Below, piece after piece: positions 1 to 64,000 of a stretch of DNA of 64,000 nt. The position numbers were made by a program, and so were the translations under genes. The stretch is from Hyalangium minutum (GTDB lineage Bacteria; Myxococcota; Myxococcia; Myxococcales; Myxococcaceae). The first letter of the stretch is position 1; each line of letters opens with the position of its first letter. The stretch is from contig NZ_JMCB01000009.1 of the NCBI RefSeq assembly GCF_000737315.1, forward strand, positions 186,001 to 250,000, in the 5' to 3' direction. Under the pieces are notes generated by a model. The model saw only the letters and a list, made by a program, of their open reading frames with translations, was not told where the DNA came from and did not search any database.

Positions 1-2
1 AG

Positions 3-611
3 GCCTTCGAGCTCAAAAACCTGGATCCCAGCTCGTCGTACCTGCTGACGCTCGTGCCGCTCGATCCCGGCGCCTACACCCGTGGAGAACAGGGCGGCCT
101 GCTGGACAAGCTCGCCTGCGTGAGGCTCTCGGACACGGAGGGCCCCACCCCGTCCTTCCGCGACCAGCAGTTCCTGCTCCGCGCTGGAACGAGCCTCCCG
201 CTCTCGGGTGCCACCCGTCTGCTCTGCGGCGTCATCGATGACGATCCCTCCGACAACGCCGGCGAGCTTCAGATCGCAATCACCCGCACGAGCGGAGGCC
301 CCGAGTGGACCAGCCCCTCGCCCTACACCCTGGTGATTCCCAGCAAGAGCGGTGAGATCAAGTCCTCCTTCGAGCAGGCCATGCGCTTCTTCCGGAACAA
401 GCAGTACGACCGGGCCGCGATCTTCGCCGAGCGCTGCCTCTCGCTCGCTCCACGCGATGCGGATTGCCGTCTGCTCGCCGGCGCCATCTACGCCTCGCTC
501 CCAGGCCAGCAGGACAAGGCGGCGCAGAACTACCGCCTCTTCATGGATCTGGCGCCGAACCATCCGCGCGTCTCACACGTCCAGCGGCACCTCGCGGACC
601 TCGCGCCATAG
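3..611 (+). CDS. 5'-partial protein with C-terminal TPR-like helical repeat
   Basis: Frame is open from base 3 (AFELKNLDPSS...). C-terminus has a TPR-like pattern (AMRFFRNKQYDRAAIFAERCLSLAP...AAQNYRLFMDLAPNHP). Confidence 0.65.
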   Translation, partial: AFELKNLDPSSSYLLTLVPLDPGAYTRGEQGGLLDKLACVRLSDTEGPTPSFRDQQFLLRAGTSLPLSGATRLLCGVIDDDPSDNAGELQIAITRTSGGPEWTSPSPYTLVIPSKSGEIKSSFEQAMRFFRNKQYDRAAIFAERCLSLAPRDADCRLLAGAIYASLPGQQDKAAQNYRLFMDLAPNHPRVSHVQRHLADLAP

Positions 612-747
612 TCCCGCGAGGCAGGCCAGGTCCAACTGTTCAGTGAATGACAGATGCGCGCATCGCGTCACGCGGGCCTGCGCCTGAGGGAGGCGGACAA
701 GCGCCACGCCGTGTGCATAAGATTGAGACTCGCAGTGGGGGGAGAAC

Positions 748-1230
748 ATGACGCACGCGTTGGACATGACATGGGCTCGCCCACCAGTGGACCCCATGCC
801 GCAGCATGCAGACTCAGAGGGTGGGTGCGCTTCTCGGAAGACGGTCTCGAGCCCGGTCCGACGCGGACGGATCCTCATCGTGGATGACGAGCCCCACTTC
901 GGCCAAACGCTGCGCATGCTCCTGGGCCTCTCCCACGACGCCACCTATACGCCCAGTGCCCGCGAGGCCCTGCGCTGGCTCCAAGAGGGCCACCGCTACG
1001 ACGCCATCCTGAGCGATCTCATGATGGCCGAGATGCAGGGCGAGCAGTTCTCCAACGAGCTCACCTCGCGCGCGCCGGAGTTGGCCCGCCGCGTCATCTT
1101 CATGAGCGGGGGCGCCTATACCCCGGCCTCGCTGGAGTTCGTCTCGCGGATGGCCCACCCGCTGCTCATCAAGCCGTTCAAGCACACGGAGCTCGAGCAG
1201 CTGCTCCGGCCGCTCTTGCCGCCGGTTTAG
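748..1230 (+). CDS. Single-domain response regulator (receiver)
   Basis: RILIVDDE, phospho-acceptor region ILSDLMM, IFMSG, KPF motif; G-rich RBS before the ATG. Confidence 0.85.
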   Translation: MTHALDMTWARPPVDPMPQHADSEGGCASRKTVSSPVRRGRILIVDDEPHFGQTLRMLLGLSHDATYTPSAREALRWLQEGHRYDAILSDLMMAEMQGEQFSNELTSRAPELARRVIFMSGGAYTPASLEFVSRMAHPLLIKPFKHTELEQLLRPLLPPV

Positions 1231-1321
1231 GACGGGAGAGCCTCACTCCACGACCCATGGGGCCATCACCCTGGTATAGGCAGGCCTGAAGTCCTCCGGC
1301 CAACCCCCGGCAAAGACCCCC

Positions 1322-4300
1322 ATGATGGGCGCCTCTCAGCGCCAAGAAGGAAGACGGGTGAAGAAACGATCGGCTCCCCGGCCATCGGCGGCATCGGCCC
1401 AGCGAAGCAGGACGGAAGCCATGCTTTACCCGGAGCGTTTTCCGCTGGTGGGCATCGGCGCCTCGGCGGGCGGATTGCCCGCCTTCCTCTCCCTGCTCAA
1501 GCACCTGCCCACGCAGACGGGCATGGCCTTCGTGATCGTGCAGCACCTGGCCCCGGCCCGCGAGAGCATCCTCGCTGGATTGCTGGCCAAGGCCACGGCC
1601 ATGCCTGTCCTGGAGGCCACCGATGGCCTCGATCTCGAACCCAACCACGTCTACGTCAGTCCTCCGGGCGTGGGCATCACCTTCGCCCAGGGGGCCTTGC
1701 GCCTGAAGGCGCGCCGGGCTCCTGGGCAGCGCAGGCATCTCATCGATAACTTCCTGACCTCCCTGGCACAGGCCTCTCCGGGCCGGGCCATCGGCGTCAT
1801 CCTCTCTGGAACGGGCACGGATGGTACCCAGGGGCTCCAAGCCATCCACGCGGCGGGCGGCACCACCCTGGTCCAGGAGCCAGCCTCCGCCGACTTCGAT
1901 GGCATGCCCTGGAGCGCCATCGCCGCGGGCTGTGTGGATCACGTCCTGCCACCCGAGGGCATCGCGGAGGTCCTCGCCCAGCTCGCGAACGTCACGGCCC
2001 CCTCCCCTGGGTCCTCGGCCTCTGCCACGGCCTCTCCCTTGCTGATGCCCCAGGAAGAGCTGGGGCAGATCTTCCAGCTGCTGCGGAGCACGGCCAGAGT
2101 GGACTTCACCCACTACAAGCCCACCACCATCCATCGGCGCCTGGAGCGGCGCATGAGCCTGTGCAGGGTAGGACAGCTCGGCGACTACGTGCGCTACCTG
2201 CGGGAGCACCCGGAGGAGCTCGAGCTGCTTCACCAGGATCTGCTCATCCACGTCACCGCCTTCTTCCGGGACCCCGCCACCTTCGAGGTGCTCCAGCAGA
2301 AGATCTTCCCTCAGCTCTTCGAGAACCGGCCCCAGGAGCTCCCCTTCCGCATCTGGGTCCCTGGATGCTCCACCGGCGAGGAAGCCTACTCCCTCGTCAT
2401 CTCGCTGCTGGAGTTCCTGGGGCCGGCCGCCGCGCCTCCGCCCGTGCAGGTGTTCGCGACGGATCTCAGTGAGGCCGCCATCGAGCAGGCCCGCACCGCC
2501 ATCTACCCCGCGTCCATCGCCTCGAGTGTCTCGCCCGAGCGCCTGCACCGCTTCTTCGTGCAGACCGACGGCGGCTACCGGATCACCAAGGCCGTCCGGA
2601 GCCTGTGCATCTTCGCGCAGCAGAACCTGGTGAGCGATCCGCCCTTCTCCCAGGTCGACCTCATCAGCTGCCGCAATGTCCTCATCTACCTGGGGCCCGT
2701 GCTCCAGAAGAAGGTCATGCCCATCCTCCACTACGCCTTACGCCCCGGGGGGTTCCTGGTGCTCGGCTCCTCGGAGACGGTGGGCAGCTCCGCGGACCTG
2801 TTCTCCCTCGTGGACAAGCGCTGCAAGATCTACCGGAAGAAGAACGTCTCCCCCCGGCCGGGAGTCCTCTTCAGCTACCGCGACGCCCACGCGGAGAAGC
2901 CCATCCCCTCCCGGCGCAAGCACGAGCCCACGACCATGACCGAGGAGCTGCAGAGAGAGGCGAACCGCCTGGTCCTGGCCCGGTACGGACCTCCCGGCGT
3001 CATCGTCAACGGGGAGCTGGAGATCCTCCACTTCCGGGGCCACACCGGCCCGTACCTCGAGCTCATCCCAGGCGCCGCCAGCCTCAACCTCCTCAAGCTG
3101 GTGCGCGAGGGGTTGGCGTTGGATCTGCGCTCGGCCCTCCACGAGGCGAAGAAGAGCGCCCGTCGCGTCCGCAAGGAGGGGCTGGTCCTGCCCGCCGAAG
3201 GCACGCTGCGCAAGGTCAACCTCGAGGTGCACCCGCTGTCCTCCGTCACCGCCGGGCGTGAGCCGTACTTCCTCGTGCTCTTCGAGGAGGTCCAGGAGGT
3301 GGCTTCCACTCAGCCCCAGGAAGACCGGGCTTCCGCCCGCCGCGGCCGATCCAGCGCGGCCCAGAGTGAGCTCGAGCGGCTGCGCGAGGAGCTGCTCACG
3401 ACCCAGGAGCACCTGAAGACCGTCCTGGCGCAGCAGGAGGCCACCCACGAGGAGCTCCGCACGGCCACCGAGGAGACCCAGTCCAGCAACGAAGAGCTGC
3501 AGAGCACCAATGAGGAGCTGGAGACGGCCAAGGAAGAACTCCAGTCCACCAACGAGGAGCTGACCACCGTCAACGAGGAGTTGGAGAACAGCAACCTCGA
3601 GCTCAGCCAGCTGAACAGCGACCTGAACAACCTGATCGGCAGCACGCACATCGCCACCGTCATGGTGGACAACGAGCGGCGCATCCGCCGCTTCACGCCC
3701 ATGGCCGCCGCCGTGCTGCGGCTGTCCGCCACGGACATCGGGCGGCCCATCCGCGATGTGCAGGGCAGCCTCTCCCTGCCTGATCTGGAGGCCGCCCTCA
3801 CCGAAGTCATCGAGCGCCTGACCCTCGTCGAGCAAGAGGTGTGCGACCGCGACGGGCACTGGTACTCGCTGCGCCTGCGGCCCTACAAGACGCTGGACAA
3901 CCGGATCGACGGCGCCGTGGTGACACTGCTGGACATTGACCGGCTCAAGCGCAGCCTCGACGACGTGCGCAAGACCCGGGAGTACGCCAAGGCCATTGTG
4001 GAGACGATGCGCGAGCCCTTCTTGGTGCTGGACGCAGCCCTGCACGTGCTCAACGCCAACCCCGCCTTCTATTCCACCTTCCACATCAAGCAGGAGCAGA
4101 CCCTGGGGCGCCCGCTGTACGCGCTCGGCAATGGACAGTGGAACATCCCCCGGCTCCGACAACTCCTGGAGGAGATCCTCCCGCTCAACACCCACCTTCA
4201 GGACTTCGTGATGGAGCACGAGTTCTACACCATCGGGAAACGGCGGATGCTCCTCAACGCCCGCCGGATCTCCAGCGATGAGCTGGGAAGCCCTTACATC

Positions 4301-4354
4301 CTCCTCTCCATCGAGGACATAACAAACAAACAACAATTCGATAAAAACAGGTAA
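1322..4354 (+). CDS. CheB methylesterase / CheR methyltransferase / coiled-coil / PAS fusion
   Basis: CheB motifs GASAGG, VQHL, LSGTGTDG. CheR motifs VTAFFRDP, WVPGCSTGEE, ISCRNVLIY. NEELQSTNEEL coiled coil and two PAS-like domains. Exact start uncertain. Confidence 0.9.
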   Translation: MMGASQRQEGRRVKKRSAPRPSAASAQRSRTEAMLYPERFPLVGIGASAGGLPAFLSLLKHLPTQTGMAFVIVQHLAPARESILAGLLAKATAMPVLEATDGLDLEPNHVYVSPPGVGITFAQGALRLKARRAPGQRRHLIDNFLTSLAQASPGRAIGVILSGTGTDGTQGLQAIHAAGGTTLVQEPASADFDGMPWSAIAAGCVDHVLPPEGIAEVLAQLANVTAPSPGSSASATASPLLMPQEELGQIFQLLRSTARVDFTHYKPTTIHRRLERRMSLCRVGQLGDYVRYLREHPEELELLHQDLLIHVTAFFRDPATFEVLQQKIFPQLFENRPQELPFRIWVPGCSTGEEAYSLVISLLEFLGPAAAPPPVQVFATDLSEAAIEQARTAIYPASIASSVSPERLHRFFVQTDGGYRITKAVRSLCIFAQQNLVSDPPFSQVDLISCRNVLIYLGPVLQKKVMPILHYALRPGGFLVLGSSETVGSSADLFSLVDKRCKIYRKKNVSPRPGVLFSYRDAHAEKPIPSRRKHEPTTMTEELQREANRLVLARYGPPGVIVNGELEILHFRGHTGPYLELIPGAASLNLLKLVREGLALDLRSALHEAKKSARRVRKEGLVLPAEGTLRKVNLEVHPLSSVTAGREPYFLVLFEEVQEVASTQPQEDRASARRGRSSAAQSELERLREELLTTQEHLKTVLAQQEATHEELRTATEETQSSNEELQSTNEELETAKEELQSTNEELTTVNEELENSNLELSQLNSDLNNLIGSTHIATVMVDNERRIRRFTPMAAAVLRLSATDIGRPIRDVQGSLSLPDLEAALTEVIERLTLVEQEVCDRDGHWYSLRLRPYKTLDNRIDGAVVTLLDIDRLKRSLDDVRKTREYAKAIVETMREPFLVLDAALHVLNANPAFYSTFHIKQEQTLGRPLYALGNGQWNIPRLRQLLEEILPLNTHLQDFVMEHEFYTIGKRRMLLNARRISSDELGSPYILLSIEDITNKQQFDKNR

Positions 4355-4418
4355 ATCAGACTAGCCTGGAGAAGGGGCGCGTGACTAAGCTCCCCTCTCT
4401 GTGTGTGTGGGGGGGGTA

Positions 4419-6125
4419 ATGGGTAACCAGCGGAGCATGTCGCGCGCGGAAGTGGAGCAGGCTGTGCACTCGCTCGAGTGCAATCCCACCGCGCCGGATG
4501 AGCTGAAGCACCTGCTGCGGGAGCTGCAGCGCCACCAGCTGGAACTCGAACTGCAGAACCGCGAACTCCAGGAGGCGCACCAAGCGCTGGAGGAGTCGCG
4601 CAACCGCTACATGGAGCTCTACGACTTCGCGCCCATGGCCTGCGTGAGCCTGAATGAGCGCGCGTGCATCCAGGATCTCAACCTGACGGGCGCGGCCCTG
4701 CTGCGCCAGGATCGCACCTTTCTCCAAGGCCTGCCCTTCACCCCTTTCGTGGATCCCCAGGACGTGAGCCGCTTCCTGCTGCACGTGCGCCAGTGCATCG
4801 CGGGCGAGACGTTGAGCACGGAGCTGCGGCTGCGCGTCGCCAGGAGCCAGTTCGAGGTCCGGCTCTACAGCGCCCCGCTCCAGGACGGGAGGCCGCACGA
4901 GCGCATGTGCCGCACGGCCATCATCGACATCACCGAGCTGCGGCAGGTGCAGCTGCGCCTGAGCCTCGCCGAGCGCCTGGCCACAGTGGGCACGATCGCG
5001 GCGGGCATTGCCCACGAGATCAACAACCCCCTGGCCTTCCTCATGGGGAACCTCACGCTCGCCACGCTCACGTTGCAGTCCCAGGCCCCCGAGGCTGAGG
5101 TGTCACGGCCGCCAGGCGCCCTGGAGGGACGTCCCCCCGCGGAGCGGGCCCTCAAGGCGTTGGCTGAGGCCCAGACGGGCGCCGAGCGCATCCGGGACAT
5201 CGTGAAGGATCTGGGCGCCTTCGCCCGCCCCACCGCCTCGAGGAAGGGGCGCGTTGACGTTCAGCAGGTGCTGGAGCTGTCGGTGAAGATGGCCATGGCC
5301 GAGATCCGCCACCGCGCCACGCTCGTGCGGGACTACGCCAAGGCTCCGGAGATCACCGCCGATTCCGCCCAGCTGGGGCAGGTCTTCCTCAACCTGTTGG
5401 TGAACGCGGCGCAAGCCATCCCGGAAGGCGCGGCTTCCCTTCACGAGATCCGCCTGCGCGTGCGCACCGAGGAGGACACGGTCCTTGTGCAGGTCGAGGA
5501 CACGGGCGAAGGCATCTCCGCCCAAATCCTCGATCGCGTCTTCGACACCTTCTTCACCACCAAGGCGCCGAGCCATAGCATGGGGCTCGGGCTCGCCATC
5601 AGCCACAGCCTGGTGTCGCAGATGGGAGGGACCCTCACTGTGGAGAGCAAGCTGGGCCGGGGAAGCACCTTCTCCGTCCGGTTCCCCGCTGCGGCGCCCC
5701 CACCGGCGCTCACGAGAGAACGAGCTTCTCACCCGGCGCCCCCATCCGCTCTCCAGGGGGGGCGGATCCTCATCGTGGATGACGAGCCGAAGTTCGGCGA
5801 GACCTTGCAAATGCTCCTGAGCCTCTCTCACGAGGCCGTCTACACCTCCAGTGCACGCGAGGCCTTGCTCTGGATCCAGGAGGGCCACCACTACGACGCC
5901 ATCCTCTGCGATCTCATGATGGCGGAGGTGACCGGCCGGCAGTTCTATGAAGAGCTCTGCCAGCTTGCGCCGGAGATGGCCCGCCGCGTCATCTTCATGA
6001 CGGGTGGAGCCTATACCCCCGCCTCCCAGGAATTCGTCTCCGGGATGACACGCCCTTTGCTCATCAAGCCGTTCAAGGCCGATGCGCTCGATCAGGCGCT
6101 GCGGCCCCTCCTGCCGTCGGTTTAG
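4419..6125 (+). CDS. PAS hybrid histidine kinase with C-terminal receiver
   Basis: H-box GIAHEINNPL, N-box QVFLNLLVNA, G1/F/G2 boxes DTGEG, FFTTK, GLGL; receiver RILIVDDE...KPF. ATG at 4419 preferred over GTG at 4401. Confidence 0.9.
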   Translation: MGNQRSMSRAEVEQAVHSLECNPTAPDELKHLLRELQRHQLELELQNRELQEAHQALEESRNRYMELYDFAPMACVSLNERACIQDLNLTGAALLRQDRTFLQGLPFTPFVDPQDVSRFLLHVRQCIAGETLSTELRLRVARSQFEVRLYSAPLQDGRPHERMCRTAIIDITELRQVQLRLSLAERLATVGTIAAGIAHEINNPLAFLMGNLTLATLTLQSQAPEAEVSRPPGALEGRPPAERALKALAEAQTGAERIRDIVKDLGAFARPTASRKGRVDVQQVLELSVKMAMAEIRHRATLVRDYAKAPEITADSAQLGQVFLNLLVNAAQAIPEGAASLHEIRLRVRTEEDTVLVQVEDTGEGISAQILDRVFDTFFTTKAPSHSMGLGLAISHSLVSQMGGTLTVESKLGRGSTFSVRFPAAAPPPALTRERASHPAPPSALQGGRILIVDDEPKFGETLQMLLSLSHEAVYTSSAREALLWIQEGHHYDAILCDLMMAEVTGRQFYEELCQLAPEMARRVIFMTGGAYTPASQEFVSGMTRPLLIKPFKADALDQALRPLLPSV

Positions 6126-6202
6126 TTGAAGGGAGGCCGTAACTCGTCAATCCTCCGTTGCGCAGGCCCGCCTCACTCCCCCTCGACCTCTGGAGGTCGC
6201 TC

Positions 6203-7450
6203 ATGGCCAAGCGCATCCTTGGAATGATCCTGGCCGGTGGCCAGGGAACCCGGCTCGCCCCCTTGACGTCGCGGCGCTCCAAGCCCGCGGTGCCGTTCGG
6301 CTCGAAGTTCCGCATCATCGACTTCGCGCTGAACAACTTCATCAACTCGGGCATCTATTCGATCTACGTGCTGACGCAGTTCAAGGCGCAGTCGCTCACC
6401 GAGCACATCCAGCGAGGCTGGCGCTTCGGCACGTTCCTGTCGGACTACTTCATCACGCTGGTACCGGCGCAGATGTACCGCTTCGAGGAGCTGGGGCCCG
6501 TCTGGTACCGCGGCACGGCGGACGCCATCTACCAGAACCTGCACCTGGTGGAGAACCACGGGGCGGACCACGTGGCCATCTTCTCCGGCGACCACATCTA
6601 CAAGATGAACGTGGCGCACATGCAGGAGGCGCACGAGTCCCAGCGCGCGGACATCACCATCGCCGCCTACCCGGTACCGGTGGCCGAGGCGAGCCGCTTC
6701 GGCATCATGCAGGTGGACGAGCGCGGCCGCGTCACGGACTTCCAGGAGAAGCCCAAGGAGGGCGCGAAGACGATCCCGGGCCGGCCGGACATGGTGCTGG
6801 CCAGCATGGGCAACTACATCTTCCGGCGGCAGGTGCTGCAGGACCTGCTCGAGCTGGATGCGCGCGAGGAGGGCTCGCAGCACGACTTCGGCAAGAACAT
6901 CCTCCCGCGGGCGCTGAAGGACGGGTACCACATCCAGACGTATGACTTCACGCGCAACCCCATCCCGGGGCGGGATGCGCCGAACACGTACTGGCGCGAC
7001 GTGGGGACGCTGCAGGCGTACCACGAGGCCTCGATGGACCTGGTCTCGGTGAACCCGGAGTTCGACCTGTACAACCCGCACTGGCCGCTGCGCACGGCGA
7101 ACGAGTACAGCCCGCCAGCGAAGTTCGTCCACGAGGCCGGGGATCGGGTGGGCCGGGCGCTCAACTCGCTGATTGCCGGCGGCTGCATCATCTCCGGCGG
7201 CGTGGTGCGCGAGAGCATCCTCTTCCGGTGGGTGCGCGTGAACTCGTACTCGGAAGTGTACCGCTCGGTGATCTTCGACGAGGTGGACATCGGCCGCCAC
7301 GCCCAGATCAAGAACGCCATCATCGACAAGGGTGTGCGCGTGCCGCCGAACACGAAGATCGGCCATGACCTGGAGCAGGACAAGGCGCGCGGCTTCACGG
7401 TGACGGACAACGGCATCGTCGTGGTGCCCAAGGGCTACAAGTTCGGCTGA
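6203..7450 (+). CDS. glgC: Glucose-1-phosphate adenylyltransferase
   Basis: [50 protein letters not shown]; GGAGG RBS before ATG 6203. Confidence 0.95.
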
Positions 7451-7463
7451 AGGTTGGCACTGC

Positions 7464-8618
7464 ATGCGGCGCAAGCTCCGAGCGGCGCTCCTGGGAGTTC
7501 TGGCCGCAGTGCTCGGGGCGAGCCTGCTGGTCGGGCCGCGGTACCTGCGAGGGCTCTCGCTGGTGGTCCGGGCCTCGGGGATGCAGGAGGAGTGGGCCAC
7601 GTCGCTGGCCCGATGGCAGACGGGGCCGTTCGAGGTGTCCGATCTCCAGGTCCCCTCGCGCCATGGGCCGCTCAGGGCCCGGCTCTACCGTCCTCGGGAA
7701 GCACGGGGACACCCGATCGTGCTCACATCGGGAGTCCACGCGGACGGTATTGATGAGCCACGGCTGGTGAAGCTGGCGAAGGACCTCGCCACGGGTGGCC
7801 AGGTGGTCCTCACGCCCGAGCCCACGGATCTCCTCCGCTACGAGATCACCCCTCGGCTCCCGGACATGATCGAGGACGCGGCAGCGTGGCTCTCCACACA
7901 GAAAGAACTCGCTCCCGACGGAAGGGTCAGCCTGTTTGGCATCAGCTTTTCCGGGGGGCTCTCGATCGTCGCGGCGGGGCGTTCTGAGTTGAAGGACAAG
8001 GTGGCCGCCGTGCTCTCGCTGGGCGGGCATGGCGATCTGTCGCGTGTGCTCTCTTTTCTGTGCACGGGGGTGTTGCCGGATGGCCGTCCGCTGAAGCCCC
8101 ACGATTACGGGGTGGTGGTCATTCTCATGAACGTCGCCGACCGGCTGGTGCCCCCGGAGCAGGTAGAGCCACTGCGCACGGGCATCCGAACGTTCCTGCG
8201 AGCCTCGCACCTCACGCTTCATGACGCGAAGCGGGCGGAGGAGACGTTCGAGGAGGCGCGTAGGATGCAGGGCCAGTTGCCCGAGCCCGCCTCTCGCCTG
8301 ATGGGGTACGTCAACACGCGGGATGTGGCGTCCCTGGGACCGTTGTTGCTGCCGCTGGTCCAGGACTTTGCCGCAGACCCCTCTGTGTCGCCGGAGCGCT
8401 CCCCTCCTCCGTCAGCCCCTGTGTATCTGCTGCACGGCGCGGACGACACGGTGATCCCCGCCGTGGAGGCCTCACTGCTGGCCCAGGCGCTGCGGCCTCA
8501 TACGAAGGTCCACCTGCTGGCGACTCCGCTGATCACCCACGCCGAGGTTGACCGGAGTGCGCAGTGGGGCGACGTCTGGGAGCTCGTGTCCTTCTGGACG
8601 CACCTGCTCGAAGAATAG
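7464..8618 (+). CDS. Alpha/beta-hydrolase fold protein, N-terminal signal/TM
   Basis: Nucleophile elbow GISFSGG, LLHGADD and C-terminal ITHAE; hydrophobic N-terminus. Confidence 0.75.
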   Translation: MRRKLRAALLGVLAAVLGASLLVGPRYLRGLSLVVRASGMQEEWATSLARWQTGPFEVSDLQVPSRHGPLRARLYRPREARGHPIVLTSGVHADGIDEPRLVKLAKDLATGGQVVLTPEPTDLLRYEITPRLPDMIEDAAAWLSTQKELAPDGRVSLFGISFSGGLSIVAAGRSELKDKVAAVLSLGGHGDLSRVLSFLCTGVLPDGRPLKPHDYGVVVILMNVADRLVPPEQVEPLRTGIRTFLRASHLTLHDAKRAEETFEEARRMQGQLPEPASRLMGYVNTRDVASLGPLLLPLVQDFAADPSVSPERSPPPSAPVYLLHGADDTVIPAVEASLLAQALRPHTKVHLLATPLITHAEVDRSAQWGDVWELVSFWTHLLEE

Positions 8619-8626
8619 CCTTCGCT

Positions 8627-9235
8627 TCAGGCTGCCGAGGAGGTGAGGAACTCCTCCAGCAGCTTCCGCCCATCGCGGAAGACGCACCAGCCGTCACCCA
8701 CGAGCAGGGCCTCCAATCGATCATAGGAGAGCACCCGCCGGAGCGAGGCCAGCGCCTTGGCTCGATCCTTGAGGTTCTGCTCGGGCTTCAGCAGCATCAG
8801 CTCGCCCGCGCGGTGCGAGCGCAGCAGGTCGCCCGCGATGAACGTCGTGTCCTCCAGCATCAAGGCCAGCTCACCGGGAGTCTTCGAGCCCTCCATCTCC
8901 AGGACTCGAAGCCCCGGTACCACCTCGTCCCCGTCCTGCAGCCAGCGATCACACGGGACGGGGAACCCTTCCCGCTCCGCCGCGGGCCCCGCGAGCTTGG
9001 CACCGAACTCCGCGGCAATCTCCTTGGCGCCGCGCACATGGGCCGAGTTGGTCACCACGATCCAAGCCGCGCCGCCCAGCTCCCGCAGGTGCTTGCGGTC
9101 ATGCTCGGACATTGGCAGTGGATCGATCAGGACGTTGCCGCCCTCGCGGATCCAGGCAAAGCCGTTGAAGTCGATGTCGAGCCGCTCGGCGAATGTGGAC
9201 CAGCAGTAGAGATCCTTGCGGTGCAGCCGCTTCAT
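8627..9235 (-). CDS. Metallo-beta-lactamase-fold protein (short, degenerate motif)
   Basis: NVLIDP, VVTNSAHVR (degenerate HxHxDH region), GSKTPGE, FIAGD, LLVGDG. Confidence 0.7.
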   Translation of the reverse strand: MKRLHRKDLYCWSTFAERLDIDFNGFAWIREGGNVLIDPLPMSEHDRKHLRELGGAAWIVVTNSAHVRGAKEIAAEFGAKLAGPAAEREGFPVPCDRWLQDGDEVVPGLRVLEMEGSKTPGELALMLEDTTFIAGDLLRSHRAGELMLLKPEQNLKDRAKALASLRRVLSYDRLEALLVGDGWCVFRDGRKLLEEFLTSSAA

Positions 9236-9294
9236 GGTGGGCGCTCCCTGAACCGAAGAGTGGAAGTCGATAACCTGCCTCGCACCCTACTCCG

Positions 9295-10635
9295 TCACAG
9301 ACGGCCGTGGGGAACCCGTCCCTGCTTCAGCGCCTCCACCTGCATGAAGGTGAAGGGTTGATCGTAGAGCACCCGGTCCTGCTGCCGCGTCCGGAAGAGA
9401 TCGACGATGAGGTTCATCCGATCCCCCAGGTCGCCCCAGTCCCTCGCCGCGCTCCCCGCCGTATCGTTCGGTGTTCGGTCCAGCGTCGCCATCAGCGAGA
9501 CGAGCTCCGGGTGCCCCAAGCGCGCGAGCGTGGGCGGGAAGTCCCGCTCGGCGTTCAGCGCCGGGATGTCCTCCCCGAGCCGCAGCGTCACATCCGGCAG
9601 CTCCAGCCGCATCAGCGATCGCGTCATCAGCTCCCGCCACAGCCGCTCCAGCTTGCCGGCGAGCGGACTGAAGGCGGCCTTCAGCGACATCTCGTGAAAC
9701 GGGCTCCCCTTGCGCGCCGACGTCACCCCCATCAGCTCCACCACCTGATCGAGGACCACCTGCCGCAGCGGCGCATGCAGCGCGCCCAGGATCGGCCCCT
9801 GGAGCCGGGTCTGCTCGTGGTAGCCCACCAGCGCGTTGGCCAGGAAGATGCGCTCGGCCCGCGCCTTGGTGTCCTGCTCGAACATGGCCTCGTAGGAGTG
9901 GGTAAAGGCCCGGATCAGCAGATCCTGTCCCTCACGAGACACTGGCCCCCGCGAGAGCCTGCCCAGGAACCGATCCAGCGTCGCCTGCTCGTACTGCTCG
10001 CTGTCCGAGAAGTGCTCGATCATGGCCACGAACAGTGGCGCGAGCTCCTCGAAGACCAGGAGATTGCCCCGAGCGACGTGCCGGGCCACCTCGTCCGCGA
10101 TCTGCTGGATGGCCCGCGTGAGCACCGTCTGGATGCCGAAGGGCGCCGCCCACGAGCCCAGCAACTCCGCCTGCAGCCCTCCCACGCTCCGCGTGAGCGA
10201 GTCCGCGCGGTCCAGCATCTCCCGGCTCAGAGAGGGCACCACCTCCTTGCGGATGAAGAACCCGGCCGTCTTCGAGGCCCACGTGGCGTGCGCGCACCAG
10301 GAGACGTTTTCCTCCCCGAGCAAGTCCGTCAGGGCGGTTGTCAGGACATGGTACGTGTGTGTGATGTGGAGGTTGCGCAGGACCGGGTCGGTCATGCGAA
10401 GAATCGCCTCGATCTCCGACGCCGTGGGGACCGGCCAGAAACGAGGCAGCGTGCCCCTCACCACCACGAGCCGCTCCGCCGCCAGCGAAGGAGCCGAGAC
10501 CCGGGTCCCCGTCCTCGGTCGCGCGGTGCGGCCCGAGCGCCCCCTCTGCGCACGCCCCGATCGGGGTGTGCCCGAGGGCCTCCCAGGGCTCTGCCGTGAC
10601 GATCGCCGGGGTCCCATTGCCCGCTCCTTGCCCAT
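9295..10635 (-). CDS. Hypothetical protein (possibly DUF2515-like)
   Basis: Strong GC3 bias and conserved-looking motifs NLHITHTYH, WCAHATWASKTAG, HEQTRLQ. The R/P-rich N-terminus may be an over-extension. Confidence 0.6.
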   Translation of the reverse strand: MGKERAMGPRRSSRQSPGRPSGTPRSGRAQRGRSGRTARPRTGTRVSAPSLAAERLVVVRGTLPRFWPVPTASEIEAILRMTDPVLRNLHITHTYHVLTTALTDLLGEENVSWCAHATWASKTAGFFIRKEVVPSLSREMLDRADSLTRSVGGLQAELLGSWAAPFGIQTVLTRAIQQIADEVARHVARGNLLVFEELAPLFVAMIEHFSDSEQYEQATLDRFLGRLSRGPVSREGQDLLIRAFTHSYEAMFEQDTKARAERIFLANALVGYHEQTRLQGPILGALHAPLRQVVLDQVVELMGVTSARKGSPFHEMSLKAAFSPLAGKLERLWRELMTRSLMRLELPDVTLRLGEDIPALNAERDFPPTLARLGHPELVSLMATLDRTPNDTAGSAARDWGDLGDRMNLIVDLFRTRQQDRVLYDQPFTFMQVEALKQGRVPHGRL

Positions 10636-10683
10636 GGGAGGCAGCGACCCGTGAGGCGAGCGCCTGCCTGATCCCCTGCTGGA

Positions 10684-12486
10684 TCAGACGATGCGGAACA
10701 CCCGCCCTGTGGGCACGAAGGGCAGGTGCCGCCCCTGCGGCAGCAGGAAGGCGTGCTCGCGCCGGAGCTGAAGCCGGTCGCACTCTCCATCCGTGATGAT
10801 GAGGATGGGCCCCTGTTTCGGGAAGTCCTCGGCTCGCTCCAAGAGATCGATCCCTGGCTGGAGGACCGTGCCACCTCGGCCGCGCACCCGCACCCGCTCG
10901 GCGATGGCCTCGGGTGCGACATAGCCTTCGTCGTACGCCACTGCGTCACAGAAGACGAGCCGCACCCGGGACACGTCCCGCGCCAAGCTGTAGCTCGCGA
11001 TGGCCCCGAGCGCCTTGGCCAGCAGCTTGCGGTCCATGGAGCCTGACGTGTCCAGCACCACCCCGAAGGTTCTCCCCTCCTGGGATTCCTCCCGAGGCAC
11101 CCACAGCGGCCGAGGAATGTCAGGGGTGGCCGACTGGCGCCGGCTGAGCCGTGTGTACGTCCGCCGCTTCTCCAGCGGGGAGAAGTGCGCGTCGAACCAC
11201 TGCGCCAACTCCACGTCCCATGGAATGGGCGGCTGATCCAGTGCGCGGATCTCCTCCACCAGGCCCGCAGGCAGGAAGCCCCGGCCCTCGGACTGGTGGT
11301 ACGCGAGTCCCTGCGACAAGCAGCGCCGGTAGAAGGCATCGAGCGTCATGCCATCGCCGTGCAGCCACCACTCGGGAGTGGTCCCGTCCAGCATGTCCCC
11401 GAGCCCGTAGCCGCGCAGCGTGGCCAGCTTCCGGTAGCGGCGCACGTCCGTGACAATCCGATCGTAGATGGCCTCCGCAGACAGCCCCTTGAGCTCGGGA
11501 TCGTAGAGGACGCCGAAGCTCGGCAGCTCGCCGACGCCCATCTCCACCAGCCAGCCGTTCACCACGTAGTCGCAGGCGACGTTCCACAGATAGGGATCCC
11601 GCCCCTGGCGGCGTGACTGGTGACGCAGGCCCACGTGAAGCAGTTCGTGCGCGATGACGAAGCGAGCGCTGCCCTCGTACAGCCCGGCCGAGGGGTTCAC
11701 GTAGATCTCCCGCGCCTCCTCGTCCACCGCCGCCACGGTGATCTGCATCCGCTGACAGACCAGCGGATCCTCCACCAGAGTGAAGTGCGCCGCGAGCGAG
11801 CCGAGCAGGGGGAACCGGGAGATGAACCACGAGCGCGCCCGCGAGGCCTCCGTGTGCACGCGCTCGCGCGGACTCATGGACTGCCGCAGCCCCGCAGCCA
11901 GCTCCACCGCCGAGTCCACCGCCTGCACGAGCCCCTGGGCCAGCAGCTTCTCCCAGTCCTGCTCCTGGCGGGTACTGGCCATTCCCACATCGACCATGTC
12001 GTAAGAGTTCGGGCCCGCCGCCCCGCAGCCCGCCAGCTTGGGAGGAATGCCGTCGCGAACGAAGCTCTCGTACAACCGCTCCTCGCTCTTGGAGCCGAAG
12101 TCCAGCTCCACCAGCATGTCCTCCGGCGGACGTCCAAACTTCAGATCCTTCAGGAAGCGCGCCACGAAGCAGTCGCACGCCGTCTGCCAAGCCACGGGCT
12201 CGGGGACGAGCTTGAAGTGGCCCAGTCCCAGGTGCAGCAGGCAGTGGGCGATGACGTAGGCCCACTCCTCCACCGAGCCGCGCCGCTTGGGATGCGCGTA
12301 GAGGACTCCGCCCGGGCCCACCACCATCCACCCGTTGGGCGGATACGGCGTGCTCTCGCGCCGGTACACAGCCGCACGCCACATCAGCGGGCCGAAGATG
12401 GGGTGGGCGCGCACCGTGCCGACGGCCTGCTCGAAGGCCTCAGTGGCGGGATCTCCTCCGCGCTTCTTGTCCTCCTTACGCGCCAT
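10684..12486 (-). CDS. DUF2201-type metallopeptidase + vWA protein with duplicated peptidase module
   Basis: AHCLLH and AHELLH motifs, each followed by an ACD motif; MIDAS VLDTSGSM, GGT and ITDG; overlaps the upstream ATPase by 11 bp. Confidence 0.85.
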   Translation of the reverse strand: MARKEDKKRGGDPATEAFEQAVGTVRAHPIFGPLMWRAAVYRRESTPYPPNGWMVVGPGGVLYAHPKRRGSVEEWAYVIAHCLLHLGLGHFKLVPEPVAWQTACDCFVARFLKDLKFGRPPEDMLVELDFGSKSEERLYESFVRDGIPPKLAGCGAAGPNSYDMVDVGMASTRQEQDWEKLLAQGLVQAVDSAVELAAGLRQSMSPRERVHTEASRARSWFISRFPLLGSLAAHFTLVEDPLVCQRMQITVAAVDEEAREIYVNPSAGLYEGSARFVIAHELLHVGLRHQSRRQGRDPYLWNVACDYVVNGWLVEMGVGELPSFGVLYDPELKGLSAEAIYDRIVTDVRRYRKLATLRGYGLGDMLDGTTPEWWLHGDGMTLDAFYRRCLSQGLAYHQSEGRGFLPAGLVEEIRALDQPPIPWDVELAQWFDAHFSPLEKRRTYTRLSRRQSATPDIPRPLWVPREESQEGRTFGVVLDTSGSMDRKLLAKALGAIASYSLARDVSRVRLVFCDAVAYDEGYVAPEAIAERVRVRGRGGTVLQPGIDLLERAEDFPKQGPILIITDGECDRLQLRREHAFLLPQGRHLPFVPTGRVFRIV

Positions 12487-13537
12487 CCTTGCGCTCCACC
12501 AGCCGAGGCAGATCGCGCACGATCTCCAGCAGCAGCCAATCCGGCAGCCCCTCGCCGTCCTGCCGTGCCACCACCATCTGCGCCATCTCGAAGCTGATGG
12601 CCGCCAGGTTCTTGATCAGCGCCTTGGCCCGGTGCGCCAGCTCGCGGTGGTGCTCAGCGAGCGCCTCGCGCGTACGCGGCAGCTCCTTGATGAGCTGGGC
12701 CCGCAGCGACTGCGAGAGGAAGTAGAGGACATCCCGATCCTCGGGCGCGTGGGGCCAGCCCATCTCGCCCCGGAGGATGGCGTTGAGCCGATACTTGCTG
12801 CGCGCCTGCTTCACGAACGCCTTGAACTGCCCCGCGTGCACGGGCGAGAGGCACCCGTAAGCCAGCACCTCCAGCGTGGCGTCCGGCACGTCCCCGCCAT
12901 ACTCCTTGAGGGCGTCGCTGAGCATGTGCCACGAGCGCGGCGTGGAGAACGGCTCCTCGTGCTTGGGAGGATTGCTCCAGAGGTGGTCTGGCCGCAGGCG
13001 GATGTAGTCGAGCACCATCGGGTGGAGTTCGGCCTGATGCGCCCACTCCAGCCAGTCTTGGTGCGAGGCCTGGAGCTGCACGTGGATCATCCGGTTGATG
13101 AGCGCCGAGGACATGGGCTTGACGATCGCGCTGTCCTGCGCCCGGTTGCCCGCGCCGATGACGATGGAGCCCGGGGGCAGCTCGTACTCGCCGATGCGCC
13201 GCTCGTGGATGAGGCTGTAGAAGGCCTTCTGCACCTCGTGCGAGCAGGCGTTCAGCTCGTCCAGGAAGAGGCAGTAGGGCTCACTGCGGGCAATCATCGT
13301 GGGCGGGCAGAAGCGGCTCTTGCCGTCGACGATCTGCGGCACACCGATGAGGTCCTCGGGCGCGAGCTGGCTGCCCAGCAACGACACGCACGGCAGCCCC
13401 ACCTGCTTGGCGAACTGCTGGACGATGGAGGACTTGCCGATGCCCGGTGGCCCCCAGATGAACACCGGCCGGATGACTGCGACGTGGAGGAGATACTCGG
13501 CCAGCGACTTCTGGGTCAGCGTCTGGACAGCGTTCAC
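12476..13537 (-). CDS. MoxR/dynein-related AAA+ ATPase
   Basis: Walker A GPPGIGKS, Walker B LFLDE, AGNRAQD, SALINR; GTG start with AGGAG RBS. Confidence 0.9.
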   Translation of the reverse strand: MNAVQTLTQKSLAEYLLHVAVIRPVFIWGPPGIGKSSIVQQFAKQVGLPCVSLLGSQLAPEDLIGVPQIVDGKSRFCPPTMIARSEPYCLFLDELNACSHEVQKAFYSLIHERRIGEYELPPGSIVIGAGNRAQDSAIVKPMSSALINRMIHVQLQASHQDWLEWAHQAELHPMVLDYIRLRPDHLWSNPPKHEEPFSTPRSWHMLSDALKEYGGDVPDATLEVLAYGCLSPVHAGQFKAFVKQARSKYRLNAILRGEMGWPHAPEDRDVLYFLSQSLRAQLIKELPRTREALAEHHRELAHRAKALIKNLAAISFEMAQMVVARQDGEGLPDWLLLEIVRDLPRLVERKDGA

Positions 13538-13612
13538 TCGGGAGTGCTCCTGGTGCCGTGGGCTCCGGAGGCCCCATGACGACAGGAGTGCGGACTTCTG
13601 ACAATCCCCGGG

Positions 13613-13711
13613 TCAGACCTTCAGGCCCGACCGGAATCGCCTCAGCACCGGCCCCAGCTCGCTCCCGGCGTTCACCTTCCACATCAGCAGCTCGGGAGGA
13701 GGCCGCGTCAT
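13613..13711 (-). CDS. Putative 32-aa ORF coupled to the RT stop (MTRPPPELLMWKVNAGSELGPVLRRFRSGLKV)
   Basis: ATGA overlap with the RT stop codon (13711-13708); mostly G/C-ending codons. Could be a remnant or spurious. Confidence 0.35.
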   Translation of the reverse strand: MTRPPPELLMWKVNAGSELGPVLRRFRSGLKV

Positions 13712-15123
13712 TCGCCCAGCAGCTCCTTCACCTCGCGCTGCCAGCGCTCGCCCAGCTCCGGGTGCACCATCTTCACGTACGCTGCGTAGCCTCGCAGCCA
13801 GCCCGAGAAGTCCTTGCGGCCCCGCGACTGGGACTCCACGCCGTGCTTGCGGCAGTTGTTCAGGATCGCCTTGAACCGGCGGCGCTCCTCGCGAGGAATG
13901 GACACCTGCTCGTTCACCGTCAGGCCCGTCACCCTCTGGCGCGAGTTCTTGCGCATCACCCGCCGCTTCGGCGCGTTCTCCAGGAAGCCCTCCTGCTGGA
14001 GGATGGCGTTCACCCACCACAGGAAGCGCCCCAGCTTCTCGGGCGGCTTCTCGAAGGAGAAGGACAGGTCATCCGCGTAGCGCGTGTAAGTGGCACCCGC
14101 CTTCTTCGCCAACGCCGTGAGCCGAGCGTCCATGCGCCGGCACACCAGGTTTGCGATCGCCGGAGACGTGGGCGCTCCCTGCGGCAGTGCTCCCGGCCAC
14201 ACCACTGTCCCATCCGGCAGCTTCGGCCGGTGCGTGGAGAGCCCCGCCAGCGTGCGGGCCACCTCGTCACCGTAGCCGTGCGCCTGGAACAGACCCTTCA
14301 CGCGCCGGTAGTGCACCGTGGGGAAGAAGTCCTCCAGATCCACGCGCACCACCACCGTGGCGCCCGTGTGCGGCTCGGCGTTGCTCACCGTGGAGCGCCC
14401 CTTCACGAAGCCGTGCGCGGCGTCGTGCGTGGGCATCTGCTCCAGGATCTTCTCGAGGATGGCGCGCTGCACCTCCTTGAGCTTCGCCCGAGGCGCCGAG
14501 ATGCGGCGCACCCCGCCCGAGCGCTTGGGCACCTCGAACTCCACGTACCCCGAGCCCGCCTCCGTGCCCGGCCGCATCAGCGCGGCGAGCTCCTCCTCTT
14601 GCACGCCCACCAGCTCCGCCACATCCTTCCGGGTGGACAGCTTGGGCAGCTTGCCCTTCAAGGGAGGCTGCTTCTTGGGGCGCCCTCCCCAGCGCATGGG
14701 GAGACCGAAGTTCCAGCCCGTGGGGTTCCAGCCGCCGCGGGACTGGGGCGTCGGGTGGCGCGGCGGCTTGAAGCGACGGTCCGGCGGCGCCACATCCGCC
14801 AGCCCCAGCTTGTGCACCGCGGCCCGCGCCGCTCCCGCCACCTGCTTGTCAGGGTCCTTCACCAACCGGCGCAGCTGCGCCGAGGCCGTTGCCCGCGCGA
14901 AGAGCAGCGGGATCTGCTGCGTGCCCTGGTGCCGCTCGCGCGGGTCCACGCTGCGCAGCATGCGCCCCACCGGCGCCAGCCACTGGCGGCTCACGTAGAA
15001 GCGCGCCACCTCGTACTCGGCCAGATTCTGGTGCTGCTCCAGCAGCGCGGTGATGCGCTTGAAGTTCGCTTCAGGGTCCGCCATCAGGGGCTTCAGCTCG
15101 AGGAGGAGGCCCACCAGGTCCAT
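13708..15123 (-). CDS. Retron-type reverse transcriptase with N-terminal HEAT-like helical extension
   Basis: Region X NAEPH, DLEDFFP, LPQGAPTSP, YADD, region Y VTG (RVTGLTV). Start placed at ATG 15123 (alternative 15129) downstream of GGAG. The longer ORF from 15504 runs through the ncRNA. Confidence 0.92.
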   Translation of the reverse strand: MDLVGLLLELKPLMADPEANFKRITALLEQHQNLAEYEVARFYVSRQWLAPVGRMLRSVDPRERHQGTQQIPLLFARATASAQLRRLVKDPDKQVAGAARAAVHKLGLADVAPPDRRFKPPRHPTPQSRGGWNPTGWNFGLPMRWGGRPKKQPPLKGKLPKLSTRKDVAELVGVQEEELAALMRPGTEAGSGYVEFEVPKRSGGVRRISAPRAKLKEVQRAILEKILEQMPTHDAAHGFVKGRSTVSNAEPHTGATVVVRVDLEDFFPTVHYRRVKGLFQAHGYGDEVARTLAGLSTHRPKLPDGTVVWPGALPQGAPTSPAIANLVCRRMDARLTALAKKAGATYTRYADDLSFSFEKPPEKLGRFLWWVNAILQQEGFLENAPKRRVMRKNSRQRVTGLTVNEQVSIPREERRRFKAILNNCRKHGVESQSRGRKDFSGWLRGYAAYVKMVHPELGERWQREVKELLGE

Positions 15124-15167
15124 TCCCATGCTCTCCCGGGGCTGCGGCCCCGCGCGTCGAAACCACT

Positions 15168-15326
15168 GCGCTCCTGGGGCCGCCGCCACCTGCACGGCAG
15201 ATGCACGAGTGGTCAGGGAAGCCCGCAAGGCGGACCACGCGCTGCGTCGTTCTTCAATGGGTATCGCTGGCAGCCGCGACGTGACATCGCGGACGGAAGG
15301 CTGGCTGCACGCGACCCCAGGAGCAC
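15168..15326 (-). ncRNA. Retron msr-msd non-coding RNA
   Basis: Transcript 5' arm GUGCUCCUGGGGUCGC (15326-15311) pairs with 3' arm GCGGCCCCAGGAGCGC (15183-15168): 16 bp including 2 G-U pairs. First unpaired base is G15310. Internal hairpins CCGCGAUG-UCA-CGUCGCGG, GUGGUC...GACCAC and CAUCUGC-CGU-GCAGGUG. Lies 45 nt upstream of the RT start. Confidence 0.8.
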
Positions 15327-15364
15327 TGTTGACTCCAGCACATTCGATTCCCAGAGGGAAGCAT

Positions 15365-18241
15365 TCACCGGGTCGGGGGAGGCTCGCCCTCCTCATCGAG
15401 GAGTGCCAGGAAGGTGTCTCGCGTCCCCCCGGGTGCCTGGCGGATGAGGGCGTTGAACTGCTGGGCCCGCGCGCGGACCCGCGCTCCGTGGGCCTGCATG
15501 GCACCGAGAGCCTCGGGGACCATGGTGGGCCGGGCGAGCACCTCCAGGTTCTGCGCCAGCTCGCGGTGGCTGCGGGGTGCGGAGAGGCAGGCGCTCACGC
15601 CGGGCTGCGAGAGGCTGTAGCGGTAGCAGTCCACCGCCGTGGGGAGCACGGCGTCCGCGGGCACCCCGGGCGCGGGCTGGAGCAACCGGCCATAGCAGGT
15701 GGCCGTGAAGGTGAGGACTCCAGTTCCCCGCGCGAGCGCCTCGGGGAAGAAGGAGGACTCCGCGCCTCGGTATGCGGCGCTGTGGCGCGTCATCACCACG
15801 GGCCAGGGGCGGCTCCGGATCGCTTCCGTGGCCACGTCTCGCAGGTGGGTGGAGAAGCCGAAGGCGCGGAGCTTGCCCTCGGCGCGGAGCTTCTCCAGGG
15901 CCTCGAAGTCCTCGTCATTGAGGCGCTCAGGCGAGCGCACCCAGAAGAGGAGAAAGACGTCCAGCCAGCTCGTGCGCAGCTGGCGCAGCGCGGACTCCAC
16001 GTCCCGGCGGAGCGCCGCAGGGCCCGAGTGGTACGAGCCCGCGACCAGCACGAGTCCCTCCCGCTGGCTCCGGAGAGAGCGCAGGAAACGGGTGAGCTGG
16101 AGGTACTCTGTCTCCCAGAAGAAGGTGTTCACACCGGCCTCATGGGCCTCGGCCAGCGAGGCGGCGGACAGGCCGTTGGCGCCCGAGAGCACCAGCGGGG
16201 AGACGCGCAGCCCCGTGTTCCCGAGGAGGCGCAAGGAGGGCCGAGAGGGGCTCTCGGGAGGCGTGCGCTTCGTGGGGGTCTTGTCCCGGCGAGGCCGTGT
16301 GGGCCGGCGCTGCTCCAGGTCAGGGGCTGAGGAGAAGACCTCGTCCGGGAAGATGAGGGTCATCGCCTCGAGGTGGGCGACCACCCGCTGTGGCTCCGAG
16401 GTGTCTCGTAGCGCGGCGGCCAGGTGCTGGAAGGCGGTGGAGTCCGCACGGCGCAACAGCCAAGTGTAGGCGGAGGCGCGAAGATCGGGCTCCCGCGTAC
16501 GCATGGGGCCTCGCAGCAGGCCGGCCAAGAGCGCGTCGAGTGTCTCGCACGCCTCGAGCACGGCTGCGGCAGCGGCTCGAACCATCGGAGAGGAATCGAG
16601 CGACAGGCGAAGGAGCGCCTCCAGTTCTTCCCGTGCGCCCTCTGCGTGAAGCAACTCTGCGCCACGGGCGCGCATCCACGGATCGGGGGAGCGCGCGCTG
16701 GCAAGGCCCACGCTGCGCAGTTCATTCGGTGAGAGGCTCACGCGGTGGGAGGCCAGGAGCGCGAGTGCCGATCGCCGTACCGAGAGGTCCGGATCGGACT
16801 CACATGCCTCTCGCGCCGAGGTCACGTCCAGCACAGCCGTGCGGATCCAGGGGTCCTCGTGCGAGAGGGCGTCGCGGCGTTCCTCCTCCGTGAGGGTTCC
16901 CTGCTCCGAACGCTCCCCGAGGGCCACTGCACGAACCGACACATCGGCATCGGTCGAGAGGCGCGCGAGCAAGGCCTCGTCGCCGACGCACCCGGCGGCC
17001 CCCGCAACGGCGCGGCGCTCGTGCGGAGTACAGGCCTGGGGAGCGAAGGCCACGAGGGCCCGCGCGAAGGCCAGAATGGCCGAGGGCGCAGGAGGCCGCT
17101 GCTCCCAGGCAGCGATGACCTCGTCACGCACGGACGCGTCCGGGTCACTGAGCGCAGCGAGCACCACTTCGCGGCTTGCGGGATCGTGTACGAGACCGGA
17201 GAGAGCTGCGCGCCGGACGGCGGGCTCCGCATGCCGGGCCAGGGCTTGGACCTGCTGGATGAGCTCGGGGTGATCCCTGCGCACCGCGATGCGGGCGGCC
17301 CAAGCGACCGCGCCCGGCCTTGGAGGTTCACCGAGGATACGCGAGGCCAGGGCGAGTTCATCCAGGTCGATCCGCTGAAGCAGAGAGCGAACCTCATCGG
17401 CGGAGTGAGGAACGCGCGGCTCATCCAGCCAGCGCATCACGAGCCTGACAGCCTCGGGATCCCGGAGTTCGATCAGACGCCGCCGCGCGAGGGAACGGAG
17501 CGGCTCGTGCGGATCTCCCAACCACTCCACCAGCTTGATGAGCGGCACCTCTGAGGCAGAGAGCCGCTCAAGCCGGGCTGTGACCACGGCGGGATCCTGG
17601 TCGTCCAGTCCCGCCTCGGCAGGTACCGGGAGAGGCCCCGCGAAGCTGCCCTCCTGAGGTGACGGAGCGGAAGAAGTCCAAGCGCCTTCGAGATACGCGG
17701 CGGCCGCCCGGACTGAACCGGGCCCTGCTGCATCACCTACGGCGCGCACACGTTGGCGGACCTCCGCGTGGGTCTCTCCCAGCCAGAGCAGCGCCTGCAC
17801 GGCCGCGCTTCGCACCCGCCAGAAGGGATCCTCTAAAGTTTGGATGAGCAATTCGAGCGCGCCGGTGCCTGCGACGGAGGCAGCAGCTCTGACGGCGGCC
17901 CGCCGCACCCACCAGACCGGCTCCTCACGGACGGCCTGTTCCGCCTGAGGAAGCAGTTCCCGCGTCCCCATTCGGGCCAGGGCGCGCCACACGCGATCGC
18001 GAACCATGGGAAGAGGGTCGCGCAGCGCCTCAATGAGCGCGCGGGCAAAGAGGCGATCCCGCGCCTCGCCGAGCCGCCGTGCGGCGGAGGCCCGGACCTC
18101 GGCGTCCTCATCCCCCAACAGGGCCTGCCTGAGCGCGTAGCGGCCCGTGAGCGTCGTGGCATCCACGGCGTCCACAGCCTCGCGGCGCACCTCAGCGGAC
18201 TCATCGAACAGCCGCACTGCGGCCGGGTTCAAAGGCGTCAT
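15365..18241 (-). CDS. HEAT/ARM-repeat protein fused to a C-terminal aldo-keto reductase-like domain
   Basis: Many L.DP...VR..AA.AL repeats over the first ~660 aa; AKR-like N-terminal motif LGNTGLRVSPLVL at ~16.24 kb, plus SALRQLRTSWLDVF and KLRAFGFSTH. Confidence 0.85.
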   Translation of the reverse strand: MTPLNPAAVRLFDESAEVRREAVDAVDATTLTGRYALRQALLGDEDAEVRASAARRLGEARDRLFARALIEALRDPLPMVRDRVWRALARMGTRELLPQAEQAVREEPVWWVRRAAVRAAASVAGTGALELLIQTLEDPFWRVRSAAVQALLWLGETHAEVRQRVRAVGDAAGPGSVRAAAAYLEGAWTSSAPSPQEGSFAGPLPVPAEAGLDDQDPAVVTARLERLSASEVPLIKLVEWLGDPHEPLRSLARRRLIELRDPEAVRLVMRWLDEPRVPHSADEVRSLLQRIDLDELALASRILGEPPRPGAVAWAARIAVRRDHPELIQQVQALARHAEPAVRRAALSGLVHDPASREVVLAALSDPDASVRDEVIAAWEQRPPAPSAILAFARALVAFAPQACTPHERRAVAGAAGCVGDEALLARLSTDADVSVRAVALGERSEQGTLTEEERRDALSHEDPWIRTAVLDVTSAREACESDPDLSVRRSALALLASHRVSLSPNELRSVGLASARSPDPWMRARGAELLHAEGAREELEALLRLSLDSSPMVRAAAAAVLEACETLDALLAGLLRGPMRTREPDLRASAYTWLLRRADSTAFQHLAAALRDTSEPQRVVAHLEAMTLIFPDEVFSSAPDLEQRRPTRPRRDKTPTKRTPPESPSRPSLRLLGNTGLRVSPLVLSGANGLSAASLAEAHEAGVNTFFWETEYLQLTRFLRSLRSQREGLVLVAGSYHSGPAALRRDVESALRQLRTSWLDVFLLFWVRSPERLNDEDFEALEKLRAEGKLRAFGFSTHLRDVATEAIRSRPWPVVMTRHSAAYRGAESSFFPEALARGTGVLTFTATCYGRLLQPAPGVPADAVLPTAVDCYRYSLSQPGVSACLSAPRSHRELAQNLEVLARPTMVPEALGAMQAHGARVRARAQQFNALIRQAPGGTRDTFLALLDEEGEPPPTR

Positions 18242-18260
18242 GCCCCTCAGACTCTACGCG

Positions 18261-18292
18261 CCTTGGTAGAATCGCGCCCATGCCTGACATGC
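18261..18292 (+). repeat. Direct repeat copy 1 (extended -10 TGgTAGAAT + ATGCCTGACATGC)
   Basis: CCTTGGTAGAATCGCGCCCATGCCTGACATGC; 31/32 identical to 20470-20501. Confidence 0.9.
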
Positions 18293-19641
18293 GGGCGTTG
18301 CAGGGGAAGATGCGCTGGGTGCTCTCGCACCGGTTGGGGCCTCTGGCGCTGGCCCTGCTGGTGGGATGCAGCAGTTCCACGCGGATCCTGCGCCTGGAGG
18401 CGGAGCAGCCCGAGCCCATCGTCCACATTGCTCCCGGAGACCGAGCGCCCGTGCGAGTGGACAGCGCGGCCTTCCTGGAAGCCTTCTCCACGCATGCCTT
18501 GCAGGTGCAGCCTGCCCCACAACCGCTCCAGCAAGCGCAGCGCTTGTGGCTGCTCCCCTCTCGAAGCGCTCCCTACGCCACTGCGCGCAGCCGCCTGGGC
18601 CTCGTCTCCGTGAATACTCAAGAGGACATGCCTCGGGGTCACCTGCTTCCAGAGACCTCTGCAGCGGAGGGCTCCATTTCGCGTGATTATGGCCTGTGGT
18701 GCGAGAGCCGCTCCCTGCCTCTGGACTGCCTTCAGCTACTGGACGGGGGAGCACTGCTGAGCCATGACGGCAAACGCGCCCTGGCCCTGCACTTCGCCCT
18801 GACCTCCCTCTGGCTGGAGACGAAAGACGCGCTGGAGCAGATGGTGGACCCGTTGGCGATTCAGACCACCCTCGTCTCCGCCATGACGATGTACCTCATG
18901 CTCTGGGTTCTTCCCGAGCCTCTCTCCAAGGGCATCGCTGCGGCCATGACCGTGGCCCTTATTGGCTACCTGGGCTTCGACACTGTCTGGAGCCTGTTCC
19001 AAGGGTGGGCCCTGCTGGTCGAGGACGTGGACAAGGCCACCTCCTTCGACCAGGTACGGGATGCCGGACGCCGGTTCAGCAGAGTGCTGGGGCCCAACGC
19101 CGCCCGTGTCTTCGCCATGCTCTTCACTGTCGCCGCAGGCAACACGGCGGCCGGCTTTGCCTCCAAGCTGCCCTCCCTACCCGGCGCGCCTCAGGCAACC
19201 CTGGCAGTTGCAATCCCTGGAGGTACCCCTCTCTCCCTCGCGGCCGCGGTGGACTCCGTCACCGTCTCCGCCTCAGGCGCCACCCTCGTCCTGGCACCTG
19301 GCGCCGTGGCCATGGCCAGCTCGGGCGACACGACCGTCTACATCTCGAGAAACGGAGGACAACTCCAATACGTAGGCATCACGAACGACCTTGCACGGCG
19401 CGCAGCGGAGCAACTCCGCGAGAAGGGAATCCACATTGAAGACCTGATGAATAATCTCTCAAGAGAGGATGCTCGTGCCGTCGAACAAGTCCTCATCGAG
19501 ATCCATGGTCTTCAGAAGAATGGCGGTACTCTTCTGAACCGCATCAACAGCATTGCTCGCTCAAACCCCAAGTACGCCCGCGCGCTGCGTCGAGGCAAAG
19601 AACTCCTCAAGACCCTCAAGAATGGGGACCAATTGGAATGA
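18280..19641 (+). CDS. SitA5-like polymorphic toxin lipoprotein with GIY-YIG/URI-type nuclease tip
   Basis: Lipobox LLVGC; conserved myxobacterial body (YGLWCE, DCLQLL, PEPLSKG, GFDTVW, APGAVAM); AT-richer tip VYIS...YVGITNDLARR...EQVLI. True start may be ATG 18310. Confidence 0.75.
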   Translation: MPDMRALQGKMRWVLSHRLGPLALALLVGCSSSTRILRLEAEQPEPIVHIAPGDRAPVRVDSAAFLEAFSTHALQVQPAPQPLQQAQRLWLLPSRSAPYATARSRLGLVSVNTQEDMPRGHLLPETSAAEGSISRDYGLWCESRSLPLDCLQLLDGGALLSHDGKRALALHFALTSLWLETKDALEQMVDPLAIQTTLVSAMTMYLMLWVLPEPLSKGIAAAMTVALIGYLGFDTVWSLFQGWALLVEDVDKATSFDQVRDAGRRFSRVLGPNAARVFAMLFTVAAGNTAAGFASKLPSLPGAPQATLAVAIPGGTPLSLAAAVDSVTVSASGATLVLAPGAVAMASSGDTTVYISRNGGQLQYVGITNDLARRAAEQLREKGIHIEDLMNNLSREDARAVEQVLIEIHGLQKNGGTLLNRINSIARSNPKYARALRRGKELLKTLKNGDQLE

Positions 19642-20456
19642 CCGGCTCGCGCAAAAAAGCGAAGTTCGGAGACATCGCCGAAGTTCGCACGCCTCGAGGG
19701 CTCGCCTATGTGCAGTACACCTCCAAGCATCCGAGATACAGCGATACCATCCGTGTGCTTCCTGGGCTTTTCAAGATACGCCCTTCTAACGACGAACTCG
19801 CTGCGCTCGCAACCCAAGAAGGGTACTTCGTCTTCTATCTTGTGAGCCTCGCCGTCAAACATGGGCTTGTGGAGATCATCGGTCATTACCCGATCCCCGT
19901 AGGGCTCGATGCTCCAGCCAAGCTGCTGAGAGTCGGCTTCATCGCGCCCGGGGGAAAAGTCATGACCTGGGTTCTTCTCGAAGGCGCTAAGGAGACTCTC
20001 ATCAAGAGAGAGCTCTCTCCCGAGGAGAAACGCCTCTCTCGCGCTTCTATGTGGAACCACGAGTATCTGGTGCAGCGCCTGGCAGAGCAGTGGCGGCCTG
20101 AACATGAGCATGAGCCACGCCCGCCCGCTCCCGTGACCAGCACGCCGCCGGAACCTTCGGGACAAGCGGAAGCGCCCCCCACCGCGTCCTCCGCCACCAC
20201 TCCGCTGCGCATGAGCCACTACCTCTACTTCCCTCTCACCAAGGACGGTAAAGCCGTCGCTGCAGAACTGCGTCGCCGTGGCTTCGAAATCGAGAGCCGC
20301 AAAGGCGCCGATGGTGTGAACTGGCTCGTCCTCGTCCACCACACCCTCTCCTCCTCCGAGGATGAGGCCGCGCTCACCGTCCGCGACGAACTGGAGCGCC
20401 TCGCCCAGCAACACTCCGGCGAGTATGACGGCTCGGAGACCGCGCTCCCGGAGTGA
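19638..20456 (+). CDS. Cognate immunity protein (Imm26-like N-terminus + RraB-like C-terminal domain)
   Basis: ATGA overlap with the toxin stop; N-terminal GDIAEV...YVQY pattern; Pro-rich linker; C-terminal HYLYFP...GEYDGSET. Confidence 0.6.
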   Translation: MTGSRKKAKFGDIAEVRTPRGLAYVQYTSKHPRYSDTIRVLPGLFKIRPSNDELAALATQEGYFVFYLVSLAVKHGLVEIIGHYPIPVGLDAPAKLLRVGFIAPGGKVMTWVLLEGAKETLIKRELSPEEKRLSRASMWNHEYLVQRLAEQWRPEHEHEPRPPAPVTSTPPEPSGQAEAPPTASSATTPLRMSHYLYFPLTKDGKAVAAELRRRGFEIESRKGADGVNWLVLVHHTLSSSEDEAALTVRDELERLAQQHSGEYDGSETALPE

Positions 20457-20469
20457 ATGTGGCAGCGCC

Positions 20470-20501
20470 CCTTGGTAGAATCCCGCCCATGCCTGACATG
20501 C
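20470..20501 (+). repeat. Direct repeat copy 2
   Basis: CCTTGGTAGAATCCCGCCCATGCCTGACATGC; one mismatch versus 18261-18292. Confidence 0.9.
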
Positions 20502-21142
20502 TGGCCATCATCAGCAAGGCGGTCTTCGAGAAGGAGGCTGCCGGCCTCAAGCCTGGGGACGTCCTTCCCCTCGACCGGTACCGCAGCGCGAGCCGCCACC
20601 TCGATCCCTTGAAGTCCGGCGGCCGCCTCTTCCTCGTCACCGTGCGCCCTCCGAAGGAGGCGCTCTGGTGGGTGGCCGTCCTCGAAGGCCTCAAGTTCCA
20701 GGACGAAGAGTGGCGCGCTACGCCCAACCGCATCCCCATCACCGACATCACCCGCCTCATCCCAAAGCTCCGCTTCGAGTCCGGCAAAGGCATCACCGCC
20801 GCCAAGGGCGCCCTGGGCATGTCTCTCCAGACGCCCCGCGTCCTCGCCGCTGAGGACCTCGCGCTGCTCCTGCCCTCCGGCAACAACGGCCCCGCCGAGG
20901 CCCCCGCCCCCGCAGGCCCCATCAACCTCACCGCCCACGAGCCGGACTCGCCCCTGCCTTGCCTGTGCAAGCGCTGCCTGCCCAAGGCCCCCGAGCGGGC
21001 CCAAGCCAAGGGTATGGCGTTCACCCGCGCCCACGTCGAAGCCGCGGACCGCGTCCTCCACTACTGGCTCCCCGATGAGCTGCTGCACGACGCCGCCCGC
21101 GTCTCCCAATCCGTGCTCGGAGCCCTGCACGCCCGGCTCTAA
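20489..21142 (+). CDS. Hypothetical protein with C-terminal CxCxxC motif
   Basis: Strong GC3 bias; starts MPDMLAIISK inside repeat copy 2; PCLCKRC motif. Confidence 0.7.
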   Translation: MPDMLAIISKAVFEKEAAGLKPGDVLPLDRYRSASRHLDPLKSGGRLFLVTVRPPKEALWWVAVLEGLKFQDEEWRATPNRIPITDITRLIPKLRFESGKGITAAKGALGMSLQTPRVLAAEDLALLLPSGNNGPAEAPAPAGPINLTAHEPDSPLPCLCKRCLPKAPERAQAKGMAFTRAHVEAADRVLHYWLPDELLHDAARVSQSVLGALHARL

Positions 21143-21157
21143 CGCCCTCCCGCACGC

Positions 21158-22225
21158 TCACACCCGGTACTCCACGAAGGCCTCCCGGCACGCGGGCCCC
21201 GCAGCCACCCACATCGTCCTCCGCGCGGGCGCCATCACCACCGCCGCCTTCGTCGCCATGGGCATCGCCCCAGGCGCCACGGGCTCGTCATGGCGGCACA
21301 GCCGCCCACCCGGATTGCCGTGGTCGGCCAGGAACCCCATCAGCCGCTCCGGCGTCAACCGCCCGTAGTCCGCGTCGATGAGCTCGCGCAGCTTCTGTGC
21401 GCGGCCATGAGTGCACGGCACGAAGTGGTGCGTCACATCCAACGCCTGAAGCCGCTCCGCCTGGTAGTGATTCGCGTGCACGAGCACTCCCCGCTCGGGC
21501 TCCAACACCGCCCGGTCGTCATACGTGCTCTCCAGTCCCAGCACCCGCCCCGCGGCATCCCCCAGCAGATACGCCCCGAAGCCCCGCGCCACTCCCGCCA
21601 ACACCTCCATGGCCGCGCGCAGGCCCGGCTGCCGCATCGCCCGAGGCAAGTAGACCCCCAGCGGCACGAGCGACTGGCACGGCTGCGGCGCGACGATCGT
21701 CAGGTTGGAGCAATTGGCGAACCCCTCACTGCTCAGGTGGTAGTACGGCGCGCACCCCAGGCACAGCGACAGCAGCGAGCGCCCATCCGGATAGCGCACC
21801 CGGATCAGATCCACCGTGGCCTCCGGGTTCCAGTCCACGTTCTGGCCCACCAGCGTCTGCCCATCCGCCGTGGCCGGGCCCGTCACCGCGAACGAGGTGC
21901 ACATACCGCCGATCTGCTGGTAGTTGATGGCCACCTCGAGCATGCACTGGAGCGCGAAGGCCTCCTCGTATGGGATGGCTGCCCCTTCCGCCTGGCCTCG
22001 GATGAGCTCCAGCGCCTCCGGATCGAAGGCCCGAACGTTGGCCTCCAGCTTCATCGCCGTCCCTACCACCGCCGCCCGCGAGGCCTGGAAGGGCCCCTCG
22101 GCCAGCCCCCGGAAGAGCGCCTCTACCGAGGCCCGGAAGCTCCCCCGGCACCCCTCTCCCCACTGTTGGCCGATCTGCCGGGCGGTTCCCTGGCACTCCA
22201 CGATCTGCAGCTTGCGCGTCGTCAT
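21158..22225 (-). CDS. Peptidase C45 family (Ntn-hydrolase, acyl-CoA:6-APA acyltransferase-like)
   Basis: Autoprocessing site GGM-CTSF, GQNVDW, HANHY. Confidence 0.85.
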   Translation of the reverse strand: MTTRKLQIVECQGTARQIGQQWGEGCRGSFRASVEALFRGLAEGPFQASRAAVVGTAMKLEANVRAFDPEALELIRGQAEGAAIPYEEAFALQCMLEVAINYQQIGGMCTSFAVTGPATADGQTLVGQNVDWNPEATVDLIRVRYPDGRSLLSLCLGCAPYYHLSSEGFANCSNLTIVAPQPCQSLVPLGVYLPRAMRQPGLRAAMEVLAGVARGFGAYLLGDAAGRVLGLESTYDDRAVLEPERGVLVHANHYQAERLQALDVTHHFVPCTHGRAQKLRELIDADYGRLTPERLMGFLADHGNPGGRLCRHDEPVAPGAMPMATKAAVVMAPARRTMWVAAGPACREAFVEYRV

Positions 22226-22285
22226 GCGCCGGAAGCTACGTCCCTGCCTCCCCTCTCCGCTTGAACGAATCCGACACGCGGAGCT

Positions 22286-23044
22286 TCAGCGCCCCGCGCG
22301 GAACTCGCTCGGCGCACGGCCCATGAGCGCCCGGAACTCCCGCGTCAGGTGGGCATGATCCGCATAGCCACTCTCGGCCGCCAACTCGGCCAGCGAGCCT
22401 GCCTGCCCCGAGCCCAGTCCCGCCAGGACCCTCTGCAGGCGCTGGATCCTCCGGAACGTCCTCGGAGACAGCCCCAGCCGTTCCTGAAAAGCACGCTCCA
22501 GGGTGCGCTCGCTGAGGTGGAGCGCCTCTGACAGCTCGGCCACTCCTGGCGTCTCACCGCGCGCAGCGAGATGGCGCCAAGCCCGATCAAACGTATCCAG
22601 GGGCGGCCACTTCGCTCGCGCCAGCGCCGCCCCCAGCCGCACCCAGCGCTGCTCCATCGAACCGGCGCGAGACAATTGCTCGCCCAAGGCCTCCACCGGC
22701 ACGCCTCCCACCTCCCACAGCTCCACGGCGCGATCCACCAATTCCGCCGGGTGCGCGTCCACCAGCCGCGGCATGGCCCCCGGGTGAAAGTGGACGACCG
22801 CATAGGTGCACCGCGCCTGCGTGGAGATCCTCGTCAGCCGCGTCACTGGCCCGTACACCCACGCCCGGAACCCCGTCTCCGACAGCTCGACGAGCAGATC
22901 TCCATTGGCGTCCGGGGCCACCTCATGCACCCGGGCCTGCGCGGACTCGGCAGGCTGCCAGAGCAGGAACTCGACGCGATCCTTCCAAGGCGCGGGAGGC
23001 CGCCCCCACTGGATACGGGCATCGGGTTTTGTCGTGGCCGGCAT
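22286..23044 (-). CDS. AraC-family transcriptional regulator
   Basis: C-terminal double HTH (SERTLERAF...LSP...GYADHAHLTREFR). Confidence 0.9.
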   Translation of the reverse strand: MPATTKPDARIQWGRPPAPWKDRVEFLLWQPAESAQARVHEVAPDANGDLLVELSETGFRAWVYGPVTRLTRISTQARCTYAVVHFHPGAMPRLVDAHPAELVDRAVELWEVGGVPVEALGEQLSRAGSMEQRWVRLGAALARAKWPPLDTFDRAWRHLAARGETPGVAELSEALHLSERTLERAFQERLGLSPRTFRRIQRLQRVLAGLGSGQAGSLAELAAESGYADHAHLTREFRALMGRAPSEFRAGR

Positions 23045-23125
23045 GGCGCTTCCTCCCTGGGCCCATTCTCCTCCATCTTGCGTCCCGCCGAGAGCCCCTC
23101 CCCGCCCGCCCCCGCCGCTTTTCAG

Positions 23126-24142
23126 CTACGAGGCCCGCCGAATCGACGGCCGGGCCGCGTTCGTCAGCTCCAACTGCTTGGCGCGGTAGAGCTTCTCCAG
23201 ATCGCTCCGCTCCTGGTCGGTGATGCGCCCGCCCGCGCGGGCCTCCTTGATGGACATCCCCACCTTGCGCAGCGACCGCGCATCCCGCGCCCCAGCAATC
23301 CCCCGGGCCAGGTTGCTCCCCTCGCCCCACGTGAGCGGCACCTGAGGGGTGACCGGCTCGCTCTTGCCCGGGCCGAAGTCGAACGACGGGCCGGGCTCGG
23401 CCACTGCCAGCGCCGGAGCAGCCTCGGAGGCCCCCTCCGCACGCGACGCCGAGCCGCTGCCGAGGTCCAGCGAGAAGTCTTCCACGTCCTGGGTGAACAT
23501 GTCCGAGCACCGCGCCAGAGCGATGGCCCCATCCACCTGGGCCCGCTTCTTCGCCATCTTCAGGATCGTGTTGTCCAGATCCGCGATGTCCTCGTTCACC
23601 ACCCGGCCCACCGTCTGGCTGGTGATGCGCTCGTCCGTCGCCACGTACTTCTCGCCGCAGCCGCCCTTCTTCTTGAAGCACACCCAGCCGCCGCCGTACT
23701 CGCTCTTGCCCTGGATGATCGCGTCCTTGCTGCAGGCCGGGCACTTGCGGTGCGCCAGACGCCAGCGGAACCGGCTCTCGCGGCTGTTGGCCGAGCCGTA
23801 GCCCTCCGCCAGCACCGCTCCCAAGTCCCGGCTGATGATGCGGCAGCGGAACGTGTACTTGAAGAAGCCCGTCTCGAAGTCCTCGTGGCAGAACTCCGGC
23901 ACCAGGGTGAACTCGGGCGTGCAGCTGAACAGATCGATCAGCTTCTCCGCGCCGGGCTTGAGCAGCGTGGGCTTCTCCGAGCCCAGGATGCGCCCGTAGT
24001 CCGTCCCCTCCACCATGCACTGCTTCACATACTGGGAGAGGAACTGGTGCTGCTCCCGCTCCTCCCTCAGCAACTCAGCCGAGAGCTGCGCGCGGCGAGG
24101 AGCCGGCATCCCTGTTTCGCTGCGAACCATCTCGCCTTGCAT
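23126..24142 (-). CDS. Phage-type DNA single-strand-annealing-like protein with Zn-finger insert (tentative)
   Basis: Motifs GTDYG, KPTLLKPGAEKL, EGYGSANS, NTILKMAKKRAQVD and FTQDVED resemble phage recombination proteins from memory; CPAC...C...C insert. Confidence 0.45.
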   Translation of the reverse strand: MQGEMVRSETGMPAPRRAQLSAELLREEREQHQFLSQYVKQCMVEGTDYGRILGSEKPTLLKPGAEKLIDLFSCTPEFTLVPEFCHEDFETGFFKYTFRCRIISRDLGAVLAEGYGSANSRESRFRWRLAHRKCPACSKDAIIQGKSEYGGGWVCFKKKGGCGEKYVATDERITSQTVGRVVNEDIADLDNTILKMAKKRAQVDGAIALARCSDMFTQDVEDFSLDLGSGSASRAEGASEAAPALAVAEPGPSFDFGPGKSEPVTPQVPLTWGEGSNLARGIAGARDARSLRKVGMSIKEARAGGRITDQERSDLEKLYRAKQLELTNAARPSIRRAS

Positions 24143-24287
24143 GGTGTCCTCCGTCCCAATGCACTTAGGTTTAATGCAGGGGTCTGACGTTCACGCTCTC
24201 GGTAGGATCGCCATGGCCCTCAGGCGTGGCGCCTCACGCCTCTCTGAGGCTCCAAGTCCTCGGAAAAACAGAGTAGGAGGCCTCTCC

Positions 24288-25835
24288 ATGCCTGCTCGCC
24301 CGCTTGCTCGACGTGTCCTGGCCGTCGCCCTGCTCGGAGCCCTCGCCACCCCCGCGTGCCGGACGATGAGGGAGGCCAGGGAGGACGTGGAGATCACTCT
24401 CCTGTCCATGGCCGACTACCACTCGCACGCCGTGCCCTTGTATTCCGAGGGCCAGCATGACCAAGCCGGCATCGCCCGCGTGGTGGCCTACCTCCAGGAG
24501 GCTCGGAAGCGCCCCAACACGCTCGTGGTGTCCGGCGGGGACACGATGAACCTGGGCACCCCCACCTGGAGCGACGAGTACCACTGCATCGAGTGGGCTT
24601 GGCTCAATGGGCTGGTGGACGTCATGGCCGTGGGCAACCACGATCTCGACTATGGCGCGGACGAGTTCCTCCGCTGCATGGGCACCGCGAACTACCCCGT
24701 CATCAGCTCCAACCTCGTGGGGAGCGATGGCACCCCACTGCTGAAGCCCAGCGGCAAGCCCTACGTCGTCCGCGAGGTGCAGGGCGTGCGCATCGGCTTC
24801 TTCGCCCTCGGTGGCCCGGACTTCCCCGCGCTCGTGCGCGCCGATCGCATGCCCGCAGGCTCCTCCTGGAAGGATCCTCTCGCCGCAGCCCAGGACACCG
24901 TGAAGACCCTGCGCGAGGTGGAGAAGGTCAATGCCGTGGTCTTCATCGGCCACGAGCACCGCCAGGACGACGAGGCCATGGCCAGGGCTGTCACTGGGAT
25001 CGATCTGATCTTCGGCTCGCACTCGCACCAGAAGAACGAGCTGGTCCAGTTGCCGGACAGCTCCACCTGGTTCATCTCTCCGTACCAGTACGGCGCCTAC
25101 CTGGGAGAGGTGCGGCTGCGCTTCCGCGAGGGCTCGTTGCAGCAAGTGTCAGGCGAGCTCGTGAAGCTGGATGAGACGCGCCCACAGGCCCCCGCTACGA
25201 AGGCCCAGGTGGATGAGCTGCAGCGCCAGCTCGTCGCCAAGCGGCCGGAGCGCTTCAGGGTACTCGGCCAGGCGCAGGTGGAGCTGAGCGACGCGAACCT
25301 CAACTCTGGCGAGTGCGTACTCGGCAACTGGGCCACCGAGGTGCTCCGCAAGGCAGCCCGTGCGCACATCTTCTTCTCCACCGCCTCCAGCTTCCGCGCG
25401 GGCATTCCTCCGGGCGACATCACCGTGGAGACCTTCTACACGGCCATCCCCTACAAGAACGAAGTCGTCACCGCGGACGTCACCGGGGAGCAACTCCGCG
25501 CTTGGGTGGAGCTGAGCGTGGCCAAGCGGGGCTCGGACGCGTTCAGCCAGCAGACGGGCGTGCGCTACCGCGTGGTGGACGGCAAGCCCACGGACCTCCA
25601 AGTGCTCCAGGATCCCGCCCGCCCCGAGCGGGGCTACACGGCGCTGGTGCCGAGCGCCACCTACCGGCTGAGCACCAGCAACTTCCAGGCGCTCGTGGCC
25701 GCGGGATACAAGGAGCTGTTCGCCACCTTCTCCCATCCGGTGCGCACGGGGATGGATGCGCACGCGCTGCTCATCCAGGCCCTCCAGGCCGCTCCCATCA
25801 CCGCCACCCTGGATGGCCGCACCGGCGGAGGCTGA
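24288..25835 (+). CDS. Bifunctional metallophosphatase / 5'-nucleotidase lipoprotein
   Basis: ADYHS, GGD, GNHDLDYG, GHE, GSHSH motifs; lipobox TPAC; 5'-nucleotidase C-terminal domain. Confidence 0.9.
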   Translation: MPARPLARRVLAVALLGALATPACRTMREAREDVEITLLSMADYHSHAVPLYSEGQHDQAGIARVVAYLQEARKRPNTLVVSGGDTMNLGTPTWSDEYHCIEWAWLNGLVDVMAVGNHDLDYGADEFLRCMGTANYPVISSNLVGSDGTPLLKPSGKPYVVREVQGVRIGFFALGGPDFPALVRADRMPAGSSWKDPLAAAQDTVKTLREVEKVNAVVFIGHEHRQDDEAMARAVTGIDLIFGSHSHQKNELVQLPDSSTWFISPYQYGAYLGEVRLRFREGSLQQVSGELVKLDETRPQAPATKAQVDELQRQLVAKRPERFRVLGQAQVELSDANLNSGECVLGNWATEVLRKAARAHIFFSTASSFRAGIPPGDITVETFYTAIPYKNEVVTADVTGEQLRAWVELSVAKRGSDAFSQQTGVRYRVVDGKPTDLQVLQDPARPERGYTALVPSATYRLSTSNFQALVAAGYKELFATFSHPVRTGMDAHALLIQALQAAPITATLDGRTGGG

Positions 25836-25886
25836 GCGCCCGCGCAGTGGTCCGGCTCGGCGCCCCGGTGGTAGGGTGCGCGCCCC

Positions 25887-26120
25887 ATGGCCAAGTCCCC
25901 CTGCCCCGTGTCCCTGCCCCAGTTCCTCGAGAAGGCCGAGCCCCTCAAGGTCGTCATCAACGGCCAGGAGATGCTCGCCGAAGTGAAGTCGTTCTCCACC
26001 GGCTCGTTTGGCTGGTACATCAATGGAAAGACGACCGTCACCGTCGACGGCAAGCTGCTCTCGGTGCAGATCGGCATGAACCTGACCGTCGTCGGCTCGA
26101 AGGAAGCCCCGCGCGAGTAG
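25887..26120 (+). CDS. Small beta-rich hypothetical protein (77 aa)
   Basis: Clean GC3 bias; FSTGSFGW motif. Confidence 0.75.
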   Translation: MAKSPCPVSLPQFLEKAEPLKVVINGQEMLAEVKSFSTGSFGWYINGKTTVTVDGKLLSVQIGMNLTVVGSKEAPRE

Positions 26121-26132
26121 GCTCCGGCCGCC

Positions 26133-27467
26133 TCAGCGCCGGAACAGCCCGAGCAACCGCTGGAAGAACCCCTGCCGCGGCTTGTCCTGAGGCGCAGCGG
26201 TGGGGGGCTCCTCCTTCTGCTCCGTCTGTTCTTTCTCCACCGCCCGGACCACTCCGCAGATCTTCCCCTCCGAGATGATCAGCGGCGTGGTCGAGATGGG
26301 CTCCGAGGCGTTCTTGGCATGCTCGGCGGCCAGAATGGCCATCAGCCCATTCATCAACTGCGGCGATCGCACATCCCCGATGAACAGCAGCCCCTTGCGT
26401 GGCACTCCGGCCACGAGCAGCGGGGTCTTCAGCCGCTCGTGCATGCCGCGCAGGAACTCCCCATCCAGGAGCTTCTCCGCGGCGAAGTAGCTGCCCGAGA
26501 CCACGAAGAGCTTCCCCTCGGTCTCGTCGATCTCCTGGACTTCGACCTCCACCTCCTTCAGCGTCTCCACCGCCTGCGCGTGCAGTGACTCCACCTCCAG
26601 CTCGCGCGTGCCGTCCTTCACGAAGATGGCGAACGAGTTCGGCATGTCCTCGCCATAGGCCATCAGCGGCACCTCGGCGGCCGTCTTCTCGCCCTCCAGC
26701 ACCGGCCGGCACACCGTCTTGTCCCGGCCTGCCCAGTCCGGCGGCTTGAGCGTCAGGAGCACCCGCTTGGGCTGCTCCTTCCGGTTCAGATGGTCCTCGG
26801 CCATGCGCAGCAGGTGCACCAGACTGTCCCGCTCCCCGTTCTTCAGGAAGCGCTCGGCCCGGCCCACCGCGTTGATGCGCGGACTCGACTCTCCGCCCGG
26901 CGCCAGGTGAAAGATGAAGGGCAGCGTCGCCATGCCCTGCACCTCGATCCACCGGCCTCCACACCGGGTCCGCAACAGCTCTCCCGCCACGGCCGCCAGC
27001 GCCACCACCCGCGTCCAGTGGCCGATCTCATCATCTTCCGGGCCAGGCGCCCCCAGGTAGTCACGCTCCAACGCGACAAGGGACCTCTCCTCCACCGGCA
27101 AGTCCCGCTCGCGGAGCACCCGTCTCGCCAGCTTCCGGAACGCCTCGTCCGCCAGCTCCTCGGGAGTGCCCAGCACGCCCTCGTAGATGAGATCGTCGTC
27201 GTTCACCATGAGCCGGCCCCCGGCGGCCGTCACGACGCGCTGCAGGAAGTCGGGAGGCCGCTCGAAGCTGACATAGAGCACCCGGACGCCGCCCTCGCGC
27301 TCACCCATCTGCCGCGCGTTCAGCACCCGCGTCAGCGCGAAGAGGGTGGAGACCTCGGCCTCCTGCTGCACCTCCACGGTGGGGCGGTGGTCCGTCTGGT
27401 GGAAGGACTTCTTTCCGGTCCGGGGGTCCTGGGTGACCAGATCGATGCGATCGAGACTGCTGTACAT
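26133..27467 (-). CDS. Hypothetical protein
   Basis: Long ORF with GC3 bias; likely start MYSSLDRID at 27467; no family recognised with confidence. Confidence 0.7.
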   Translation of the reverse strand: MYSSLDRIDLVTQDPRTGKKSFHQTDHRPTVEVQQEAEVSTLFALTRVLNARQMGEREGGVRVLYVSFERPPDFLQRVVTAAGGRLMVNDDDLIYEGVLGTPEELADEAFRKLARRVLRERDLPVEERSLVALERDYLGAPGPEDDEIGHWTRVVALAAVAGELLRTRCGGRWIEVQGMATLPFIFHLAPGGESSPRINAVGRAERFLKNGERDSLVHLLRMAEDHLNRKEQPKRVLLTLKPPDWAGRDKTVCRPVLEGEKTAAEVPLMAYGEDMPNSFAIFVKDGTRELEVESLHAQAVETLKEVEVEVQEIDETEGKLFVVSGSYFAAEKLLDGEFLRGMHERLKTPLLVAGVPRKGLLFIGDVRSPQLMNGLMAILAAEHAKNASEPISTTPLIISEGKICGVVRAVEKEQTEQKEEPPTAAPQDKPRQGFFQRLLGLFRR

Positions 27468-27522
27468 CCATTCTCCAATGCATGAGCGAAATCGAAGTAC
27501 CACCGCCCACGGCCCAAGCGGC

Positions 27523-27702
27523 TCAGTCGTCGAAGCCGCTCGAAGGGGGTCCCTCCTGCTCCGCTGGCTCCTCCGCCTCCTGGCCCTCGGAGGTCGTGGG
27601 ATCCTCGATCAGCGAGGCCAGCCAGTGGAACATGGCCCATCCGCCCCCGAGCAAGAGGAGCCCTGCCCCAAAAAAGACGCCCACTTTGGTTCCAGGATCC
27701 AT
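27523..27702 (-). CDS. Small single-pass membrane protein (59 aa), absent from the ORF track
   Basis: MDPGTKVGVFFGAGLLLLGGGWAMFHWLASLIEDPTTSEGQEAEEPAEQEGPPSSGFDD; GGTGAGG RBS immediately upstream; hydrophobic helix followed by an acidic tail. Confidence 0.55.
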   Translation of the reverse strand: MDPGTKVGVFFGAGLLLLGGGWAMFHWLASLIEDPTTSEGQEAEEPAEQEGPPSSGFDD

Positions 27703-27836
27703 GCCTCACCTACACCTTTGGACCACCTTCTAATCTAGCCTAACCCCTCCGAGTCCGGGGAGAGGCCAGCCGAAGTCCAGCCTCTTCCAGGGATGGTGCT
27801 GGCCAGTAAACAGCGGGTGCGATAGACCGGGAGTGA

Positions 27837-28802
27837 ATGCTCCGATACTCCGCCGACCGTCGAACCCTTCTGTGGTGCGCAGCGATGCCCGTGGTGGCGT
27901 TGTCCATGTACGCCAACCCAGGCCTCATCCCGTGGCTGTCCCCCCTGGCGTGCTACCTGGCGCTGTCGGCGGGAGTCATCGCCCACAACCACAACCACTG
28001 CCCCACCTTCACGAACCGGAAGCTGAACAACGCGTTCGGCATGTGGTTGTCCATCTTCTACGGGTACCCGACCTTCGCGTGGATCCCCACCCACAACCTG
28101 AACCACCACAAGTTCGTCAACAAGGCGGGGGACGCCACCATCACCTGGCGGTACACCAACAAGCACAACCTCTGGGTGGCCCTCACCTACTTCTTCGTCT
28201 CGTCCTACTTCCAGAGCGATCCGATCAAGGCCTTCATCCGCAAGGCGCGCACCAACAACCCCACCCTGTTCCGGCAGATCGTCACCCAGTACGTGGTGTG
28301 GGCCGGCACGCACGTGCTCCTGCTGGCGCTGGCCATGGTGCTACACGGGGTGTGGGCGGGCGCGCGGGTGTGGCTGTTCGCCTTCGCCATTCCGGCCGTG
28401 TTCGCGCTGTGGACGATCATGTTCTTCAACTACATCCAGCACGTGCACACGGATCCGTGGAGCGAGCACAACCACAGCCGCAGCTGGACGGGGAAGGCCA
28501 TCAACTTCTTCCTCTTCAACAACGCGCTCCACGCCGCGCACCATGAGATGCCCGGCGCCCACTGGAGCACGCTGCGCGAGGCCCACGCCCGCATCGAGCC
28601 GGAGATCCACCCCGAGCTCAAGCCGCGCTACTTCTTCCCGTGGTGCTTCGCCAACTACGTGCTGGCGCCCGTCCTCCCCCGTTTCGGCACACAGCAGGTC
28701 GGCCGCCCCCCCTTCTCCCCGCCCAGCGGAGAGAAGGCGGAGGTGGCCTTCGGCGACGAGCTGGATGCCGTGGAGTCCGGCGTCAACGCCGCGCGCGTGT
28801 AG
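27837..28802 (+). CDS. Membrane fatty acid desaturase family protein
   Basis: Three His boxes HNHNH, HNLNHH and HAAHH; TM segments. Confidence 0.88.
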   Translation: MLRYSADRRTLLWCAAMPVVALSMYANPGLIPWLSPLACYLALSAGVIAHNHNHCPTFTNRKLNNAFGMWLSIFYGYPTFAWIPTHNLNHHKFVNKAGDATITWRYTNKHNLWVALTYFFVSSYFQSDPIKAFIRKARTNNPTLFRQIVTQYVVWAGTHVLLLALAMVLHGVWAGARVWLFAFAIPAVFALWTIMFFNYIQHVHTDPWSEHNHSRSWTGKAINFFLFNNALHAAHHEMPGAHWSTLREAHARIEPEIHPELKPRYFFPWCFANYVLAPVLPRFGTQQVGRPPFSPPSGEKAEVAFGDELDAVESGVNAARV

Positions 28803-28823
28803 GCCGCGGCGCCGAGCGGCCGC

Positions 28824-29471
28824 TCACCTCAGCGAGGGCGGCCGCTTCGCCGGGACGCACCGCAGCTGCGTCGGGTCACACACAGTGGAGAAGTCGGGGT
28901 TGATGCCGCCGGCATTCGCGCAGATGCCGTTGTCCGGCTCCCCCGCCTCGTTGGCGCAGTCCACGTCTCCCGGCCACATGCCCCACACCTCGTACTCCGC
29001 CGTACACCCGTCCTCGGTGTACGTCAGGTCCGCCACCATCTGAGTGCCCGGCGCCAGCGGAAGCGCGAGGATCCGCACGTTGCTCCACGCGTAGGTGATG
29101 CTCGTGGCGGGCAGGTCCGCGGTGGCGGGCGCCTGCTTCTCCGCCGTGCCCACCGTGGCCGAGCAGAAGCCCTCCGCGTCCGCCTCCTTCGCCAGCGCGC
29201 CGATGGAGTACGCCAGCCGCTCCGGATCCCGCTCGTCCAGCGCCACGAGCGTGGCCGGCTTGATGGACAGCTGCTCCTCGCCCGTGGGCGTGGAGAACTT
29301 CTGGATGCCGAGCTGCTCGCCGGCCTTCACCGGACAGCTGCTCGGGCCCTTGGGCTTGTAGGTGACAGCCCAGGTGAGGCTCTGCACCGGACAGCCAATG
29401 GGCGGCTGCTCCGTCTCACAGGCCGCCATCAGCGAGGCGGCCACCAGCATTCCAAGGAGTCGTCGATTCAT
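28824..29471 (-). CDS. mlpA: MlpA-like lipoprotein
   Basis: Lipobox MAAC, Cys-rich, directly downstream of the Oar-like receptor as in the M. xanthus oar-mlpA arrangement. Confidence 0.6.
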   Translation of the reverse strand: MNRRLLGMLVAASLMAACETEQPPIGCPVQSLTWAVTYKPKGPSSCPVKAGEQLGIQKFSTPTGEEQLSIKPATLVALDERDPERLAYSIGALAKEADAEGFCSATVGTAEKQAPATADLPATSITYAWSNVRILALPLAPGTQMVADLTYTEDGCTAEYEVWGMWPGDVDCANEAGEPDNGICANAGGINPDFSTVCDPTQLRCVPAKRPPSLR

Positions 29472-29500
29472 GGGAGAAACCTTTCCAAGGTGCAGCGCGA

Positions 29501-32500
29501 CTAGAACGACACCCGGGCGCCGAAGCGGAACGAGCGCGGCGCCTGATACGCGGTGGGCTTGCCGAAGTTCTTGTTGATGGCCTCGTCGGGGATCGGCTCC
29601 TCCGTCTCGGCGTCCAGCACCTTGCCGGGCAGATCCGCCCGCGTGCCGCCCACGATGGGCAGCACCGGCGAGTACGTGTAGTTCTGGTCGTACGCCGTGG
29701 CCGTCTGGAAGTTGAACACGTTGAACACATCCAGGCTCACCGAGGCCGTGATGTCCTTCGCCAGCTGGTAGTTGACCGCCAGGCGGCTGTCGAAGCGGTT
29801 CACCCAGGGCAGCCGGCCCGCGGTGCCGCGCGGCAGGATGTAGGCCTGCCCCGCGCCGTAGTCCACGTGCGCCCCCAGGTAGCTCAGCGGCGTGCCCGAG
29901 CTTCCCCGGTACGACAGGCCCAGGTTCAGGCTCAGCCCCGGCCGCAGCACGAACTCGCGCGCGCCGAACGCCTTGAGCTGGTGCGTCCGGTCCGCTGGCA
30001 GCAGGCCGCTCCGGTTGGGCAGCAGCGACACCAGGTCGAAGTCCGAGTTGATGTTCGGATCCAGCTGGCCGGTGTCCGAGCGGAACAGCCCCTCGTAGTT
30101 ACCGTAGAGCCGCGACCACGTGTAGCTCACCTGCGCCAGCCACAGGTTGGAGAAGTTCTTCTGGAAGAAGAGCGTCATCCCATCGTAGTTGCGCTTCGGC
30201 TTCACGAAGTCCTTGGCGAAGCCGTAGCCCGGGTTGCCGATGAAGTACGTGGCGCCGTCATCGCGGCTCATGTCCTCGATGGCGATGTTCAGCGTGCGCC
30301 GCGTGTACGACAGGCCCACGCGCGCGTTGGCGATCACCTCGTACTCGCCGCCCACGGTGAACTCGTCCGTGGACTGGGGCTTGATGGCCGGATCCACGAT
30401 GGTGGCGCCCGCGCCCACCGTGCTCCAGAGGGCGTTGGCGTCCAGCGGATCCTGATCGCGCAGGCGCACCTCGTCGCTCTGGCAGATACCGCGCTGCTGC
30501 TCCGGATCCCTCGGGTCGCACTTGGTGGCGTCCTTGCTCGAGCGCACGCCCGGCTCGCCTGGGAACGAGCGGTCCACCATGTCCAGCGGCACGCTCTCGT
30601 AGTACCGCGCATAGCTGCCGAAGATCTTCATGCGGCCCGTGCGCGTCGGATCCACAATGAGGCCCAGCCGCGGAGACCACTGGTACGGCAGCACCAGTGC
30701 CGTCTTCCCGCCGCCGACGAGCTGCTGCGTGTCGTAGCGCAGGCCCAGGTTCAGCGTGGCCGTGTTGTCCAGCATCGTCCAGCTGTCCTGGACGAACGCG
30801 CCCGCGGCGTTGGACTTGGACAGCGGACTCTGCGAATCCTGGATCATCACCTGATCCGGCGCCACCAGGTAGCCGTACTGGCGGTAGTCGTAGAAGTAGT
30901 CCCCCTCGTCCGACTCGATGAGCACCGTGCGGCCCGTCACCGAGCGGGTGTGGTCGTAGACCATCTGCTCCAGATCGATACCGGCCTTGAAGACGTGCTG
31001 GCCCGCGGCGTTCACCAGGTAGGTGCCCACCGCCTTGGCCTGGTAGCGATCCAGCGTCGCGTCATCCAGGCGGCCTGGGCCACCCGTCAGGTACGAGAGC
31101 ACCGGGCACAGCGTGGAGATCGCCGGGTTGGGCGAGTCGCACACGGACGGATCCTGCAGGGACTCGAACTCGGTGATGGAGTGCTGCGAGGGCGTGGTCC
31201 GCTGCCAGGTGACGTTGGAGATGCCCGCCAGCCCCTCCATGGTGCCGCCCTGCGTGCCGTCCGAGGCGCGCACCGAGAGCTTCTGGTGATGCCAGCCCAC
31301 CGTGGCGTTGAAGAGCAGCCGCTTCTCCAGGAACGAGGAGGACCACTTGAGGCTGGTGTCCAGGCTGCTGTTGCTGCGCTGGGTGGCGATGGCGCCGTAC
31401 TCACCCGAGATGCGATCCACCTCGGGCGCGCCCGTGCGCTCGCTGATGGAGAACTTGCCCGAGCCTCCCGACGACGAGGGAGAGCCCGTCACCGTCACCG
31501 CCACGTTGTGGTCCGCGTTGAGCAGATAGGTGAGCTTGCCGATGTACTGGAACGTCTTCTGATCCGCGAAGTAGAACTTCTGCGTGCCCTCGATGGGCCG
31601 CGTCTGCGTGAAGCCGCGCTCGTCCTGGGCGAGCTCGCCGTTCTCGCCCAGCACCAGGGCGTTGAGGTTGCGCTCCAGCTGGTAGCGCGTGAACGAGGGT
31701 GCCACGCCCACGTAGAACCAGAGCTTGTCCTTGAGGATGGGTCCGCCCAGCTCCGCGCCCACGTCGCCCAGGTTCCACAGAGAGGACCGGCCGGAGATGG
31801 TGCCCGCCTCCTGGCGGATCTCCGTGGGGCTGCCGCTGAGCCCTCCCGGGGAGAAGTTGCCGAACACCGAGCCGTGGAACTCGTTGGAGCCGGACTTCGT
31901 CACCGCGTTGACGACGCCGCCCGTGGAGCGGCCGTACTCCGGCAGGTAGCCGCCGCTGATGACGTTCACCTCGCCGATGAACTCCACGCTCAGCGGCGTG
32001 CCGTTGATACCGAAGCCTGGATCATTCACCGAGATACCGTCGACGATGTATTGGTTCTCGGGAGACGTGGCGCCGCTCACCGAGACACCGTAGGTGTCCG
32101 CGTTAGCGCCCGGGGCCAGCTCGGCCAGGGACTCGAAGGAGCGCGAGGCCGCCCCCTTCCCCGTCGGCGCCACCACGGCGATGTTCCGCACGAAGGACTC
32201 GCTGACGTTCACCCCCGAGGAGGTGGAGCCGATGTCCACCGTGGGGGCCTGCGCCACCACCTGGATCTCCTCGGTGAGCGCGGACTCGGGAATAAGCTCC
32301 ACGTTGACACGCACCGAGTAGTCCAGCCGCAGGGCGATGTTCTCCCGGCTGTAGGGCTTGAAGGCCTCTTTCTCGAAGCGGAGCGTGTAGACGCCGGGGG
32401 GCAGCTGGGGGATGCGGTAGTTGCCGTCTTCATCCGTGACGACCGCCTGCTCACCCTGCAGCTTGGGAGACGTGGCCGTCACCACCACGTCGGCCACAGG

Positions 32501-32629
32501 GCGCTTCGTCACGGTGTCCGTCACATTGCCGAGCAACACCGAGGTGCCTTGAGCCAGGGCCTGGCTGCTCGCCAAACACAGGGCTAGCACCAACAGTCCG
32601 GCGCACCGGGGAGTCCTTCTCTCTGTCAT
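29501..32629 (-). CDS. oar: Oar-like TonB-dependent receptor with carboxypeptidase-regulatory-like N-domain
   Basis: Signal peptide, G.VTD...ATSP.LQG, ENQYIVDG, GGYLPEYGRSTGGVVNAVTKSGSNEFHG, C-terminal FGARVSF. Start set at MTERR (32629). Orthologue versus paralogue not resolvable. Confidence 0.8.
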   Translation of the reverse strand: MTERRTPRCAGLLVLALCLASSQALAQGTSVLLGNVTDTVTKRPVADVVVTATSPKLQGEQAVVTDEDGNYRIPQLPPGVYTLRFEKEAFKPYSRENIALRLDYSVRVNVELIPESALTEEIQVVAQAPTVDIGSTSSGVNVSESFVRNIAVVAPTGKGAASRSFESLAELAPGANADTYGVSVSGATSPENQYIVDGISVNDPGFGINGTPLSVEFIGEVNVISGGYLPEYGRSTGGVVNAVTKSGSNEFHGSVFGNFSPGGLSGSPTEIRQEAGTISGRSSLWNLGDVGAELGGPILKDKLWFYVGVAPSFTRYQLERNLNALVLGENGELAQDERGFTQTRPIEGTQKFYFADQKTFQYIGKLTYLLNADHNVAVTVTGSPSSSGGSGKFSISERTGAPEVDRISGEYGAIATQRSNSSLDTSLKWSSSFLEKRLLFNATVGWHHQKLSVRASDGTQGGTMEGLAGISNVTWQRTTPSQHSITEFESLQDPSVCDSPNPAISTLCPVLSYLTGGPGRLDDATLDRYQAKAVGTYLVNAAGQHVFKAGIDLEQMVYDHTRSVTGRTVLIESDEGDYFYDYRQYGYLVAPDQVMIQDSQSPLSKSNAAGAFVQDSWTMLDNTATLNLGLRYDTQQLVGGGKTALVLPYQWSPRLGLIVDPTRTGRMKIFGSYARYYESVPLDMVDRSFPGEPGVRSSKDATKCDPRDPEQQRGICQSDEVRLRDQDPLDANALWSTVGAGATIVDPAIKPQSTDEFTVGGEYEVIANARVGLSYTRRTLNIAIEDMSRDDGATYFIGNPGYGFAKDFVKPKRNYDGMTLFFQKNFSNLWLAQVSYTWSRLYGNYEGLFRSDTGQLDPNINSDFDLVSLLPNRSGLLPADRTHQLKAFGAREFVLRPGLSLNLGLSYRGSSGTPLSYLGAHVDYGAGQAYILPRGTAGRLPWVNRFDSRLAVNYQLAKDITASVSLDVFNVFNFQTATAYDQNYTYSPVLPIVGGTRADLPGKVLDAETEEPIPDEAINKNFGKPTAYQAPRSFRFGARVSF

Positions 32630-32804
32630 GGGGTGTGTCTTGCCCGGGGGGTTATGCTGCTCTCCGCCGGGCTCCTCGCGGGGGCGTAAGAAATGTCCGC
32701 GCGCGGACAGAATCAAGTGTTGCGTTCAGTCAACACAGGGATCCCCTTAGTGCATGTGGGGTGAAGCGCCTGATACCTGGGGCTAGGCTGTAGCGGGGTA
32801 CATC

Positions 32805-34733
32805 ATGGCAAGCACTTCCTCCTCTGCGGCCCTCTCTGACTCATTCCGCTCCTCGGTTCCAGAAGGAACCTCCAGAAAACCCCGGTCGTGGATCCTGGAC
32901 CGCCTGGACTCGCTGCTCTCGAAGGAGCTCCGGCAAGGCACGCCCTCGGCGCTGGTGCGCAACCGTGTCCTTGCGGGGAGCAGCGTCCTGCTGCTGCTGC
33001 TGGCCGTGATCAGCGTGGTGACGTTCCCCGAGCCCGGGCTGCGCATCGTCGTGGGCATCCTCTGCGTGCTCTATGGCTCCGCGACGGTGATGTTGAGGCG
33101 TGTGAAGTCCCACCTGCTCCCGGCGAGCATCTTGTGCGCCGCCTCGTTCGTGGGAGGCGGGACGTTGCTCGTCATGCTGCGGGATGGGGCGCCCTACTTT
33201 GGGACGCACGCGGGGCTGATGCTGCAGCCCGCGCTGGCAGTCTACCTGCTGGGCGCGCGGCGGGGACTCTTCGTGGCGCTCGCCTGGGTCTGTGTGTCGC
33301 TGCTCTTCCCGTTCTATTACACGCAGTTCGGCCAGGGCGCGAGGGGGCTGGCGGACATGCTCCTGTGGCCGCTCTACTTCTGCGCCGCCTTCTCCTTCTT
33401 CAGCTCCTGGGGGCTGGGCTCGCTGCACAGCTCCGCGCTCACCGAGGCCCAGGGCACCATCGAGCGCACGCTGAAGGAGCTGCGCGACAGCGAGAACCAC
33501 CTGTCCAGCCTCATCGAGAGCACGGATGATCTGGTGATCTCCCTGGACACCGAAGGGCGGATGGTGACCGCCAACACCGCGGCGAAGCGGGTGTGCCAGA
33601 AACTCTTCGGCCAAGCGCCCGTGGTGGGCCATTCCTTCTTCCCTGAGCACCTCGGCGAGATGCGGGAGCTCTGGGAGCAGCGGCTGTCCCTGGCGCTCGC
33701 CGGACAGCGCCAGCGCTACGAGGAGGAGCAGGAGCTCGACGGTGTCCACATGACGTTCGACATCAGCGTCAACCCCATCCACGACACCGAGGGACGCATC
33801 AAGGGCGTCACCGTCTTCGCCCGGGACATCACCGCGCGCAAGGAGGCGGAGCTGCGGCTGGGAGAGATGCACCGAACCCTGGTGGACGTGTCCCGCCAGG
33901 CAGGCATGGCGGAGATTGCCACCGGCGTGCTGCACAACGTGGGCAACACCCTCAACAGCGTCAACGTCTCCACGACGCTCGTCATCGACAAGCTGCGCCA
34001 GTCCCGCCTCCCCGGGCTGTCCCGGGCCTGCGCTCTGATGGAGGAGCGCACCCCGGATCTGTGCCGGTTCCTCACAGAGGATCCCCAGGGCAAGCTGCTG
34101 CCCTCATACCTGTCCGCCCTGTCCGATCAGCTCCAGCAAGAGCACACCGCCGCGCTCAAGGAGCTGCGCTCGCTCAGCGACAGCATCGAGCACATGAAGT
34201 TCGTCATCAGCATGCAGCAGAAGTACGCGCGCACCGCTGGAACCTCGGAGGAGCTGTACGTGCCCCAGCTCATCGACGAGGCGCTGCGCCTGCACGCCGT
34301 CTCCTTCGAGAACCTGGGCATCCGCATCGAGCGCGACTACGCGGGTGTGCCCCCCGTGCTGCTCGACAGGCACCGGCTGCTCCAGATCCTGGTGAACCTG
34401 CTGAGCAATGCCCGAGACGCGCTCATCTCCAGCGGCACTCGGGAGAAGCGGCTGACCATTGGCATCCACCCCGCCTCCGAGAGCGGGCGCCTGCTGATCC
34501 AGGTGTCGGACAACGGCATCGGCATTGCCCCGGAGAACACGGCGCGCATGTTCACCCAGGGCTTTACGACGAAGAAGGACGGCCACGGCTTCGGCCTGCA
34601 CATCAGCGCCCTGGCGGCCATGGAGATGAAGGGCCGGCTCACCTGCTCCAGCCCCGGACTGGGCCAGGGCGCCACCTTCACGCTGGAGCTGCCTACCGCC
34701 GCCGAGGCCCCCGCCGAGCGCGCCTTCGCCTGA
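32805..34733 (+). CDS. Membrane PAS sensor histidine kinase
   Basis: Several TM helices, PAS domain, H-box GVLHNVGN, QILVNLLSNA, DNGIG, FTTK, GFGL. Confidence 0.9.
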   Translation: MASTSSSAALSDSFRSSVPEGTSRKPRSWILDRLDSLLSKELRQGTPSALVRNRVLAGSSVLLLLLAVISVVTFPEPGLRIVVGILCVLYGSATVMLRRVKSHLLPASILCAASFVGGGTLLVMLRDGAPYFGTHAGLMLQPALAVYLLGARRGLFVALAWVCVSLLFPFYYTQFGQGARGLADMLLWPLYFCAAFSFFSSWGLGSLHSSALTEAQGTIERTLKELRDSENHLSSLIESTDDLVISLDTEGRMVTANTAAKRVCQKLFGQAPVVGHSFFPEHLGEMRELWEQRLSLALAGQRQRYEEEQELDGVHMTFDISVNPIHDTEGRIKGVTVFARDITARKEAELRLGEMHRTLVDVSRQAGMAEIATGVLHNVGNTLNSVNVSTTLVIDKLRQSRLPGLSRACALMEERTPDLCRFLTEDPQGKLLPSYLSALSDQLQQEHTAALKELRSLSDSIEHMKFVISMQQKYARTAGTSEELYVPQLIDEALRLHAVSFENLGIRIERDYAGVPPVLLDRHRLLQILVNLLSNARDALISSGTREKRLTIGIHPASESGRLLIQVSDNGIGIAPENTARMFTQGFTTKKDGHGFGLHISALAAMEMKGRLTCSSPGLGQGATFTLELPTAAEAPAERAFA

Positions 34734-34737
34734 CCCT

Positions 34738-35712
34738 TCAGGAAGCGGCCCGCACCTCGGTCATCACGGCCAAGGCCTTCCCGTAGCGCCCGGACTCGTA
34801 GGACCAGTCGAGGTTGCCGCGCACCCAGCAGCGCAGGCCCTTCAAGTAGCGCTGGAGCGCCACATCCGTCTCCAGCCCGTAGGAGGGCAGGCCCCGCTCC
34901 AGCTCCACGTACTCGCGCATGCGCTGGTTGTAGAGCCGCGCGGCATGGTCCATTGCCCCCTGCGCGCTCAGCCCGTACTCATGCTGCAGAACGAGGACCA
35001 GGTTGTGCACGTCCCCCGCCCGTACTTCCTTGTCGAGCGAGAGCATATCGTTCACCCAGGACACGCCATCGTCCGCCCGCACCTCCAGCGCGTGGACGTA
35101 CTCGAGGATCTCCGGCGTCAGCGCCACTCCCTCCACCAGCTCCACCAGCGAGAAGAACTGATAGAGCGCGGAGGTGTGCCGCCGGAACTCCATGTACTCG
35201 GCCAGCGGGGGAACCCGGTGGCTGGCCCGGTTCTCCGCCTCCCAGTGGCAGGCGTAGGCGTAGCCCTCGAAGGTCTGGATGAAGCGCTGCTCCCAGCGGG
35301 GCGTGCCGCGCTGGCGCATCCGCTCCCAGAGGTCCGCCAGGCCCACCATCACCGGGCCTTCATCCCCCCGCAGGGGACGGGGATGTTTCATGCGATCGAT
35401 GATCTCGCCGAGCTGGGCCTTCAAGCGCTCCGGGTAGCGCCCCATCTCCGCCTCGTCGTACAGATCATCCACCAGGAACAGCCAGCTCATGTAAGTGGCC
35501 ACCAGGAGCAGATCCTCGAAGCTGGCATCCGGGTGCACCCGGCCCGTCAGCCAGGCGAACTTGGCCGCCTTGAAGCGCTCCAATTGCGCCTCCGTGCGGA
35601 AGTAGCGCCGGGCCTGCATCCATTGGTTGACCTGTTTCTGGACCGCTTCCACGTGAGGACTGATGGCTGCTGGAAACGGGCAATACAGCTCCGGGATTTC
35701 GATGGTCCTCAA
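34738..35712 (-). CDS. Class I (sesqui)terpene synthase, single domain
   Basis: DDLYDE, effector Arg in FRRHTS, NSE motif NDMLSLDKE, WSYESGRY; TTG start with GGGGAG RBS. Confidence 0.92.
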   Translation of the reverse strand: MRTIEIPELYCPFPAAISPHVEAVQKQVNQWMQARRYFRTEAQLERFKAAKFAWLTGRVHPDASFEDLLLVATYMSWLFLVDDLYDEAEMGRYPERLKAQLGEIIDRMKHPRPLRGDEGPVMVGLADLWERMRQRGTPRWEQRFIQTFEGYAYACHWEAENRASHRVPPLAEYMEFRRHTSALYQFFSLVELVEGVALTPEILEYVHALEVRADDGVSWVNDMLSLDKEVRAGDVHNLVLVLQHEYGLSAQGAMDHAARLYNQRMREYVELERGLPSYGLETDVALQRYLKGLRCWVRGNLDWSYESGRYGKALAVMTEVRAAS

Positions 35713-35878
35713 CGTGAACTCCCCCTGTATGGGCCCAGTGATCGCCCTCCTGGGCCTGGAGACATCGTAACGTGGACAGGCGGCCTACCGCATGTTTCCG
35801 GGACCTGTCAGGTGGGGCCGCACCTCCTGGCTCCTGTAACGCTTCGCGCCAGTCGCTTCATGAAACACCGCTAGAGTC

Positions 35879-36574
35879 ATGCATGTGACGAAAATGCCTC
35901 ACCTCCAACCGATGGGTGATTCAGCCTTCATCCTCCGCTTCGGAGACGCCATCTCCCTGGAGATCCATGAGCGCGTCGTCGCGACCTTGCGCGTCCTCGA
36001 TTCTTGGCGTGAGCGCTGGGTCGTGGATCTCGTGCCCGGCTACGCGAGCGTCATGGTCCACTACGACGCGCTACAGGTGGATCCCGAGCGGGTACGGCGC
36101 TGGCTGGAGGACGCGCTCCCCCGCGCGAGGCCCGAGGCCACCCCCCACCGGATCATCGAAGTGCCGGTCTGGTACCACCCGTCCGTCGCGCCGGATCTCG
36201 AGCCCCTCGCACAAGAGAAGGGCCTCACCGTGGAGGAGCTCGTCCGCCTCCACACGGCTCCTGAATACATTGTCTACATGCTGGGTTTCCGTCCCGGCTT
36301 CCCATTTCTGGGCGGGCTGAATCCCCGCTTGTTTTCACCCCGCCTGGCGACGCCTCGCCCCACCATACCTGCTGGGTCGGTTGGGATCGGTGGCCAGCAG
36401 ACAGGCATTTATCCGCTCAAGAGCCCGGGTGGCTGGCGGCTGATCGGGCGGACTCCCTGGAAGCTCTTTGATCCAGGAGTGGATCCGCCCGTGACCCTGG
36501 GTGTGGGAGATCACCTTCGCTTCGTCTCCATCACCGAAGCTCAGTTTCGAGAGCTCGGCGGAGGCGTGCAGTGA
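35879..36574 (+). CDS. pxpB: 5-oxoprolinase subunit B
   Basis: VPGYASV, YIVYMLGFRPGFPFLG, PAGSVGIGGQQTGIYP..SPGGW.LIGRT. Confidence 0.9.
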   Translation: MHVTKMPHLQPMGDSAFILRFGDAISLEIHERVVATLRVLDSWRERWVVDLVPGYASVMVHYDALQVDPERVRRWLEDALPRARPEATPHRIIEVPVWYHPSVAPDLEPLAQEKGLTVEELVRLHTAPEYIVYMLGFRPGFPFLGGLNPRLFSPRLATPRPTIPAGSVGIGGQQTGIYPLKSPGGWRLIGRTPWKLFDPGVDPPVTLGVGDHLRFVSITEAQFRELGGGVQ

Positions 36575-37500
36575 GCCTCCACGTCCAGAAGCCAGGGCTG
36601 TTCACGACGATCCAGGATGCTGGCCGGCCGGGGCACGGACGGTGGGGCGTGTCTCCGGGCGGTGCGATGGATCCGCTCGCGCTGGCGCTCGCCAATCGTC
36701 TGGTAGGAAACAGTGCCCAGGCTGCGGCGCTCGAGGTGACGGCCCTAGGACCGGAGCTGGTGTTCGAGGAAGAGGCCACCTTCGCGGTGACAGGAGCGGA
36801 TCTCAGCGCCACCTTGGAGGGAATTCGGCTGCCGCTGGCTCAGGCCCACCGCGCCCGCTCCGGGCAGGTACTCAAGTTCGGTGCCCGAGTTCAGGGCGCG
36901 CGAGCGTATGTGGCAGTGGCTGGAGGGTTGGCTCGCGGCGCGCGGCCCTTCATGGGCAGTGTGGCCACCGACATCGAGACAGGACTGGGGGGGCTCAGTG
37001 GCAGGCCGTTGCGCGCGGGGGATGTGCTCGAGCTGGAGCCTCAGCCCTCCTTTCAGCCGAGAACGGTCCCGTCAGGCTGGGAGCGCTGGTACGAACCTCG
37101 CGACGTGGTGCGCTTCATCCCCGAGGAGGGCACACGGCTCCTGCCCGAGGCGCTCGAGCGCTTCACGGGCTCGCGCTTCCGGATCTCGCCGCGCTCGAAC
37201 CGCGTGGGGTACCGGCTCGAAGGCACGCCCCTGCCCACGGAGTCCACCGGGATGCAGCTCTCGGAGCCTGTCGCCCCCGGGACCCTTCAGCTCCCTCCGG
37301 ACGGCAACCCCATCGTGCTGATGGCGGATCGGCAGACCACCGGGGGCTATCCTCGGCTCGGACACGTCATCCGCGCCGACGTGCCCAAGCTCGCACAGCT
37401 GTGGCTGGGAGACAGGGTGAGCTTCCGTGCCGTCGCGCTCGAAGAGGCCCGGCAGGCCCTGCACGAGCTGCAGTCCTGGCTCGACACGGCGGTGGTGTGA
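36571..37500 (+). CDS. pxpC: 5-oxoprolinase subunit C
   Basis: TTIQDAGR.G, GAMD, GARAYVAV, SNRVGYRL, DRQTTGGYP. Confidence 0.9.
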   Translation: MSLHVQKPGLFTTIQDAGRPGHGRWGVSPGGAMDPLALALANRLVGNSAQAAALEVTALGPELVFEEEATFAVTGADLSATLEGIRLPLAQAHRARSGQVLKFGARVQGARAYVAVAGGLARGARPFMGSVATDIETGLGGLSGRPLRAGDVLELEPQPSFQPRTVPSGWERWYEPRDVVRFIPEEGTRLLPEALERFTGSRFRISPRSNRVGYRLEGTPLPTESTGMQLSEPVAPGTLQLPPDGNPIVLMADRQTTGGYPRLGHVIRADVPKLAQLWLGDRVSFRAVALEEARQALHELQSWLDTAVV

Positions 37501-38237
37501 TGGCGGAAGGAGCGACGTCCATGGACTGTCTTCTCAACATTGATCTCGGTGAGCTGCCCGGGGAGGACGAGCAGCTCTATGCGCTCGCCCATGTGGCCAA
37601 CATCGCCTGCGGCGGCCACGCGGGGGATGAAGCCTCCATCCGCTCCGCCCTGGAGCAGTGCCTCCGCCATGGAACCCTGGCCGGCGCCCACCCCTCCTAC
37701 GCGGATCGCGAGGGCTTCGGGCGGCGCGCTCTGGACGTGCCTCCCGAGGTGCTGCGCGCCCAGGTGGTGGAGCAGTGCACCCGGCTCGCCACCCAGGCCC
37801 GAGCCCTGAGCCTGCCGGTGAAGTACGCCAAGCCGCACGGTGCGCTCTACCACTCGGCCAACAAGTCCCCGGAGCTGGCGCGGGCAGTGGTGTCCGCAGT
37901 GCGCGAGGTGCTCGGCTCCGACGTCACCGTCATCGGCCCGCCCTCCGGCGCACTGCGCGAGGCGGCCCAGGGAGAGGGGCTCGCCTACGCTCGGGAAGGA
38001 TTCGCGGATCGCGGCATACTGCCGGACGGCTCGCTCATTCCCCGAGGCCAGCCTGGTGCCGTCATCACCGATCCCCAGGTGGCCCGGCAGAACGCGATCC
38101 GCCTGGCCCAGGCGGGATCCATCGATACCCTCTGCGTCCATGGCGACACCCCAGGCGCGGTGACCGTGGCGCGAGAGGTCCGTGCCGCGCTCGATGCGCT
38201 GACGAAAAAGTCCCAGGCCCGCACCGCGAGGACGTAA
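37500..38237 (+). CDS. pxpA: 5-oxoprolinase subunit A (LamB/YcsF)
   Basis: LNIDLGE, NIACGGHAGD, GAHPSY.DREGFGRR, KPHGALY, EGFADR, TLCVHGD; ATG overlaps the pxpC stop. Confidence 0.9.
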   Translation: MAEGATSMDCLLNIDLGELPGEDEQLYALAHVANIACGGHAGDEASIRSALEQCLRHGTLAGAHPSYADREGFGRRALDVPPEVLRAQVVEQCTRLATQARALSLPVKYAKPHGALYHSANKSPELARAVVSAVREVLGSDVTVIGPPSGALREAAQGEGLAYAREGFADRGILPDGSLIPRGQPGAVITDPQVARQNAIRLAQAGSIDTLCVHGDTPGAVTVAREVRAALDALTKKSQARTART

Positions 38238-38240
38238 AAC

Positions 38241-38268
38241 GGCTCCTCCCTCTACCCCGGGAGGAGCC
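38241..38268 (+). promoter_or_regulatory. Perfect 10-bp hairpin enclosing the Shine-Dalgarno of the next gene
   Basis: GGCTCCTCCC-TCTACCCC-GGGAGGAGCC immediately before GTG 38269. Confidence 0.55.
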
Positions 38269-39429
38269 GTGAACCGAACCCCTGCGCTGTCGATGCCGCT
38301 GCTCGTTTCCCTCCTGTCTGCCGCGCCGATCCTCGGCTGCGCGACGACTGCCCCCTCCCCACAGTCCGAGCCACCTCCGCAAGACGCCCAGACCGCTCCA
38401 CCCGCTCCGCTCGGCGATCGGGTGATCCCGCCGCTGCCCGCTTGGACCGACAGGTTCGCCAAACCCAACGAGGTCCCGCCTCCCTTCTTCGCCATCACCC
38501 GGCTCATGGAGCGCTACTCGCTCACCCGCGCCCAGGCCGTCGAGCTGCAGAACCACTACCGCGATCTCACCCGCGCCAACGCGAGCCTCGATCCGGAGCA
38601 GGCCTTCGCCACCGCCCTGAAGCGGGTGCAAGAGAACCAGTTCGAGCGCCCCTTGGATGTGGAGCAGCTCCGCCAGGCGAAGTTCATCGTCGTGTTCGAT
38701 CTGGATGAGACGCTCTGGAGCCAGTACGACCCGGCCAGGACTCCCGTCACGTGCGCCGACTTCGTCATGCAGGGAGCGCAGGCCGCTGGCACGCCGAACG
38801 TGAAGCTCATCCCCGGCTGGCAGCAGGCCTTCGAGCGCATCCGGGCACTGGGCGGCGCCATCGTCATCTTCTCCGCCAACCTGGACGATCCCACCCTCGC
38901 CCGGCTGGAGCAGTGGAAGTTCCACGGCACCCCGCTCCTCCAGTCCCCCGAGATCGCTGGCGTCCTCACCAACAGCCACCTCATCCTGCAGGACAAGGCC
39001 GAGGAGCCGAAGAACAACCCCGTCCGCGAGCCCTCCAAGGATCTGCGCATCTTCAATGACGATCCCAAGGCCAAGGGAGTCTCGGAGAAGGTGATCATCG
39101 TCGACGACAACCCGGTGCGCCTCTTCAACGATCAGCTGACCCACGCCCGCGTCATCAAGAAGTTCGAGGCCAAGCACTACTGCGCATCCCCCGGGGATCC
39201 GCGGGTGCGCAAGGCCTTCGATGACTCGCTGGCGGAGGTGGTGCGCGAGCTCGAAGAGTCAGCCCAGTACATGAACCAGAAGGGCGTGGGCTTCTCGAGG
39301 GCCTTCCTGCCCTACTCATGGCTGGGGCAGCTCACCGTGCGCTTCCTCATGGAGAGCGGCGGCCTGGATCGCGCCCAAGCCATCGACTCCGTGCGCAGCA
39401 ATCCCGAGACCGTGGATCAGAAGTTCTGA
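38269..39429 (+). CDS. HAD-superfamily (NIF/FCP1-like) phosphatase lipoprotein
   Basis: Lipobox ILGC; motif I VFDLDETL, motif II IFSA, motif IV IVDDN. Confidence 0.7.
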   Translation: MNRTPALSMPLLVSLLSAAPILGCATTAPSPQSEPPPQDAQTAPPAPLGDRVIPPLPAWTDRFAKPNEVPPPFFAITRLMERYSLTRAQAVELQNHYRDLTRANASLDPEQAFATALKRVQENQFERPLDVEQLRQAKFIVVFDLDETLWSQYDPARTPVTCADFVMQGAQAAGTPNVKLIPGWQQAFERIRALGGAIVIFSANLDDPTLARLEQWKFHGTPLLQSPEIAGVLTNSHLILQDKAEEPKNNPVREPSKDLRIFNDDPKAKGVSEKVIIVDDNPVRLFNDQLTHARVIKKFEAKHYCASPGDPRVRKAFDDSLAEVVRELEESAQYMNQKGVGFSRAFLPYSWLGQLTVRFLMESGGLDRAQAIDSVRSNPETVDQKF

Positions 39430-39603
39430 AGTGGGCGCCGACCCTCCCTCGAGATTCAGGCAAAGCGGAAAGGTTGACCAACACCGGCCGCTCCTCGTGC
39501 ACGGCGGACACAGGGCGGCGACGCCGGGCCGCTTCTTCGCCATACTGTCCGCGCACGTGGAGACCCGCTCCACGGCGAGTGCTGGATTCAGGTGGAGGGT
39601 CGC

Positions 39604-40197
39604 ATGAGGGTCTTCGTTCCGCTCTTCCTCGGACTGTGCCTCGTGGGAGGCACCGCTCAGGCTGGCGCCGTCAAGCAGCGCAAGCCCAAGGGCCGAGAGC
39701 TGGCCCTCGTGAAAGAGGCACTCGGGGGCAAGGAGCCCGTCCCCAAGAAAGTCCTCTTCGTCTCCATGAAGAGCACCGGCGCCTTCTTCTTCGTGCCGGT
39801 GATGGACTTCACCGCGAGACCGCCCCTCCAGCTACACCTGGTGCAGGACAAGAAGCTCCTCGGCACGCTGGCGCCCACGCCTGCGGACAAGAGCTGGCCC
39901 GTGCTCCGCTTCGAGGGCGCCGTCTTCAAGGACGTGAACGACGATGGCCTCGAGGACGTCATCACCCTGACGCGGTACATGCCGGTGACGGGCCCCAAGG
40001 CGGACCAGGTCTTCAATCAGGCCGCCATCTACCTGGGCCGCGAGGGCAAGACCTTTGAGCTGCTCTCGGGCCCCGTGCTCGACGCCCTCAACGAGAAGCC
40101 GCCGCCCTCCATGGGCGAGGTGCTCAAGCGGCTGAAGAAGCTCGACAAGCAGAAGCTCGCCCTGCCCGCGCGCGTCAGCTCCGGCCCCAAGCCGTGA
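39604..40197 (+). CDS. Secreted hypothetical protein with FG-GAP-like Ca-binding motif
   Basis: Signal peptide ending AQA; DVNDDGLEDVI. Confidence 0.65.
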   Translation: MRVFVPLFLGLCLVGGTAQAGAVKQRKPKGRELALVKEALGGKEPVPKKVLFVSMKSTGAFFFVPVMDFTARPPLQLHLVQDKKLLGTLAPTPADKSWPVLRFEGAVFKDVNDDGLEDVITLTRYMPVTGPKADQVFNQAAIYLGREGKTFELLSGPVLDALNEKPPPSMGEVLKRLKKLDKQKLALPARVSSGPKP

Positions 40198-40416
40198 GCC
40201 GCTCGCCGTCCGTCGGCGGGATTTCAGCCCGCCGCGAAGTCTCCAGCGCCTGCGGTACGCATGTCTGGATTCAGGCGCCAATCCTTCCAGTCCGCACCGA
40301 AGTCTCCGCCTCGATTGCGCCGTCCCCGCCTCGTTTCAGCCAGTGAGAATTCGCTTCTCACTTACCAAGAAATGCATGCCATCATCCTCGGAGAAGTGAT
40401 TCTCACGAGGTGAGAA

Positions 40417-42117
40417 ATGCGTCGGACGGACTTGGGTCGTCGCGGTGCTGGCTCCCGGAGAAACACCCCCTGGCTGCGCTCGTGGGGCGCCTGGGGAGCC
40501 CTGCTGATCACCCTGGCGGGCTGTCAGGGAATGCCCACGGACTCGGAGGGAAAGGGTCCTGGCGATGGGGACAAGGTGGCGGTGGGCCCCATTCCCTCGC
40601 AGGCGATTCGCCGGCTCACCCGCACCGAGTACCTGAACACAGTGCGCGAGTTGCTGGGCCCCAGCGCTACCACCTCGCAGGTGCTGCCCGCAGATGACCT
40701 GGTGGACGGCTACGACAACAACACGCAGGTGCTGGGCATCGGCTCGCTGCTGCTGGAGAAGTACGCACTGGCGGCGGAGGATCTGGTGAGCTCAGCGCTG
40801 GCCTCCGGCAACGCGGACGGGCGGGCACGGCTGCTGACGTGTGACTTCTCCGGCGTGAACGAGACGCCGTGCGCGCGGCAGATCCTCTCCAGCTTCGGGC
40901 GCAAGGCGTGGCGCCGGCCGCTGACCTCCGAGGATGTGGAGCGGCTGATGGGGTTGGTGCAGGCCAGCCGCGCGGCTGGGGACTCCTTCGAGGTGGCGCT
41001 GGGCGTGGGGATGCAGGCGATCCTCACCTCGCCGCACTTCCTGTTCCGCGTGGAGGTGGATCCGTCTCGCGGCGTGGTGAGCTCGCACCTGCTCAGCCCG
41101 CACGAGCTGGCCACGCGGCTGGCGTACTTCCTCTGGAGCAGCCCGCCGGATGAGGCGCTGATGGCGGCGGCCGAGGCGGGCACCCTGCAAGAGCCCGCGG
41201 AGCTGGAGCGGCAGACGCGGCGCATGCTGTCCGCTCCGAAAGCCCAGGCGCTGGTGGACAACTTCGCCAGCCAGTGGCTGCGCACGCGCCAGCTCACTCA
41301 GGCGCAGCCCTCTCCCGCGCTGTTCCCCACCTTCACCTCGCTCCAGCTCGCGCAGGCCATGAGCCAGGAGACGGCGCTCGTCTTCGCCGAGCTGCTCAAA
41401 GGGGACCGGAGCATGTTGGATCTGCTGGACGCGGACTTCACCTATGTGAACTCGGCGCTGGCGGCGCACTACGGGATTCCGGGCACCTTCGATCCGGTCC
41501 GTTTCACGCGGGTGGCCCTGCCCGAGAGCAGCAACCGCCGCGGCCTCCTCACCCACGGCAGCATCCTCGCGCTCAACGCCACGCCCACGCGCAACTCCAC
41601 GGTGAAGCGCGGCAAGTGGGTGCTGGGCCGGCTGCTGTGCCAAGAACCCCCTCCTCCTCCTGCTTCCATTCCCCAGCTTCCCTCCGGGCCCACCACCGGC
41701 TCGCTGCGCCAGCGCATGGAGCAGCACGTGAGCTCGCCCATGTGCTCCTCGTGCCACGCGCAGATGGATCCCATCGGCTTCGCGCTGGAGCACTACGACG
41801 CCATTGGTGCCTGGCGCGCCACAGATGGTGAATACGCCATCGACGCGCGCGGCACGCTGCCGGATGGGCGCTCGTTCGACGGGGCCATCGAGCTGGGCCG
41901 CACGCTCAAGGCGGATGCGGCCCTGCCCAGCTGCATGGTGCGCCACCTCTTCACCTACGCCCTGGGCCGCCAGCCCGAGGTGGATGACGAGGCAGTGCTG
42001 AAGCAGCTCACGCAGTCCTTTGGAGATCAGGGCTACCGCATGAAGGAGCTGCTGGTGCAGCTCACCCTCAGTCCCACGTTCCGGATGCGCACCTCGCAGC
42101 AGGAGGCTCACCAATGA
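40417..42117 (+). CDS. DUF1592-cluster protein (DUF1587/1595/1592/1588/1585), lipoprotein, one CxxCH
   Basis: RRLTRTEYLNTVRELL, AWRRPL, ELATRLAYFLWSSPPD, RGKWVL, CSSCH. Confidence 0.88.
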   Translation: MRRTDLGRRGAGSRRNTPWLRSWGAWGALLITLAGCQGMPTDSEGKGPGDGDKVAVGPIPSQAIRRLTRTEYLNTVRELLGPSATTSQVLPADDLVDGYDNNTQVLGIGSLLLEKYALAAEDLVSSALASGNADGRARLLTCDFSGVNETPCARQILSSFGRKAWRRPLTSEDVERLMGLVQASRAAGDSFEVALGVGMQAILTSPHFLFRVEVDPSRGVVSSHLLSPHELATRLAYFLWSSPPDEALMAAAEAGTLQEPAELERQTRRMLSAPKAQALVDNFASQWLRTRQLTQAQPSPALFPTFTSLQLAQAMSQETALVFAELLKGDRSMLDLLDADFTYVNSALAAHYGIPGTFDPVRFTRVALPESSNRRGLLTHGSILALNATPTRNSTVKRGKWVLGRLLCQEPPPPPASIPQLPSGPTTGSLRQRMEQHVSSPMCSSCHAQMDPIGFALEHYDAIGAWRATDGEYAIDARGTLPDGRSFDGAIELGRTLKADAALPSCMVRHLFTYALGRQPEVDDEAVLKQLTQSFGDQGYRMKELLVQLTLSPTFRMRTSQQEAHQ

Positions 42118-43466
42118 AGAAGTCCTGGGAGCTGTCTCGGCGAACCTTCCTCCGAGGCGCAGGCACGCTGATGGCGCTGCCCGTGCTGGAGGCCATGGCC
42201 CCCTCCCTGGCGCGGGCGCAGACTGCGGGCCAGCCGTCACCTCGGCGAATGATGGCCTTCTTCGTTCCCAACGGCATGTACCCGGCCGAGTGGTACCCCA
42301 CCACCAGCGGCGAGAACTACACGCTGAGCCCGCTGCTGTCGCCGCTGGAGTCCTACAAGAGCGACTTCCTGGTGCTCTCGGGGCTGGCGAACAAGCCGAG
42401 CCACTTTTCCTCGGTGGACGTGGGGCACGTGGCTTCCACGTCCACGTTCCTCACGGGCACCTCGGTGGCGGAGCTGCCGCTGCGCAACGGCATGTCCATG
42501 GACCAGGTCGCCGCCGCCCAGCTCAAGCAGTACACCCGCTTCCCCTCGCTGGAGCTGGGCACGAAGAGCGGCACCTCGTACGTGCTGCACAACAACATCT
42601 CCTGGGGTGCCAACTCCACGCCAATGCCCAAGGAGATCCGTCCGGACATCCTCTTCGACCGGCTCTTCGAGGGCCAGACCGGCTCGCAGAGCGCCGAGGC
42701 GGCCGAGGCCCGGCGCCGGCGGCGCCTGAGCGTGCTGGACTCCGTGAAGCAGGACACGGAGCGGCTCGAGGCAAAGCTGGGGCGGGAGGATCGGCTCCGG
42801 ATGGACGAGTACCTGACGGGCGTGCGCGAGCTGGAGCAGCGGGTGCAGCAGACGCGGGTGGCGCAGTGCACCCCGGGCACGCGGCCGGCGCAGACCTCGG
42901 ATGTGCGCCAGCAGGTGAAGCTGATGCTGGACATGGTGGTGCTGGCGTTCCAGTGCGATCTGACGCGCGTGGCGACCTTCATGTACGGCGAGGCGGTGGA
43001 CGACACCAGCTATCCCTTCCTCTCGATTCCGGACGGCCGGGGCGGCTCCATTCCGGTGAGCCAGGGTCACCACACGCTGAGCCATGAGATCGCCGCGGGC
43101 TCGCAGAGCCAGAAGATGTACAGCGCCATCTGCAAGTGGGAGGTGGAGCAGTTCGCCTACCTGCTTGGGAAGATGAAGGCGGTGCAGGAGCCGGACGGCA
43201 CGCTGCTGGACAACTCGGTGGTGCTCTTCGGCAGCGGCATCGGCGAGTCCAACCTGCACGACACGCTCAACATGCCGGTGCTGCTGGCCGGCAAGGGCGG
43301 CGGGAAGATCCGGCCGGGGCGGCACATCGTCTACAAGGACCCGCTGAACTTCTATACGCAGGGCGTGCCCATCGCGAAGCTGTTCGTGTCCATGCTCGGC
43401 GCGGTGGGCGTGAACGCGACGAAGTTCGGCGACGACGGGGACGGCCTTCTGCCCAACCTGGCGTAG
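42114..43466 (+). CDS. DUF1552 family protein with Tat signal
   Basis: SRRTFLRG Tat motif, PNGM, FQCDLTRV, HHTLSH, TLLDNS; ATGA overlap with the upstream gene. Confidence 0.9.
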   Translation: MKKSWELSRRTFLRGAGTLMALPVLEAMAPSLARAQTAGQPSPRRMMAFFVPNGMYPAEWYPTTSGENYTLSPLLSPLESYKSDFLVLSGLANKPSHFSSVDVGHVASTSTFLTGTSVAELPLRNGMSMDQVAAAQLKQYTRFPSLELGTKSGTSYVLHNNISWGANSTPMPKEIRPDILFDRLFEGQTGSQSAEAAEARRRRRLSVLDSVKQDTERLEAKLGREDRLRMDEYLTGVRELEQRVQQTRVAQCTPGTRPAQTSDVRQQVKLMLDMVVLAFQCDLTRVATFMYGEAVDDTSYPFLSIPDGRGGSIPVSQGHHTLSHEIAAGSQSQKMYSAICKWEVEQFAYLLGKMKAVQEPDGTLLDNSVVLFGSGIGESNLHDTLNMPVLLAGKGGGKIRPGRHIVYKDPLNFYTQGVPIAKLFVSMLGAVGVNATKFGDDGDGLLPNLA

Positions 43467-43506
43467 GGCCGCCTCCAGTCAGGTACTCCCGAGGCTCAAA
43501 GCCCTC

Positions 43507-43854
43507 TCAGTGCGAGCGGCCGTCGAAGTGCTGGACGGGGATGGCGGTGAAGTCCACGCCCTCGAGGCAGCGAACGTTGACCGCCGCCATGCGGTTGCCG
43601 GAGGGATCGGTGCCCTCTCCAAACGGGTGAATGCCGCACTTCGCGCAGAACCGATGCTGGATGACGTGCTTGTTGAAAGTGTAAGTGCCCATCCGGTCCG
43701 CGGGCGTTGTCAGACGCAGGCTGTCCCGAGGAACGAACCAGAGCAGCGAGCCCCTCCGCGAACACATGGAGCAGTTGCACGACACGACCTGCTTGATGTC
43801 CCCCTCCACCTCGAAGGCGATACCTCTGCAGTGGCAGCTTCCCTTGTAGTTCAT
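43507..43854 (-). CDS. GFA/CENP-V family protein
   Basis: GSCHC, CNCSMC, FCAKCG, VNVRCL. Confidence 0.92.
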   Translation of the reverse strand: MNYKGSCHCRGIAFEVEGDIKQVVSCNCSMCSRRGSLLWFVPRDSLRLTTPADRMGTYTFNKHVIQHRFCAKCGIHPFGEGTDPSGNRMAAVNVRCLEGVDFTAIPVQHFDGRSH

Positions 43855-43940
43855 CGCAATCCCTCCCAGGCTCAGCGTTTCGGCGGAGGGTATGCCCTAG
43901 CCCCTGTGTCTGCGCATCCTCTTTCATCTATGGTCCTGCC

Positions 43941-45041
43941 ATGAACCCTCTGCTGATTTCGAAGCTGTCCTCGAAGTGGAGTGCTTCTCGTTTCCGCGCC
44001 ACGGCGCTCCTGAGCGCGTGTGTGCTCTCCCTGGCCGTGGGCTGTGGGGAGGACGAGCCCGCCAAGCCCCTAGACAGAGGGGTACTCCTGGTGGGCAACA
44101 CGCGGGCCAACAACATCGTCTCCTTCGATGAGCAAACGGGCGAGTTCCTCGGGGACTTCGTGACCGCGGGGAGCGGAGACTTGGTGGCCCCGGACTCGCT
44201 GGTCATCGGTCCGGACGGCTCCCTGTATGTCGCCAGCGGGGACACCGCGCAGAACTCGGCCGTGCTGCGCTATGACGCGAAGACGGGCAAGTTCATCGAC
44301 CGGTTCGCTTCGGGCGGCGGCCTGATCCGTCCGTACGGCGTGGCGTTTGGCCCGGACCAGCGGATGTACGTGAGCAGCTTCCTCACCGATCAGGTGCTGC
44401 GCTTCAACGCCCAGACGGGCGCCTTCGTGGACGTGTTCGCCACGGGCTCGGGACAGCCGGGCGGGCTCAACGGCCCCAATGCGCTGGTGTTCGGCCCGGA
44501 CGGCAAGCTGTACGTGAGCACCGAGGGCACCATCGCCGTCAACGGACAGCCGACCTTCCCGGGGCTGCCCAGCCAGGTGCTGCGCTATGACATCACCACA
44601 CGCCAGGGCGAGGTCTTCATCGATCAGCCAGCGCTGTCTCCGGCAGGCGCGGGCTACGTGAGCCTGCTCGGGCTGGTGTTCGGGCCCGACTGCGGCACCC
44701 CGAGCGGCGCGTGCGATCTCTTCGTCAGCGACTTCGCCAACGACATCCGCCGGTATGACCTGGGCACGCGGGCGCTCGAGGCGACCCTGTCCACCAACTA
44801 CTCCGGCACCGTGCCCACGAAGAACAACCTGGGCAGCCTGACGTTCGGCGCGGATTTCAACCTGTTCACCGTGGGCTTCGACAACACACCCGAGGGACAG
44901 GCAAAGGGCGCCATTCTGCGCTTCGACGGCAAAGGGAACACGCCGAACCCGCTGGCGGGCCAGGCGGGCGCGCTGTTCGTGCCCCCCGAGGAGCACCTGG
45001 TCCGTCCGATCGGCATCCTCTACACGCGCCTCCCGAAGTAA
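43941..45041 (+). CDS. Beta-propeller (NHL/Vgb-like) lipoprotein
   Basis: Lipobox AVGC; repeated FGPDG.LYVS...VLRYD units. Confidence 0.8.
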   Translation: MNPLLISKLSSKWSASRFRATALLSACVLSLAVGCGEDEPAKPLDRGVLLVGNTRANNIVSFDEQTGEFLGDFVTAGSGDLVAPDSLVIGPDGSLYVASGDTAQNSAVLRYDAKTGKFIDRFASGGGLIRPYGVAFGPDQRMYVSSFLTDQVLRFNAQTGAFVDVFATGSGQPGGLNGPNALVFGPDGKLYVSTEGTIAVNGQPTFPGLPSQVLRYDITTRQGEVFIDQPALSPAGAGYVSLLGLVFGPDCGTPSGACDLFVSDFANDIRRYDLGTRALEATLSTNYSGTVPTKNNLGSLTFGADFNLFTVGFDNTPEGQAKGAILRFDGKGNTPNPLAGQAGALFVPPEEHLVRPIGILYTRLPK

Positions 45042-45282
45042 CCGGCGGCAGCGGTCTCGCTACAACTCCTTCACCTTCTTGGCCTGCGCCTTCAGTTCCT
45101 TCAACCACCCCAGGTGTGGGAAGAGGCTGGTGAACACGTAGCCGTTCTCCTGCTTCTTGTAGACGTAGGTATCCGTCCGGTCAGTGACGTGCTGACGGGC
45201 TTGAGGACGGACCGGTGCTGTGCTCGGCGAGGATCGCGAGCTCGAGTCGAACGAGGGGCGTTGAGGCTGGAGCGGAGCGCGA

Positions 45283-46779
45283 TCAGGACGAGTCGACGTC
45301 CCGCGGCTTCCACAGGTGAGGCAGCAGCTCGTCGATGCGCGAGTGAGGGTGAGTCTGCACGCGCAGCAGCACGTCAGCCAGGTACAGCTCGGGGTTGAGG
45401 CCGTTGGCCTCACAGGTGGCCACCAGCGCGTACAGGCCCGCGAGGTTGGCCCCGGCCTGTTCGTGCCCGACGAAGAGGAAGTTCTTTCGGCCCAGCGCGG
45501 CCTTTCGCAGGGCTCCTTCAGAGCGGTTGTTATCCAGAGGCAGGCGCTCGTCCTGGGTGAAGTGGCCCAGCGCCAGCCACTGGTTGAGCGCATAGCGGAT
45601 GGCCTGCCCCAGAGGGCTCTTGGGCGGGTGCTGCGTGCGCTGGACTTGAAGCCACTCGTGTAGCCTCATGAGCACCGGGGAACTCATCTGTTGCCGCAGG
45701 GCACGGTGGGCCGCGGTGCGCACAATCCCGGCCTGCACGGCCTGGGCCTCCACGCGGTAGAGCGCGAGGATGAGGTCCAACGCTTGCTGCGCCTCGGGCG
45801 CGGTGGCCAGCGCGTCGAAAAACTTCCTGCGGACGTGGGCCCAACAGCCCACACGCACCCGCCCCCCCGGCAGTGTCACCGGGTTGTAGCCGGTGTACGC
45901 ATCCACCACGAGCGCGCCCTCGGTGCCGCCCAGCACCTGCTGAGGTGTCTTGCCCGAGCGGCCCATGCTGAAGCGGTAGCCGATGAGCCACTGTCCCTGC
46001 TCATTCTGGGTGAGAAAGGTCCACAGGTAGCCCAGCTTCGTCTTCTTCACCTGAAGCACGCGCACCGGCGTCTCATCGGCCCACACTACGGGGGCCTGGC
46101 TGATGAGCAGCAGCAGACGCGCGGCCAGCGGAGCCACCACCTCGGCGGCGCGATGGAACAAGTCCGTCAGCGTGCTGCGGCTCATGGGCACACCTCCTCG
46201 TTCCACGCGCTGGGCCAGCCGATGCAGGGGCATGGCGTCGGCACACTTGGAGGCCACCACGTGCGCGATGAAGCCGGGGCCGTACTCCCCCTTGTCCACC
46301 ACCTTGGGCGGCGGAGGCGCCGTCACCACGCCTTGCCCGCACGCGCACGCAAGCACCTGTTGCACGTGCACCTGCCGCTCGAAGCGCGGCGGAATGTATT
46401 CGTACAGGACGCTGGTGCGGCCCTGTCCCAGAGGCTTCAACTCGTGGCTGCCGCAGCAAGGACACTGGCGCTGCTGCTCGGACACCGCGTGGTGCACCTG
46501 TCGAGTCACAGCCCCGTCCGCCCTGCGGGCCGCGCGCTGCCTTCTGTTCTCCAGGGCCGCCTGGGCTCTGGCTGCAGCCTCCTGCTCAGACTGCTCGCCC
46601 CGCAGCTGCTGCTGCACACCTGGCAGCCGCTCGGCTTTCTTTCCGAACACATGCCGCTCCAAGGCGGCCATCTTCGCCTCGAGCGTGGTGAGCCGCTCGC
46701 GCAGCTCCTCGGCCTCTTCTCTCCAGGGGCAGAAATGGTCTAACGGCAGCTCTCGGGGCACCGGCTTCCAACAACCCAC
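45283..46779 (-). CDS. tnpC: IS66 transposase TnpC
   Basis: FGKKAER, CPCCG zinc finger, WADETP, VDAY, CWAHVRRKF, DNNRSE, LVATCEANG. Confidence 0.95.
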   Translation of the reverse strand: MGCWKPVPRELPLDHFCPWREEAEELRERLTTLEAKMAALERHVFGKKAERLPGVQQQLRGEQSEQEAAARAQAALENRRQRAARRADGAVTRQVHHAVSEQQRQCPCCGSHELKPLGQGRTSVLYEYIPPRFERQVHVQQVLACACGQGVVTAPPPPKVVDKGEYGPGFIAHVVASKCADAMPLHRLAQRVERGGVPMSRSTLTDLFHRAAEVVAPLAARLLLLISQAPVVWADETPVRVLQVKKTKLGYLWTFLTQNEQGQWLIGYRFSMGRSGKTPQQVLGGTEGALVVDAYTGYNPVTLPGGRVRVGCWAHVRRKFFDALATAPEAQQALDLILALYRVEAQAVQAGIVRTAAHRALRQQMSSPVLMRLHEWLQVQRTQHPPKSPLGQAIRYALNQWLALGHFTQDERLPLDNNRSEGALRKAALGRKNFLFVGHEQAGANLAGLYALVATCEANGLNPELYLADVLLRVQTHPHSRIDELLPHLWKPRDVDSS

Positions 46780-46804
46780 CGGGTAGGCGCACTTCCCTCC
46801 TACT

Positions 46805-47173
46805 TCACGAGGCGGCTGTGCGGTTGGGGGGCTCCCAGGCAGCGGGCCGTTTCACCTCCGCCACATCGATACCATCCAGCACCATCGCCAGCTGCGTGGC
46901 ATCCAGCCTCACAGACTGCGCATCCGCCTCCACCGGCGGCAGCCGGAACCGGCCTTGCTCCAGGCGCTTGTAGTACAGGATGAAGCCGCCCCGGCTGAAG
47001 GTGAGAATCTTTACCCGGTCCCCCCTCCGACTGACGAAGACAAACAGATGCCCGGAGTAGACGTCCTCGCCAAAGCTGGAGCGCACCACCGCCATCAGTC
47101 CGTCGATGGACTTGCGCATGTCCACCGGCTCGGTGGCCAATACAATGCGCACCGCCGAGGGCAGCGTCAGCAC
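46805..47173 (-). CDS. tnpB: IS66 accessory protein TnpB
   Basis: PVDMRKSIDGL, LFVF.SRRGDRVKIL, YKRLEQGRF; GTG start overlapping the tnpA stop. Confidence 0.93.
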   Translation of the reverse strand: MLTLPSAVRIVLATEPVDMRKSIDGLMAVVRSSFGEDVYSGHLFVFVSRRGDRVKILTFSRGGFILYYKRLEQGRFRLPPVEADAQSVRLDATQLAMVLDGIDVAEVKRPAAWEPPNRTAAS

Positions 47174-47496
47174 GAGCCACCACGCTCCAGCGCCGCCACC
47201 AACTGCGCCACGTAGGATACGTCCGTGCCCATCGTGAAGCTCACGCGCACGCCCCTGGCGGTGAGCACCTCCATCTTCCCCGCGCTGCTCATGGCCGGCG
47301 CGGCCACCTCCACCGGCAGCAGGCGCACAGGCGGTGCACTGGGCGCGGCCACTTGGCGCCTCCGCCGGTAAACCCACGACTGCACGGTACTCAGCGGCAG
47401 CCCTTGCTGCTGGGCGAACTGCTTCTGCGTCAGTCCGCTCTGCTCAAACTGCTCGGCGATGCGGACCCACTGCGGCTTGTCGGCTGGCTTGGTCAT
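47167..47496 (-). CDS. tnpA: IS66 accessory protein TnpA (HTH)
   Basis: W..IAEQFEQSGLTQKQFAQQQG...W..R pattern. Confidence 0.88.
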   Translation of the reverse strand: MTKPADKPQWVRIAEQFEQSGLTQKQFAQQQGLPLSTVQSWVYRRRRQVAAPSAPPVRLLPVEVAAPAMSSAGKMEVLTARGVRVSFTMGTDVSYVAQLVAALERGGSC

Positions 47497-47924
47497 GGGT
47501 CCAGGGGTGTCCCACCTCGCTCAACTCAACAAGGTCTCTCAGCACGTCGTCCGCCGGACGGATACAGACGTAGCCCGTCACCTTGGCCCGCTTCGCGCAC
47601 GTCGAAGTGTCCACGCTGTCAGGAGATTTGCCGGTCACGCACACGCAGTGGCCGGCTGTCAGGACAAGATTCGGCTCCAACAGGACGCCACTGCAGAAGG
47701 CATACGGTGAGCCTTCGCTCTCGACAATGAGCGTGGACAGGTAGCGGTTCTCCGTGTCCTCTTGAGCGTTCAACATGAAGAACTGCGTGTCACGAGGCCA
47801 CGTGCCAGACCGAGTGCGTGAGGCCTGTTCATCATCCGCAGGGAATTCGCCCGAAGCCTGTGCTGCGCATCCCAGGCCTACACCCAGGACGCCCAGCAGT
47901 GCCCACAAACGCATGCCTCTGCTC

Positions 47925-49127
47925 TCACGGTGCGGCATCGAGCACTCTTCCCCTCGGAGCCATTGGCGGAGTTGCTGACGACTCAGCAACCCCCGTCACC
48001 CTGGCCCGCTCAAGTTCCGAGTTCAGCCAGTCCCGGAAGAAGAAGGTGCTGGTGAATGACAGTCCCTCTTTTGTGCTCAAGCCCGAAATCCCCACCAGCC
48101 ACCGTCCCTCCCCCTCCTCCCGGAAGCACGGCCCACCGTCGAAGCCCTCGTAGAGAGAGGACCCCTGCTGTGCGTACAGCGCTCGAGGGTCCTCCGAAGT
48201 GGGAGCCCGCGTCACCTGACTCTTCTTGAAGTAGCGAGCCCCATGACGCCCCCCTACGACGCGATCATGGCCATAACCGGTCATCATGAGGGATTCCTGC
48301 GCCTGAACCTCGGAGTCAGGAAGCCGCACGTCCACGGCGGGAGGTCCCTCAGGTTGATCCAACAAGACCACTGCGAGATCAGCAGAGCTCGTTCTCGCGG
48401 CTCCCGCTTCATCCAAGAGAAGTTTGAAGCGGGGATGAGAACGGACCTGCCCCTCAAAGGAGCGAATCCGGAGGGTAGGCCTCTCTGGGTTCTCCGAGGC
48501 TTCGTAGGTGACGGTCGTCACACTGGCGCGTGCCGAGCAGTCAGTCCCGTCGATGAGCGTCCCCTGCCCTCCCTCCGGGAGAACCACCTGACGCCGTGGG
48601 CAAACACAGTGTGCCGCCGTGAGCGCAAGCCGGGGATGGAGGAGAATGCCGCTACAACCGCCATTCACACTCAAGCCCTGCGGGGCCACCATGACGGTGG
48701 ATGCGTATTGATTCGCACGGTCCAACGTTCCCGCATGATCGAGCAGGCGCCTGTCGAACGGCTGGAACTCCAGATTCCCGGGTGCCCCGCCGCCCCGCAT
48801 CTGTTGCTGCGCCTCGGAAGCTTCGGGCCCTGCGGGCCGCGCCGACGAGGCGCTAGAACGGCCGGGTTCAGCGGACGGGGGCGCATCCTTGGAACACCCG
48901 TGGCTCAAGGCCACGGCGCCCATCGTGAACACCGTGGGGAGAAGCCCGCTGCTCGTATGCCGCCAGTTCAAGTTCCTCCCCGAAGTGCCCTGGTCGCAGA
49001 CCCACATCGGTCCTTTCATCCTCTGTACGCTCGCTGAGGAGCATAGCAGACTCAGGGTGGACACCCCGTCGCGCTCTGCCGGTGCACGCGCGTGCGTGCA
49101 CCGGCTCCCCCTGAATGTCCGCGCCAA
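47925..49127 (-). CDS. Trypsin-like fold lipoprotein lacking the catalytic Ser
   Basis: CSGILL, TAAHC and ADLAV are present, but GFDGGP replaces GDSGGP; lipobox SHGC. True start is probably near 49007 or later. Confidence 0.75.
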   Translation of the reverse strand: MARTFRGSRCTHARAPAERDGVSTLSLLCSSASVQRMKGPMWVCDQGTSGRNLNWRHTSSGLLPTVFTMGAVALSHGCSKDAPPSAEPGRSSASSARPAGPEASEAQQQMRGGGAPGNLEFQPFDRRLLDHAGTLDRANQYASTVMVAPQGLSVNGGCSGILLHPRLALTAAHCVCPRRQVVLPEGGQGTLIDGTDCSARASVTTVTYEASENPERPTLRIRSFEGQVRSHPRFKLLLDEAGAARTSSADLAVVLLDQPEGPPAVDVRLPDSEVQAQESLMMTGYGHDRVVGGRHGARYFKKSQVTRAPTSEDPRALYAQQGSSLYEGFDGGPCFREEGEGRWLVGISGLSTKEGLSFTSTFFFRDWLNSELERARVTGVAESSATPPMAPRGRVLDAAP

Positions 49128-49708
49128 ACTCCCCTGCCCTGCATCCGTCGACGTGGACCGCCCTCAAGATGTCGGGGGTGCTTCAGAGCACCGAGCACGG
49201 GCTCATCCAGAACTTCTACGGCACACAGAGCGCCAAGCGCAGCCAGGTTCCCTTCATGAACCACATTCATGAAGGGCTGGCAGTCATGCTCTGCACCGGC
49301 GCATCGCTTCAGGCGATGCGAGCGTTCTGCCTGCACCCGCTCGTTCAGAGCGACGCGGATCTAAAGAGCCAGTACGCCCAGATCACCCGGGCGCTGGAGA
49401 CTGTTCCTGACGGGGCCTTCGTGTTGGGACTCGCCATGGAGTACCGCTCCGTGGCCAACGAGTACGTCTCGCATCGCCCCATGCCACCCGAAGGCATCCG
49501 GCTCTCCCCACTGGCGGAGGTCAACGCCATGCTGGTGGGTGACAAAGTTCAGAACCGCAAGGACTTCGAGCTGTACCACGCGGAGACGCACGAACGCCGC
49601 GATCGGCTCGCCGAGTACTTCCAGCAGTGGTGCCAAGCGTTGCAGATCGAGCCGCTCTACCCTCAGTTCAAGGCGATGCTACAGGGCGCGGAGTGGACGG
49701 GCTCGTGA
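49115..49708 (+). CDS. Hypothetical protein, possibly divergent HD-fold
   Basis: PFMNH...FCLHPLVQSD...DKVQNRKD loosely follows the SpoT/Mesh1 hydrolase pattern with HD replaced by HP. Confidence 0.5.
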   Translation: MSAPNSPALHPSTWTALKMSGVLQSTEHGLIQNFYGTQSAKRSQVPFMNHIHEGLAVMLCTGASLQAMRAFCLHPLVQSDADLKSQYAQITRALETVPDGAFVLGLAMEYRSVANEYVSHRPMPPEGIRLSPLAEVNAMLVGDKVQNRKDFELYHAETHERRDRLAEYFQQWCQALQIEPLYPQFKAMLQGAEWTGS

Positions 49709-49808
49709 GTGCAGGCTGCGTGTTGCCGAACCCAGTTCCTCGTAAATGGGCACCCAAGAGCGGAAGATGCTGACGAACGCCTCGGCACGGCCGTACCAAG
49801 AAGAGTCG

Positions 49809-50525
49809 ATGAGCCGCTACTACTGGATCCGTGAGGCGCGGGAGCCTCGGCAGACCGGCCACCTCGACGCCTCCCACCCGTGGGGGTTGCCGGGTCTGAG
49901 CTGTCCCACCTGTGGCGTGACCTGGGCTGGAAGCGCTTCGGCTTTCCCCAGCGTGGATCTCACGTCACTGCCCGAGCGCGCCGCGTTCGAGAAAGCCCAG
50001 CCGGAGCCCCTCGATGAATTCGCGCGCCGGCGGGAGTTGGTCCGTCCGCTGGTGCCGCCCGGCGCGCAGCTTTTGCCAGGAGTGGAGTTTGGTCCGTTGG
50101 AAGGAACGGCTTCTGGCTCTTTTGGCCAGTTCTTCCTTCAGAGCGCATGGATGCCGCTCATCCGCCGAGAAGCATGGGAGCGCCTTCAGTCGGCAGGGTT
50201 GCGAGGGCTGCGAGCGTTTCCCACCCGGCTTCGCTTTCGTCAAAAGAACCCGCCGGAGTTGCTTGAACTGGAACTGACCGCGCAGGGAAACCTTCACCCG
50301 GATTGCTTCTTGCCAGAGTTCCCCACGCGCTGTGCGCACTGCGACCGCCTCGGCGCCCGCCGTCCAGAGATTATGATCCTGGAGGCAGCCTCTTTGCCTG
50401 ATCAATGCGATTTGTTCCGGCTGGCCGACTTCGAGACAACTCTGATCGGCACGGAGCGCTTCATGAATACCGTGCGGCGTTTAGGGCTGGATGGTGCCGA
50501 ATGCGATGCTCTTACCGTGCGGTGA
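49809..50525 (+). CDS. Double-CXXCG motif protein (SitI6-type immunity), orphan
   Basis: HPWGLPGLSCPTCG and CAHCDRLG, DLFRLADF; no cognate toxin adjacent. Confidence 0.8.
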   Translation: MSRYYWIREAREPRQTGHLDASHPWGLPGLSCPTCGVTWAGSASAFPSVDLTSLPERAAFEKAQPEPLDEFARRRELVRPLVPPGAQLLPGVEFGPLEGTASGSFGQFFLQSAWMPLIRREAWERLQSAGLRGLRAFPTRLRFRQKNPPELLELELTAQGNLHPDCFLPEFPTRCAHCDRLGARRPEIMILEAASLPDQCDLFRLADFETTLIGTERFMNTVRRLGLDGAECDALTVR

Positions 50526-50731
50526 CCCTAGAGTCCGGAGCGCCTGTGGAGGTTCGACATCTGCTCCGTGCAGTCTTGCAGGTGAGGAAGCAAGAACCTA
50601 CTACTCCTGACCGAGAGCAGGGATCCAGCGCCATCCCCATCCCACCTGACCGCCTGTTCAGATAACACCTACGGGCTTCCTTGTCTTAGGAAGAGCTATC
50701 GTTTCAAGCGTCTCGAAAGGACGGCGCGACG

Positions 50732-51949
50732 ATGGCAACCCACTCCCCAAAGCGTGCACCCCAGCTCAAAGGCATCTCAACCGATAGCGCGCCGCAGGAG
50801 CCTCCTCCTCGCGATTACGTCGAGTACTTCAAATCAATTAACCTTGTCCTTGGACCACGCCTCGGTGTTGGCGGCTCGGGTAACGTCTACCGGGCTACCC
50901 AGACGCGCCTGAGGCGAGATCTTGCAATCAAACTCTTCGATCACCAAAGGTTCCGCGCAGATCCCAATGGCAGGAAGCGATTCGAGCACGAGGCACGTAT
51001 GCTCGCCATCGCTCAACACCCTTCCATCCCTTTCGTGATCTCGTCTGGCGACATGCCCATGCGTGGCGAAGCGCCAATACCCTACATCATCATGCAGTTC
51101 ATTGATGGTACCAGTCTGGAGACAGTAGTCGAAAAAAGCCGAACTGCTCCGCAACTCGCAGCCTCCTACATGAAGCAGGTTCTAGCTGCCTTGTCTTGCG
51201 CTCATTCGCACCGCCTCGTGCATCGAGACGTTAAGCCAGCTAACATTCTCCTCTCGAAAGACGGGCACTGCTATCTCATCGACTTTTCGATAGGAGTGAG
51301 TTTAGGTGTCATCCCCGGACTAACACGAATCACTGGAGAAGGGCGACACCCTGCCACATGGCGGTACGCATCTCCGGAACAGATAGAAGGGCGCGATGTC
51401 GATCACCGCACTGACCTTTATTCTGCCGGACTCGTCCTTTTTGAACTGCTTGCAGGCCGCCGCATCTCAATGCCCGAGGTTCCTGCTGCTGACATGTTGC
51501 AACTACCTCCTGTTGCCAAGGAACTACTCCGTAAAGCGTGCCATTCCGATCCTGCACAACGCTTTCAGACTGCTAAGGAATTCCTTGGAGCGTTGAACCG
51601 CCTAGAGGCACCTGGCATCAGTCGATCGGAGCCTCGAGACGCGCTTTGCCTTAACCTTACATGTGCTACTTGGGACCAGTTTACAGGCGAATATGAGAAT
51701 CCCCTAGTTGTAGAGGCAACCACCAAATCGTTCTGCAAGGATTGCAGATCTCCTTTAGTCTATCCTTGCGCACAATGCGGCGCAGAATACGACAATGCTC
51801 CTTTCTGCGCAGACTGCGGGCACCAGCACTACACCATTCCCAGTTGCGCAAAGTGCGGCAATCGCCTCACCTTTTTGGATGCCAATAAAAACACAATTCT
51901 CGCTGGGTGCTCTAGGTGCCCATCCTCTGAAGATGATATTCCCTTCTGA
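50732..51949 (+). CDS. Ser/Thr protein kinase with C-terminal multi-zinc-ribbon and EDDIPF tail; AT-rich
   Basis: GVGGSG, AIK, HRDVKPANI, DFS, ASPEQ, DLYSAG; six CxxC-type motifs; many A/T-ending codons. Confidence 0.88.
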   Translation: MATHSPKRAPQLKGISTDSAPQEPPPRDYVEYFKSINLVLGPRLGVGGSGNVYRATQTRLRRDLAIKLFDHQRFRADPNGRKRFEHEARMLAIAQHPSIPFVISSGDMPMRGEAPIPYIIMQFIDGTSLETVVEKSRTAPQLAASYMKQVLAALSCAHSHRLVHRDVKPANILLSKDGHCYLIDFSIGVSLGVIPGLTRITGEGRHPATWRYASPEQIEGRDVDHRTDLYSAGLVLFELLAGRRISMPEVPAADMLQLPPVAKELLRKACHSDPAQRFQTAKEFLGALNRLEAPGISRSEPRDALCLNLTCATWDQFTGEYENPLVVEATTKSFCKDCRSPLVYPCAQCGAEYDNAPFCADCGHQHYTIPSCAKCGNRLTFLDANKNTILAGCSRCPSSEDDIPF

Positions 51950-51959
51950 TTATCAGTCC

Positions 51960-52260
51960 GCGGGGAGTTCACATCCACAAGGACGCGATCGCTGTCAGAC
52001 AAATCAGCAATGACATACCAAGATCCAGATCCACCCATGTGTCCGAATTTCGCATATATGCGGGCTCTTTGGATCTAGGACAATCCGCGAAATATTTGAC
52101 TTGGAAGAGCCGCTCCATTGCTGTGCAAAAAGAATGCACACATTTCCAGTTCTAGACGCCATTTTTGCTGCTTCTCAAAAGCCTCAATCTCTTCAGGAGC
52201 AACGGAAGCATTGGGAAAGTGATGGGAGGAGAGTTCCTTCAACAAGGGCTCGATTGACAT
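51960..52260 (-). pseudogene. SMI1/KNR4-family immunity gene remnant
   Basis: MSIEPLLKELSSHHFPN...EEIEAFE...FFLHSNGA in one frame and GSWYVIADLSDSDRVLVDV in another. Frameshifted and truncated next to the kinase 3' end; downstream boundary approximate. Confidence 0.6.
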
Positions 52261-52379
52261 AGGTTTCAGCCCGCAGATGCCCAATTAGCCACGAACCCTT
52301 GTCCACAGAAAAGGGACTTCCCGGAAGGGTGGCAAATCCCGCAAGGTGCGCGGATCACCTCCGCCCCGGGAAGGTTCCC

Positions 52380-53912
52380 ATGCCGCTTCGTGTTCCCCTC
52401 CTCCTTGTGCTGTGCGCCCTGCTCGTCCCCCTTGCTCCCGCGCTCGCACAGCCCGCGTACAACGAGATCCGCCAGAAGTCGTCCCACAACTCGTACCAGC
52501 GCTCTGAGGCGCTGATCGATCAGCTCGTCTACCACCGCATCCGCTCCATCGAGCTGGACATTCACAATGGCAAGACTGGCTGGTCCGCCGTCTCGGGCAA
52601 CTGGTACGTCTACCACGCCACCACCGAGCCCGAGACCACCTGCCACCGCCTCTCGGACTGTCTGGACGAGCTGCGCGCCTTCCACCTCGCCAACCCCAAC
52701 CACGAAGTCGTCACCGTCTGGGTCGACCTCAAGGACGCCTTCGAGACCGGCCGCATGCCCGCCGATCTCGACACCCGCATCACCACCCACCTCCCCTCCG
52801 CCTGGCTCTTCAAGCCCTCGGACGTCATGGCCGGCTGCCCCGGCGTCTCCAGCCTCCAAGCCGCCGTCACCGGCGCCTGCACCTGGCCCGCCCACACCGA
52901 GCTGCGCGGACGCTTCATCTTCGTCCTCACCGGCGGAGACCTCTCCTCCTCCACCAGCAAGCTCAACACCTACGTCTCCAACGGCTCCACCGCCACCACC
53001 CGCGTCGCCTTCGTCGCCCCAGACCTCACCAGCAGCTCCGGCATCTCCTCGAAGACCTACGCCGTCTTCTTCAATATCCAGGCTCCCAACGCCTCCGTCG
53101 CCAACAACGTCCATCTGGCCAACTTCGTGGGCCGCGTCTGGGACGTGAACGACTCGGGCACCTGGAACGCCGTGCAGCCGCTCAACGTCAACCACATCGC
53201 CACCAACAAGGTGAACTACCACCAGGACACCTGGGCCGTGACGCACAACTCCCTGGGCTGGCCCTTCCAGTGCCTCGACGGCTGGGCCTGCGGCGGCTAC
53301 CAGGAGCCCGTGGATGTCATCGGCGCCGAGGTGAACACCGGCGACATCTGGAGCAGCAGTGACAGCTTCCTCTTCGCCCACGAGTCCAACACCGCCGTCA
53401 CCACCACTTCGTGGACCGCCTCCGTCTCCACCCCCAACAGCCACGTGGACGAGTGGGGCAAGGCCTGCCTCATGGTCCGCGCTGGCACCGCCGCCAACGC
53501 CCGCTACTTCGCCATCTGTCGCGCCGCCGACAACAACAAGCTCCGCATCCAGTACCGCTCCGCTACCGGCGGTGCCTCCTCCGCCTCCGAGGTGGACATC
53601 GTCCCCTCCGACACCGTGGACCAGGAGAGCCTCACCTTCCTCAAGCTCACCGTGCAGTACGACGGCACCCAGACGTGCGCCTGGGGCTATGGCTCGCAGA
53701 ACGGCTCCACCTGGAAGCTCGTCGGCAGCCAGTGCTTCTCCGGGCTGCTCGCCAACCAGGGCCTGGCGGCCGCCTCCCACGGCAGCGGCAAGATGAAGCT
53801 GCTCTTCTCCGGCGTGAAGCGCGGCTCCACCCTCTACCGCGCCGCCTCCTTCCCCTCCAAGACGGCCATTGGCTCGGTGAGCTCCTGGCGCGTCTTCGAC
53901 GGCTTCTTCTAG
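52380..53912 (+). CDS. Secreted PI-specific phospholipase C-like protein with C-terminal beta-sandwich
   Basis: Signal peptide; KSSHNSY, IRSIELDIH, WYVYH catalytic-domain motifs. Confidence 0.8.
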   Translation: MPLRVPLLLVLCALLVPLAPALAQPAYNEIRQKSSHNSYQRSEALIDQLVYHRIRSIELDIHNGKTGWSAVSGNWYVYHATTEPETTCHRLSDCLDELRAFHLANPNHEVVTVWVDLKDAFETGRMPADLDTRITTHLPSAWLFKPSDVMAGCPGVSSLQAAVTGACTWPAHTELRGRFIFVLTGGDLSSSTSKLNTYVSNGSTATTRVAFVAPDLTSSSGISSKTYAVFFNIQAPNASVANNVHLANFVGRVWDVNDSGTWNAVQPLNVNHIATNKVNYHQDTWAVTHNSLGWPFQCLDGWACGGYQEPVDVIGAEVNTGDIWSSSDSFLFAHESNTAVTTTSWTASVSTPNSHVDEWGKACLMVRAGTAANARYFAICRAADNNKLRIQYRSATGGASSASEVDIVPSDTVDQESLTFLKLTVQYDGTQTCAWGYGSQNGSTWKLVGSQCFSGLLANQGLAAASHGSGKMKLLFSGVKRGSTLYRAASFPSKTAIGSVSSWRVFDGFF

Positions 53913-53979
53913 GCCTCGTTGAATAAATGGGCGGCCCTTGCGTCACGGCCCTGCCATTCCCTTACCCGCAGGGCCGCCC

Positions 53980-54642
53980 ATGCTCCTTACCCTCCTTGGA
54001 CTCACGCTCCTCGCCTCCGCCCCGCCCGCTCCTCCCGCCAAGTGCCTGTCCGCCAATGGGCGCACTGCCTGTGGCTACTCGTGCCGCGCCAGCTTCAGCG
54101 AGGTCCGCTGCGCCAGCACCCCATACGGCACCTGTGCCACCTTCAATGATCGCGTGTACTGCTTCGATCCCCCCGCCTCGGCCATCCACCACCCCCCGGA
54201 CGAGGGCCTTCGCCCCGAGTGCAAGGGCGTGGCCGGGCAGGCCGCCTGTGGCTTCAACTGTCTCATCGCCAAGGGCCAGGTGGCCTGCGCCAGGACGCCT
54301 TATGGCGTCTGTCGCGAGCACTTCAACGAGCTGAAGTGCTTTGATCCGCCCGAGGGCACCCTCCACGAGTTCGGCTCCTCCATCCCCCGGCCTGCCTGCC
54401 TGACAGCCTCCACGGCCATCGAGTGCGGTTATGACTGCAAGGCGGACCGCTCGGAGGTGAAGTGCGCCACCACCCCCCGCGGCCGCTGCGAGAAGCACGA
54501 CAACCTGCTCGAGTGCTTTGATCCGCCCGTCCTGACGCAGTGCGCCCACGGCCAGCCGCCGGATCCGGACGAGGTGCGCAAGCCGAAGTCCCAGCGTCAG
54601 GACGAGCAGGAGGCTCAGGAGAAGGAGAAGGCCCAGCGCTGA
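53980..54642 (+). CDS. Secreted protein with three 6-Cys tandem repeats
   Basis: Signal peptide; three units C-x8-CG-x2-C-x8-CA-x-TP-x-G-x-C-x8-CFDPP. Confidence 0.8.
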   Translation: MLLTLLGLTLLASAPPAPPAKCLSANGRTACGYSCRASFSEVRCASTPYGTCATFNDRVYCFDPPASAIHHPPDEGLRPECKGVAGQAACGFNCLIAKGQVACARTPYGVCREHFNELKCFDPPEGTLHEFGSSIPRPACLTASTAIECGYDCKADRSEVKCATTPRGRCEKHDNLLECFDPPVLTQCAHGQPPDPDEVRKPKSQRQDEQEAQEKEKAQR

Positions 54643-54854
54643 CCGCGTCCTTCCATTCCGCTTCCTCCCCCGGCCCTGCCCCGCGAAGCACCTTCCCAGG
54701 GCGTGGAAGCAGATTGCCCCCCTCCGAACAACCCCTGGCCCACCCGAACCCCTGAAGGTTGCCACTCCGACCGGCACCCCGCCTGCAAGGCACCGCAGCG
54801 TAGACGTGCGCCCACTCGAACCGGGGCGCGCGGAGTTCAACCAGGGGGTCGGTC

Positions 54855-56762
54855 GTGGATGGGTGGAAGCGTGGAGCGAAGTGGGCGGTATGTGCCGCCG
54901 CAGTGGGGCTATGGGTGCAGTGCAGCGGGGAGCCGGAGTCTCCGGTCTCCATTACTACCGAGGAGAGCGGAGTCGTCGAAGAAGCCCGGACGTTCATTCC
55001 CATCGCGGATGCGCGCGTGGATGCCAACAACCCGGCGACGAACTACGGCGGTGATTCGGTCCTGAAGGTGGATGCGTCGCCGGATTACGAGACCTTCTTG
55101 CGCTTCGAGGTGAGCGGGCTGAGCGGCACCGTGCGCCGAGCCAAGCTCCGCCTGTATGCGACGGATGCCACGGCGAATGGGCCCTCTGTCTACACCACGG
55201 GCTCATCGTGGCAGGAGAGTTCGGTGACGTTCCAGACGAAGCCCTCCGTGCAGACGCACCTGTCCACGGCGGGCGCGGTGGCGGCCAACACGTGGGCCGA
55301 GTGGGACGTCACCGCCGCCGTCTCCGGCAACGGCACGGTAAACCTCGCGCTGGTGCCCACCGGGAGCGACGGCGCCGTCTTCTGGTCGCGCAACACGAGC
55401 TCGAACGCCGCCTACCGGCCGCAGCTCGTGGTGACGGTGGAGACGAGCACGCCCACACCGCCGCCGCCCGGTAGCGGGGGCTGGACCTTCTATGGCACCG
55501 CCCAAGGAGGGCCCCGCTACGTGTACGGGGTGAGCGCCGACGCGGGCGGCAACATCTGGGTGGCCGGTGGCGAGGAGGGACTCTTCGTCCTCCAGGCGGG
55601 CCATACGCGGTTCCGCCGCTTCACCATGGCGGATGGCCTCAGGCCCTACGGCTACATGCTCGACGGGAGGGCGCCTTCGGGAGTGAAGTACCTGAAGGTC
55701 ATCTCCGTGGCCGGAGGCCCCGCGGGCGTCGCCTTCGTGGGCTACCAGGGCAAGCCGCCCGCCTCGGGCATGCCCACCTGCGAGGACGAGTGGGATCAAG
55801 CCTACTACGCGGGCCGCACCCCAGACGCGAGCGTCTACAAGAGCGGCGACGCGGATCGGGTGACGCTCACCGCCACCGGCATCCATGTGGTGCACTACGA
55901 CTTGTCCACCGGTCCCAACAAGGTCGCCGCCGAGCCACGTGGCAGGGAGAAGCTCTGCAACATCTGGCGCATTGCCTATGACGCCCGGACGAACAGCGTC
56001 TGGTTCGGCGCCAACCACGGCTTTGCCTGGGGCCGCGCCAACTTCCCTGGCTACAGCTGCGCGCCGGGCACTTGGGACTACGGCTGCGCCGGGGTGATGG
56101 AGCACGTGCATCCGGCCATCAACGCGTGGAACTCCTCGAAGACGGGCGGCATCCTGCTCACCGACGCGTACTACGGCGTGTCGGTGGCCTCGAACGGAGA
56201 CGTGTGGTTCGGCGGCGCCAACCGCTCCACCCGCTTCCGCTACGGCACCAACGGCAACAACTACTGGCAGGCCCAGGTGGAGACCGAGGGCAGTTCCTAC
56301 ATATGGAACCGCATCGACATCTGGCCCGACGCCGTGGCCGAGCCCACCTGGCCTACTCGCGAGCAGCGCGTGGATGACCACGTGTCCGGCATGGCCGTCA
56401 TGAGTGATCAGACGGTCTGGGTGGGCAGTTGGGACCGGGGGCTCGCCCAGCTCAGCTCCTCGGGCCACGTTCTTCGACGGCTCTCCACGCAGCTGGCGGA
56501 TGGACACGGGTACGTGGCGTCCGTGGCAGCCGATCCGCTCGACAACAGCGTCTGGGCGGGCATGTCCTGGGGCGGAGGCCTGAGCCGCGTGCGCGGCAGC
56601 AGCATCCAGCACTACGGCAGCGGCGTCCTGCCCAGCTCGATGCTCAACCTCCGCGTGTCGGACATCCAGGTGGACCGCTCGGGCAGCCGCCGCCGCATCC
56701 TCGTCGGGTTCCTGGGCGACGCCTCCACGCCCGGCTCCGTCGGCATCTACACGGGACAGTAG
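54855..56762 (+). CDS. DNRLRE/CBM96-like domain + beta-propeller secreted protein
   Basis: ADARVDA..P.TNYG...L.VD.....TFLRFEVSG..G.V..AKLRLY module, Pro-rich linker, propeller repeats. Confidence 0.75.
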   Translation: MDGWKRGAKWAVCAAAVGLWVQCSGEPESPVSITTEESGVVEEARTFIPIADARVDANNPATNYGGDSVLKVDASPDYETFLRFEVSGLSGTVRRAKLRLYATDATANGPSVYTTGSSWQESSVTFQTKPSVQTHLSTAGAVAANTWAEWDVTAAVSGNGTVNLALVPTGSDGAVFWSRNTSSNAAYRPQLVVTVETSTPTPPPPGSGGWTFYGTAQGGPRYVYGVSADAGGNIWVAGGEEGLFVLQAGHTRFRRFTMADGLRPYGYMLDGRAPSGVKYLKVISVAGGPAGVAFVGYQGKPPASGMPTCEDEWDQAYYAGRTPDASVYKSGDADRVTLTATGIHVVHYDLSTGPNKVAAEPRGREKLCNIWRIAYDARTNSVWFGANHGFAWGRANFPGYSCAPGTWDYGCAGVMEHVHPAINAWNSSKTGGILLTDAYYGVSVASNGDVWFGGANRSTRFRYGTNGNNYWQAQVETEGSSYIWNRIDIWPDAVAEPTWPTREQRVDDHVSGMAVMSDQTVWVGSWDRGLAQLSSSGHVLRRLSTQLADGHGYVASVAADPLDNSVWAGMSWGGGLSRVRGSSIQHYGSGVLPSSMLNLRVSDIQVDRSGSRRRILVGFLGDASTPGSVGIYTGQ

Positions 56763-56888
56763 GCCTCAGGACCTGACACGGACTCCGGCGGGGGCCACAC
56801 GCTCCGCCGGAGCCGTTCCACTCGGGGATGAAGACTGGCAGCCCTGGGTTTCCACGGTGTATGAACGGCTCTCCACCGAGGAGAGCCC

Positions 56889-58295
56889 ATGCGTCTTCAG
56901 GACAGTCCACGAGGGGCCTCGCTTCTCCTGCTGGCCGCCGTACTGCTGTCCAGCACCGCGCTCGCGCAAGAGCCCGAGGTGCCGGACTGGGCGGAGGGTT
57001 GGAAGCAGACCTGGCTGGAGGCCTACAAGAACGGCTCCCTGCAGCTCTCCGCGAAGGTGAACCCCCGCTACCTGGGCAACGGCCCGCAGGAACTCCTCGC
57101 CGTGCTCGAGCTGCGCGCTCCAAACTTCCCCCCGGGCGAGCACCCTCCCGCCAGCGTGGCGCTGATCATCGACCACTCGGCCTCCACCGCGGGCCGCCAC
57201 CTGCTCATCGCCCGCAGGGCCGCGCTGGATGTGATGGATGGGCTCAAGGACTCGGAGCACCTGGCCATCATCAGCGTGAGTGACAAGCCGCGCGTCCTCC
57301 ATGTGGCGCCGCTGACGCCGGAGAACCGGCAGAAGATGCGCACCTACGTCTCCCAGCTCCAAGCCGAGGGCCGGAGCGATCTCTCCGCCGGCATCGACGC
57401 CGCCAACGCGGAGCTGGCCTCCCCCTCCGAGGCGAACTTCTACAAGCAGGTGATCATCCTCAGCGATGGGCGTCCCACCGACGGCATGGTGGACCAGGAC
57501 GGCCTGGCGGAGCTGGCCCGCGTGGCACGCGAGGAGAGCAGCATCCACACCAACACGGTGGCCGTGGGCAATGACGCGGACATCGACTTGATGGCGGGCA
57601 TTGCCAAGCAGGGCTGGGGCTTCGCGGCCACCCTGAACGACTCCTCCGCCACCGAGCGCGTGGCGAAGCGGCAGCAACTGGATCTCGTGCGGCGCGCAGC
57701 CAATGCGGTGGAGCTGCGCGTCAGGGCGGGCCCCACCGTCACCCTGGTGGACGTGATGGGCGCGGAGGCCACCATCAAGGGCAACCTGGCACGCATCTCC
57801 GTCGGAGAGATCGGCCCGGGAGAGACGATCCCCATCGTCCTCCACCTGTCCACGGACAACGTGGGCAAGCAGGTGCGCCCCATAGATCTGGCCCGGGTAG
57901 AGCTCACCTACGAGGATGCGCTCGTCGAGAAGCGCCGCACGCAGAACCTCACCGTGGAGGCGGAGCTCAACCCGGCCCAGGCCCGGGGACGCGGCTCGCT
58001 GAACGTCGAGGCGCTGCGGGCTGGGGCCCTGGCTTACGTGAAGGAGCACACCGCCCACGCCGACGAGGCCGCCGAGGATGGGGATCAGCTCACCGCCAAG
58101 GAGCTCCTCGACTCCACCCGCGAGAACGTGAAGCAGATGGGCGCCTTGGCCCGGCTGGAGATCACCGACGCGCTGGCCCTGCTCAACGAGCGCAGCAGCC
58201 AGATCCTCCAGCAGGCGCGCCCCCCCCCCAAGCCGGATCCGCTGGGCGACAAGAAGAAGAAGTCCTCCAAGCTCCAGAAGAAGAAGAAGCGTTAG
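56889..58295 (+). CDS. Secreted vWA domain protein
   Basis: Signal peptide; MIDAS DHSAS, ILSDG.PT; Lys-rich tail. Confidence 0.8.
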   Translation: MRLQDSPRGASLLLLAAVLLSSTALAQEPEVPDWAEGWKQTWLEAYKNGSLQLSAKVNPRYLGNGPQELLAVLELRAPNFPPGEHPPASVALIIDHSASTAGRHLLIARRAALDVMDGLKDSEHLAIISVSDKPRVLHVAPLTPENRQKMRTYVSQLQAEGRSDLSAGIDAANAELASPSEANFYKQVIILSDGRPTDGMVDQDGLAELARVAREESSIHTNTVAVGNDADIDLMAGIAKQGWGFAATLNDSSATERVAKRQQLDLVRRAANAVELRVRAGPTVTLVDVMGAEATIKGNLARISVGEIGPGETIPIVLHLSTDNVGKQVRPIDLARVELTYEDALVEKRRTQNLTVEAELNPAQARGRGSLNVEALRAGALAYVKEHTAHADEAAEDGDQLTAKELLDSTRENVKQMGALARLEITDALALLNERSSQILQQARPPPKPDPLGDKKKKSSKLQKKKKR

Positions 58296-58331
58296 CCCGC
58301 TGAGCGCCGCGACTCACCCGAGGAGTGCACC

Positions 58332-59162
58332 ATGAGCATCACTGTGTTCGACAAGCCCGGAGCGAAGGTCAAGCTCAGTACCCTCTCCGAGCAGCCTCCC
58401 AAGAAGCTAACCGAGGAGGATGCACGGCAGGAGTTCGACAAGCTGGGCCAGGAGTTGTTCGATCTGCAGGACCTGCTCTGGGGCGCGCGGATGAACTCCG
58501 TGCTCGTCATCCTCCAGGGACGCGACAGCGCCGGCAAGGATGGGACCATCAAGCACGTGGTGGGCTGCCTCAACCCTCGCGGCGTCCACGTCACCTCCTT
58601 CGGTGTGCCTACCTCGGAGGAACTCGAGCATGACTTCCTCTGGCGCATCCACCGCCACTCGCCGCGCAAGGGCGAGTTCGCCATCTTCAATCGCTCGCAC
58701 TACGAGGATGTGCTCGTCGTCCGGGTGCACGACCTGGTGCCCAAGTCCCTGTGGAAGGAGCGCTACGAGCACATCCGGGACTTCGAGGAGCTGCTCGCCG
58801 AGCACGGGACGATCGTCCTCAAGTTCTTCCTCCACATCAGCAAGGGCGAGCAGAAGAAGCGCCTGCTCAAGCGCGAGGAGGATCCGCGCACGGCGTGGAA
58901 GCTCAATGCGGGCGACTGGGAGGAGCGCGAGCTGTGGGACGAGTACACGGACGCGTATGAGGAGGCCATCTCCCGCACCTCCACGGAGCTGGCGCCGTGG
59001 CACATCGTCCCCGCGGACACCAAGTGGTACCGCAACCTCGTGGTGGCCCGCGCCATCGCGGCCGCGCTCCGGCCTCACCGCAAGGCGTGGCAGAAGCAAC
59101 TGGATGAAGTCGGAGCGAGCAAGAAGGCAGAGCTGGAGGCCTGGCGCAAGGGCCAGCGCTGA
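58332..59162 (+). CDS. ppk2: Polyphosphate kinase 2 family (class III-like)
   Basis: QGRDSAGKDG, HDFLWR, FNRSHYEDVL, KFFLHISK, PADTKWYR. Confidence 0.92.
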   Translation: MSITVFDKPGAKVKLSTLSEQPPKKLTEEDARQEFDKLGQELFDLQDLLWGARMNSVLVILQGRDSAGKDGTIKHVVGCLNPRGVHVTSFGVPTSEELEHDFLWRIHRHSPRKGEFAIFNRSHYEDVLVVRVHDLVPKSLWKERYEHIRDFEELLAEHGTIVLKFFLHISKGEQKKRLLKREEDPRTAWKLNAGDWEERELWDEYTDAYEEAISRTSTELAPWHIVPADTKWYRNLVVARAIAAALRPHRKAWQKQLDEVGASKKAELEAWRKGQR

Positions 59163-59254
59163 CCTCCGGGGCTCGGGAGGGTGGCGCACCTTATGGAATG
59201 GAACCCGGCGAGGGAAGCTGTAGGCTCCCGCGCCCTCAGGGCTGGAGGGCCAAC

Positions 59255-60238
59255 ATGAAGGCAGCGCGTTTGACGAAGTTCGGAGCTCCGCAGGACTCCA
59301 TTCACGTCGTGGAGGAGGAAGTCGGCCCGCTGGCGCCGGGCGAGGCCCTCCTGGAGGTGCTAGTCACCCCCATCAACCCGTCGGACATCGCCACCATCGC
59401 CGGGCTCTACGGAGTGCTACCCAAGCTACCGGGCGTGCCGGGCAACGAGGGCGTGGGCCGTGTAGTCCAGGTGGAGGGCGAGGCGCCCGTGCAGGTGGGC
59501 GATCTGGTGTTCCTGCCCATGGGCAGCGGCACGTGGCGCACCCACATGAAGGCCAAGGCCCAGCGCCTGCTGCCCGTGCCTCCTGGGAAGGATCTGCTGC
59601 AGATGTCCATGCTGTCCGTCAACCCGCCCACTGCGGAGCTGCTGCTGAGCGAGTTCGGCAAGCCCCAGCGCGGCGAGTGGGTCATCCAGAACACGGCCAA
59701 CTCGGCGGTGGGGCGCTACCTCATCTCCCTGGCGAAGCTGGAGGGCATCAAGACGATCAACGTCGTGCGCCGCAAGGAGCTGGAGCCGGAGCTGAAGGCC
59801 CTGGGCGCGGACGTGGTGCTGGAGGACGGTGACGGGCTGGCCGAGCGAGTGCGCGAGGCCACCGGCGGCGCGAAGGTGATGCTGGGCATCGACGCGGTGG
59901 GTGGCTCGGCGACGTTGAGGCTGGGCGACGCGGTGAGCGCAGGCGGCACGGTGGTGCACTACGGCTCCATGAGCGGCAAGGCGGCCACCCTCTCCCCCGC
60001 GGCCCTGATCTTCCGGAACGTGACGCTGCGTGGCTTCTGGCTGGTGCCCTGGTTCAACAACACCCCACGCGAGACCCAGGCCGCGCTCATGGCGCGCCTG
60101 GCGAAGCTGGTGGGAGACGGCACGCTGAACGTCCCGGTGGATGCCACCTTCCCGCTGGAGAACCTCCAGGAGGCGCTGGCGCGGGCCATGGAAGGCGGAC
60201 GCCAAGGCAAGGTGCTGCTCACACCCGTGAAGCGCTAA
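59255..60238 (+). CDS. MDR-family trans-2-enoyl-CoA reductase-like oxidoreductase
   Basis: PINPSD...[40 protein letters not shown]. Confidence 0.88.
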
Positions 60239-60261
60239 CGAAGGATACGGGGAGAACACGC

Positions 60262-61029
60262 ATGCCTGGACGAGTCGAAGGCAAGGTTGCACTGGTGACA
60301 GGGGCTGCATCGGGGCTCGGCGCGGCGATGGTGCGGATGCTCGTGCGCGAGGGCGCCAAGGTCGCCATCACGGATCTCAACGAGGCGTCGGGCCAGTCCC
60401 TCGCGAAAGAGCTGGGCGAGGCCACTCGCTTCTGGCGCCTGGACGTCACCAAGGAGGACGACTGGAGCTCCGTGGTGGACGCGGTGCTGGCCACCTTTGG
60501 CCGGCTCGACGTGCTGGTGAACAACGCGGGCATTGGCGTGGTGAAGGACATCGAGACGTGCTCGCTCCAGGAGTGGCGCCTGGTGCACGCGGTGAACCTG
60601 GATGGCGTCTTCCTGGGCTGCAAGCACGGCATCCGCGCCATGCGGCAGTGCGGCGCCAAGGGCTCCATCATCAACGTCAGCTCCGTGGCCGGGCTGGTGG
60701 GCGTGGCGGCCCTCCCCGCATACAGTTCCAGCAAGGGCGGCGTGCGATTGCTGTCCAAGTCCGTGGCGCTGCACTGCGCGAAGAAGGGCTACGGCATCCG
60801 CTGCAACTCCATCCACCCTGTGTTCGTGGAGACCCCCATGGTGGACGCACTCGCCAAGGCCATGGGCCCTGCCGACAAGAGCAGAGAGCGGCTGATCAAG
60901 AGCATCCCCATTGGCCGGTTCGGGCACCCGGACGAGGTGGCCAACGCCGTGCTGTTCCTCGCCTCGGATGAGTCCTCGCTGATGACGGGCTCCGAGGTGG
61001 TGCTGGACGGCGGCGCCACGGCGATGTGA
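60262..61029 (+). CDS. Short-chain dehydrogenase/reductase
   Basis: [25 protein letters not shown]. Confidence 0.93.
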
Positions 61030-61047
61030 GCGGCGCGGCCCGCCCGC

Positions 61048-61959
61048 TCAGCGGATGCGCACGCGCCCATCCTGGATGCGCGCGTCGCTCCCGAGATCCT
61101 CGGAGAGGCTCTGAATGAGCTGGGCCGCTCCGGGATCGTCCTGAACGAGCCGCGGCGGCTCTCGCAGCCCGGCTCGCAACGGCACGGCCTCCACGTCCAC
61201 CGCCGCGCCCTTCGCGTCGATGCGGAAGCGCAGCACGTAGGCGTCCCGCTCCTCGGTGCAGCGGCAGGAGAAGGCCACGTTTCCCAGCGAGTACGCGATG
61301 ACTCCCCTGCCCCGCCGCTCGATGCCCTGCGGCGTGTGCGGCCCGTGGCCCAGCACCGCCGTGGCCCCCGCATCGATCAACCTCGCCGCCAGCCTCCGCT
61401 GCTCCTTCGAGGGCAGCAGCGCCCCCGTTCGCCCCCAGTGCAGGGACACCAGCACCGGCCCCACCTTACGGGCCTCGCGCACCCGCGCCTCCAGCGCCAC
61501 CGCCGCTGCTTCCGGCCAGCCCTCGGTCACCTCCCGGGCGATAAGCCGCACCCGCTGGCCCTGACGGACGAGCTCGGCCTCCTCAGAGGCCGTGGCTGAC
61601 TGGATGCCCTGTTCCCGCAGGTGCGCCACTGTCTCCGCGAGCCCGGCCTCGCCCTGATCCAGCGCGTGGTTGTTCGCCAGGGAGACCCCGTCCACCTTGC
61701 CCTGGAGCCAGCGGGCCATGGCGGGCGGCGCGTTGAACTTCAGGGGGCCCTGCGGCTTGCCCTCGCCCGTGAGCCCGGACTCGCGGCCCGAGGCCGTCAG
61801 CGGTCCTTCCAGGTTGACGAAGCGGACATCCCCCTGGAGCAATGTGGCGAGCGGCGCCACCTGCGCCTCGGGCGTGCTGGCGCTGAGCTGCAAGTCCCCC
61901 GCGGCAGAGACGGTGACGGGCGAGGCCGCCAGGAGCAGCGACAGGAGCAGGCCCATCAC
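61048..61959 (-). CDS. CapA-family metallophosphoesterase
   Basis: [34 protein letters not shown]; 4-bp overlap with the kinase stop. Confidence 0.85.
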
Positions 61960-64000
61960 ACGGACCAGAGGGCCTCGACCCGCGTGCGCACCTTGAGCCG
62001 CTCCTCGCTGAACTCGGGGAGGAGCCGGAGGTTCGCCAGCGCCGGGCAGCGGTCAATCCACTCCAGATCGATCAGCGCCGTGTCCGCCGCACGCCGCAGG
62101 TACAGCAGCGCGCGCCGCGGCTCGTCCTTCAGGCACAGCACCTCCGTGGCGAGCTGACACATCATGGAGGCGAACCGGGGACTGAGCGGCTCCGCCAGCC
62201 GGTCGTCGAACACCGCCATCGCGGCATCCACCGCGACTTCCCCCAGGATTGCGGCCGAGTACTCCGTCGCGTTGCGTGCAACCAGGGCGGGTTCCTTGCG
62301 CAGTTCCTCGAGTGTGTATCGGACCTCATCGCGCTCGTTCAGCCAGGAGGCCACGCGCATGCGCAGGAGGAGCGTCGGGAGGTGGAGCAGCGGATAGCTC
62401 ATCAGCTGCGCGAGCGTCTTCCGGTAGTCCTCCAGCCGCCCCCGGAGCGCGCTGCAGCGGGCGATCTCGTAGAGGGCGATGGACAGGTTGGGCTCCAGCT
62501 CATAGGCCAGCCGCAGCCGCTCCATGCCCTCGTCCGCGCGCCCCGCCTCGCACTGGAGGCTGCCCAGGTACTGCAAGGCACCCGCGAACGTCGGCGCCGC
62601 GTCCAGGGCCGAGCGCAGGGACACCACCGCCGTGCGCCAGTCACCCACCTGGGTCGCCATCATTCCCTTGGCCATCAGTGTCTCGGCCAGATCCGGCGCC
62701 ACCCGGACGGCGCGCTCCACACTGGCCCGGGCCACGGCCGCCCAGTCGCGGGAGTGGTCCGCCGAGCGCATGAACCAGGCCCGCATCACGGAGACGGCGT
62801 GCAGCGCCTGGGCCGGCAGGAACTCGGGGAACTCTTCGATGCATCGCTCCAGCGGGGAGATGAGCTCGTCGGGCATGACGCGGGGCATGGAGTACACCTG
62901 GCTCAGCCCCTGCCGATACACCGCCATCGCCTCCGAAGAGACCTGGTCCCGGTAGGCGGCGATGAGCAGCTCGCTCCGGAGGGCCTCCGCCATGCGCCGG
63001 CCCAGCCGATCCTGCAGCGCGAACACGTCCTCGCCCGAGTCCTCGAAGCGCCCGCTCCAGAGCTGGATGCCCGAAGCCACATCCACCAGCCTCAGGGTGG
63101 CACGCACCGCCTTGCCCGCGCTCTGCACCGTGCCATCCGCCACGAGCCCCACGCCCAGCTCCCGCCCCACCACACGGGGATCGCGCTCGTTGCGGAAGCG
63201 CGCCGTGGCCCCGCTGCTCTGCACCTGGACGCCCCGGGTGCGCGCCAGCACGTCGATGACGACCTCGGTCAGCCCATCGCCCAGGTAGTCCTGATCGCGA
63301 GGCCCGATGAACCGCAGCGGCAGTACCGCCACCCCTTGCTCGGACGAGCGGAGAAAAGTCCGAGGCGTGGAACGAGCCACGCCAGCGCCCGTCACCGCGG
63401 GCTCCTCCCGGGTGGACGGCAGGGTCCTCGGCGTCGGCGGCGCGGTGGTGGATGTCCCCGAGCCCGGAGCGGGTGCACGAGGAACTGGCGTGCTTGTGGC
63501 CACCACCGCCTCGGTGGGCTCTCCCACCGAGTTCAGCCACGCCCGCAGCATCGCGGCCACCTCGAAGGCTCCGGATGGCCGCTCCTCGGGCTCTCGCGCC
63601 AGGCAGTTCCGCACCAGCAGGGCGAGCGTCTCCGGCACCCCCGGGCGCCCGGAAGGATCGGGAGGGGGCTGCCGCAGCCGGGCGAAGGCCACCGCCATGG
63701 GGGAGTCTCCGGTGAAGGGCGGCTCACCGGTGAGCATCTCGTAGAGCAGCAGACCCGCCGCGTACAAGTCCGAGCGGACCTCCACCACGCCACCGGAGAG
63801 CTGCTCCGGGGCCATGTACATGGGCGTGCCCACCATGCCCTGCGTGCGCGAGGCCGCCTCCCCCGCCATGGCCCGGGCGATGCCGAAGTCCGTGAGGACC
63901 ACCCGGCCGCCCTTCTCCACCAGCACGTTGGCGGGCTTGAGATCCCGGTGCACCACCCCCGCCGCATGCGCCGCGGCCAACCCCTCACACACCGCCAGTG
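61956..64000 (-). CDS. 5'-partial Ser/Thr kinase with TolB-like and TPR-like C-terminal region
   Basis: [26 protein letters not shown]...YLGDGL; runs off the window end. Confidence 0.9.

Follow-up and report, generated by a model that had tools for sequence, protein, structure and literature searches.

The kinase gene described here lies in a window of 64,000 nucleotides from Hyalangium minutum (contig NZ_JMCB01000009.1, positions 186,001 to 250,000), and all of its features are on the forward strand. The open reading frame at 50732-51949 begins with an ATG and encodes a protein of 405 amino acids, which combines a kinase domain, a module with 12 cysteines and a C-terminal tail resembling that of bacterial SSB. 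Composition profiles revealed that the gene, together with a downstream gene remnant, is contained in a low-GC patch (about 50500-52284) with GC values of 0.45-0.60 compared to 0.65-0.70 around it, the GC content of the surrounding Hyalangium genome being 68%. The gene itself has a GC content of 54.1% compared to 67.7% for the rest of the window, as expected from the original prediction, which had described an AT-rich, horizontally acquired gene. Horizontal acquisition is further supported by two observations: in every high-GC host the GC content of the kinase gene is lower than that of its flanks by 10-19 points, and the 80% nucleotide identity to the copy in another genome stops at the gene edges.

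Using blastn, we found that the similarity to the homologous locus L001, which encodes an 83%-identical homologue, extends from 50656 to 51949 and hence covers only the kinase gene and 76 nt, with the TGA stop codon (51947-51949) marking the right-hand limit of the common sequence. The conserved leader of 76 nt upstream of the open reading frame (50656-50731), seen both by blastn and in the alignment, probably represents the promoter/RBS region of the mobile unit, and a search for a sigma-70 consensus in this upstream leader found none. Comparison with the L001 homologue gave a dN/dS of 0.115 for the whole gene and 0.069 for the kinase domain, indicating that the gene is under purifying selection.

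Domain organization of the kinase

Residues 42-278 (50855-51565) make up a Hanks-type Ser/Thr protein kinase domain, which was recognized by the Pfam family PF00069 (2.5e-33) with 116 bits against a curated cut-off of 31.7. The domain contains a Gly-loop (LGVGGSGNV, 50861-50887), an AIK motif with the ATP-anchoring Lys67 (50924-50932) and, in line with what had been read from the sequence originally, an intact catalytic loop, HRDVKPANI (51221-51247), that includes H164, R165, D166 and N171. Across 81 family members, K67, E87, H164, R165, D166, N171 and D184 are invariant. We also recovered the reported change from DFG to DFS (D184, F185 and S186; 51281-51289) at the start of the activation segment. 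The canonical DFG glycine is absent, and D184, F185, S186 and G188 (DFSIG) are invariant throughout the family (n=81), indicating that DFS is a conserved signature and not a sign of decay of DFG. Within the activation segment, T198 is found in 77 of the 81 members and T201 in all 81. The AlphaFold model of the kinase domain displayed a bilobal kinase fold with a pLDDT of 90, and its best PDB match was PknB from M. tuberculosis (5u94; E 3.6e-22, TM 0.86 on target). Since every catalytic residue is present, the gene product is predicted to be an active Hanks-type Ser/Thr kinase.

The 12 cysteines that follow the kinase domain are located between C306 and C396 (51647-51919). These form six Cys-pair motifs, as had been predicted, except that not all six are of the CxxC type: the first pair, C306/C311, is a Cx4C motif, and the remaining five CxxC motifs begin at C335, C346, C359, C372 and C393. 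Eleven of the cysteines are invariant and C338 is present in at least 90% of members; their number would suffice for three Cys4 zinc sites. Structural models of the module reached a pLDDT of 86-94. Neither Pfam nor NCBIfam contains a family that matched the module, fold searches of PDB and BFVD gave nothing significant, and the solved structure closest to it in sequence was that of the MetRS zinc knuckles (E=0.07). Between the two closest members, the Cys module shares 69% identity compared to 90% for the kinase, and this fast-evolving module is likely to function as a sensor or regulator. We found no support for the module being an ssDNA-binding zinc ribbon, in which case the C-terminal half of the protein would be a functional analogue of SSB, given a net charge close to neutral (family mean +0.5) and the lack of a fold match. 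Similarly, the Cys module and tail do not appear to be a portable unit used by other effectors, since a profile search over 1.84 billion representatives found them solely on this kinase or its fragments.

The SSB-like C-terminal tail

The protein ends in SSEDDIPF directly before the stop codon, with EDDIPF encoded exactly at 51929-51946 as originally noted, and is connected to the last cysteine by a linker of three residues, P-S-S (51920-51928). The hexapeptide matches the tip of bacterial SSB (...MDFDDDIPF), and the sequence logo of the family tails displays the same ending, mostly in the form DDDIPF. The likeness to SSB may extend to the region that precedes the tip, which in most members is a low-complexity linker of variable length (11-34 residues), probably disordered and rich in S/P/K/A/R/Q; some linkers are Gly- or Gln/Pro-rich like the disordered linker of SSB, and many members carry F/D at position -7, as in E. 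coli SSB. In the clade of the window protein, however, the linker is just 2-3 residues long. Members with variant tails, for example DLDDEIPF, come from metagenome contigs. Unlike SSB, the kinase protein contains no SSB/OB family (Pfam, NCBIfam), its body consisting of the kinase and the Cys-rich module, and it is therefore a mimic of the SSB tail and not a member of the SSB family.

A relaxed version of the tail, [DE][DEGNS][ILVM]PF-stop, was searched for in 2.84 Mb of sequence (the window and 167 fetched loci), which comprised 9388 stop-to-stop segments with a minimum length of 100 amino acids. Only eight genes of the kinase family and one phage SF2 helicase ending in DDEIPF, the sole carrier outside the family, were found, and the EDDIPF tail of the kinase is more than a chance occurrence. 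Among full-length homologues, the [ILVM]P[FY] end is kept in 85 of 87, with DDDIPF present in 55 of these 85. Counts for the last six positions in 132 distinct family sequences were D100/D112/D112/I123/P132/F131, and as these sequences had been selected for the [ILVM]P[FY] end, unbiased counts are those for positions -6 to -4 only. The hexapeptide is thus kept even though sequence identity falls to ~35% and the linker ranges from one to 34 residues, which answers in the affirmative the earlier question of whether the tail is conserved among homologues.

In the structural models, the last residues were of low confidence (pLDDT 54-61), consistent with a tail that is predicted to be disordered, and the tail was not docked in cis. 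An acidic C-terminal export signal of a secreted effector was rejected as an explanation, since no trafficking domain is present and the ending is exactly that of SSB and not just any acidic sequence. In SSB itself, the tip shows high conservation, has at least 18 binding partners and is portable, as demonstrated by the entry of eGFP fused to the tip into SSB droplets (10.1101/797431). We consider it very probable that the tail of the kinase is a functional SSB-Ct mimic. That it would mimic the cognate host SSB is assumed on the grounds that the motif is generally conserved. If the tail behaves like SSB-Ct, the presence of one tail per monomer would result in weak docking of the micromolar type.

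A precedent is provided by phage T7, where the terminal Phe of the gp2.5 SSB is essential and a DTDF peptide mimicking the tail of gp4 served to place the gp2.5 tail on the polymerase (PMC12339929). There, a non-SSB enzyme, the gp4 helicase, carries the acidic Phe-terminated tail of its SSB and docks on the same partner surface. In contrast to gp4 and gp2.5, which are replication proteins of one replisome, the bearer of the tail described here has a signalling function and is encoded by DNA that is mobile and associated with defence.

Distribution and genomic context of the family

We identified ~130 distinct homologues with 34-83% identity, which have the kinase, Cys module and tail in common and are patchily distributed among Myxococcota and Gammaproteobacteria (Aliivibrio, Photobacterium, Microbulbifer and Ca. 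Parabeggiatoa). The genomic context of the gene differs in every genome examined, and an all-against-all blastp comparison of the immediate neighbours at eight loci detected no conserved neighbour gene. Because the neighbours of these eight loci share nothing, two-gene, toxin-antitoxin and kinase-phosphatase systems were dropped, and a polymorphic toxin paired with nearby immunity genes was rejected likewise, there being no conserved immunity neighbour and no trafficking domain. The absence of a conserved neighbour agrees with the original proposal of a single-gene system, as does the Aliivibrio wodanis locus L002, in which the gene (10001-11215) is alone in one integron cassette, flanked by attC-type repeats at 9840-9974 and 11243-11365, within an array headed by an integron integrase (TIGR02249, 374.6 bits compared to a cut-off of 265). 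The window copy is located outside any integron. One family gene resides inside a prophage-like element with terminase, portal, capsid and integrase genes, and further carriers include integrase-bearing islands, a T4SS/ICE-like region and sites near IS elements. Two of the loci, L005 and L168, were considered as one conserved element type, which was rejected since their tblastx similarity beyond the family gene is that of a kinase domain only.

The defence context that had been anticipated was found in part. A recognized defence gene is present within 10 kb at seven of 13 loci, a count that comes without a genome-wide background statistic, but none is present at the window locus, which is surrounded by IS66, paralogous myxobacterial families and the remnant of an immunity gene, with no canonical defence system among them. 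Defence neighbours include a type I R-M system (HsdR, 611 bits), a type IIG R-M system (PADLOC, E=0) and PD-Lambda-1 (3e-153), as well as a methyltransferase-helicase giant, an SpbK-like TIR protein and SLATT/PLD integron cassettes; Abi_alpha was found near the family gene in one locus. The remaining loci mostly hold mobile-element or toxin-immunity genes.

In two members, P0064 and P0266, an AbiJ_NTD3 domain (6e-51) is fused ahead of the kinase, Cys module and tail, as recognized in P0064 by a score of 172.6 bits (cut-off 32.5) and in P0266 from a precomputed PF18860 annotation. These domains are ~50% identical to those of abortive-infection proteins with the architecture AbiJ_NTD3 + Abi_C. 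P0064 and P0266 differ from such AbiJ-type proteins in that Abi_C is replaced by the kinase with its Cys module and tail, indicating that the kinase takes the place of the effector in a protein of the abortive-infection type. Abi_C (PF14355) was absent from every family member scanned, and a Pfam scan detected no AbiJ N-terminal domain in the window protein. In members with N-terminal extensions (AbiJ_NTD3 or domains A and B), the tail is often degenerate (for example CDFPF, CTLPF and CNIRF), the canonical tail being present in three of eight N-extended members compared to 94 of 109 others (Fisher p=0.004), although this statistic is weak given the low number of N-extended members and the origin of some of them in a single clade. 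Most of the degenerate tails still end in PF.

Finally, we compared the window protein with known defence kinases. Its best PADLOC matches were to the profiles of PD-T4-6 (8e-60, kinase domain only), a single-gene Ser/Thr kinase that was obtained from a functional screen in E. coli (PMC9519451). Membership of PD-T4-6 was rejected because this match is non-specific: housekeeping PASTA kinases score far higher, with the same profiles giving 3.6e-200 for the PASTA kinase P0103 and 1e-114 to 1e-128 for other generic kinases. Since these control kinases outscore the window protein, the match identifies it as a kinase and not as PD-T4-6. A stand-alone eukaryotic-like Ser/Thr kinase that confers abortive infection is also known from Staphylococcus epidermidis, namely Stk2 (Depardieu et al. 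2016, cited in PMC9519451). Stk2 resembles the window protein in being a lone Hanks-type kinase proposed to defend against phage by phosphorylating cellular proteins, a comparison made by kinase fold only. Stk2 is not known to have a 12-Cys module or an SSB-type tail. Literature searches found no published description of a family combining a kinase with an SSB tail, nor a report of a signalling enzyme with an SSB tip that is represented by more than 100 sequences and occurs on integron cassettes and in defence islands.

Possible roles of the kinase in conflict

Our best interpretation of these results is that the gene encodes a conflict kinase, acting as a single-gene system, that is connected to the network of SSB interactions. 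A role in conflict or defence is probable, and given such a role we favour substrate docking over the use of the tail as bait or for binding SSB itself, with about even confidence. The same balanced confidence applies to the complete proposal, in which a stand-alone Hanks-type kinase is transferred between genomes as a single gene and most likely has a role in phage or mobile-element conflict, exerted by docking to SSB partners. The exposed tail would insert into the SSB-Ct-binding pockets of SSB-interacting proteins, which may come from the host (enzymes of replication restart, recombination and repair) or from phages, provided that they rely on an identical docking code. Targets docked in this way would be held at the kinase, and their phosphorylation could stall the replication or recombination of either the invader or the infected cell. 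For this mechanism, we infer the binding between tail and pocket, the identity of the substrates, the trigger of the kinase and the outcome for defence.

The degenerate tails of the N-extended members fit a sensing role at least as well as substrate docking, and the strongest alternative, which we nevertheless regard as unlikely, is that the tail is the sensor and the kinase the effector. By imitating host SSB, the tail would act as bait, and phage proteins that have to bind the SSB tip, for which single-strand annealing recombinases are candidates, would bind the kinase instead and switch it on, being thereby detected or captured. In agreement with this, the phage recombinases RecT/Red-beta depend on the last seven residues of host SSB (PMC13490951), and phage recombinases are reported to be targeted by unrelated defence systems (PMC11846896). 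In addition, a phage SSB-like protein with FDDDIPF figures, together with SbcB, in the DRT10 system, where the SSB-like protein serves as a defence trigger (10.64898/2026.04.29.721553). Degeneration of the tail would also be expected if another sensor on N-extended members relaxes selection on a sensing tail, but the small sample of such members, partly from one clade, and the PF ending retained by most of their degenerate tails argue against this. Moreover, abundant host SSB partners would bind the bait too, posing a problem of autoimmunity, and the models, with their undocked tail, predict no route from tail binding to kinase activation. If the tail is indeed bait, a near-universal phage dependency would become an immune trigger, and no bacterial immune protein before this kinase would have been found to sense through mimicry of a short linear motif of its host.

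A less probable alternative is binding of the tail to the OB fold of free SSB, either from the host or from a phage. The kinase would thereby be kept in stores or condensates of SSB until a surge of ssDNA during infection or damage displaces it and releases or activates it, with SSB or nearby proteins as substrates. The SSB tip is able to bind the OB fold at the ssDNA site, where it competes with ssDNA, and under crowding the tip by itself is enough to enrich a heterologous protein in SSB droplets, yet the interaction between tip and OB fold is weak and salt-sensitive (10.1101/797431). Sensing of phage SSB, or of ssDNA bound by SSB, has been reported for several defence systems, and an immune kinase activated by ssDNA exists in the form of CapK, which is GHKL-type and acts with a partner substrate (PMC13373217). 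DRT10 and CapK illustrate that the SSB tip and the ssDNA axis are already an information channel of bacterial immunity; they differ from the family described here in that the SSB-type protein is that of the phage, or the kinase is GHKL-type, and an SSB tip on an immune protein is unreported there. Binding to SSB is further disfavoured by the linker of just three residues in the window clade, and by the Cys module, which is close to neutral and shows no DNA-binding fold and so would give the kinase no independent link to ssDNA.

Equally improbable is a function of the kinase as cargo that benefits the mobile element, phosphorylating host nucleases and helicases (such as ExoI, RecQ and RecJ) via the tail and so protecting incoming DNA or disarming host defences. 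This proposal draws on an analogy with the T7 kinase, which is reported to disarm defences broadly through phosphorylation (PMC13645617), and would fit the occurrence of family genes in the prophage-like element, integrase islands and T4SS/ICE-like region and near IS elements. On the other hand, the AbiJ_NTD3 fusions, as well as neighbours of the R-M and Abi types, speak for the side of defence, and integron cassettes are known reservoirs of defence genes (PMC12614218). In addition, tblastn against 50,697 phage records and 72,556 plasmids returned kinase-domain-only matches and no family member, and scans of 2.9 million IMG/VR contigs for the motif [YF]LIDFSIG gave 27 chance matches, none of which had tblastn support. 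Myxobacterial genomes are rich in Ser/Thr kinases, with hundreds of them, the window locus lacks an adjacent defence system and the SSB network is a plausible target of DNA-damage signalling, but an ordinary host signalling kinase that regulates DNA repair via SSB partners without a role in conflict is highly improbable in view of the patchy spread of the family, the low GC content of its genes relative to their flanks in high-GC hosts, the changing genomic context and the homologue that forms an integron cassette.

The reading of a conflict kinase that docks to SSB partners has wider implications, since the SSB tip is the common docking code of the bacterial genome-maintenance machinery and of many phage proteins that take advantage of it. 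Should the tail function as it does in SSB, the kinase would provide a one-gene link between protein phosphorylation and the SSB interactome, and would be a natural tool to learn which SSB partners are controlled by phosphorylation. It may also represent a new immunity logic, in which targeting or baiting is achieved via mimicry of a host motif.

Kinase domain and cysteine module

The open reading frame at 50732-51949 (+) begins with ATG, ends with TGA at 51947-51949 and encodes 405 residues, of which residues 42-278 match the Pfam protein kinase domain (score 116 bits, cut-off 31.7). Translation of individual motifs placed a Gly-rich loop, LGVGGSGNV, at 50861-50887 and AIK, with Lys67, at 50924-50932, and confirmed the intact catalytic loop, HRDVKPANI (51221-51247), and the DFS replacing DFG (51281-51289) that had been claimed from the sequence. 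K67, E87, H164, R165, D166, N171 and D184 are invariant in 81 aligned full-length members and, since F185, S186 and G188 are likewise invariant, DFSIG is a signature of the family rather than a decayed DFG. Within the activation segment, T198 is kept in 77 of these 81 members and T201 in all 81. The kinase part of an AlphaFold model built with the family alignment as input (pLDDT 90, pTM 0.76) superposes on PknB of M. tuberculosis (E = 3.6e-22), and the protein belongs to the Hanks-type kinase superfamily. Relative to the 83%-identical homologue, dN/dS is 0.115 for the whole gene, with 0.069 for the kinase and 0.137 for the Cys module; judged by its sequence, the window kinase is a working gene.

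The Cys module comprises 12 cysteines, C306-C396, encoded at 51647-51919 (+). The original prediction listed six CxxC motifs; five are indeed CxxC and the sixth is a Cx4C, the only point in need of correction. The module, modelled at a pLDDT of 86-94, has no Pfam or NCBIfam family match, with faint zinc-ribbon matches in some members only, and neither PDB nor BFVD contains a significantly similar structure. When 1.84 billion representative proteins were searched with a profile of the module and tail, 68 were retrieved at E<=1e-10, and because every full match is a family kinase or a fragment thereof, the module is specific to the family, which amounts to roughly 65 clusters at 50% identity. 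It also evolves faster than the kinase, with 69% versus 90% identity between the two closest members and 36% versus 46% family-wide (pairwise, cysteines excluded). The mean net charge of the module is +0.5, and we therefore saw no basis for calling it DNA-binding.

The SSB-type tail and N-terminal additions

The protein ends in P-S-S-E-D-D-I-P-F, with EDDIPF at 51929-51946 (+) as first read, and the last residues of the model have a pLDDT of 54-61, a low confidence as expected of a free tail. A search of 5.8 billion proteins yielded about 90 homologues of roughly 400 aa (>=90% query coverage, 34-83% identity), and the proposed tail proved to be conserved among them: 85 of the 87 full-length homologues keep an [ILVM]P[FY] end, which is exactly DDDIPF in 55 of those 85. 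Across 132 distinct family sequences the last six positions are D in 100, D in 112, D in 112, I in 123, P in 132 and F in 131, counts that are unbiased at positions -6 to -4 only, as this set was preselected for an [ILVM]P[FY] end. Chance occurrence was gauged in 9388 stop-to-stop segments of >=100 aa (2.84 Mb, from the window and 167 loci fetched for other reasons), where the relaxed pattern [DE][DEGNS][ILVM]PF-stop was found only in eight family genes and one phage helicase.

The tether between the last cysteine and the hexapeptide is unconserved across the family, ranging from 1 to 34 residues (2-3 in the myxobacterial clade of the window protein), and is abundant in Ser, Pro, Lys, Ala, Arg and Gln. 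In some members it is Gly- or Gln/Pro-rich, resembling the disordered linker of SSB, which has the same layout of conserved tip and variable tether. The family kinase copies the SSB tip without the OB fold and hence is not an SSB. T7 gp4 and gp2.5 (PMC12339929) are in concept the nearest precedents for an SSB-type tail on an enzyme other than SSB, together with a phage SF2 helicase that terminates in DDEIPF. The helicase is a 760-aa frame on a viral contig (IMGVR_UViG_3300021604_000003; locus L112, 9271-11550, +) that ends in ...GIPDDEIPF and combines ResIII and Helicase_C with a UPF0547 zinc ribbon. Here a zinc ribbon and a low-complexity linker accompany an SSB-type tip on another protein that is not an SSB.

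In two members from independent sources, P0064 (513 aa) and P0266 (510 aa), which share 59% identity, AbiJ_NTD3 precedes the kinase, the Cys module and a (D)D[IV]PF end. AbiJ_NTD3 reaches 172.6 bits in P0064 (cut-off 32.5) and is a precomputed Pfam annotation in P0266. It shares approximately 50% identity with its N-terminal counterparts in AbiJ_NTD3 + Abi_C proteins, which go by the names "abortive infection family protein" or "AbiJ-related protein" in their sources. In these two members the kinase unit thus takes the usual place of an Abi effector. The P0266 gene (locus L199) immediately follows an HNH gene in an island that carries an integrase, and an Abi_alpha gene is 2.4 kb away. Two further domains lacking a Pfam match, here called Domain A and Domain B, occupy the N-terminal 100-320 residues of the long members P0157, P0045 and P0164: A is common to P0157 and P0045 (45% identity, 8e-35), B to P0164 and P0045 (7e-14), and P0045 has both in tandem. 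The tail is canonical in 3/8 N-extended members compared to 94/109 standard members (Fisher p=0.004), the N-extended set being small, partly a single clade and including one extension that resembles a gene-calling artefact; degenerate or shortened tails in this set read CDFPF, CTLPF, CDLPF and CNIRF.

A mobile single gene and its neighbourhoods

The kinase gene was correctly described as AT-rich, with 54.1% GC compared to 67.7% in the rest of the window, and is surrounded by a low-GC patch (approximately 50500-52284). Horizontal acquisition, as originally proposed, is supported by a GC content 10-19 points under the flanks in all high-GC hosts. It is also supported by comparison of the window with the L001 locus, home of the 83%-identical homologue, in which nucleotide similarity is confined to 50656-51949, the gene plus 76 nt upstream, and ends at the stop codon. 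In twelve further loci the flanking genes were different in each, and all-against-all comparison of immediate neighbours revealed none in common between loci. Clearest of all is the Aliivibrio wodanis copy (L002, 10001-11215), which lies between attC-type repeats at 9840-9974 and 11243-11365, belonging to the repeat families that punctuate the whole array, which starts at an integrase scoring 374.6 bits on the integron-integrase model (cut-off 265). Since this is one cassette with one gene, the kinase is a self-sufficient unit, in agreement with the single gene predicted. The chromosomal array (JBREXA010000001.1; L002, 1-21215) contains two attC-type repeat families of 13 and 8 copies, cassettes for PLDc_2, FRG, SLATT_5 and ASCH proteins and duplicated acetyltransferases, and two near-identical IS91-type (Y2 transposase) insertions.

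A recognised defence gene lies <=10 kb from the kinase in 7/13 loci (L199 counted), and nearly all loci have mobile-element or conflict genes. This makes the anticipated placement in defence islands suggestive, as a tally of these 13 loci rather than a statistic. The kinase directly adjoins type I restriction-modification genes (HsdM, HsdS and HsdR, 611.6 bits), an Mrr-like gene and RhuM in L171, and a 1637-aa methyltransferase-SNF2 helicase in L169. L170 has a full-length type IIG enzyme (PADLOC E=0) 5 kb away, an FRG/PDC-S15 gene and a VapC pair, while in Sorangium (L006) PD-Lambda-1 (3e-153) is 2.3 kb away and a PemK toxin nearby. The kinase is followed by a SpbK-like TIR protein, an AAA_25 ATPase, an excisionase-like HTH and an integrase in Melittangium (L005), is flanked by a terminase-portal-protease-capsid block and an integrase in Stigmatella (L168), and lies near RHS toxin, RadC and type IV secretion genes in L007, beside IS110 in Microbulbifer (L003) and next to AHH nuclease toxin/Imm11 pairs in L001 and L004.

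In L004 (Archangium violaceum CP137851.1, 8418-13972), the kinase and toxin/Imm11 pair directly follow ftsA, where the mur-fts cell-division cluster ends, in the position normally expected for ftsZ. A DUF2381 gene adjoining ~600-aa and ~380-aa kinases lies a few kb from the SSB-tail kinase in L005 (4460-9610) and L168 (728-4638), regions with tblastx similarity at kinase level only. Within the window, an IS66-family element of three ORFs (45283-47496, -) lies 3.2 kb upstream of the kinase and encodes the transposase DDE_Tnp_IS66 (3e-83; 45283-46779), TnpB_IS66 (46805-47377) and a small HTH protein (47167-47496). A 197-aa ORF without a family match (49115-49708, +) precedes the Gmx_para_CXXCG gene (49746-50525, +; 2.7e-81) that adjoins the kinase. 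The CXXCG product faintly resembles the L001 Imm11 immunity protein (blastp E 0.12), and this gene and the 197-aa ORF may be a toxin-immunity-like pair. Short overlapping ORFs on the strand opposite the kinase, in its low-GC patch (51969-52284, -), resemble what is left of a SUKH-1/SMI1_KNR4 immunity gene after frameshifting; when joined, their frames match SMI1_KNR4 at E 0.013, which does not pass the cut-off.

Possible roles of the tail

Bacterial SSB ends in a highly conserved peptide that contacts 18 or more genome-maintenance proteins and also competes with ssDNA for binding to the OB fold of SSB itself. This peptide is portable, since under crowding SSB droplets concentrate GFP to which it alone has been added (10.1101/797431). 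Phage recombinases need the last seven residues of host SSB (PMC13490951), and activation of DRT10, which is also under ExoI control, requires a phage SSB-like protein ending in FDDDIPF (10.64898/2026.04.29.721553). Given this literature and the family anatomy, the best reading is that of a one-gene conflict kinase that would be plugged into SSB-tip-binding pockets via its tail. The tail is conserved and exposed; for the later steps, we infer that it would insert in such pockets, that the proteins bearing them would become preferred substrates and that their phosphorylation would arrest replication or recombination, with the Cys module as putative sensor or regulator. The original interpretation is supported as far as computation reaches. 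In one variant, mildly favoured by tail degeneration in the N-extended members, the tail would act as a lure for phage proteins that require the SSB tip; in another it would hold onto the OB fold of SSB and be freed by ssDNA. That the kinase instead benefits its mobile element, a reading modelled on the T7 kinase (PMC13645617), is disfavoured, as the family was not found in phage and plasmid collections or IMG/VR motif scans, and the Abi and restriction-modification associations point the opposite way. A purely housekeeping kinase is unlikely given the patchy distribution, deviating composition and cassette location.

Assignment to PD-T4-6 was rejected, as PADLOC matches (8e-60) cover the kinase domain only and generic kinases score better on these profiles (3.6e-200 for an ordinary PASTA kinase, 1e-114 to 1e-128 for others); the likeness to Stk2 and PD-T4-6 is that of a lone kinase proposed for defence, nothing more. 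An SSB tail on a kinase is unexpected, conserved and cleanly testable, and gammaproteobacterial homologues are suitable for standard hosts. Since a full-text literature search found no published account of an SSB-tipped kinase, and NCBIfam and Pfam hold no model for the family, we consider the protein a candidate for kinase-based immunity in which targeting or sensing would follow a new principle.
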